Positions 1 through 64,000 of a stretch of DNA of 64,000 nt are shown here, piece by piece. Made by a program: the position numbers and the translations under genes. This DNA is from Octopus bimaculoides (lineage: Eukaryota). The stretch lies in contig NC_069000.1 in assembly GCF_001194135.2 (NCBI RefSeq), positions 9,698,901 through 9,762,900 on the forward strand, in the 5' to 3' direction. The notes beneath the pieces were generated by a model. That model was given only the letters and a program-made list of their open reading frames with translations, did no database searches and had not been told where the DNA came from. The first letter of the stretch is position 1. Each line of letters begins with the position of its first letter.

Positions 1-2412
1 GTTGATTCTATAATTGTCATTATACAAATGCCAAACTGTGGCATGGGCTTTCAGTATGGAATGGGCTGCTTGATAGACCCCAGTTTTGGGACTGTGTATA
101 GCAGGTGCCATTATCCCCAAACCATATCCAAGAGTACATATCTGCCTTGGTTCATTGAAAGTAGCCCAATATTTTACCTGGAGGAATAGATATTTTAGGA
201 ACAAAATTATTAGGTTTCTTGGTAATGTATAACATAAAAAACAAATTCATCAAAAACGATAATTTGTAATCTTTCTTCATTTCAACCATGTCCATCTCTG
301 AGCAGGGACTTTGTGGTTAGGGTGTTCAGCTCGCAATTGTAAGGACATGAGTTTGATTCCTGGTGGCATGTTGTCTCCTTGAGCAAGATACTTTATTCCA
401 TGTTGCTCCAGGCTGAATTTCCCTGCAAACTAAATTAAAGGTATACATATCTGTGAAGTGCTCAGTCACTTGCATGTTAATTTCACAAGCAGGTTGTTCT
501 GTTAATTGGATCAAATGGTACCTTCATCACCATAACCAATGGAATGCCAGTTATGTATTGAGGATTCAATAACAAAATAAATAAATATAGATGAAGCTTT
601 TACTTACTCGGTCCCCAAAGTTTTGGAAGCAAACATCAGCATATTCCTTGAAGCATTTGATAAGCAAGTCTTCATTTAAGAAACCGCCCTCATCTTGTAT
701 GTCTTGAGGAAGGTCAAAATGATAAAGTGTCACTATAGGGCTAATTCCAACAGCTATCAGGCTGTTTATTAGGTTGTTGTAGTAGCGGATACCAGCTTCA
801 TTCACCTTGACACCCTTTGTTGGTTCAGCTATGATACGAGGCCAACTTATTGAGAATCGATAAAACTTCACCTGAAAGAAAAATACATTTAATCTTTTTT
901 TTTTCTTGATGGTTAATGTAAAAAATGATTTTGCATCCTGGAGTTGATGATGACGATGATGATGATGATGATGATGATGATGAATATTCTCCTCCGCCTC
1001 CTCCTCCTCATCATCATTTGCAGTAAAAAGAAAAACATTAATACATTGAGAATGGAGTTTTTATATGGTTGCTCAACTTGCTAGATATAGCAGCCGAATC
1101 TCCCTCAAATCACACATAACCATCTTAGATAAGGGATGAATACTATCATCATCACCACGCACCATGACCATGACCATCACCATCTTCATCAATATTACCA
1201 TCAACAACACCAAGGCACAAGCAATGTACACATCAAGGAAACAGACTCCCACTTCACTCTCTTTAGTCTTAAGACAACATGGAACTTCTAAGCCAATATA
1301 GACACCAAGTTTCACTACCACTTATGCCCTCTTGGAGCAATCTCATGTTCATAACACTGCAAAGACTGCATCCCACAGACCAACCAACCATCTTCAGATG
1401 TAGAAAATACTTCAGCCCCAAACGATAGCTGGCAATTTAAATCCTTCCCCCCACCACCCGCTCCTTTGTACACCACTCATCATAATAACCAACACTATCA
1501 ACCACTGCCACCAATTTAATAACTACTATTGGCCATTGCCAGTACCGCCTGACTGGCCTTCGTGCTGGTGGCACATAAAAGCACCCACTACACTATCTGA
1601 GTGCTTGGCATTAGGAAGGGCATCCAGCTGTAGAAGCTCTGCCAAATCAGATTGGATCCTGGTGTAGCCATCTGGTTTCACCAGTCCTCAGTCAAATCGT
1701 CCAACCNNNNNNNNNNATCCTGGTGTAGCCATCTGGTTTCACCAGTCCTCAGTCAAATCGTCCAACCCATGCTAGCATGGAAAGCAGACGTTAAACGATG
1801 ATGATGATGATGATGATGATATTAATGGTTACTGCCATATTATTATCTTCATCACTACCACCACCATTGCCATAGTCAATGCTCCCACTATCACTGCCAT
1901 CATCAACATCACCACCACCACCACCACCATCAAACTGTCATCACAACCAACATCACTGGCACCACTACTACCCTCACCACCACCACTGCTATTCCTCTGT
2001 CAACCACTATCACCATCATCTTTGTCACCACTATCAGCAACATCACTAACCACCACCGCCACCATGACTACCCCCAGTATCACTCACTTCATGACCACCA
2101 TCACTACAACCATCCTCCCACTGCTACTGGTGGCACAATGGTGACAGTAGTTAGTATGTACCAAATAAACATGTCCATACTTACACCAAGGTTCTTCAGA
2201 AGTGAAACATCCTCCATATATCTGTGGTAGCTGTCACATGAGATGTCTGCTGTTGAATTGTCAATAATGTTTCCTGAAATGTGGCAGAATGTATCCCAGA
2301 TGCTACGGCCTCGACCTAATAATGATAATAATAATAATAATAATAATAATTAATAATAATAAATAATATTAATAAATAATAATAATAATAATAATAATAA
2401 ATAATATTAATA

Positions 2413-2462
<50 letters not shown>

Positions 2463-2903
2463 TGATAAAAGCACCCACTACACTCTTGGAGTGGTTGGTG
2501 TCAGGAAGGGCATCCAGCTGTAGAAACTCTGCCAGATCAGATTGGAGCCTGGTGTAGCCATCTGGTTTCACCAGTCCTCAGTCAAATTGTCCAACCCATG
2601 CTAGCATGGAAAGCGGACGTTAAACGATGATGATGATGATGATGACCCAATCATGCAACAGGTTGCACTGGGTTACATGTTACCAGTTAGTGCTCGACAG
2701 CAATCCGACCCAATGCACACACATCCAGTAAAATCGAAAGAAGATAGAAAAATAATGTAAATTAAAACGAATATGCCGTCGGCACTTTTACTTCACTCAC
2801 CATCTTCAGTGGCACCTCCTTCAATCTGGAAAGCTGAGGTAGCTGCACACCACTTGAAGTGCTCAGGGAATGTTCCATATATGAAATTCTCTTCTTCTGA
2901 CAT
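1..2903 (-). CDS. Glycoside hydrolase family 1 beta-glucosidase (cytosolic beta-glucosidase / lactase-phlorizin-like), 5' part; continues off the left end
   Basis: Exons 2903-2801 (MSEEENFIYGTFPEHFKWCAATSAFQIEGGATED), 2315-2185 (GRGRSIWDTF...DISCDSYHRYMEDVSLLKNLG), 871-608 (VKFYRFSISWPRI...TLYHFDLPQ...FGDR) and 177-1 (VKYWATFNEP...). All junctions are GT-AG with matching phases. The acid/base NEP motif is present. Confidence 0.95.
2318..2460. repeat. (AAT)n microsatellite
   Basis: Seen directly; on the minus strand it forms the pyrimidine-rich acceptor region of GH1 exon 2. Other long simple repeats: (CAC/CAT)n at about 1800-2130, (TA)n at 22846-22912, (CA)n at 52683-52731 and compound (CA/CATA)n at 54805-55095. 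Confidence 0.95.
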
Positions 2904-3984
2904 GTCAGGTGATATAGTCCAGCACACTGAAAGCAGAACAATATAAAGCTGATTATTTCTGTACTGGAAACATATTTTGTAGGATTATGAAGAAATACTT
3001 CAGCTCCCCAAAAGCTACTAACTCTTGGCAAAACTCTAGTAAGGCCCACGATAGAATACTGTTCACATATCTCAGATGGTGATGAGCTGTTGCTATACAG
3101 CTGACACTCCATCAGTTATGATGAGACAGGTTCCAGTTGATCTGATCAATAGAACAGCTTGTTCATGAAATTAATATGCAAGTAGCTGAGCACTCCACAG
3201 ATATGCACACACTTAACATATGAATAGTTCACAGGGAGATTCAGCGTGACACAGAATGTGATAAGGCTGACCATTTGCATTACAAGCACAATGCATTTTT
3301 GCCAGCTGAGGGAGATAGAACAATGTGAAATAAAGTGTCTTGCTCAAGGAGACAATGCACCACCAGGTATTGAACTCATGACCCTACAATCATGAGCTGA
3401 GTAACTTAACCACTTAGTCATGTCCCTTCACTGCTGCTACATACAGGTGTCCTAGATCACAGCCAAAAAATGAGCCTTCTGATTGACTAGCAGGAATTTG
3501 CTTGCCAACATTCTTTAACTTCAGGCCCACAGATATACCATTTCCTCTCTCTGCCTTTTGCCTTTTAAACAACAACAACAACAACAACAACAACATCAAT
3601 GGTCTGTGCTACATGGAGCTAGCTGGTCATATGCCCTGCAACTCAGGCATTGGAATTCTTTCACAAGATCAAAAAAGTGTGGACAGTTCTACTCAAGCCC
3701 TCACCAAAATAATCAAATCACTGCCTGGGTTATCCAATGGTTTGGTTCATACTTACAGTTAACCAATTGCCATTTGTTCGTCACATTTCGACAAATCTAC
3801 TGGAGATGGAGGTACATTAATAGGAATAGGTAGTAGATACAACTGGATATAAGTCCTTAGTTGGAACCTTGCACAATGGTGACCCTCAAGTGATAGCTGT
3901 TTTGGTATGAAAATTTCACAGGTATTTATCAGGTCACTTGCTATGCAAGTACATCTCCATATATATATACACACACACATATAT

Positions 3985-4029
<45 letters not shown>

Positions 4030-5388
4030 TAATAATAACAAATGGAGCAAAACGCATATAAACAAAAGTTCCTTTAATTCCTACATATGTTTCAAAATAT
4101 ATGTGCACTCTACTCCAAAGAAGTAAGAGGTGCTGGAATTGCTGCCGTCGACTTCACTTTTCATCCTTTCAGAGTTGATGAATTAAATGCCAGTCAAGTA
4201 CTGAATTCGATGTAATCGACTTTCCCGTCTCACAATTTTAGGCTTAGTGCCAATAGTAAAAGAATTAAAAAAAAAATAACGATAAGAATAAGAAGAAAAA
4301 TACAAGATAGGGAAACACGAGAATCAGAGGCAAATATACATATAAGATAGATAGAAGAGAAATAAAATGGGCGGGGGTGATAGAATAAAACTGTGTAAGA
4401 GTTGTTACCTCAAGAATTTAACTTATAATAACTTCTGTGCTGACAGCGAACTAGTAAGAGGTGTTTTAAAAAGATTGACCTTTTAAGTTACACGTGACAG
4501 TTTCATTCAATAAATAGATATATCAACAGAGAGGGACGGGGAGGGGGGGTAAAAAGACAATAAAAAAGTTGTAAAAACAAATCCGTAAAGTATAGATGTG
4601 AGGTGAAATGTCAAATCAAAACAAAAGTATGATATTGAGAGCACCTTGCTAAGGAAGACAACTCTAATAATTACAGAATCACACAAGAAATATTTCTGTT
4701 TCACTCCTGTGACCGGGTGTTGAGATTTAGTGCTCGGGGTTATGTGGGGGTTGATCGTGTGAATTTTCCGAGCCCTCTCCCCACCCCGTTTGTCAGCGCG
4801 CATTTTTTCCTTCATATTTCTTTCATATACGGTGCATTTCAACTGCTACACTATTTTTTTTTCAATTTTTCCGCCGGGTGTGGATCTAGATATATTTTTT
4901 TTTACTTCAATATTTGAAATATAAACCCAGCAGTTTGTATTCTTTTTTGCCCCCAAAATTTCCGGAGACCTAAAATTGTTCACAAAAATAATTTTTTGCT
5001 AAAACAGGAATATTTTTACACAATAATAATTTTTATTCAATCTCTTTGTCAGAGTCTTTTCTATTTTTTTTCGAGCTCAGGAAAAAAAAAATGAAAAAAA
5101 TTTTTCCGAACCCTGTTTGGTGACCACTTCAATATTATTTTAATTCATTGAAATAATATCCCCTCAATATCCCTTCAATATTGTTTTTATTCATTGAAAT
5201 AATATCCCATCTCATACACGAAAGAACAAATGACCCGCCTCTTAATCCGGGTGGAATATTCTTGCTTCTTCACCGGTAATGAAGTCAATAAGAGTGGCCT
5301 ATCCTGACGACATTTAGTCGTAGGTGTTTGTTTTCAGTTCAGCTTATTGGCCTGTTAAAAATACGGAAGACAAAAATAAACCAAACGA

Positions 5389-8300
5389 ATGCTGTTTCTA
5401 GCTCGCTCAACGACTCTTTCTAAACGTTGCCGGAGTTCTCTTACCTGGAACCGTGCTGTCAGCAAACTATTGGCTTCAATCACACCCGTGACCGTGAGTT
5501 TGACACTTACCTCTGTTTACTAAAGCTAAACACTAACATTCTCTGCTTTCTTTTATATAGTTTTAAGAATATACATAAATAGGGATTATAATATGTGTGT
5601 GGTGACACATATACGCGTGTTTATACATATTTACGAGTGTGCATTTATGTTTCCACACACACCTCCGACACGCTTGCATCCTCTGTCGAAGGAGGAAGCT
5701 TGCAAAGTATGATGTATTCGTTGTTACATGTTTATTTACTGAACCATTCATAGTTGTCACGTAAAATATATATATATAACAGGAAACTGCAGTAATCTCA
5801 CTTGTTTACATATTCACTTAAGTTTACACTAGAATTTGCAATTTGTCCTTGCGGAGTCGATAAGTATTTGGAATCACGTTTCCTTGTATTCATTATCTTT
5901 GAGGTCTGTCTTTGGGTGCAATGTGAAGATCTGTTAACACAATATTAAGCGATTGTCCGTAGTGAAGCGAATTACTGATGTCGGTGGGATTGCCTACACA
6001 GCACATCTCTTGATATCTTGTTGGGATCTGTTCGTTACTTGACAAAGACTTCCTCTGTTTATAAATCTTCTGAAGGTAACATTTCACTTAGTTTCCTTCC
6101 TTTGTTAGAATTAAAAGATTGCAGGCATGCTAGTTTGTTCTTCCAATACAGAGGGGTGTTAGACCATAAAGAATGACACCTTTATTGGCGAAGGTAAAGA
6201 ATACGTACGCCACCCGTTTACAGCTGTTAGGTTTAGGGTTAGGATTGCGCCGGAAACGGGTGGTGTGCGTATTCTTTACCTCTGCCCCTTTGTCTGACTG
6301 TTTCTCCTGTCCTCCATACGAAAATCAGTGGAGACTGAATATTTTTGAAAGCGAAAACTGGGAACCTTACAAAGTAGTTAGCTTAAACTTTTATAACCTT
6401 GATGGAAACTCTTAATATATTTCTTGTCTTCCTTGAAAATCCACTTCCCTAACACCACACGTGTATGTCATCGTTACCACCCTCGCCTGTGCCTCCAAAT
6501 GATTAGGGGGCTGAATTTATGATTTAATTAATCCATTTATCTGTATAATGTATGACATACACTGATGCTCGATATTAACCATTGCTTCTTTTCAGATGCC
6601 AAACCAACGCCCTAGTTCTGATCTGGCAGCTTTTCGTGATATCTTTGGTAAAGCAAAGAAAATAGTCATATTAACAGGTGCTGGAGTGAGTGCAGAGAGT
6701 GGTGTACCAACGTTTCGAGGCCCTGGTGGCTTTTGGAGAAAATGGCAAGCTCAGGTAAGTGTCAGTTGTTTCATGCATACTTATTATATGTAAAGTTGAT
6801 GCCATTTAGATTTACATTCAGAATCTTGAGGGATAAGGCTAAATGCTATGAAGTAATTTATCTGAACTTCTACTGTCCTAGCCATGTCCACTATCTTTTA
6901 AATATTTTGCATTGGAACTGACTGAGTTGTATATAATTATTTAAGAATTCAGCACCTTTTAGCATCCATCTAAAGTTTTCTTTCTTCCATTCAGGATTTG
7001 GCTAGTCCAACAGCATTTGCCAGAAATCCATCGTTGGTCTGGGAATTCTACCACTATCGGCGCGAGTTGATGGCTAACAAGCAGCCAAACAAGGTAAAGT
7101 GAGTTGTTGACGCTATTGAGTCCCAGGTCATCCCTGATTGAACAAACTTATGATTTGTGGGAGCTGTACTCCATGGTTTATTTTAGCTAAGTCTTGTAAG
7201 GGACTAGCAACTGATCAGAGTTGAACTATTTTGTGGCCTTGAAAGAGAAAAGATAATCTTTGCAGTGCAGTTTTAGCCATTATCTGTATTCTTTTTTGTT
7301 TTTTTTTAAGGAGAGGGCATGATTTGAAAGATTTGGATGCTACCTATAGTAAGCTTCTCATATGTAGGAGATGAAGAAAAGTAAGGTCCATTGGATGTGT
7401 CGTGTTGATTTCAACACTAAACTGAGTATGAGTAAGTTGAGCATGTGACTTGATATTAAAGACCGAGATGTGCCACAGGAAAGGCAGATACATTACGTGT
7501 TTGGGTATGGATGTATATTGTGAATACATGACATACTGAATAAAAAAAAAATACCTTGAGACTGATAGTGAAATTTGCTCAAAGCAAAAGTCAATACGCA
7601 AAATGGGGACAGTTAGTAAAGTCAGATCAAGGACCCGTAAGTATCACAGATAAGATTGAGACAAATGTTAATATCTTGCATGTGGACCCATCCAGCTCAT
7701 TTGCTATGGAAAAAGAGATGTTTAAGCAGTGACGGTGATATATTGTGGCCTTTTATCATTGAAATATATATGTATTAAATTGATACTCATGCCTTTGTAT
7801 ACTTGTTCAGCTAAGAACTTGCCATATTGTTTTCTCTTGATCTCAATTATGGAAGTGTATTGAAACCCTTTGTCTGGTTGCAACTTTAAAAAACTATTTT
7901 CAAAATTGTTTAACTCTTTTTATATTAACTTGCCCTGAGACTGCCTCTGGTTCTATGAAACAAACTTCCTGTTTTACAATGATCTAAATTTAAAACTATC
8001 AAAATTTCTTGTTAATTAATAATTATTAATAAATGATAATTCTTGTTAATTAATAATTATTAATAAATGAGATTTTACTAAATTCTTCATTATTTTCAAA
8101 ATTAATTGAAATAAAGACACTTTTCTAACAGAAATATGGCAACAAAAGATTAAAAGCATCATATTCAATTTTGTCCTTGTTGAATATTTTAAACACAACT
8201 TTTCTTCCAACTCTTGTTTAGGCTCATATTGCCATTGCTGAGTGTGAGCAACGTTTGGCAAAACAGAACCGTATAGTATCTGTGGTCACTCAAAATATAG

Positions 8301-11300
8301 ATGGACTCCATCGTAGAGCAGGTTCCACAAATATCATTGAACTTCATGGTGAGTTGCTTCATCTTTTCTTTTCTGTATCTTTCTCATTTCAAAAAATTTA
8401 TTTCATAGCACATAAATGTTTTCTGGAATCAATAAAATAAAGCCTCAGTTAGGTACTGAGATCTTTGGTATCAACTAAATTCCTCTCCTTAAAATTGCTG
8501 GCTCTGTGCCTATATGAAAAACAATTATTTCATATTAATTTACCGAACAGATGTACTTATGAAAAATCTCTATTTGATTGAAATGTTTCTTCTTTGTTTA
8601 CTAAAGGTAACTTGTTCAAGACAAGGTGTACTAACTGTGGAGAAGTTGCTGTGAACAATGACAGCCCAATTTGTGAGGCTTTGGCTAACAGAGGGTAAGT
8701 AACTTACTTTTTTGTTATGGAAACCTATAAGTGTCAGTTATATATTGCATGTAAAATGATAAGTTGTAAACAAGAGAAACTAAACCATACCATTTATAAG
8801 CCTACGTGGTCAGAATTGAAGATATAACTCCTTCCATCACCACCACCACCTCATTCAATTAACTATAAACATTTTCATGTAATTTTCCCAGCTAAAGCAA
8901 GGGTTAGCCCACAACAGTTCATTATGGTTCTCCTTTGGTGATAGGATTTTCTGGTCAGATGCCTTTCCTGTTGCTAACTGTTTTAGTCACCTCATACAAC
9001 ATATCAAGATAACCACATGGAAATCTTAATTTCAAGTTTTGGCACAAGACCAGCAATTTCAGGCCAGGGGATTAAGTCGATTACATCAACTCCAGTACTC
9101 AATCCTCGTGTCAGGTGCAGAAACAAATGTTGTAATTTGCAATTGAAACCTGTTTTTTGCCAACTTTGTGTTATGTATGTATGTATATGTGTGTGTCTTC
9201 TATAGCTCCAGGTTGACCAAAGTCTCAAGTGGATTTGGTTAATGAAAACTGAAAGAAGTCTATTGTGTGTGTGGTAGTGTCTCCTTGCCTTGACATCATG
9301 TGATAGTTGGAAGTAAATGTCTCTATCATACAAGCTGGATCCTTCATTTCCAGTCTTCCATGAAAGGCATGTCTGGTGATGAGGCAACTGTTACCTCACT
9401 TGGAAATGGGTGAGGGTTTGCAACATGAAGATGTTCCGGTTATAGAAAATCCAGCTCTACAAAATTCTGCCTGATCCATGCGAGTGCATGGTAAACCAAT
9501 GATATATATATACACACACTCCAAATCTCTATATATCTATCCATCCTGACTGTAAAACATTGTTCAAAATTAAGTCAGTTTAAATCAAATACTATTCTGT
9601 CCAAGTTTTGATGATATTTGATGAAGTATTGATGATATTTGCTTTTCCTTTGCATGTAGATCTCCTGATCCATCTGCAGAAGATGCTAGAATCCCTAAAG
9701 AACTTCTTCCACGGTAAGTCAATTGAATTATGAGTTTTTGATGTTGTTTAACCCCAGCGACTGAAACAAAAAGTAAAAGATATGTATAATAAAGAATTCT
9801 GTATTTGTGGTTTATCTTTTTTTAGGTGCAAAACATCCAGTTGTAAAGGTCTTCTTCGTCCTCATGTCGTTTGGTTTGGAGAAAGTCTTGACCAGAATGT
9901 CTTGCTGCAAACTGAAGAGGTTCTGGATTCATGTGATCTTTGCTTGGTTGTAAGTATTGCTCTTTTTTTTTTATGTGAAACTTCATCATCATCGTTTAAC
10001 GTCTGCTTTCTATGCTAGCATGGGTTGGACGATTTGACTGAGGACTGGTGAACCAGATGGCTACACCATGCTCCAATCTGATTGGGTAGAGTTTCTACAG
10101 CTGGATGCCCTTCCTAACGCCAACTACTCCCAGTGTATAGGGGGTGCTTTTACGTGCCACCGGCTGCTGTACTGTCCTGGTTGATCAATAGACAAGCTCG
10201 TTTGTTTTAACTTTTAAAATTGGATATTATTGATCATAAGGTTGTCTAATGAGAGCTACTGGGGTTAAGCGTGATCAAAAGTGCTTAAGTCCAAATCATT
10301 GTCTTTGTTTAATCCTTTAGCATTCAGATTACTTTGTTAAATGTAATGCTTTTTCATTCTCATTGTTTTTATAGATGTTTTCAATCTAGTTTGGATTCTT
10401 TGCCATGTTGATTGCAAAGAATTCAAATTTGATGGCAACGAATCCAAACTAGATCGAAAACATCTATAATTAAACATACATTATCTCATACCTTTCAAAA
10501 TTTGATGCTATGATTGTATATTTTTAGAATGGCATTTGAAGGGTAGGCGTGAGAGGCTGGATAGAACATAAAACAGGTACACATTTGGGTTGGATATGGC
10601 AGTGTTTAAATGCTAAAGGGTTAAGGCATAATATCATCATCATCATCGTTTAACGTCTGCTTGCCATGCTAGCATGGGTTGGACGATTTGACTGAGGACT
10701 GGTGAAACCGGATGGCAACACCAGGCTCCAGTCTGATTTGGCAGAGTTTCTACAGCTGGATGCCCTTCCTAACGCCAACCACTCAGAGAGTGTAGTGGGT
10801 GCTTTTACGTGTCACCCGCACGAAAACGGCCACGCTCGAAATGGTGTCTTTTATGTGCCACCCGCACAAGCCAGTCCAGGGGCACTGGCAACGATCTCGC
10901 TCGAAAATCCTACAGGATCCAGTCAGGCGGTACTGGCAACGGCCACGCTCAAAATGGTGCATCTCATGTGCCACCCGCACAAGAACCAGTCCAGGGGCAC
11001 TGGCAACGATCTTACTTGGCTTGCCGGGTCTTCTCACGCACAGCCCATTTCCAATCCATGAATAAATAATCCTGGTTACAAAATGCTTCCTTTCCTTGAC
11101 AGAAGGGTGTAATTTGAGGGAGATTTGTCTATTCATAGATGTATGAATACCACATTAAATATATATTTTCTCTTTCTTCCAGGTTGGTACTTCATCAATT
11201 GTCTACCCAGCTGCCATGTATGCACCAATGCTAGCAGGCCGAGGAATTCCTGTTGCAGAATTCAACACTGAAGAGACTCCAGCCACAAACTCACTAGGGT

Positions 11301-11800
11301 GAGAACCCTGTTTCTAGTTCTTGTGATTTATTGAATGTACAGCTAAGGAGAGAGAAGATATGAAATAGGGGCCCATGCCAGTGTCATGTAAAAAGCACTC
11401 AGTACACTGTAAAGTGGTTAGCGTTAGGAAGGGCATCCAGCCTTAGAAACCATGTCAAAACCTTAGGTCAGTCCTGATGTACTTTTGACCATCTCTTCTT
11501 TTATTCAGACCTAGCCTGTTTAGGACTACCTTACCCACTGTCTTATTTTCTTTTTGTGATGTATGTGATTTGAGGGAGATTTGACTGTTATTTCTTGCAT
11601 GTCAAATGACCATGTAAACTTGTATTACCATATCTTGTATACCATTGCTGAAATTAAATACCAAATATATATTTTGTTCATTATATCCTTTTTTTCTTTC
11701 TTTCTTTCTTTCTTATCTCTGCAGCTTTCACTTTGAAGGTCCAGCTGGATCTACCTTGCCACCAGCCCTGGCAAAACATGAAAATGAACCAGAAGACTAA
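5389..11800 (+). CDS. SIRT5: NAD-dependent protein deacylase sirtuin-5 (class III sirtuin), complete, 315 aa with N-terminal mitochondrial transit-like peptide
   Basis: Exons 5389-5493, 6596-6754, 6995-7093, 8222-8348, 8607-8694, 9660-9713, 9826-9949, 11183-11298 and 11725-11800, totalling 948 nt in frame. Motifs: [23 protein letters not shown] (the Tyr/Arg pair for succinyl/malonyl specificity), [11 protein letters not shown], CxxC twice, [19 protein letters not shown]. Exon 1 ([35 protein letters not shown]) is basic with no acidic residues; it is less certain than exons 2-9. Confidence 0.96.
6192..6281. repeat. Short inverted-repeat element with TTAGGG-like core in SIRT5 intron 1
   Basis: AGGTAAAGAATACGTACGCCACCCGTTT pairs with AAACGGGTGGTGTGCGTATTCTTTACCT around TTAGGTTTAGGGTTAGG. 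No TSD was found. Confidence 0.7.
10313..10620. mobile_element. piggyBac-like MITE (TTAA target, TIR CCCTTTAGCATT)
   Basis: TTAA|TCCTTTAGCATT ... AATGCTAAAGGG|TTAA. Related copies at 27494-27714 (complete) and about 26040-26196 (3' part). Confidence 0.75.
10633..11055 (-). mobile_element. Abundant retroposon family with (GAT)n tail (SINE or LINE 3' end); longest copy, with an internal duplication
   Basis: Shared core GCATGGGTTGGACGATTTGACTGAGG...CAGCTGGATGCCCTTCCTAACGCC. Other copies at about 1530-1820, 2465-2645, 9985-10165, 14024-14128, 18962-19520 (split), 35690-36016, 39205-39520 and 40645-40912. Confidence 0.8.
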
Positions 11801-13675
11801 GCTGAAAGAACACAACCACCACTACTATCTTTGTAGGAGAGTTGGTTAAGTTCATTTGCCAGAAGGGTAGAACTCTTTCAGATCTTGCCTTCAGCCCAAG
11901 GGATAACAATACTCATATTTCTGTTTCCACTTTCACATGAAGTACAACAGCCAGAATTGTTATCTGCTCTCATTCCTCACAGCAAATGAATTTATCCAAC
12001 TCCTCTTTTGAGTAATTTTTGCCAACATAGACCAGAACCAATTTCCTTGAATCTTGAATTTGTTCTCTCTTCAACAGCCGCATTTATAATTTATTTAAGG
12101 CTATCTCTCTCTCTCTCTTTTTCTTTCGCTCGCTCTCTCTCTCTCCTTTCTCTCTCTCTATATATATCTAATCTAAGGTCCAATCTGTATATGTATCAAT
12201 AAGAATTTAAGATCCTATATTTATAATTTAAGGATATGTATAGTAAGTATCTGAAATTGCAAACAAAGCATGAAGTGTTTCGGTAAGAAATTATTTCTTT
12301 CTGCAATATAAATGACATTTTTAATATATATGAACTGAAAAAAAAAACAACCAACCAATTCTTGAAATAATGTAATAAATATTTTTTGGAAAGAATCTTG
12401 ACTTTTATTAATGAATTCCAAGAAAATATGGTTTATTTGCCCAGAATTCAAACATGCAGCTATCTGAATTTTATTTTATTTTTTCCCAAATAAATATCTT
12501 TTGAAATATTTTTTACAAATTTTTCCCATTTTTGCATAATTGTGTCTCCTAGATTTGGAGTGATTTGGAGAATAGAACGCCTTTTCTATTTCAGATGTTT
12601 TAGAATAAAATTGCATAACATAAGTATCTGTACACTGTAAGGGTTTCCTCCGTGGAAACTAAAATGAATTGAGAAATAGGGATGAAATTTGGGGACAACG
12701 GGGTAGAAGAAAAAAAATTACCAGTATGAATACAGCACTGAATTGAAACAGTTTTATCTTCCATTTATGGCTGATTCATAAAATAGCAGTTGAAAGGTAA
12801 ATAGTTTCCACAGTTCTGAAAGCAGTACAGACCAGTTTTCTTAATGTTCTTAGCATCATAAAGGTAGCTGAACAGTAATCTATAGATCTTTACATTTCTT
12901 TTTTACAAAGTACATGTCTTTATTTACAAACGTATCTATTTTCACTGATCTATAGAATCAGTGTACTGTACTAAGATGTCCAGAGTTGGAACAAGAGATT
13001 GGCATGACCGTGTGGACACCAGTGATTTGGTGCAGCTGAATGGACATTCAACTGGTTTCGGTGACTCTACGTTTTGGCACTGGAGGCAAATGAATGTGTG
13101 CTGAAATATACACACATATATATAGAGAGAGAGAAGGGGGTACTTTACAATTTATTTGTTGAACACAACATAAACACTTTCCCTCTCTCCATATACATAA
13201 ACAGAAAATTAGAAACATTAAAACGTCTGATGATGAATCAGTCAGTATCAAATTGGCAAAGCCAAATATGTGGCACCAAAACGGCCATGCCAAAACACTT
13301 CTTCGTATCTGTCCAGAGTTTATATTCAAGTAGGTGCCGTTCCTTTTAAATGTTGGCATTGCCCAACAAAACATTTTGATTTATATCAACAGTAGATATG
13401 TTGAAAAATAGGAAAGAATCTGGGAGAGAGAGAGAGACAACAGTACCATTTGAAAGAGCACCACTTGAAATGTGTATAAAATATATATATATATATATAT
13501 ATATAAATTAAATAAAAAACAAACAAACAAACAGGATTCCTTTCCACATGAAGTGGTTGGGTATCACTTAAGGCAGCCAGATAGCATTGGTATGATAAAA
13601 CCAAGAGGGGATAAAGGAAAACAAAAATTCAAAATTCTCACATTTTCTGTTTTCTTGAAAATGTGTTTTAAAACA

Positions 13676-14385
13676 TTACTTTGTCTTCTTTGATTTTCGT
13701 GAATGCTTATTTTCATTCTGCTTGAGGAATTAGAAAAAAANNNNNNNNNNNNNNNNNNNNNNNNNNNNNNNNNNNNNNNNNNNNNNNNNNNNNNNNNNNN
13801 NNNNNNNNTGAGGTTGAATGTGTTTATTTGTTTTTTAATCTCTACTGGTGGATTAAATTTTTTGCAGGCATTTATGTTCCTGTAACTTAGCGGTTTGGCA
13901 AAAAGACAGACAGAATAAGTATCAGGCTTAAAAAGCAAAAAAGTACTGGGGTCAATTCATTTGACTAAAAATTCTTCAAGGCAATGCCCCAGCATGGCCA
14001 CAGTCTAATGACTGAAACAAGTATCATCATCATCATCATCATCATCATCGTTTAACGTCCGCTTTCCATGCTAGCATGGGTTGGACGATTTGACTGAGGA
14101 CTGGTGAAACCGGATGGCAACACCAGGCTATATATATATATATATACACACATACGTAAAAACAGTCTTGCTTAGAAATACTTACCTTTACCTTGATATA
14201 ACCATGTTGATCACAGATTTGCCTGGCGCAATTATTGATGAATTTGAAACGGTCTGGTCCCAAGAGAATCCCTCCAAACCAACGAGAGATGACCACAATA
14301 AGGTTTGTTGCCTCAATTATCTATAAGTATAAAACAAACTACAATGAATAAATGGAGGAAAGGAAGATAAGAATTACTATTATCA

Positions 14386-14423
<38 letters not shown>

Positions 14424-17400
14424 GTGGCACAACATGGGTGCTGGTACGAGGTACAACCACAAGTGCTTTACACCACAGGAAGGATTGATCTTAACACTTC
14501 TGCTGCACTCTTCAGTACAGCCAGATGCCAGGTGTCTCAGTTCTTTATTGTCATCTCACCTGAAAGGTTCAGCTACCTGGGGTCATCCTTCAGTACTTCA
14601 TCCCATGTCAGTAATTTCGGGGAGAGGATAAGTTGATTAAAGTACCAGCACTAAACTGGTACTTATTTTATCAATCCCAAAAGGATGAAAGATAAAGGTC
14701 AACCTTGGCAAAATTTGAACTCAGAATGTAAAGATGGGTAAAATACCTCAAAGCATTTTGCCCCACATGCTAACGATTCTGCCAGCTTGCTGCTGCCTTA
14801 ATAATAATAATAATCATGATAATAATGATAATAGTAATAATAATAATAAAATATCTGTGTCTGTGTGTGTGTGTGTGTGGCATGACTGTTTATCTCTACA
14901 ATGGTGTAAATGGACATAGACACATACATGTGCATATGTGAGTTTATGTCTGTGCTTGTGTTTCTAAAAATCTGGCAGTTTTCTATGTGGCATCTCTCTT
15001 TGCTCTGTAACCTAGCAATTTGACAAACAGAGATTAATACCTGTCCTATACCCTTGAAGGTGGCATCCCTAGAATGGCTGCAATCCAATGAATGAAACTA
15101 GGCAAAAAGAATAAAGGAATAAAAGCAGAATCTATGAAGGGAAGTAATGTTGGCTACAACAATGGACCGGTACAAAGTGTATCTAGAACTGACATGGCAT
15201 TTACCTGGAGCAGGTGGAGCAACCGAGAGCCAGCATGCACTTCACGATCATCGTCACAGCCCTGGATTACAATATTACTATCACCGGGTAGAATCCTAGA
15301 AATACAGAATTTTGTTTTCAGTTTACATGCATATATGATGTAGGCATATAGAGGGGTCGATAAGGTGGGTGTGTACGCGTTGTGGCAGACACCCTGCCCA
15401 GGTGAGAAGTAGGCTGGTCCACTACTAATAAATAGTGGACTGACACAGTCAGTAATGTCAGTCAGCAAGGCTTGCTGTTCGGGCCAGTCCCACAGAGATG
15501 ATGAAACACATAGTCATAATGCAGGATATAACAGTGGCAATGAGGATTCGTAACTCACATAGCCACTGATATGTAATAGCAGCACATAACGGTAGCGACA
15601 AAGATTCATAGCTCACACAGCCACTGATGTGTAGTAGCAGGACAAAGCAGTGGCAATGAGGATTTGTAGCTCACAGATATGTAGTAGCAGGAAATATCAG
15701 TGGTGACGAGGATGCCTCCCACTGTATAACGGTGTCATTATAACAATTGTAACGAGGTTACGAACACTCGTAGGAGTGTCAAAATGGAAGACCTACGTTC
15801 AAGAACAATGAAAGAAAGTTTGAAGAATTTGAACTCTAACACAGAATTGAACTACACACGGTGAAAAGTAATATACACACAGTGAAAAATGTCTGATAAA
15901 ACTGGATTTCTACACAGAACTGAACAACACACGGTGAAAAATAATTCTGTGTGGAAAAAATAATAATAATAACAATGAGTGTTCGAAGGATTTATAAGTC
16001 AGGTCGCTATATGTAGTGGCGCTACAAGTTATAATATAGACTTGGTACTACCTGCGGTATTTTGAAAAAAAAAACAAAACTATGGTTCTGTGTGGAACAA
16101 AAAATAATTCTGGTAAGAAAAAGAAAATGAAAAAGAATTAATGATACACTTGAAGTGAGTCATACCAGAAGATTTCAAACCTAAGCAGATATCATCTGTT
16201 GAAATTGAAAACAAACCAGTTGCTATGAAAGTTAAAACGGACAAAGAAAACGTTAGCCATTTTGTGATTGAGGATACTAAACGAGTTCTCCTTGAAAAGA
16301 CTCCAGATGAAATGTCGATGGAAGTGACTAGTGAAGAACATGTAGAAAATTCTGAAGTTAGAGAATCTGAGCCATCTGTTACAGGAAAATTCCTTCTATG
16401 GAAAATGCTTCATTGAAGGATCGTTCTAATGCAAAAACTTCAAAAGATAATGAAAGTTTGTAGGTAACTGATCCAGTGTAATGAAAGGAACAAGCTTTAG
16501 AAAAAGAAATGAAGAAATGCACACACACACACATATCGATACATATACTTTAACCAAACACCAAGCGTCCTTACCGGTATGCCATGATATTATGGGTTGC
16601 ATTTGCTACTTTCTTATTCTCAAGAAGTTTCTCCATAACCATGTTTACCTAGAAAAGCATTAAAACAGAATCAATCTAAAACCCTCAAATTTAAATAAAT
16701 AATCTGAGACAGAAGAAATTCAATAAAATATTTTGAAAAATATACAAAAAAAAATATGATGGCAATGCAGTAGAGTGACTCAATGGACAAGAGTTCAAAC
16801 CTGAACTAAATATTATTGTTTTAGGTATATTTCCAGACTGGCAGTGGTTGGATGGATCTGTTCCATCACAGTGTCTTTGCCACTTATGCAGTGCTTTGCT
16901 AATGAATACACTAGAGAAAATCAACAGAGTTTGTTGTTGTATATGTCATGTTATTTTTTGTATAATAAACTGGCACTCCATCTGTTAAGATGATGAGGGT
17001 TCCAGTTGATCCAATCAACTGCACAACTTGCTTGTGAAATTAATGAGCAAGTGGCTGAACACTCCACAGACATACACACTTTTAATGTAGTTCTCAGGAA
17101 GATTCAGCAGGACACAGGATATGACAAGGCTGGCCCCTTTGAATTACTGGTACAACGCATTTTAGCCAGCTGAATGGACTGGAGCAACATGAAATAAAGT
17201 GTCTTGCTCTAGGATGCAGTGTGCTACCAGGAATTGAACTCACGACTTCACAACCCTGGGCCACTAAGTTATGTATCTTCACTTTTCATATAATATTTTA
17301 TGGCTGGATGGATGCCTTTCCAACTACTTTACAGCATGGATTGAGTATATTCTCTTCTGTGACCAATGTGAGATAGGTTGTCTGCCAGAAGTAGAACACC

Positions 17401-20400
17401 TGTTATTATTTGATGTTAAAGCGGTGAGCTGGCAGAAATGTTTAGTAGTATTTCATATGCTGCTATGTTCTGAGTTCAAACTCCACCAAGGTTGACTTTG
17501 CCTTTCATCCTTTTGGGGGTCAATAAATTAAGTACCGGTTGCGTACTGGTACTCAATTTATCGACCCTGAAGGAAGAAAAAAACAAAATCAACTTGAATG
17601 GGATTTGAACTCATAACATAAGCTGGAAGAAATGCTTCAAAGCATTTTGTCCAGCATGCTAACAATTCTGCCAGTCACGAAGCAATGCAATATAATAAAT
17701 CTTTCTTACTTGGCACTTGTGTGTGACAGGGGCTAAGTGAGCCTGAAATGTACTGCGTTTCTCTGTCATAGGTTCTCCATGGTGTATCACAGGGCATTCA
17801 ACAGCTGCAAGAAGAAGAAGAATTAGCAAATTGACTCCAGTACTTATTCTTTGGAAACCTAGTACTTATTCTATTGGTCTCTTTTGCTGAACCGCTAAGA
17901 AGTCAAGCAAATTATTTTATAAAATAAAATAAATAAAGCAATAAGGTGTACCTTCTACATTTTTGGTATTCACAAAATCTTCTTCAATATCGGCTTCAAT
18001 ATCAAAGTTGAAATCCTTAGTTTCTTCGGGCTCTTCTAAAGTAACATTCTTTAACTGGACATCAGGGTATGTATGAACTGGAATGATTACAATCCAAAAG
18101 GGGTCATAAGTTAACCTTCATAAGCACAGAGTGACAGAAGGATCAGAAAGGACAAAAGCAGAACAAATATAAAACTGCCCCTTTTCGTTTAAGATATAGC
18201 AATTATCCTGCATTTCTGCCTCTAGATAAAGTATGATTACTATGGATAACAAGAAAGGATACACTACTGTTCTCTGTACTGTTCAGTAAAGAACAATACT
18301 GCTTGTATAACCCTTTATTTTGTACTCTTAAATAAGAGTACAGGCTTTATGAAAGGTGGAAGAAGCACAAATGTCCTGAGAAAATAGTTGGGCATTGAAG
18401 GCATTAGACATTATGTACAGGAGAAGCAGTTGTGATGTGACTGGATGAAAAGGATAAGTACTAAAGACTGTTACAGATGATGATGATGATGACAGTCAAG
18501 ATGATGATAATGATGGTGATGGTTTGGATGCTATTTCTATATTGAGGCTCCCTTACTTAGATAAAAATAAGAGTAAAAAAACAAGAGAAATCTTAGTGGT
18601 AATTTTGGAAAATGCTATGAAGTCACAATATAAAACACACCACGATTGGCTCATATATGAACAATCTGAATAAGGCCGAATATACTTACTTGGAGTACCA
18701 TCAGTCTTTTGTGCTAAGATATTTCGAATTTCTTCTACCCATTTGAAAATTATACATTCACCTAAGTTATCTCTGAAAGGAAATAGAACAACATTGTAAG
18801 CTATAAAGATGGAAACCAACGCCTGGTTGGCACATAGACGAATTTCCATCAACACAAAAAGGTCACCCATTCAACTACATGTCTGCTTTAATGAAAATCA
18901 TCTAGACATAATGAGAGAATAACAGAATAACTTCTGGCCAAATACTTGCTAGCTTAAGCATCACCATAATCCTTTAACGTCTGTTTTCCACGCTGGTATG
19001 GGTTGGATGGTTTGACTGGAGCTGGAGAGCTGCACCAGGCTCCAGTCATCCTTTCTTGTTATCCATAGTAAGTGCACTTTATCTGGAGGCAGAAATCAAG
19101 GCCTTTGCCTTAACCAGAAATGCAGTCTAGTAGCCATGTCTTAAACAAAAAGGGGCAGTTTTATATTCATTCTGCTTTTGTGTCCATTCCGATCTTTCTA
19201 TCACTCTGTGCGTTTGTGAAGGTTAACTTATGGCCCCTTCTGGATTCTTATCATTCTATTTCCAGTTCATATATACCCTGATGTCCAGCTAAAGAATGAT
19301 ACTTTAGAAGAAACTAAGGATTTCAACATTAATATTGAAGCTGATATTGAAGAAGATTTTGGCTTCTAGCTGGATGCCTTTCCTAAAGCCAAACACTTTA
19401 CAGAATATAATGGGTGTCTTTTACATGTCACCAATATGGGTACCTTTTACATGCTGCTGGAATGAGTGCTTTATACATGTCATATGCATGGGGTGTCTTT
19501 TATGTACCATGACCACCGTTCACTTTACTCACCCCCCACCATTTCTCATACAAGGCCAATCTTCCTCCCAGACTAACCTACCATATAATGTACAATTCAA
19601 ACAAATCTCCTGTAGCCAAGGGTCTGGTATCCTACACATGTCAACTATTGTCTCTGACAGGTTTCCCCAAGACAGAAATATTTATACTTACAAATATATT
19701 TCTTGTAATTGGTTTTCAATCTGTGTTCGTTCTTCTCCTCTTATCCAGGGACAACTGAAAAGAAGAAAACAGTGAAGCTGATGATGATTATGAAGAAATA
19801 CAGACTACAATTATTGCTCTGTTTACTAATTATAAAGTAGTGTTCTTCTGTTATGTGGTCAGATCAATCAGGAAGTAAATGAAATTAATATAAAAATAGT
19901 AATGATATGTATTTATGTAATCAACATATTACTGTATGTATTTACGTACATACATACAGTCATGTGTCGATATATGAGTTAATTTGCTTGTAAAGTGAAA
20001 ACTCATAAACGGAAAATTAAACTTGTGAAAGCTTGTAAACCTGGGGTCTCGTAAAGTGGGTCCTCATAAAGTGAGGTATTACTGTATGTATGAATGTATG
20101 TATGTATGTGTGTATATATGCATATGTGACTGTGTGTGTGTGTGTGTGTGCGTGTGCGTGACTGTGTGTGTATGTGAATTATTTTCCTCTTAAATATATT
20201 ATCATATATGATTAATTGTCTTACTCTTCTGTATGTGAAGGAGTTTCTACATGGTTGTTAGATTTGCTGGAAATGTCCCTTAAACGACAACCAACTACCA
20301 CTTTAAAAGAAAAAAAAAAAAGGACACACTGGATGATGTAGTCTGGGGTACACTGTGCTTGAAAAATGAAATGGGATGGTCATGACTGGAATGACTTAGA

Positions 20401-22259
20401 TCATTGGTTTACTCAATTAGGGTCGATTTGGAACTGAACAACAAGATTTTCACACAAACACATTCACTTGATAAAAGTCAAATATTTACCTGAGCTGGTA
20501 CTGTGGCGGGGATACGCTTGGGTAATCCTCTGGCATTTGAACCTGGAAACAATGCAAGAAAAATGTTTAGTTAATGAATTGTGCAATTCTTTTACAGAAA
20601 ATGAAACAACATGCAGCAGAATGACATGTAGAGAGAAATTCTAGACCAGCAATTTTAAAGAGTGTGTGTGTTAGTCAATCATATCGATTCCAATGCTTGA
20701 GCGGTACTTTATTCCTTCAACCCGAAATGGATTGAAGCAAAATTGGTCTTGACAGTATTTGAACTTAGAATATAAAAAGCCAGGAGAAATGCTAATACAC
20801 ATTTTATCCGATGTGCTAATCATTCTACCAGTCCACCACCATAATAATAATAACAACAATAAGAATACAGTGAATGGTTTGAGATGGGGAACCATATTTA
20901 AATAGGCAAAAAATATCTTCTGGATAAATTATTAGCTTTGCCATTTTAATTAATGAAAGCTTGATAATCTTCAAATCAAATTATATGAAAAAATTCGTTT
21001 TTTTTTTACTTGCAAGCCCAGTTTCCACTTTGGGTCATCTTGCCCGTCTGTAATCTGGATGGAGTAAATACGGGAAGTGCTGTCCACGACACGCCAGTCA
21101 TCTCCATAGATTGCAGTCAGAGCTTCTATTTCATCAACCTGAAAATGTTTAATAAATGAGGTAAAAAAACATCTACAAATATGTGTTTATAGTTTTGATC
21201 ATAGAAAAAAGTAAAAAAAAAAAGTAGTTTTTGGTATTCAGCTCAGTCAATGAATTTTAGATATTCATATAGCTTGTATTCATGTACAGAACCTGCTGTT
21301 TCAAGATGATCAAAGAAACAATTTTTCTTCTTGGGGAGAATGCTAGTTTATCATCAGGAGTTTTTCATCTAAATCAGTGTTTCTCAACCGTTTTTTGCCT
21401 ACGGACCCCTTTGATTCCTGTTTTACTTAGACGGGCCCTTTTGATGTTGGGGTACACACACACACATATACATATATACGACGGGCTTCTTTCAGGTTCC
21501 GTCTATCAAATCCACTCACAAGGCTTTGGTTGGTCCGAGGCTATAGTAAAAGACACTCGCCCAAGGTGCCACGCAGTGGGACTGAACCTAGAACCATGCG
21601 GTTGGTAAGCAAGCTACTTACCACTCCTGCGCATATAAAAACGAAAGAAAAACATATATATATATATATCAAAAGCNNNNNNNNNNTTTTTTTTTTTTTT
21701 TTTTTTTTGTCTTCTGAACTTCAGACGTTCATAACAAAAATTCAAAGAGTGCTGTTTTTAAGGGCATCAAAAGAAAAAAGAGAGAGGATTTATTGAATAC
21801 AAACTTAAACGCATAAATGCCAAATTTTTTTTTTTACAAAATATAATCTTTGTAACAACGATCTTTGAGAGTAACAAGTTTGAAATCTCAGGTCAGCTCT
21901 GACCGAGCAGGCCCGTGGCGAACGGCGTTCCTGACATGGTCATTTCATGTCTTTTATATATCAAGAACTACACAATCCAACGTCTTCCATTAAAACGGAT
22001 GGACGTAATTTAAGAACGATCTGGCTATTATATCTAGCAGATTGAATGACCACACAGAAGCCACACTGTCTGCTCTCGAATAACATGTTTGTTACATTCG
22101 GCATGTCATTTTCGTTCGATATATTTATATTAATTTAATTCTTCAATACTCAACGAAGACATAGACATATCATATATCAATAAACATAAAGAAAAAGGTG
22201 AAGCCAAAAATGACAGTCAAACTCACCTGTCGTGTCAAATTATCTTCGATCACGTCCAT
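13676..22259 (-). CDS. IMPACT: Protein IMPACT (RWD domain plus UPF0029 ancient domain; GCN1/GCN2 regulator), complete, 307 aa
   Basis: Exons 22259-22227, 21138-21010, 20542-20490, 19754-19692, 18772-18690, 18077-17952, 17804-17710, 16648-16575, 15295-15205, 14320-14186 and 13717-13676, totalling 924 nt in frame with GT-AG junctions. Motifs: DEIEALTAIYG, MPEDYPSVSPP, CPW (RWD), KRSTFQAHL, ATHNIMAYR, SRWFGGILLGPDRFKFINNCAR, and a Lys-rich C-terminus. Confidence 0.95.
15521..15715. repeat. Degenerate tandem repeat of about 58 bp (about 3.5 units), hairpin-bearing
   Basis: Units begin GCAG...CAGTGGC...GGATT..TA.CTCAC..AGCCACTGAT; CAGTGGC/GCCACTG forms an internal inverted repeat. Confidence 0.75.
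19048..19360 (+). pseudogene. Inverted duplicate of IMPACT exon 6 and its upstream intron (antisense pseudo-exon in IMPACT intron 4)
   Basis: Reverse-complement match to 17974-18260, including the acceptor ccag|TTCAT and the sequence encoding HIYPDVQLKNDTLEETKDFNINIEADIEEDF; 9-nt deletion relative to the native exon. Confidence 0.9.
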
Positions 22260-22620
22260 GACACACAAGTTGCTGTAGTGTCAAGTGTGGCGGTGAACAT
22301 TTCCAAATTGTACCTTCTGAATAAATTCATTAGTTTGCCTTGGAGACATTTAAGATTAATTCCTTCTTCTGCATTTCACTACCTTCAGCTTAAAGCTGGG
22401 GGAAAATCATAAAAAGAAAACGAATAAACAATACTTAAGAAGAACAAAAATTAGAATTTAACACGCAATGAAACTGCATAAGACAAAAATTACAAGCTGT
22501 AGTTTTAGCAAATAAAACGGTGTTGGTGGATAGTTAACAACAGGAAAAATAACATCGCTAACAAAATTAACACTAAAATTGGGGCACTTAACCAGTTTGT
22601 CACGGAAAGCTAAAGTAAGT
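22260..22620. promoter_or_regulatory. Putative bidirectional promoter / 5' region shared by IMPACT (-) and copine (+)
   Basis: IMPACT ATG at 22259. A plus-strand consensus donor AAA|GTAAGT at 22614/22615 could end a non-coding copine first exon; the copine ATG exon begins with a splice acceptor, so an upstream exon is required. Confidence 0.4.
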
Positions 22621-22841
22621 ATTAGATGTCTTCTCTCTATTATATTTATGTGTACATTTACATAGGTCGTTTCTTTTTTTTTATTTTAAAAAGTTTCTAT
22701 GCCGTTTTGTAGCTTTTTTTTCTTCTGTGGTTTTGCCAAAGCTTGGCACACCCATTTGGCAGACCGAAATTCTTTCCCCGACAAAGATATTTCGATCACA
22801 TTTAATCTCATGATATGTGCGTATATGTTGGAGTTTTCACT

Positions 22842-22915
<74 letters not shown>

Positions 22916-24073
22916 AATGGATGTGTTATAATGCCATTCCACATACACGAAAACAACCATACCAACAATCCAACATACCTCCACCATCAGCTGCCTCACA
23001 GATAAGCACTATATGAACTAATGTACGTTTATTGTGTATGCGTGCGCGTGTACCCCTTGATCGCACTGAGTTTTACATGTTATGTCATAATAAATTGTAA
23101 CGAAAATGTCTCTTTCGTCTCGATATACATATGAGACATTAAAAGCGCCAATGTATTCGCGCGCGCGGACACACATGCATAGAGAGAAAGAGAGAGAGAG
23201 AGAGAGAAAGTTCTATTACAGTTGATATGTTATAAGTACGATACACAAGTGCTAAAACGTTGTAAATAAATCGAGTTTGAAACAAATCGTAGGGAATATG
23301 AGAACCAGATATTATAGGAATATGTGAATCTTGGCGAAGAGTAATAAACAACAGCAGCTTAAGTTACATTATAAAACTGTGTCAAGAAAATAAGGTTCTC
23401 AGAAGAGGTGGATTCTTAATACATGTGAAAATGCCAATTCTCTATTTAAGCTGTAGCCAAGCCAGCAAGACTCTGGTACACACTAAAGTTACGAAGAAAT
23501 GACAGATCTTTAAAAATCAGGGCAGTAAAAAACACCGGAGGGGGTTTATTCCGTTAAGAAGTATCAGTCTTTTGGATTAAGCTACCCAATGAAATAGTGA
23601 ACTCAACCAAATTAAACTAAAATACCGCAGTAATAACAAGAATGTGTCTCTAGTATGATCAATCAGGTGTAGTCTATTAGTCAACAGATACAAAGTTTCT
23701 CAGTAAACTGTATAAATAAATAATTCAATACATACGTTTAGGAAGTAAATACCTATAATCATTAAGAAATAAAATAATGGGGAAAAAAAGCAACAGAAAA
23801 TAGGTGGATCTTTTTGAATTGACAGGCAGCACTTGTTTTCTTAACGAAACACTTTCAAACTTGGGATACTGGTAGAATGTGTCATATAAAACATCTTTTT
23901 CTCTTAGCCTTCTAAACAAAAATTTCTACATTGCAAGTTATTTCATGTTAAAGTTGTCGTATTTTTGTAGATAGACATCAGTGATTGGTTGAAATTACCG
24001 AAATACGACAATTTTTTTACATGAAATAACTTCGAATGCAAAAATTTTTATCTGCTCTATAATACAAAATATA

Positions 24074-24320
24074 GGTACTACTAAAGCAGAGTGGTCCCGA
24101 ACGCGCGGTCGCGCTAGCTAGTCGTGAGTGGTCGATCCTAACTCTAACCCTATTCCTAACCCTAACCCTATCCCTAACCCTAATCCTAACCCTAACCCTA
24201 AACATGTATTCATTTGCACGCGCGCGCGCACTTTTTGTAGGATCGACCACTCACGACTAGCTAGCACGGACACGCGACTGCGCGGGTGCGCATTCGGGAC
24301 CACTCTGCTTTAGTAGTACC
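24074..24320. mobile_element. Non-autonomous Mutator-like (MULE) MITE with telomeric (CCCTAA)n core
   Basis: Perfect 28-bp terminal inverted repeat GGTACTACTAAAGCAGAGTGGTCCCGAA, a second perfect inner IR of about 27 bp, and an exact 9-bp target-site duplication CAAAATATA (24065-24073 and 24321-24329). About 11 CCCTAA-like units lie at 24138-24201. A 9-bp TSD with G-starting long TIRs is typical of MULEs. Confidence 0.85.
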
Positions 24321-26322
24321 CAAAATATACAAGTATACGAAGTTTGAAAGTGTTTCGGTACCAAAAACACTACATAAAACATAAATGAAAAGTGGTGCCC
24401 GTCAATTCAGAAAGATCCAAATAGGTCTATGTACATATAAATACAAAGAGACAATTATTTTATCAAAATACATTGTGTTTGTTATAATTTACATTAATTC
24501 TGTGAAAACGAATTTATTTTACAAAAGAAAAACAAAAAAAGGGAAAAAAACATCAATGCAACACCAAGTGCCTCAATTGGTTGCACAAGATTCTACAGAA
24601 TGTGGCTATCATAGAAAGCACTTGCCCAAAGTGGCACGCAGTGGGGTTGAACCTGAGACCAGGTGGTTGCAAAGCAAACTTCTTAAGCATACAGCCATAT
24701 GTGCACTTGTTCAATGTTTCTTTCTTTTTCCGAAGACTGTTGGGTATCATATATGAGTGATTTGGCTGCTATTTCTAGCAAGCTGAGCAACAGTATAGGA
24801 GCACTCTCTGGTTTCCTAAATAAATGGTAATATTTATGTTATGTAAGGTGGGGAGCTGACAGAATTGTTAGCACACCAGGCAAAATGCTTAGTGGCATTT
24901 CTTCAGTCTGAGTTCAAATTCCACCAGGGCTGACTTCGCCTTTCATTTTTTCAGGGTCGATAAAACAAGTACCTGTTGAGCACTGGGGACAACGTTATTG
25001 ACCTACCCTTCCTCTGAAATTGCTGGCCTTGTGCCAAAATTTGAAATCCATATTTATGTTATGTTAAAGGTGGTAAAAGAGGAGTAGTTGAAGGAGCAAA
25101 GTGCATTAAAGGTGAATGTAGTTTAATGAAATTGTATAACAAATAGATATAAATGGCGGTGCCCCAGCATGGCCACAGCTCATGAGCTGAAACTAGATAA
25201 AATGAAAAATGAAAAATAACATAAAGTAAAAAAAAAAAATCGCAAAGGACTGGAAGAATGTTGAGAATACACATTGGTTAGAAGCAGTTAGTTGCTTTTA
25301 GCTTAATAGAGCATGTAATGATGATAAAATAAATATCACACACATTGATATCATGATATCGTTTCTGTTGTTGTTGTTGTTGTAATTGAGTAACCCTGGC
25401 AACTGTTTAGACATGTCAGAGCAACCTAACGGACCAGCCATTTTATGCAAATACCATGGCAGCATGGAAACCAGACATTAAATGATGATGATATCCGTTG
25501 CATCAATTTATGGTAAGTGACTTAGCAATGGCTGTTCCAGCTTTACTCTAGGATATCTGCTCTAAAATTAGAACTTAGAACATCTGGTTAATGTTACAAA
25601 CTAGCCACGTTGCACATTTAACACAACAGACTACTCAGATGCTCACGGCATACGTAACATTTAGTACAGTGACATTATTACATTACACACACAACAATAT
25701 ATACGCACCCATAAAGGGCCTTAAAAACCTCCTCCCTCATTCTCAACAGTGTCCCTTCCCCACTAATATTTTCCACTGATTATTCTTTCTGTGCTGTCAG
25801 TCATTACTCCCTTTCCCTTCAGCACTTCCTATTGACAGTTATACCTCATTGTCTCATGCCGCTGCCTCATATCTACAATCAGCCAACCTTCTCCTTTATT
25901 CTCCCCTCACTATAGTCAACCCTATATATCTCTGACCACTCCACCACCATCATCATCATCATCATCATCTTACTCTCCCCAAACTTTTACAATCCTTTAC
26001 CTACCTACCCCCACCCATCATCCCCCTGTCTTTCATTCCTTTATTATCTTGTAGTTTTGAGATTTCAATGATGTGATTGCTTATTTTTAGAATGACATTG
26101 TAGGGTAGGTGCGAGAGGCTAGATCTGGTAGGTTTGAACATAAGGCAGGTAGAATATTTGGACCAGATATGGTCAGTTTAAATGCAAAAGGGTTAAGGAG
26201 GTTGTTGAATGCTTTACCAGCCGTTATCAGGTAACATACTCAATACTTTTTAATTCAGTTCTGCTTTATCAATCCACATCTCCTCGTTATATAGTAATTA
26301 AACTGTTTTCGCTCTATTCCAG

Positions 26323-42248
<15,926 letters not shown>

Positions 42249-42760
42249 NNNNNNNNNNNNNNNNNNNNNNNNNNNNNNNNNNNNNNNNNNNNNNNNNNNN
42301 NNNNNNNNNNNNNNNNNNNNNNNNNNNNNNNNNNNNNNNNNNNNNNNNNNNNNNNNNNNNNNNNNNNNNNNNNNNNNNNNNNNNNNNNNNNNNNNNNNNN
42401 NNNNNNNNNNNNNNNNNNNNNNNNNNNNNNNNNNNNNNNNNNNNNNNNNNNNNNNNNNNNNNNNNNNNNNNNNNNNNNNNNNNNNNNNNNNNNNNNNNNN
42501 NNNNNNNNNNNNNNNNNNNNNNNNNNNNNNNNNNNNNNNNNNNNNNNNNNNNNNNNNNNNNNNNNNNNNNNNNNNNNNNNNNNNNNNNNNNNNNNNNNNN
42601 NNNNNNNNNNNNNNNNNNNNNNNNNNNNNNNNNNNNNNNNNNNNNNNNNNNNNNNNNNNNNNNNNNNNNNNNNNNNNNNNNNNNNNNNNNNNNNNNNNNN
42701 NNNNNNNNNNNNNNNNNNNNNNNNNNNNNNNNNNNNNNNNNNNNNNNNNNNNNNNNNNNN
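42249..42760. other. Assembly gap (N run) hiding the copine stop codon
   Basis: Other gaps: 1707-1716, 13741-13808, 21677-21686, 46043-46400, 48008-48122 and 54833-54842. Confidence 1.
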
Positions 42761-43663
42761 AGTCATTTTAAGGATCTAGAATGAATTCCTGTCTGGCTGT
42801 TAAAGGGTTTTTTTCTGTGGGTCTTATCTATTCTTCATCCAATATTACAGAAAATGTTCCTGTTTTGAAAGGGAACTTTCTCCCTCTCGACCTCCTTCTG
42901 TCTTTCTTTCCCTCTCTCTCTTCCATGTCCTCTCCCATGATTTCTTTCCCTTTTTTATAAATAAACTCATGTTACATCTGCCCAACTTCTGAATAACTCC
43001 ACTTTTCATTTAATTCTTTTGTGATGGATAGATATACAGGTACAAGTGTAAATTCATTTGACTTTGAACTTCTCCAGAATTCTTTAATTTTTACATGTAA
43101 AAAAAAAAACAAGAAAAAAAAACCAAATGAAGCAACACAAGACAAGACAGAAACTTAACAAATTCTTATTATTACTTTAAGACACCAATTTTAAGGTATC
43201 AAAATCAAACCAACTCCCTGATAGGGAACTGCTAGACTGATTCTATCCCTCTTTTCTATGTCAAATTGGTGCTTATTATGTCCAATATCATTATACATTA
43301 ATATTGTTTTAAAAATATCATTGAGGAAAACAGTCTCCTTTTTAATCCATGTGAAGCCCTTTTGCAAATATGGTCCTTGTTCTTTGTAGGCCTGCAAGGG
43401 TCCTTCTGGTAACATCTCACTGTTTTGTGTTAACCTTGAGTGTACAGGTCTTTTGTCAACTGGGATACATCAAAACCTCTCTGTTTATGTATACGTGTTT
43501 TTGTTCTTTGTTAGTGTGCTCGTGTGTGTATGTGTGTATATATACATACATTAACACTCACAAACACACACACAATAAACTGATACTGTTGATTGTGATG
43601 ATGAGGGTTCCAGTTCAACTAACCCACACACCATATGTATGTATGTATATATATATATATATA

Positions 43664-43988
43664 TACAATTAAACCTTGGGAGAGGCATTATGCCGGTAAT
43701 AAACACACGCACTGGTTCAGTCCTTTATTAATTTATATAGTTTTTTGTTAAATTATTTCATTGCACTCTTGCAATCTCTTCAGTAACTTGTCTCTCCACT
43801 TCCATTTGGAAGTGGAGAGACAAGTTACTTGTCTCTCCACTTCCAAATGGAAGTGGAGAGACAAGTTACTGAAGAGATTGCAAGAGTGCAATGAAATAAT
43901 TTAACAAAAAACTATATAAATTAATAAAGGACTGAACCAGTGCGTGTGTTTATTACCGGCATAATGCCTCTCCTAAGGTTTAATTGTA
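43664..43988. repeat. 325-bp near-perfect palindrome with two nested hairpins
   Basis: The arms are reverse complements about centre 43826, with one mismatch seen. The inner hairpins have loops ATTT and AAAT. Confidence 0.92.
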
Positions 43989-44043
43989 TTTCTTTCAACA
44001 CACGTATCCACATCAAGAATCTTGCACACGAAATACACATACG

Positions 44044-44077
<34 letters not shown>

Positions 44078-45858
44078 ATTTTGTTTTTTATTTGGTTTGC
44101 AAGATTCTTCATGTGAATTCATGTATTGAAGCATGTTTTATTGTGTCTGGGGAGAGTCATTCTCTTTTTGTGCTTTATTTACTTATTTATTTTATCTAAA
44201 ATTTTCATTGTGTCTTGCAACCTCTTCGATAGTCATTGAGGCTGCAAGATACAACAAAAACTTTAGAAAAAATAAATAATTGAGTGGAAATCGAACCAGT
44301 GAGTGTGTTTAATAAAGCACTAAAAGTGAATGACTCGCTCCAGACAATAATATATGTGTACATCATTGCATTACTATAACTGTATCTTCCAGTATCACTG
44401 GGCACTTATATATATGTATTATACACACCTATGAATGTACTGTATACTACTGCTGTATATCTATACATCAGTGCTCTACTACAAATGTAGAGCGCATCTA
44501 TACTGTATATATTATTGTACTTATACTATATGGCATTATAGATTATATATTTTATAACTGCAATACCTCCAGTGTTCTATAAAGCTGTGTAGCTATATCA
44601 TATGATATGACTATACTACATAGTTGTACACTTATAATGTTTTTGCTGCTTAACTCCTGACAGAGCACATGTTATGAACAAATGCATCCTGGCCATGATC
44701 ACCCTGTCTTAATTGTTTCTGTTTTTAAAATTCAGACATGGTGATCTATTGAAATGTATTTTGTTGTTTAAGATGATAGGACATCATAATCTAAAGGAAA
44801 TTTACCAACTATTTCTTGTATCTATGTATTTACTCTATAGTAAAGCTATAGATCATGTAACTGTGTAGAGTTGTACTGCAAGTTACATAACTCTTCACAG
44901 TTCAGTTTTCCTGTCTCATAGATTAAACCTCTATTTTCAATGCTCAAAGTTTTACAAGACACTGCGGCACAGTGGGTTTCTTTTTGTAATGTATATTTAG
45001 ATAGTACATCACTAAAAGCTTTTCCCTTGTGATGTCCCAGCTCACATCTTTTCTCATGCTTTGTTCTCTACCATCCTTCATTTCTTTTATTCTAAACCGT
45101 TTCGAAACTAACCCATCCATGAGTGCCTGCAGGTCTATGACTCAATACCCCCGCATTTTTGAAATGATAATATTTGATTTATAATCTTTAATCATATTTT
45201 TATGTTGTTACGTTCCAAGGGAACAGATTAATAAAAGAAATCTTGAATATTTTACTAAATCCCTTCAAATTGTTATTGTCTTCAAAATTAATTGAACCAC
45301 ACAGGCAGTGTATTTCATTAAAATTATAGTAATACGGTTATTAAGTATCTTCAGCATTTCTATTAATATTGCTGAAAGTACTTTGGTTAAATACTTACTT
45401 GATCTTTGGCAGCTTTTAACTTGTTCTCCATTTCCTCTTCAAATTGCCTTTGCACAGACATTTCCAGGATTCATTCATATTAAGCTCTTTTATCTTTCTC
45501 TTTTATCTTTACATCTATACTGTATATAATATTGTACTTATACTACATGGCATTATAGATTATATATTTTATTACTGCAAGGATTAATATTATCATTCTC
45601 GTTGTTGTTGTTACATCCATCTCTTTACACATTTTGAATTCAAATACCACTGAAGTCAACCTTGCTTTTCATCCCTCCAAGGGTAATTAACTAAATTGCC
45701 AGTCAAATACTAAGGTTGATGGCATTGGCTACTTCCTCTCAACTCTAAAAGGCTTGCCTTGTTTATAAATCAAAAACCATTAATATTATTATTGATGTTA
45801 TCTTAACATTATTGTCTGTGAGTAAATGGCTTATATATATATATATATATATATATAT

Positions 45859-45967
45859 CAACTTTAAATAGAGCTCAAAATTGATCCGTTGAAAATACTT
45901 TATTGCAACAACAATAACAATAATAATAACAAATAAATAGACCAATTTTGAGCTCTATTTAAAGTTG
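45859..45967. mobile_element. Small TA-flanked foldback/MITE-like element
   Basis: CAACTTTAAATAGAGCTCAAAATTG pairs with CAATTTTGAGCTCTATTTAAAGTTG; TA on both sides. Confidence 0.6.
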
Positions 45968-48900
45968 ATATATATTCAAAAACTCAACTGTGAGTTTTTT
46001 GCTAAGATTGTTAACAGATACTATATGTTTTACCAAATTTTTNNNNNNNNNNNNNNNNNNNNNNNNNNNNNNNNNNNNNNNNNNNNNNNNNNNNNNNNNN
46101 NNNNNNNNNNNNNNNNNNNNNNNNNNNNNNNNNNNNNNNNNNNNNNNNNNNNNNNNNNNNNNNNNNNNNNNNNNNNNNNNNNNNNNNNNNNNNNNNNNNN
46201 NNNNNNNNNNNNNNNNNNNNNNNNNNNNNNNNNNNNNNNNNNNNNNNNNNNNNNNNNNNNNNNNNNNNNNNNNNNNNNNNNNNNNNNNNNNNNNNNNNNN
46301 NNNNNNNNNNNNNNNNNNNNNNNNNNNNNNNNNNNNNNNNNNNNNNNNNNNNNNNNNNNNNNNNNNNNNNNNNNNNNNNNNNNNNNNNNNNNNNNNNNNN
46401 NATATACCACCAGTCTGCATTTTAACAACAAAGGTATTTGTAGGGTTTATCAACTATATTTTTCGAGCTGTTTTCATGACTGCTTCATCTTTTTGTTGCT
46501 TTTGGAATAACTATATTCTGATGTACCTTAAAAATAATCTAATTTTCTTGTGAATAACTTATCATTGAATTCAGTCTCATGAATATTGCTATGTTACACA
46601 ATAATAAAAATACTTTCTGTATTTACAGCAAATAACATGAGTTGGTTGGATTTGATATGAGTGAATCAATATTCATAGCAATATTCATGAGATTGAATTC
46701 AGATAAACAATTGAAAATTGATGTAATAAAAGGACTTGTTCTCTCCATTTTTTCTTGTTTATAATTATAAAATTTTTAAAAAATTGTAAAAACAAATATT
46801 TGTTAGTTTTAAGCATATGTTTGAAAACATAATCTCCGGATCACTATCTGTCTGATAGCCTGGACCCATGGATGAGCTTAATAAGTTAAACTCCAGGGTT
46901 TACACCCAAATGAAATTGTTATATATACTTATATATATATGTATAAAGTGGTGAACTGGCAGAGTCGTTAACTTGCCGGACAAAATACTTGGTGGATTTT
47001 CTTTTGGATTTACTTTCTGAGTTCAAATTCAACCAAGGTTGACTTTGTCTTTCATCCTTTCAGGGTTGATAAAATAAATACCGCTTGAGCAATGGCATCG
47101 ATGTAATTAAGTAATCTACACCCACAAGTTTTTTGCTCTTGTATAGTAGAAAAGGGTATTTATGTGTATAGTCATATATGTATAAAGTAAAAAACTGAGG
47201 AAAAAACATATATAAGTTGAAACAATTTCTTAGCTTTTTACAGTTTTTATGATTATTTATAGAATATTATGTTAGGTTATATATAATATTCATAGTATTT
47301 AATGTGATATTGTAATATATAAATAAATTGAATGTCAATAGAATATCTCTATATTTAACTTATCTTTAAATATATACGTACACACACACATACGGTGGGC
47401 TTCTTTCAATTTCCATCTACCAAATAATCCACTCAAAAGGCTTTCATTGGCCCAAGAAGACACTTGCCCAAGGTGCCACACAGGGGACTGGTGTTCCAGA
47501 TTTATTGTCTGTGGACTCATGAGCATTCTGATAATGCATTCCCTATCTCGCCTATATCTAATTCTTCACAATTTGGGCATTTCAGTAGATCAAATTTCTG
47601 CGTTTGCAGTTCATATCTGCATTTATGAAAATCTGTCCATATGTATGTATTGACATGTTCCATATCTGTTATCATTACACTTGGATATGTAAATGTGTTA
47701 TTCTGTTTGTTCATGTTGAATTTTGCCTTTGTTAATAGTTTCTTTAGGTTTTGTGCTTGTCTTTTGCTTAAGATAAGCGTTTGATTAGTTATGAATTTTA
47801 ATTTTTCACTTTGTTTTATGATTGTCAAGAACTCAACTGTCAGTTAAACACATTTGAAATCTGATGAGTACACTATGTATAAAAGCGCTTTGTTAAAATA
47901 CCATAATAATAAAACGTGAAAACCGGACTATGTTTTAACTCTATTCAACTGATATATTATTATATGCACATTCACACAAATTTGAAACAATATATATATG
48001 TATATATNNNNNNNNNNNNNNNNNNNNNNNNNNNNNNNNNNNNNNNNNNNNNNNNNNNNNNNNNNNNNNNNNNNNNNNNNNNNNNNNNNNNNNNNNNNNN
48101 NNNNNNNNNNNNNNNNNNNNNNATATATATATATATATATATATATAAGAGACCAAAGTGTACGTATGCCGCTATATTTTTATATATAAAAAATACAAAA
48201 AAGGGACAAGAGAACATCCAGATAGACGATACAAAGAAAACAAGGACGGGTCATTCAGAGGTTTCATTCCTCAGTCGAGTTCCAGATTATCTTTGCGATT
48301 TCGGCTGGTTATACTCAAGATTGCTCCAATCTGGCCAGCCCCAAGGAAAAACTAAGTTAAGAGCATTAGATTCCTTGGAAGAAAGCAGCGAATGTATATG
48401 ATGAAAATAAGGACAGAAAAAAATGGGCTAATGAATGAAAACAACAACAAATAACAAAAAAAGAAATGAATAGTTATATAAATATTTATTGATTAAACAG
48501 CTGGTAAGCTGTGAGTGGTTAATATTGACGATATCTATATTACAAAATACATACATCAATGAATGTCTTTATTGAAATGTCTCTCCATAAATAATTTTCT
48601 GAAATAAAATTCCAAGCATGTTATTCCCATAAGAGACACAATGTATGTAAATTGCAATGTGGACTTTGATAAGGTACATAATTTAGCTCACCTTAGGCAA
48701 ATGGATACTACCATTTCAGCTTTATAGTTGAGTGCTTAGCAGCAGAATAATATTCCAATACGTTTGTCTGTATGTGTTTGTGTGAGTATATATGTACTTG
48801 TATAAGCATGTATGTGGAAGTTACCAGGCCATAGTTGATACAAGGAAAATTTTGACACCGAATAATAAATATTTAAGTGAAGTTAACAGTTTTTGTGTGA

Positions 48901-49280
48901 TTCTGAATGGCTAATAAATATCTTCCATGCTGTAATCCTTTTAGTTTCAGCACATGATCTCAGATCAAATCACTTGTGTGGCATGTACACCTCAGAAGTA
49001 TAGATAATTCCTGAAAGGGTGTCATCTAAGAGTAGTACCCCTTGATTTATTATTTCCTTTACTAGACTTACTGTGAACTCTCAAGACATTTCATGAGACG
49101 TTTTGTGTTTTCATCCAAAATGGAGACAAAAACCATCCTCTGTGTGATCGGCTTGAAAAATTGTTAGGATATTAAGATATTTTTCTTAACATGAAAGTAA
49201 TGGTAGCCTTAATACACAAATAAAGAAATTTTATCCACGAATGTGGTGTTGAGCATTCATTCTCATTGTTTAATATTTAC

Positions 49281-49315
<35 letters not shown>

Positions 49316-50539
49316 TTTTTTGTTTGATGTACCAATTCTACCATTGAAAACTCTGTATTCTAATACAATACAGCTCAATGAATATTGGTTTTGGAACATT
49401 ATCTGAAACATTTAAACATATTATCTTTCGATGTTGACTAGATGTTGAACTAAGAGTGCAGTACTGTTTGTGTTTGTGTCAAAACAGCTTGAAGGACTTC
49501 CTTTTTTTTTCTACATTTCACAGTGAGGTTTGCATAATCTTGATCTATTTATTGGATCATTTGCAAGGTTCATTATCTGTTATTGCTATGTCAGCAAGTT
49601 TGAGTTCAGATGATAACTTATATGAAATACATCTTTCAAACAAGATTCTGGAATACTTTGAAACAGAACATCTGCTATATTTAAATGCAGTTATGATTGC
49701 ATTATAGTGCAATTGGTAGATTTCTCAGTTAGATGTCTTAACTCATATAAAGTTTGGGTGTACACTGTCTTAGTTCAAATCCTTTTCTGTTCTGGATTAA
49801 GCATAAAGCTCTTAGACCATACTCTTATTTTACTCAGCTCTTCTTTACTCATCAAACTGGATTTTTCCTCATCATGATAATAATAATAATAATATATTTA
49901 AGCTTCATTTAAGTATATGATCTTTGTTTGTGGTTATGGTTAATTTAGATAATTACAGTATCCGCTTTGATTATATTTATATACTGCACTGGATCACTAT
50001 ACTGGATTCATCAAGGTAACTTGGATCACTGTACTGGATTCATGATTAATACTGTTATTAGAACTGCAGCAATTTTGAAGTTGGGTCCTTGAAATTAATT
50101 ATGTGATATTCCAAGAAATAACATCATCATCATCGTTATCAACCCTCTGGACATTACTGCCTTGAGTCTAAGAACTCATGGGACCAGGCACCTAGTTTCC
50201 ATGGCATATAAGTGACTGAGACCTCAACATTCCCTCTGAGTAAGATGTCAGTCCATGACCGGACTCAAGAAATAACATCCAATTTTTTACTTACTCCACT
50301 AATATCTCGACAAGTGGAAATAATTTTCTGTCCAATCATTTGTTGTTGAATCAACAATCTTACCGAAACAGATTACAATTAGTAATTGAGGCAAAAAGAA
50401 GCAAGCTGTGATAATAGTGAAGTATAACAGAATAGTGTGCTTTGAAATTTAAGGTTGTAAAGCAATGAAGTGGAATTATTAGATGCAAAGAAAAGTACAA
50501 CCTTTTAAACAGTTTAATTACACTTTTGATAGTGAGAAA

Positions 50540-50842
50540 TTATATATCCACAATGGATCTTTTCTTTCCAAAGTTCATTCCCGCTTGGTTTGCTCCATGG
50601 TTGAAGCCATATTGAAGATTGATGGTACGCTTGCCTTCTTCTGACACGTCTTCTGATTTGATGTCATTTACGTGGCGGACAGCTCCGAAGCTCATTCCTT
50701 TCTGTGTTGCAAATTTGTTGCTTCCTGCCTGAAGTCCAATGATTCCTTCACCGGCACGCATTACTTCAGTATCGAAATTAAGTTCACGAGATTCATGAGG
50801 CTTCGGACCACATTGTGGACCATTGAAATTGTGCTTTTGTGC
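50540..50842 (-). CDS. Calponin/transgelin-family terminal exon A (distal), 100 aa, 2 calponin repeats
   Basis: Acceptor ccttgttgtctacccag|GCA. Translation AQKHNFNGPQCGPKPHESR...IGLQAGSNKFATQKGM, INLQYGFNHGANQAGM, ending TAA. Confidence 0.88.
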   Translation of the reverse strand, partial: AQKHNFNGPQCGPKPHESRELNFDTEVMRAGEGIIGLQAGSNKFATQKGMSFGAVRHVNDIKSEDVSEEGKRTINLQYGFNHGANQAGMNFGKKRSIVDI

Positions 50843-52529
50843 CTGGGGTAGACAACAAGGAGGATATGTTAACACAACGAATATAAAGTGTTCATTAGAA
50901 ATTGATGATTCAACATTGATAAACAGAATGTAACTTTAGTTTCCTCATAACATTCTACATTAATATCAAATCTGAACTGAGATGTGTTTTATAGTCATAT
51001 TTGTATTGTGTCTGTTAATTGACTAGTTTATTTCTGGCCATTTTGATGGGTGATTCTTTTCACTTTTGATATAAAGTATAATATTCTGTTCTTCAAAAAT
51101 GGCCAACATAGTTAAAGTATGTGAAATTTTAAATTATTTTAACAAGTTTTACAAGTCTTGTAATTGCTATCAAAATAGATATATTTCAGCTAAAGATATA
51201 AGCCATTAAATGCTAAATCATCACCAACATTATTTTGATGTCCACTTTTCCATGTTTGCATGGGTCAGATGGAATTAACTGAGACAGATTTTCTATGGCT
51301 GGATGTCCTTCATCTGTTTCCAAGCAGGGTAATATTTCCCCATGACCAGACATGTTCTTGCAGAATATTGGAAATGAATGACATTACTTTTACGACAGTG
51401 ACAATCATTTTATTTCATTATAAATAGAAAATTTAATTAAACAATTTTAGTTTTGATGTCTATATTTTTAGATGAATTATTGCAGAGAGATTTTAGAGAT
51501 TTTGAACATTTTATCTTTTTACTAGTTTCAGGAATTATCAAGTATAATGAATGCAGACTATGATAGCTATTTATTTTATCAACTTCAGAAGCTTGAAAGA
51601 TAAAATCATGTTGTCCATTATGGTAACGATTCTGACAGCTTGCCACATTCTATATTACTAAATAATATTTTTCTTTTGGAAGACAAATTTGTGTATCAAA
51701 TCTGCTTGATTAGATGATTTCGACCAGGTATAGGAGACTCACAGGGTACTTATTAAAGAAAGCCTAAATCAACTCAACAACTGGTTCCATCACTGCAAAT
51801 TATATATATGTAAAAGAAAATCCCCAAAAATATAAAAACTATTGTCAATTTGGTAGAGATCAGGGACTATAGTTGCGTTTGGTAGAGAGAATGTGCTTTA
51901 GTTACATTTAGTAGAGAGCAGACACTTTAATCACTTTTGGTACTTGTTCTATTGATTCCAGGGAGATTAAAGTCAAAGTGAAATGTAGAAAGATTTGAGC
52001 ATATTGTATTCTGTTCTGTTGGTTTGACCATTTTCTCAGCCTTTAATGTAGGGGCAACAATGTATAATTCCACTCATTTCTTGGGAATGGGCATAGTCAG
52101 GCTATTTTCAATTGTCCCATTGGGGACTTAGTACTTGTTTTATCTATTTTGGAAGGATGAAGAGTCATATTGACTCCATTTTTTCATGGCCACTCTATTA
52201 GGATTTAAATTAAGGATGTAGGGAAACAAATTTGTTTGTATTTACTCTATTATCTCCTTGAGTGTAATTATATAAACCTAATAAGCACTTAGGTCTCATA
52301 CAAGACACTAAGGGAGTCTCTATGTAGTTGCTTAACTTGTGGAGAAATAATTACCAAATAACCTTCAAATGAGGCCCTACCATCTTAAAAAGTGTACAAC
52401 ATATTGGGTTACTTAGACCTAGGTGTACTGTTTTTAAGAAAGATGGGATGTTCTCAGCTGGAACTCTTTTGATTATAAATTTGCTCTATCAGAGCTGACA
52501 TGGAGCTGAACAACAACAACAACAAAAGT

Positions 52530-52568
<39 letters not shown>

Positions 52569-52679
52569 AATATTTCAATGAGAGGTTTTTTCCATTTGCA
52601 TAATTGTGTACCGATTTCAAAGATTTTCATCCAGAAGCATCACAAAAGGGCCATGTGTTCAGAATTATCTTACCTCTTT

Positions 52680-52735
<56 letters not shown>

Positions 52736-53855
52736 GTATGACAGACTCTAGAAAAACAAGGCTGTTGATTGAAAATTTCCAAAATGCACTTGAATTTAAA
52801 ATATTTATTTATTATACAAGTAAGCTGTAAGTGGTTGTTGATATCAACGATGTTATATCTGCTGTTGTAAAATACATGCAATGGCAAATATGCTTATCCA
52901 AATACTTCTCCACAAACAATTGCCTGAATTATATTTTCTGAATTGTAACTCCTGTTGACGGAATAATATCTGTAAAACATTGGTTCAGGAATACTATTTG
53001 AATTATATAAACATAAAATAAGCTTTTGCAGAACTGATGTTGGACAAAAGGAGCAGAATAGTTGTGTTTTTGTTGGAACAGTCTCAAAGATCTTCTCATA
53101 TTCCACACTGAGTGTTTGAGTAATTTGTGAAATTTTAAGCAGTACTGCTGTGCTGAAAATTGTGATTTGAATTTACTCGTTTGAGATTCCAAGAAAAAGA
53201 CAATCGTCAATCAATTTCTCTCCAAGCTTTCCTTTCACTTCACTAAAGCCTTAAAAAGTTGCAACAGTCATATGTTCTGCTAGATTGTGAAGGGGATGTT
53301 GCAAATAAGAAGAATTAACAATCTTATCAAAAAAACTTATTAAAAATTAACACAACATCCACTTTTAAGTGATGATAGACATTACCTTTTGGTGTTAATA
53401 CTGCTTCTGTCACCAATAATTATTTCTCAACAAGCCCACTGGCTATTTGTGAAACCAGTGCCTGATTAGGTACTGTGATTCTATGTGTAATAATAGCAGA
53501 GTTGTCACTGATATTTCCAGTGGTCAGGTGTCTATCATTGACAAGGCCAAGGAAGGCCAAAATCAAGTGATCTAGTTGTCTTGGTGGCAGTCAGGACAGG
53601 GGATTTATCTCCTGCTAGCAATGCAAACAAGAGTTCACCAAAAGCCTATGTGAGAGGTTTTTTCATGGTAACTATCGCACAACATTCACTTTTAAGTAAT
53701 GAAAAAAAAATTGTATTTAATAATTAAGCCCCAAAATAAAGAAAAGGAAAAAGAATCAAATTTGACAATGATTTACAGCAGTGCTTTAGAAGTGAGGGCT
53801 GTCAATCAAGTGCAAAGAAAAATATGATCTTGTAAACAGTTTGATTGTGATGTTA

Positions 53856-54272
53856 CTAATCTACAATAGATCTGTTCTTTCCAAAGCTCATCCCTGTTTG
53901 GTTCGCTCCAGCAGTATAGCCATATTGGAGATTGATGGTACGTTTTCCTTCATCAGAGATCTCTTCTGATTTGATGTCATTCCCGTGACGAACTGCTCCG
54001 AAGCTCATACCTTTCTGGGATGCAAATTTGTTGCTGCCACTTTGCAGACTGACTTCTCTGTTACTTTCTGCATCATACTGGTCACAACGGATGTCTGCAA
54101 TGTGGCGGACACCACCCATCACCATTCCTTTCTGCGTTGCATATTTGTTGCTTCCAGCCTGAAGAATAACAATTCCATGACCAGCACGCCTTACTTCTGG
54201 TTCAAAATGAACTGCACGAGATTCATGAGGCTTCGGACCACATGATGAACCATTGAAATTGTGTCTTTGTGC
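53856..54272 (-). CDS. Calponin/transgelin-family terminal exon B (middle), 138 aa, 3 calponin repeats
   Basis: Acceptor ccttgttgtctatcccag|GCA. Translation AQRHNFNGSSCGPKPHESR...LQAGSNKYATQKGM, LQSGSNKFASQKGM, LQYGYTAGANQTGM, ending TAG. Confidence 0.88.
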   Translation of the reverse strand, partial: AQRHNFNGSSCGPKPHESRAVHFEPEVRRAGHGIVILQAGSNKYATQKGMVMGGVRHIADIRCDQYDAESNREVSLQSGSNKFASQKGMSFGAVRHGNDIKSEEISDEGKRTINLQYGYTAGANQTGMSFGKNRSIVD

Positions 54273-56945
54273 CTGGGATAGACAACAAGGAGGATATGTT
54301 AACAATACAGACATAAAGTGTTCACTAGAATTGATGATTCAAACACAATTAGATTCTAGTTTCTCCCTAATCTCTTACATTAATGCTGTTATATTCTAAA
54401 CTGAGGAGCTGTGTTTTGTGTTCATGTCAAACTGTATCAGCTTATTCTGACTTTATTATTAATGAATAGGCATTGTGAAATGATAAATGGTATCTCTAGT
54501 AATGATTTCTCTATTAAAAACAAATGTGTGTATCAAATTTCCTGAATTAGCCAGTTTTTATCAGGTATAGAGGACTCAGAGACCTTCTCTTGGAAAATTC
54601 TCGGTACCAGCCACATATGTATGAACGTTATTTGCCACAAATAACGTACATACATATGCCCATCATCATCATCAAGATCATCATCATCACCACCACCACC
54701 ACCACCACCACCACCACCAATCCCTATGTCCAGACATTTTTTTTTTCACAGAAGAGTAGAGACAAACATCGCTTGTATGATGGTGATGCTTATTTACAAC
54801 TATCACACATACACATACACACACACACACACNNNNNNNNNNGCACACACATACATAAGCACACACATACATACATACATACATAAGCACACACACACAC
54901 ACACATACACATGCACACACACACACACACACACATACATACATACATAAGCACACACATACATAAGCACACACATACATACATACATACATAAGCACAC
55001 ACACACACACACATACACATGCACACACACACACACACACACATACATACATACATAAGCACACACATACATAAGCACACACATACATACATATATACAA
55101 TGGGATTCTTTCAGTTTCAGTCTCCCAAATCCACTCACAAGGCATTGACCAGCCTGGGGTTAAAGCAGAAGACACTTGTTCAAGATACCACACGATAAGA
55201 CTGAAGCCAAATATCTCAAACAATAAGGGCTAACAGTTAAATATTAAAATTTAGGTACAACAGCAGTGGGACCTTTGTAAAATTAATAAAGTGCAGCATC
55301 TTACCAATGGTTAATTAACCATGTACAACAGTACATGTTTGTTGTTGTTGTTGTTTTTTTGTTATTGTTTTTGTTGTTGTTGTTGTTGTTGTTATTTAGC
55401 CTAAGGTCAGTCAACTCTGATCAAGCAGATATAAGATCAACATAAGGTATTGCAGGCATAAAATTAACACCTCATTCACAAAAGCATTGCATTGATAGAC
55501 ACACACAAAAGATAAGACTATGTGAGAAAAAATCATTTATTAGCTTTAAATTATGCATTGAATAATAAATAAGATTTCTTAATAGAATGTCTATGACATC
55601 CCAAAAGTCAACAACGAACAATACTCTCCATAATTCCACCTATATGAACGGTTAGCCACAAGGACATTTAGTTGCATTAATTAATTGCTGTTTTCATTTT
55701 TTAAAAATTTTACAATGCTATTAGCATTAAACACTCAAGTTCTGTATTTATATAAACGATAGCTGGCCATAGATATGTGATTTGGCCAAAATGTGAACAG
55801 TTGTTTCCTGGCTGAAATGTGAACAGTTATTTCCTGATCCCAATACTCTTCTGTGACTATGACCTACATACTTTAAATTATGATGATTCTGAAGCAGCTA
55901 GCTATATATGTAAATAGATACAATACATAGATAAATGAAACAGAATATAATTAACTTTGTAGCATGGAGCTGGAATTCTAGCAAGATTGTAGGGCTAAAG
56001 TAAGTAATTTTCTAGTAAATCTAATAAATATTCCAATAAATCTCCTAAACTCAATAGAATTTATTATCCATTTGTGAAGAATTCATCTGACTAGAGAATA
56101 AATATTGATTGATGCTGTTGTAACTGTGACAATCCCCTACAACAATGCATGTCTACAAACAGAAGCATGAGTGACACAGCTAGCTTGGACACCTAATTCA
56201 GCTGATTAAATATTTGGAACAAATTAGATATTGTCACTACAACCAATTCCACAAGCTATTCAACTTGACATGTAATTTCATTATGGTCATTTTGTCCATT
56301 TCTTTGTTTTACTGTTCATGTTATAAACATGATGATGCAACCTGTATATCTTATTAACTGAAGACTAATTAAGTTGTGCTTTAAATGGAAAACCTCACCT
56401 GAAAGTACAAGGTGAAATGTACAGGATCTGCCATTCTCAATATTAAAAATTCAGAAGTAAATTGGTCGTGGAACACTATAACATTACACCACATTAGCAA
56501 AATGCTTTGACTGTGATTGCAATGATGTTGGGGTTCACAATATAAACCCTCTGTTGAAGAATTTGGATATTTTCACTGCTAATTCAATTGGTATCAAACA
56601 GAAAGTGTAGTAAAGTTAGCCCCTACCACATTAATTAAAAAAATTGTTTTACTGGTGTTCCACACATGAACATTTTTAATCAGAATAATTATTCATTATT
56701 GCTAGCTTAGTAACTTCCAAGCCTTGTTCACATTTTCTTTAAAACATACCTGGCTTGATTAAGATGCAAAAGAAAAAATAAAAGAATAAAAAAAGCAAGC
56801 TCTCAAAGTAATATATAATAACAGAACAGAATGCTTTGAAAGTGTGGGTGCTAAGCAGTAATGTGGAATTATCTTGTGCAAAAAATAGGACAATGCCAAT
56901 ATGGGAACATTTTGAATGTTTCATTGCAAGTGTGACGTTACTAAT

Positions 56946-57479
56946 CTATAACAGAATAGATCTATTCTTTCCAAAGCTCATTCCTGATTGGTTCGCCCCA
57001 GTAGTAAAGCCATATTGGAGATTGATGGTACGTTTGCCTTCATCAGTGATTTCATCTGACTTGATGTCATTCACATGGCGGACTGCTCCAAAGCTCATAC
57101 CCTTTTGGGTAGCGAATTTATTTGAACCACTCTGTAAGCCGACATGTCCTTGTGAGTCCTGTATAAAGTCATCACAACGGATATCTGCGACGTGGCGAAC
57201 TCCCCCAATGACAATTCCCTTTTGAGTGGCAAATTTGTTGGTGCCACTTTGTAGATTAATGTCTTTGGAACTTTCTGGATCGTACTTGTCACAGCGGATG
57301 TCTGCAACATGGCGGACTCCTCCCATCACCATTCCTTTCTGTGTAGCATATTTGTTGGTTCCAGCCTGAAGTCCAATGATTCCTTCACCAGCACGCATTA
57401 CTTCAGGATCGAAACGAACTTCACGGGATTCATGAGGCTTTGGACCACATTGTGAGCCACTGAAATTGTGTCTTTGTGC
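56946..57479 (-). CDS. Calponin/transgelin-family terminal exon C (proximal), 177 aa, 4 calponin (CLIK) repeats
   Basis: Acceptor ttgttgtctatcccag|GCA. Translation AQRHNFSGSQCGPKPHESRE...IIGLQAGTNKYATQKGM..., INLQSGTNKFATQKG..., VGLQSGSNKFATQKGM..., INLQYGFTTGANQSGM..., ending TAG. Upstream CH-domain exons were not found in the window. Confidence 0.9.
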   Translation of the reverse strand, partial: AQRHNFSGSQCGPKPHESREVRFDPEVMRAGEGIIGLQAGTNKYATQKGMVMGGVRHVADIRCDKYDPESSKDINLQSGTNKFATQKGIVIGGVRHVADIRCDDFIQDSQGHVGLQSGSNKFATQKGMSFGAVRHVNDIKSDEITDEGKRTINLQYGFTTGANQSGMSFGKNRSILL

Positions 57480-57656
57480 CTGGGATAGACAACAAGAGCA
57501 ATAATTAACAAAACAAACAAAAAAAAAATAGATAATTACTTAAGAATGGTTTTGGTTTAACAATTAACCAATAGAAATTAACCACTTTGACTAATATTAT
57601 AGTAATATTGTTTTTCAGCATTATTGGGCGTTATATATTTATGTACATATATATGT

Positions 57657-57778
<122 letters not shown>

Positions 57779-57916
57779 TATGTAAATTAAATACATCTGT
57801 ATTTTAGTCTTAATTTGCTTGAGAAGATTATAATTGTTCTAATTTTATTGTGGATTTTCATCCAACTCTTGTTTTGGCGCACACACACACACAACACACA
57901 CACAAATACACACACA

Positions 57917-57949
<33 letters not shown>

Positions 57950-59387
57950 ACACACACGCACACACTCTCACACATGCACACATACACACACACACACAAA
58001 CACACACACAATATGTGTACACACATATTATTATTAACCTAATGGTTTCACACCAGGGATGAAGACGCAAACCTTACCATCTAGTATTATGTTAATAATA
58101 ATAATGATGATGATGATGATGATGATGCTGACGACGACGACGACGATGATAATGCAATACCAGGCAGTGACTCTCGTGGCTTTTGATCTTAACTAATTGG
58201 GAGTGTTAACATATACATGATTTGTCTTGGTGTAAAAGATGGCAACGTGGAGAAAGGATGTGAGATGATGATAATGATGATGATGATCATTATGATTAGA
58301 ATGCTTTTGATCATAGATCTAGCTGGTCAGGATTACCCTAGGGTTAAACAACAGCAATAACAACAAAATGCTGCGGATTGGCTTGGAGTATAACAGGACT
58401 TGCCTCTCCATGAGGGTTGATGCCAAAATAAGAATTACAAAATTAAAAAAAAATATTGGTTTCTAGCTTGGACACAGGGTTACCAATTTTGGACTGGACA
58501 CCGTTAATTAATTGGTAATTGACTTCGTCATAGTACATCATTGGCACTTCGGTTTATTGAGTGTAGAAAGTGAAAGGCTTGAAATGGTATGCAGATTTCT
58601 CTCAAATCACATCTGGCCTTTTTAAAATAAAAGGAAGGACATGATCTACAGATAATATTTTCCAAGGGTAAAAAGCAAAGTTGACCTTAATAAGATCTGA
58701 ACTCATAGCACAGGGAGCTGGAACAAATACCACAGGACATTTGGTTCAGATACTCTAATGACACTGTTAATTCTTCTATGAGGAAACAATGTATAATTGA
58801 TGGGCCTGATAAATGTTTGAGGATCTTTGAATTATTCTGGAGTATGAATTAACTCCCTTGAACCACAAGCAGAGTCTCTGCTTGGTTATTTGACCTCTTA
58901 GAAACAACAGCCAGATAGTCCTCAAATCTCACCTTAATGTTACAAAAAAAAAAAAAGAGAAGAAAAGCAGATAGGCTACAGTGATTATAGATGTACTGCA
59001 GCTGAAAAGAAAAAGGGAATGGTCTCAATTGCATTACCTTTCGATCATAGGTTTGTTTGATCAGAGTTGACCTGACCTGGGGCTAAAAACAAGAACAAAA
59101 ACAAAAATAACAAAAGCAAAACAGCAACAGCATCAGTAGAAGCAACTACAACATTAAGAAAAACAAAACAACTACAGCAGCAGTAGCAGCAGCAATAACA
59201 ACAACAATAACGACAACAGCAACAATGATGAAACAATTTGTTTTAATAATTTTGGGTTATTCGTTCGATAAACTGAAAAAGATGGATATCCGTCGTTAAA
59301 TGTTCTACAGAAGTCCTGGGCTGACCAATGCCTTTTGAGTAGAATTCGTAGAAGAAAATTATATATGGAAGACCATCATATATACAA

Positions 59388-59600
59388 GGCAATGAGCTGG
59401 CAGAAATGTTAGCACACCGAGCGAAATGCTTAGCGGTATTTTGTCTGCTATTACGTTCTGAGTTCAAATTCCCCTGAGGTCGACTTTGCCTTTCATCCTT
59501 TCAGGGTTGATTAATTAAGTACCAATTATGTACTGGGGTCGATGTAATCGACTTAATTCCTTAGTCTGTCCTTGTTTGTCCCCTCTGTGTTTAGCCCCAT
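59388..59600 (+). mobile_element. tRNA-derived SINE family B, representative copy
   Basis: GAGCTGGCAGAA...GTTCTGAGTTCAAATTCC (B-box-like)...GTCGACTTTGCCTTTCATCC...AAGTACCA. Further copies at about 14620-14790(-), 17425-17550, 17560-17680(-), 20690-20835(-), 24846-25055, 26985-27200, 27770-27960, 32885-33100, 38085-38295(-) and 46945-47150. Confidence 0.8.
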
Positions 59601-59653
59601 GTGGGCAATAAAGACATATATATATATATTTGGAAGCCCATCATATATATACA

Positions 59654-59689
<36 letters not shown>

Positions 59690-59829
59690 GGTGCAGGAGT
59701 GGCTGTGTGGAAAGAAGCTTGCCTCGCAACTACATGGTTCCAGGGCAAGTGTCAGTTTTCTACTATAGCCTTGGGCTGACCAAAGCCTTGTGAGTAGATT
59801 TGGTAGACAGAAACTGAAAGAAGCCCATC

Positions 59830-59876
<47 letters not shown>

Positions 59877-60103
59877 CGCATGTGTATTTGAAAAAAGCTG
59901 TATAAAAATGTCATTCGTTTTTTGGATTGTCATTCATTTTTGGATTGAAATTTGTACTATAATTGATTTCATATAAATTGATTAAATGTACAGAACTATC
60001 ACATCTAAGAACCCTAAGACACTTGTACACATGTCAGAATTTTAATATGCTGAAAAAAATTTTAATTAAAGATGTATAATTCTCCATTCTTTATTATGTC
60101 TTT

Positions 60104-60134
<31 letters not shown>

Positions 60135-60719
60135 CATACTATTAAAAGTGGAATTCTGTCTGTATGTCTGGGATCCCTGTATCTCAGTCTACATTTGCTC
60201 TACATAGACATATTTTACCTTTTTGGAATCAAGATGATCTTGGGATTGAAACTCTGCCCTTCATTTGGTTCTTCAACATCCAGCATTGGGATCTGATTTA
60301 AAAGCATTTGGGTTGCTATTTCTTGCAGGTAAAGCTTTGCTGATTCACACCATCTTAGTTGGCATTTGTCAGATGACGTCAGAGACCAAGGGGACAATAA
60401 GTGATATTTACTTCATTAACTTTACTCGAGATAAGAACTTTGGGACAAATTGGCCAACAGTTGGAATTCAAATTGGGACTGGAACACTAGAATGGTTGCA
60501 TTACAGAATTAATTCTCATCAGTCCTTAACCTCTGATCAAACACCACTGGGGTATATAGTCATTATTGATGCATGATAGTCATGCTATTTAGCTCACTTT
60601 AGTTTGATCTGCAGACCCAATTAGCCCTCCACAGGAGCTAACTTAAAGGTCCCCACAGAGTGTGGCTTTTAAGCTAGTATATGAATATATATATATTTAC
60701 ATTTAGACTGGTGGGGGTT

Positions 60720-61787
60720 CCACATATGGTATGGAACCTGGAAAATGCAGAATGCATCAGACAAGCTTTGATATGGAGTCTGAATCTCTCTGCTTGGAGG
60801 CATTCAACTGAACTTGGCATTGATAATTTATCTGTAAGGTATATTTTGCATGAAGACCTGCATTTCCACCCGTACAAATTGGTCGTTAGGAAACAGTTGA
60901 AATCATGGGACTATGCACAGCAGCTTAACTTCGCATGTCAGATGGAAGCAATTTTTGAGACAAATGACAACCTCGTTTTGCTAATGAGTGATGAAGCTCA
61001 TTTTCATCTCAGTGGCATGGTGAATCAACAGAACTGTTGTTATTGGGCTCTTGAAAATCTGAGAGAATTGCATGAAAGACCACTGCACAGCCCCAAAGTG
61101 ATAATCTGGTGCACTGTTGGAAAAGCTGCTGTCATTGGATTTTCCTTTTTTGAAGACAATAATGGAAATGCTGCTACTGTGAACTCTGAGTGTTACATTG
61201 AGATGATAAACAACTTCTTTTTGTCTGAATTACTACGAAAATGTATACCTATTTGATGTGTGTGGTTTCAGCTGGATGAGGCGATGGCCCACACAGCCAG
61301 AACATCAATGGATACCCTTCTCCCTCTCTTCAGTAACTGCCTCATTTCCAAGTTTTCTGATATTCCTTGGCCCCCTCGGTCCCCTGATTTTTTCCATGTG
61401 TGATTATTTCTTGTGGGGAAACCTCAAGGCACATGTGAATGTCCGTAAGCCCATACATTGGGTGATTTAAAGGAAGCCATTCATGTGGAAGTCACCCAAA
61501 TTGACAGAGCAATGCTGGAGAGAGTGGACACCAACTCCCAAGGATGCCTTCAGAAATGCATCAATGAAAAATGGACACCACATGACAGACATTGTTTTGA
61601 CACTTAATTTTGACAAATGCTACTGTCATTGGCTCTTACTTTTTTGAAGACAATAATGGAAATGCTGTTACTGTGAATTCTGAGTGTTACATATGAACAC
61701 ATTGACGTCAATAAAATTTGTTTGCAACTAAAATTAATGATTTGGGGAATTTTTCAAAAACGTCAGTCCTCTCTGCCCCACCCTGTA
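60720..61787 (+). mobile_element. Degenerate Tc1/mariner transposon, DD41D (rosa/Visitor-like), 5'-truncated
   Basis: Translation includes HFHPYK, MSDEAHFHLSGMVNQQNC, HERPLHSPKV, WFQLD, WPPRSPD and CDYFLWGNLK. There are 41 residues between the 2nd and 3rd Asp after correcting a frameshift near 61390. A premature stop lies at 61254. The right end is ...CCACCCTG|TA. Confidence 0.88.
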
Positions 61788-62469
61788 TTTTAATGTGAAG
61801 TTAGTTGGCAGTCTGTCTGGCTATTGGCCAAACAACCAATGATCAGTACCATCAATATCCTTGGTCAAGACATGGCCCAGTCCACTGGGCCATTATTGGC
61901 TTCCATGAGATAAATATTCTGAGGTACACTGATGTGTAGGAAAGTGTCTAATGAAGAAATGAGTTATCAGTGCACAACACTCAATTCAAGATTTTCTGTG
62001 GTTCTAAAGAAAATATCAGGAAACTGGTCCAATATTAAGCTTCAAACCAGAATATATTACAATTCCTGTGATTATAACAGAACTTGAATTTTTCCTGACA
62101 CAATGTATTCAAAACTACATAATTCAAAGTACCCTTCCTTTTAAAAGACAATAGGAGATGATTTTGAAGAGATTTTACTTCAATTTCTAAACTAGTGAGT
62201 TGATATGACACAATTTTTAATAAAAATTTATTGAATGTCATTTTGTGTTCTTTAGTTTGTTTCAGCTGGGACACTGTATAGACAAGTTTAATATGGAGTA
62301 GATGGCTATTCAGATAGTAAACCATTTGGTTCTAGTTAGATCTGATTTAAACAGTTTAGGTAAAGACCTTGTATGGGGAGCAGATTTATGTAATTATCTA
62401 TTTTTTTTAGCAGTTTGGTCTGGAAGAAGGGATTGTGCCCTTGACTTTTGTGGGTCCTTTGAGATCAGT

Positions 62470-63000
62470 TTCATTGATTCAAAGGCTGATATTTTTGAAC
62501 TACTTCAAGTTATAGATGGCCGAAAAAACATGAGCTGAAAGGGGATTCCAGAGGACGTTTGTTCAGAGAAGATAGGAATGGACGTAGTGATTAGTTCAAG
62601 AACTGGAGAGATAGAAGTGAACACAATATGGGATAGTGAGAGGAGGGATGAGTGATTTGGGAGCGCCTTAGGGGAGGTGTTACAAGATGATTAAATTCTG
62701 AGGAACACAAGTCACTGTAGTAGCAGTAGAAAAGGCAGAATGAGGATACAGCATGTCAGTTAGCCAGAGGCAGGAATACATTGATGAATGTCTTCATGTC
62801 AATCAATTGGTCGTATTTTTATACTCTTTGGTGTGTCTTGCTAGGGTAAGGGTGAGGGGGTGGTCTCCCTGGGCTAGCGGTGCTTTCAAGGGAACACTAC
62901 TTTACGGGGGAACTACTGTACATTATATAATATTTTTCTGTTGGGGTGGTGGTGCTGGGGAAGAATTATGTGGGGAGAAAACTCAAGAGCAGTTGCCCAG
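62470..63000 (-). mobile_element. Heavily decayed LINE (CR1/L2-like) 3' fragment
   Basis: Minus-strand remnants such as VSSFCLFYCYYSDLCSSEFNHLVTPP and PFLSSLNKRPLE, interrupted by stops. Confidence 0.5.
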
Positions 63001-64000
63001 GGTGGCACACATTCTGCTGATGTCTGTATATATAACAGTAGTATTGTCACTGTCTCAGATTGAAGAATAAAGACAACCTAGTTTGAAGAATAGTATACTT
63101 GGTTAAAAATATCTCCCTAACAGCTTTTGACATGGATTACACTTAGCCAGAGATAGCACTTGATCTTGGAGAGAAGTAAACTTCTATTTTTGTTTTTGTT
63201 TGTTTCAAGATTTGTTCACTGTTCATTTCCTGTGTATATTCCATGTAGTGTTGATGCAGTTTTGATAACTTTTTCTGATGAGTTGCAGTGCACCTGTGCA
63301 CTGTATACAATAAATACATTATTATAAATGAAAGGAGACAAGAGTTATACTTCAGTGTTCAGATGATTCCTTACCTGCTGTTTAGCTCTTAAGATTTTGG
63401 CTTAAATAGCATGATTGGGAGTGTAGATTTTTTTTTTTTTTTTTACAACTGTTGCCAAAACTGATTTAAGGACCTGTAGACAATTAAAGTACAGTGGTTG
63501 CTGGATATGACAATTGTGAACCTTAAACAGTATTGTTGTTTACATAACCCCCTCCCTTAAATATTTTTTAGAACTTATATGATGAATGAATTTTGAAGTA
63601 ACTCATAGTGATGCTGTAATACATTATTATTTAGTTAGCAGGTGTAGCAGGGATCAAATTCACTGTGCTGTTTGGCAGCAAAGTTTTGAAACAAAGGCAG
63701 TGAGTTAGTTACACACCTGAAGCATAACAGGGAAGCTGGCAATTTCTATTTGTTTCTTCCAGTTTCTTTTTTTTTTTTTTATAAATTGACGTAGCTGATA
63801 TTTTTTTATCAAATGAAATTAAGTGAGATGAAAATATGAACAAAAAAAGATTTTAAACTGAAGTTCAGTGAAGAAAGAAAAAAAATTACACCTCCCCCGC
63901 CTCTAAACTGAAATTGATTTACCAGTTCAAATTTGGTATTTAATTTTACATTCTAAAGAAATTGAATTTTAATTTCAGTTTATAAAATCTTTTTGGTGCC

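What the first reader, a model, noticed from the sequence alone, without database searches (positions are those of the whole stretch)
17952..19360. Inverted copy of IMPACT exon 6 inside the same gene could fold the pre-mRNA into a long hairpin
Seen: 19048-19360 is a reverse-complement copy (roughly 85% identical by eye) of 17974-18260, which covers most of exon 6, its 3' splice site and about 180 nt of upstream intron. The copy splits a (GAT)-tail retroposon in two, with GATTT microhomology at the right junction. Inference: it is a local templated insertion. In the IMPACT pre-mRNA the two arms can form about 300 bp of dsRNA that loops out exon 5 and masks the exon 6 branch point and acceptor. 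Established: such exon-intron duplexes are ADAR substrates and alter splicing, and coleoids recode extensively by A-to-I editing. Exon 6 (126 nt, symmetric phase 1-1) can be skipped in frame and encodes the acidic linker between the RWD and ancient domains. This is a candidate newly born editing-complementary sequence.
Basis: partly seen in the sequence, partly recalled or inferred. Interest (0 to 1): 0.75.

Follow-up and report, generated by a model that had tools for sequence, protein, structure and literature searches.

The report
Old inverted exon copy in octopus IMPACT
An intron of the octopus IMPACT gene holds a backwards copy of the start of exon 6 that could fold the unspliced RNA into a long hairpin, but the copy is tens of millions of years old, looks neutral, and nothing yet shows that it does anything.

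Summary
Window 19048-19361 is a reverse-complement copy of 17973-18260 (E 7e-68; about 90% identical in aligned columns, 77% counting gaps). The source covers 105 of the 126 nt of IMPACT exon 6, its 3' splice site and 183 nt of intron 5. The gene is Octopus bimaculoides IMPACT on the minus strand; my spliced model matches the RefSeq protein exactly. The copy lies in intron 4 and splits a SINE. It has no target-site duplication, and GATTT(T)G microhomology marks the right junction, which fits a templated break-repair insertion. In silico the arms form about 260 bp of duplex (-394 kcal/mol) that loops out exon 5 and covers the exon 6 acceptor.

"Newly born" is wrong. The same insertion, with the same junction and the same 9-nt deletion, is present in O. 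sinensis and O. vulgaris, so it predates a 13-34 My split. There it is decaying: a 397-bp repeat splits it in both species, and a 1.2-kb deletion removes most of its intron half in O. vulgaris.

I found no sign of selection:
- no compensatory columns;
- the arms evolve no slower than the loop;
- exon 6 synonymous sites are not constrained.

Editing and exon skipping could not be tested. Best reading: a neutral relic with real double-stranded RNA potential.

The parts
17973..18260 (-). Source arm: the last 183 nt of IMPACT intron 5 (18078-18260, with the polypyrimidine tract, the likely branch point and the 3' splice site) plus the first 105 nt of exon 6 (17973-18077).
19048..19361 (+). Inverted copy of the source arm. 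Its sense-equivalent strand is +, so it is antisense within the minus-strand IMPACT pre-mRNA. It lies in intron 4, 275 nt upstream of exon 5.
17952..18077 (-). IMPACT exon 6: 126 nt, phase 1-1. It encodes IHTYPDVQLKNVTLEEPEETKDFNFDIEADIEEDFVNTKNVE (13 acidic residues of 42), the linker between the RWD and UPF0029 domains.
18690..18772 (-). IMPACT exon 5 (83 nt), enclosed in the 787-nt loop of the predicted hairpin.
19692..19754 (-). IMPACT exon 4. With exon 5 it defines intron 4, which holds the copy.
18960..19047 (-). Tail-side half of the host SINE, with a degenerate (CAT)n at 18960-18975 on +. It ends ...CACCAGGCTCCAGTC at the left junction.
19362..19560 (-). Head-side half of the host SINE. 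It resumes GCTTCTAGCTGGATGCC... after the copy.
19355..19361 (.). Right junction. GATTTTG can be read either as the end of the exon 6 copy (GAAGAAGATTTTG|TG in the source) or as the SINE (TGATTTGGC), giving 5-7 nt of microhomology. The junction is identical in all three Octopus species.

Best explanation
This is a fixed, old, microhomology-joined templated insertion. [quoted passage not shown] That template lies 0.8-1.3 kb away on the same chromosome, and it was copied in inverted orientation. A 3' end primed on GATTT(T)G in exon 6, synthesised back through the acceptor into intron 5, and was then ligated to the other break end without homology (inferred).

Because both arms are transcribed in one pre-mRNA, they can pair into an imperfect duplex of about 260 bp. 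Exon 5 sits in the loop, and the duplex buries the exon 6 branch-point region, polypyrimidine tract, acceptor and 105 exonic nt (shown in silico only).

The most likely consequence is the one known for intronic inverted-repeat pairs. ADAR would edit unspliced transcripts promiscuously, with some spill-over onto exon 6 adenosines and at most a minor effect on splicing (inferred).

Since its origin the element has evolved like neutral intron. Both arms accumulate uncompensated substitutions and indels, and one lineage has split it and partly deleted it (shown).
For: The repeat and its coordinates.

Gene model: with an exact match to RefSeq O. bimaculoides IMPACT X1/X2.

Insertion into a SINE: the insertion point is empty in intact SINE relatives, about 1 nt of SINE sequence is missing at the break, and there is no target-site duplication, poly(A) or terminal repeat.

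A single origin: the right junction and the 9-nt deletion are identical in O. bimaculoides, O. sinensis and O. vulgaris. There is no inverted copy in Argonauta hians.

Hairpin: the minimum-energy fold of 19400..17940 pairs the arms end to end. The arms alone give 260 intermolecular bp at -394 kcal/mol, with perfect runs of 40, 26, 25, 19 and 19 bp. A duplex of about 100 bp over the exon part survives in all three species.

Neutrality:
- Of 279 four-way aligned columns, none shows a species-specific shared state.
- bimaculoides-sinensis divergence is 0.040 in the arms, 0.045 in the loop introns (Fisher p = 0.77) and 0.056 in the local background (p = 0.21).
- Exon 6 pS is 0.164 against 0.120 for the rest of the CDS.
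- The O. bimaculoides source arm has 25-, 6- and 2-nt deletions.
- A 397-bp repeat sits inside the copy in O. sinensis and O. vulgaris, and a 1.2-kb deletion removes most of the copy's intron half in O. vulgaris.

The RefSeq isoforms of both annotated species differ only by one Q. None skips exon 6.
Against: No RNA evidence of any kind was available, so duplex formation in vivo, editing and splicing effects are predictions only.

The hairpin span (18094-19377) is the slowest-evolving of all 1145-column intronic windows across the aligned locus: 0.042 against a mean of 0.079. A naive binomial test of the arms against the locus-wide intron rate gives p = 4e-4. A weak regional constraint therefore cannot be excluded. 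Only about 7-8 of those windows are independent, and all of this DNA lies within about 450 nt of an exon.

The exon-complementary 100 bp has been retained at about 94% complementarity in all three species, while the intron half was lost in one. That pattern is what a maintained editing-complementary sequence would show too. It is also within neutral expectation: 6 differences observed against about 8.6 expected.
Confidence: 0.7

Rival explanations
1. The copy is a functional editing-complementary sequence. It is maintained because it directs ADAR to recode specific adenosines in the acidic linker encoded by exon 6.
For: A near-perfect exon-part duplex of about 100 bp is kept in three species, with perfect runs of up to 53 bp in O. 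sinensis. In the predicted duplex, 34 of the 48 exon 6 adenosines are A-U paired with the copy, and 26 would recode if edited. The hairpin span is the least diverged intronic window of the locus. Coleoids edit coding sequence extensively (PMC9068888).
Against: There are no compensatory columns. Exon 6 synonymous divergence is not reduced. The arms evolve no slower than the loop. The copy carries an uncorrected 9-nt bulge inside the exon part and was split by a 397-bp repeat in one lineage. No IMPACT entry was found in the editing supplements that are held; this is weak evidence because those tables are partial.
Confidence: 0.12
2. The hairpin acts mainly on splicing. By sequestering the exon 6 acceptor it promotes in-frame skipping of exon 6. 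Alternatively, by bringing the ends of exon 5 together it promotes an exon 5 circular RNA, as complementary flanking introns are known to do.
For: The duplex covers 183 nt upstream of exon 6, including the acceptor. Exon 6 is 126 nt and phase 1-1, so skipping it keeps the frame. The linker it encodes varies in length among cephalopods and other animals. The arms flank exon 5 at distances of 275 and 429 nt.
Against: RefSeq models for O. bimaculoides and O. sinensis include exon 6 in both isoforms. An 83-nt single-exon circle would be unusually small (my own knowledge). Intron 4 may be removed before the downstream arm is transcribed. No junction-read data were available.
Confidence: 0.12
3. The inverted copy is an assembly artefact, such as a chimeric or fold-back read or a mis-join.
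For: The window comes from a gapped scaffold assembly with seven N runs.
Against: The arms differ by about 10% in substitutions plus indels, whereas artefactual fold-backs are near-identical. No gap lies within 17900-19400. The same structure is present at the orthologous site in two independently sequenced and assembled species.
Confidence: 0.01
4. The fragment was acquired at the RNA level, by reverse-transcriptase template switching during SINE retroposition, or it was carried in by a SINE subfamily that had captured it.
For: The copy sits precisely inside a SINE with almost no loss of SINE sequence.
Against: On the strand where the SINE is sense, the insert is antisense to IMPACT pre-mRNA, so a switch to that pre-mRNA would give the opposite orientation. 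The SINE resumes at the position where it was interrupted, which template switching does not normally achieve. The insert contains unspliced intron. No other copy exists in the 64-kb window or in the 42-kb O. sinensis locus.
Confidence: 0.03

Closest known systems
Intronic inverted-repeat pairs (for example inverted Alu pairs in primates, and repeat-directed 'ubiquitous' editing in cephalopods, PMC9068888)
   Same: Two inverted copies of one sequence lie within about 1 kb in a single pre-mRNA. They are predicted to form an imperfect intramolecular duplex of about 300 bp, which is the classic promiscuous ADAR substrate. Such pairs can also influence nearby splicing and circularisation.
   Different: The arms are not transposable elements. 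One arm is a working exon with its acceptor, and the other is a one-off local copy of it. Only this one pair exists in the DNA examined.
Classical editing-complementary sequences (GRIA2 Q/R and R/G sites; Drosophila and cephalopod channel transcripts)
   Same: An intronic sequence is complementary to part of a coding exon in the same pre-mRNA.
   Different: Classical examples are short, strongly conserved, show constrained synonymous sites in the exon, and have demonstrated editing. Here the element lies upstream, with an intervening exon in the loop, and is far longer. It shows no conservation or covariation signal, and editing is unknown.
Templated insertions from microhomology-mediated repair (FoSTeS/MMBIR, polymerase-theta end joining, SD-MMEJ; PMC8421209, PMC7165422, PMC2943611)
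   Same: The insert is copied from a template about 1 kb away in inverted orientation, with 5-7 nt of microhomology at one junction. There is no target-site duplication, and almost no sequence is lost at the recipient site.
   Different: At about 313 nt it is longer than typical polymerase-theta inserts of a few to tens of nt. The second junction shows no microhomology. The event is ancient, so the pathway can only be inferred.
Inverted duplication of target-gene fragments as the origin of hairpin RNA genes (the model for young plant microRNA loci; my own knowledge)
   Same: An inverted duplicate of a gene fragment creates a long hairpin that is complementary to the parent gene.
   Different: Here both arms lie inside the parent gene's own transcript. 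No small-RNA evidence exists.

Membership tests
IMPACT (RWD + UPF0029/Impact_N protein) | An N-terminal RWD domain and a C-terminal UPF0029 (Impact_N) domain in one protein | tested here: met
   Pfam RWD at 10-111 (E 8.9e-24) and UPF0029 at 178-284 (E 5.8e-29), both above their cut-offs. The spliced model is contained exactly in XP_014789319/XP_014789320.
Editing-complementary sequence (site-selective A-to-I recoding) | Sequence in the same pre-mRNA that base-pairs with the edited exon | tested here: met
   In silico only: about 98 bp over exon 6 and its acceptor, within a 260-bp duplex.
Editing-complementary sequence (site-selective A-to-I recoding) | A-to-G differences between RNA and DNA at specific exonic adenosines | not testable with these tools
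   No RNA-seq access. The held supplements of two editome papers contain no IMPACT entry, and the main cephalopod editome paper is not held.
Editing-complementary sequence (site-selective A-to-I recoding) | Purifying selection on the pairing: a conserved complementary sequence, constrained synonymous sites, compensatory changes | tested here: not met
   0 compensatory columns of 279. Divergence is 0.040 in the arms against 0.045 in the loop, p = 0.77. Exon 6 pS is 0.164 against 0.120 elsewhere. Power is low because there are few substitutions.
Inverted-repeat hyper-editing substrate | Two inverted copies within a few kb in one transcription unit that form more than 100 bp of imperfect duplex | tested here: met
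   The arms are 787 nt apart and give 260 bp at -394 kcal/mol. Both lie inside the annotated IMPACT gene.
Inverted-repeat hyper-editing substrate | Clusters of A-to-G mismatches on both arms in RNA | not testable with these tools
   No RNA data.
Microhomology-mediated templated insertion | The insert is identical by descent to a nearby template, with no transposon hallmarks (target-site duplication, poly(A), terminal repeats) | tested here: met
   The template is 0.8-1.3 kb away. The host SINE is interrupted cleanly with about 1 nt missing and no duplication.
Microhomology-mediated templated insertion | Microhomology at the junctions | tested here: inconclusive
   The right junction has 5-7 nt, GATTT(T)G. 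The left junction has 0-1 nt.
Intronic complementary sequences that drive exon circularisation | Reverse-complementary matches in the two introns flanking the circularised exon | tested here: met
   The upstream arm lies in intron 4. The downstream arm begins in intron 5, 429 nt after exon 5, and runs into exon 6.
Intronic complementary sequences that drive exon circularisation | Back-splice junction reads | not testable with these tools
   No RNA data.

The most novel reading that the evidence does not exclude
The inverted copy is a working editing or splicing element that arose through a DNA-repair accident. The three Octopus species then form a natural allelic series: O. bimaculoides has a contiguous 260-bp duplex, O. 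sinensis has the duplex split by a 397-nt bulge, and O. vulgaris has only the 100-bp exon part. Editing levels or exon 6 inclusion would track duplex architecture across the series. That would be a dated, mechanistically explicit example of how an exon-targeting complementary sequence is born and then trimmed to its functional core.
Probability: 0.15. Interest if true: 0.7.

Novelty: new member of a known kind. Interest (0 to 1): 0.35.

Why it matters
How exon-targeting double-stranded structures arise is poorly documented, above all in coleoids, where recoding is massive. This locus shows one concrete route: a repair-templated inverted copy of an exon boundary. Its junctions are readable, its minimum age is known, and three species carry different states of decay. 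Public matched RNA and DNA data could therefore quickly show whether such accidental duplexes are edited, whether they affect splicing, and how much duplex is needed. If nothing is edited or skipped, the locus is a useful negative control. It would show that a duplex of about 100-260 bp over an exon can persist for tens of millions of years without consequence.

Tried and rejected
- A protein search with the exon 5+6 peptide alone found nothing. This was a false negative of the word index, because the full-length query then found the Octopus proteins containing that exact peptide.
- I searched the held supplements of two editome papers for IMPACT or its accession numbers and got no hits. The key cephalopod editome paper is not held, and a search for the temperature-dependent octopus editing study found only a review.
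- Rfam found nothing in 9500-22000. Tandem Repeats Finder found only (TGTA)n and (TG)n near 20100.
- Argonauta hians: no inverted copy and no alignable intron. It gives an upper bound on the age only if the absence is not due to loss.
- Selection on the arms: a naive binomial test looked significant. It disappeared against local background and in sliding-window ranking.
- Gene conversion between the arms is rejected: no column shows a species-specific shared state.
- Assembly artefact and reverse-transcriptase template switching are rejected; the reasons are given under the rival explanations.
- Absolute dating is only rough. The source-copy intron divergence is about 0.14. The bimaculoides-sinensis divergence is 0.04 in the arms themselves and 0.08 locus-wide. 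The age ratio is therefore about 2-4 times a split that is itself dated at 13-34 My.
Full report

Yes. Reading 17700-19700 and running repeat finder shows five collinear inverted blocks of 52-67 nt at 82-95% complementarity, joining 17973-18260 to 19048-19361. A gapped blastn of the two regions gives one alignment of 323 columns with 250 identities and 44 gap columns (E 7e-68). That is about 90% identity where bases are aligned and 77% counting gaps. A search of the whole window finds only these two copies. The seven N runs of the window all lie outside 17900-19400. Among the nine inverted pairs of at least 100 nt within 5 kb in the window, this is the third strongest and the only one that includes an exon.

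**2. What gene, and which exon?**

Minus-strand reading frames carry RWD and UPF0029 matches. Guided by a recalled vertebrate IMPACT sequence (used only as a lead), I placed nine exons, all with AG/GT boundaries. Their 281-residue translation is contained exactly in RefSeq Octopus bimaculoides IMPACT isoforms X1 and X2. The window is therefore O. bimaculoides, and the gene model is independently confirmed.

| Exon | Coordinates (minus strand) | Length | Note |
|---|---|---|---|
| 4 | 19754..19692 | 63 nt | |
| 5 | 18772..18690 | 83 nt | |
| 6 | 18077..17952 | 126 nt | phase 1-1 |
| 7 | 17804..17710 | 95 nt | |

Pfam on the full protein places RWD at residues 10-111 and UPF0029 at 178-284. Exon 6 encodes residues about 121-162. 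This is an acidic linker (13 D/E of 42) whose length varies between species. Skipping exon 6 would keep the frame; skipping exon 5, or exons 5 and 6 together, would not.

The source arm is thus 183 nt of intron 5, the acceptor, and the first 105 nt of exon 6. The copy lies in intron 4, antisense to the transcript, 275 nt upstream of exon 5.

**3. How did the copy get there?**

The flanks of the copy belong to a SINE family with several intact members in the window. Those members read ...CACCAGGCTCCAGTC TGATTTGGCAGAGTTTCTACAGCTGG... Here the element reads ...CACCAGGCTCCAGTC [313-nt copy ending GAAGAAGATTTTG] GCTTCTAGCTGG...

- There is no target-site duplication, poly(A) or terminal repeat.
- About one SINE base is missing at the break.
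- GATTT(T)G can be assigned either to exon 6 (GAAGATTTTG|TGAATACC in the source) or to the SINE (TGATTTGG).
- The left junction has no microhomology.

This is the signature of a templated insertion during break repair or a replication template switch. A 3' end primes on a microhomology about 1.3 kb away on the opposite-sense template, copies about 320 nt, and is joined back. The pathway itself is inferred; comparable mechanisms are described in PMC8421209, PMC7165422 and PMC2943611.

An RNA-level origin is unlikely. On the strand where the SINE is sense, the insert is antisense to IMPACT pre-mRNA. The SINE also resumes exactly where it was interrupted.

**4. How old is it?**

I fetched the orthologous loci of three species through their IMPACT proteins: O. 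sinensis (L001), O. vulgaris (L002) and Argonauta hians (L003).

O. sinensis and O. vulgaris both carry the copy at the same place. It has the same right junction and the same 9-nt (three-codon) deletion relative to exon 6. The event therefore predates the split of O. bimaculoides from the vulgaris/sinensis clade. That split is put at about 34 My (PMC10700109) or 13.3-33.5 My (PMC13282606).

A four-way column count gives these substitutions in the 183 intronic columns:

| Branch | Changes |
|---|---|
| Separating all sources from all copies | 17-19 |
| Each terminal branch | 2-5 |

The insertion is therefore roughly 2-4 times as old as the species split.

Argonauta has no inverted copy of its own, much shorter, exon 6.

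The O. sinensis and O. vulgaris source arms also show that the 25-, 6- and 2-nt 'insertions' in the O. bimaculoides copy are really deletions in the O. bimaculoides source arm. The 25-nt deletion lies between CAGAAAT direct repeats. The 6-nt one removes one unit of an ATTCCA tandem just upstream of the acceptor. 'Newly born' is refuted.

**5. Does the RNA fold as claimed?**

In silico, yes. The minimum-energy and centroid structures of the 1461-nt pre-mRNA segment pair the two arms from end to end, with exon 5 in the loop. Cofolding the arms alone gives 260 intermolecular pairs at -394 kcal/mol, with perfect helices of 40, 26, 25, 19 and 19 bp separated by small bulges.

In exon 6, 34 of the 48 adenosines are A-U paired with the copy. 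26 of these would recode if edited. None sits opposite a C.

The exon part of the duplex, about 100 bp, is retained in all three species.

Whether the duplex forms in vivo depends on kinetics. The upstream arm lies in intron 4 and could be spliced out before the downstream arm, about 1 kb later, is transcribed. This is reasoning, not data.

**6. Is there evidence of function?**

I looked for selection in five ways.

- **(a) Compensatory or concerted change.** None of the 279 columns shows a state shared by source and copy within a species but different between species. The roughly 20 changes since the species split are all uncompensated.
- **(b) Rate.** bimaculoides-sinensis divergence is shown in the table below. 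The naive test against the locus mean is significant (p = 4e-4). The test against the loop (p = 0.77) or the local background (p = 0.21) is not. The whole hairpin span is the slowest 1145-column window of the locus, but only about 7-8 such windows are independent, and all of this DNA is close to exons.
- **(c) Synonymous sites.** Exon 6 pS is 0.164 against 0.120 for the rest of the CDS. That is the opposite of what a constrained pairing partner would show.
- **(d) Structural integrity.** In the sinensis/vulgaris lineage a 397-bp abundant repeat landed inside the copy. Another complex insertion replaced part of the host SINE at the left junction in O. sinensis. O. vulgaris lacks 1.2 kb that include most of the copy's intron half. 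O. bimaculoides lost 33 nt from the source arm.
- **(e) Annotation.** The RefSeq isoforms in two species differ only by one glutamine at the last exon, and none skips exon 6.

| Sequence class | Divergence |
|---|---|
| Introns across the locus | 0.079 |
| Copy | 0.041 |
| Source intron arm | 0.038 |
| Loop introns between the arms | 0.045 |
| Local non-arm background | 0.056 |

Everything is compatible with neutral decay. The retention of the exon part (6 differences against about 8.6 expected) is not significantly better than neutral.

**7. What could not be tested?**

No RNA-level data were reachable. The protein collection holds no transcript-derived Octopus IMPACT variants: the cluster has five members, all from genome annotation. 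The held supplements of two editome papers have no IMPACT entry. The main cephalopod editome paper is not held. Editing, exon 6 skipping and exon 5 circularisation therefore remain predictions.

**8. Verdict**

The templated-insertion inference is well supported.

The claim of recency is wrong. The functional claim is untested, and comparative evidence lends it no support.

The element is best filed as a new example of a known kind: an intragenic inverted duplication that creates a potential double-stranded RNA. Two features are unusual. One arm is a working exon boundary. Three species carry it in three states of decay, which makes the functional question cheap to answer with existing sequencing data.

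Background from Albertin et al. 2022 (PMC9068888) frames the expectation. Cephalopod editing falls into a neural, coding class and a ubiquitous, repeat-directed class. If this duplex is edited at all, it would most plausibly behave like the second class.

Noticed in passing
L001 18359-18755 (O. sinensis); the equivalent stretch in O. vulgaris is about L002 18128-18541: A 397-bp repeat is inserted inside the inverted copy in O. sinensis and O. vulgaris but not in O. bimaculoides. The family is very abundant, with more than 15 copies at 85-90% in the 42-kb locus. ATTCT is present on both sides, which may be a target-site duplication.
   Followed up: partly
L001 18778-19986, absent between L002 18563 and 18561: O. 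vulgaris lacks 1.2 kb that O. sinensis has. The missing stretch includes about 190 nt of the copy's intron half and the tail-side half of the host SINE. The two species are said to have split only about 2.5 My ago, so this is a recent deletion, a polymorphism or an assembly difference.
   Followed up: partly
L002 10001-23720 and 23738-30934 (O. vulgaris): The O. vulgaris annotation splits IMPACT into two gene models of 165 and 134 aa. The first appears to use a GT 7 nt upstream of the normal exon 6 donor, which shifts the frame and reads LLNAL-stop in exon 7. This is probably an annotation artefact, though a minor alternative donor is possible.
   Followed up: partly
window 18094-19377: The whole hairpin span (arms plus loop) is the least diverged of the 294 overlapping 1145-column intronic windows between O. 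bimaculoides and O. sinensis across 11000-24000: 0.042 against a mean of 0.079. Closeness to exons 5 and 6 is an ordinary explanation, but the coincidence of the boundaries is unexplained.
   Followed up: partly
window 18078-18215 (source arm, intron 5): O. bimaculoides lost 25 nt (between CAGAAAT direct repeats), 6 nt (one unit of an ATTCCA tandem immediately upstream of the exon 6 acceptor) and 2 nt that O. sinensis, O. vulgaris and all the copies retain.
   Followed up: yes
window CDS compared with L001 and L002: Synonymous divergence between O. bimaculoides and O. sinensis in IMPACT (0.12-0.16) is higher than intronic divergence in the same gene (0.079).
   Followed up: no
window 14641-14762 and 17431-17553: This is the only other inverted pair of at least 100 nt within the IMPACT span (126 nt, 75%, 2.7 kb apart). 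It lies in the introns on either side of exons 8 and 9 and is probably a transposable-element pair.
   Followed up: no
L001, L002, L003 flanks: Gene order is conserved from Octopus to Argonauta. A copine gene (C2 + Copine domains) lies upstream of IMPACT on the opposite strand in O. vulgaris and Argonauta, and a SIR2-family gene lies convergent downstream in all three loci.
   Followed up: no
window about 14190 and about 13700; proteins P0121 and P0122: RefSeq isoforms X1 and X2 of IMPACT differ by a single glutamine at the last exon junction in both O. bimaculoides and O. sinensis. This looks like a NAGNAG-type tandem acceptor.
   Followed up: no
tool behaviour: The word-indexed protein search returned nothing for the 69-residue exon 5+6 peptide. 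The O. bimaculoides cluster members contain the peptide exactly, and the O. sinensis cluster representative differs from it at only three positions.
   Followed up: yes
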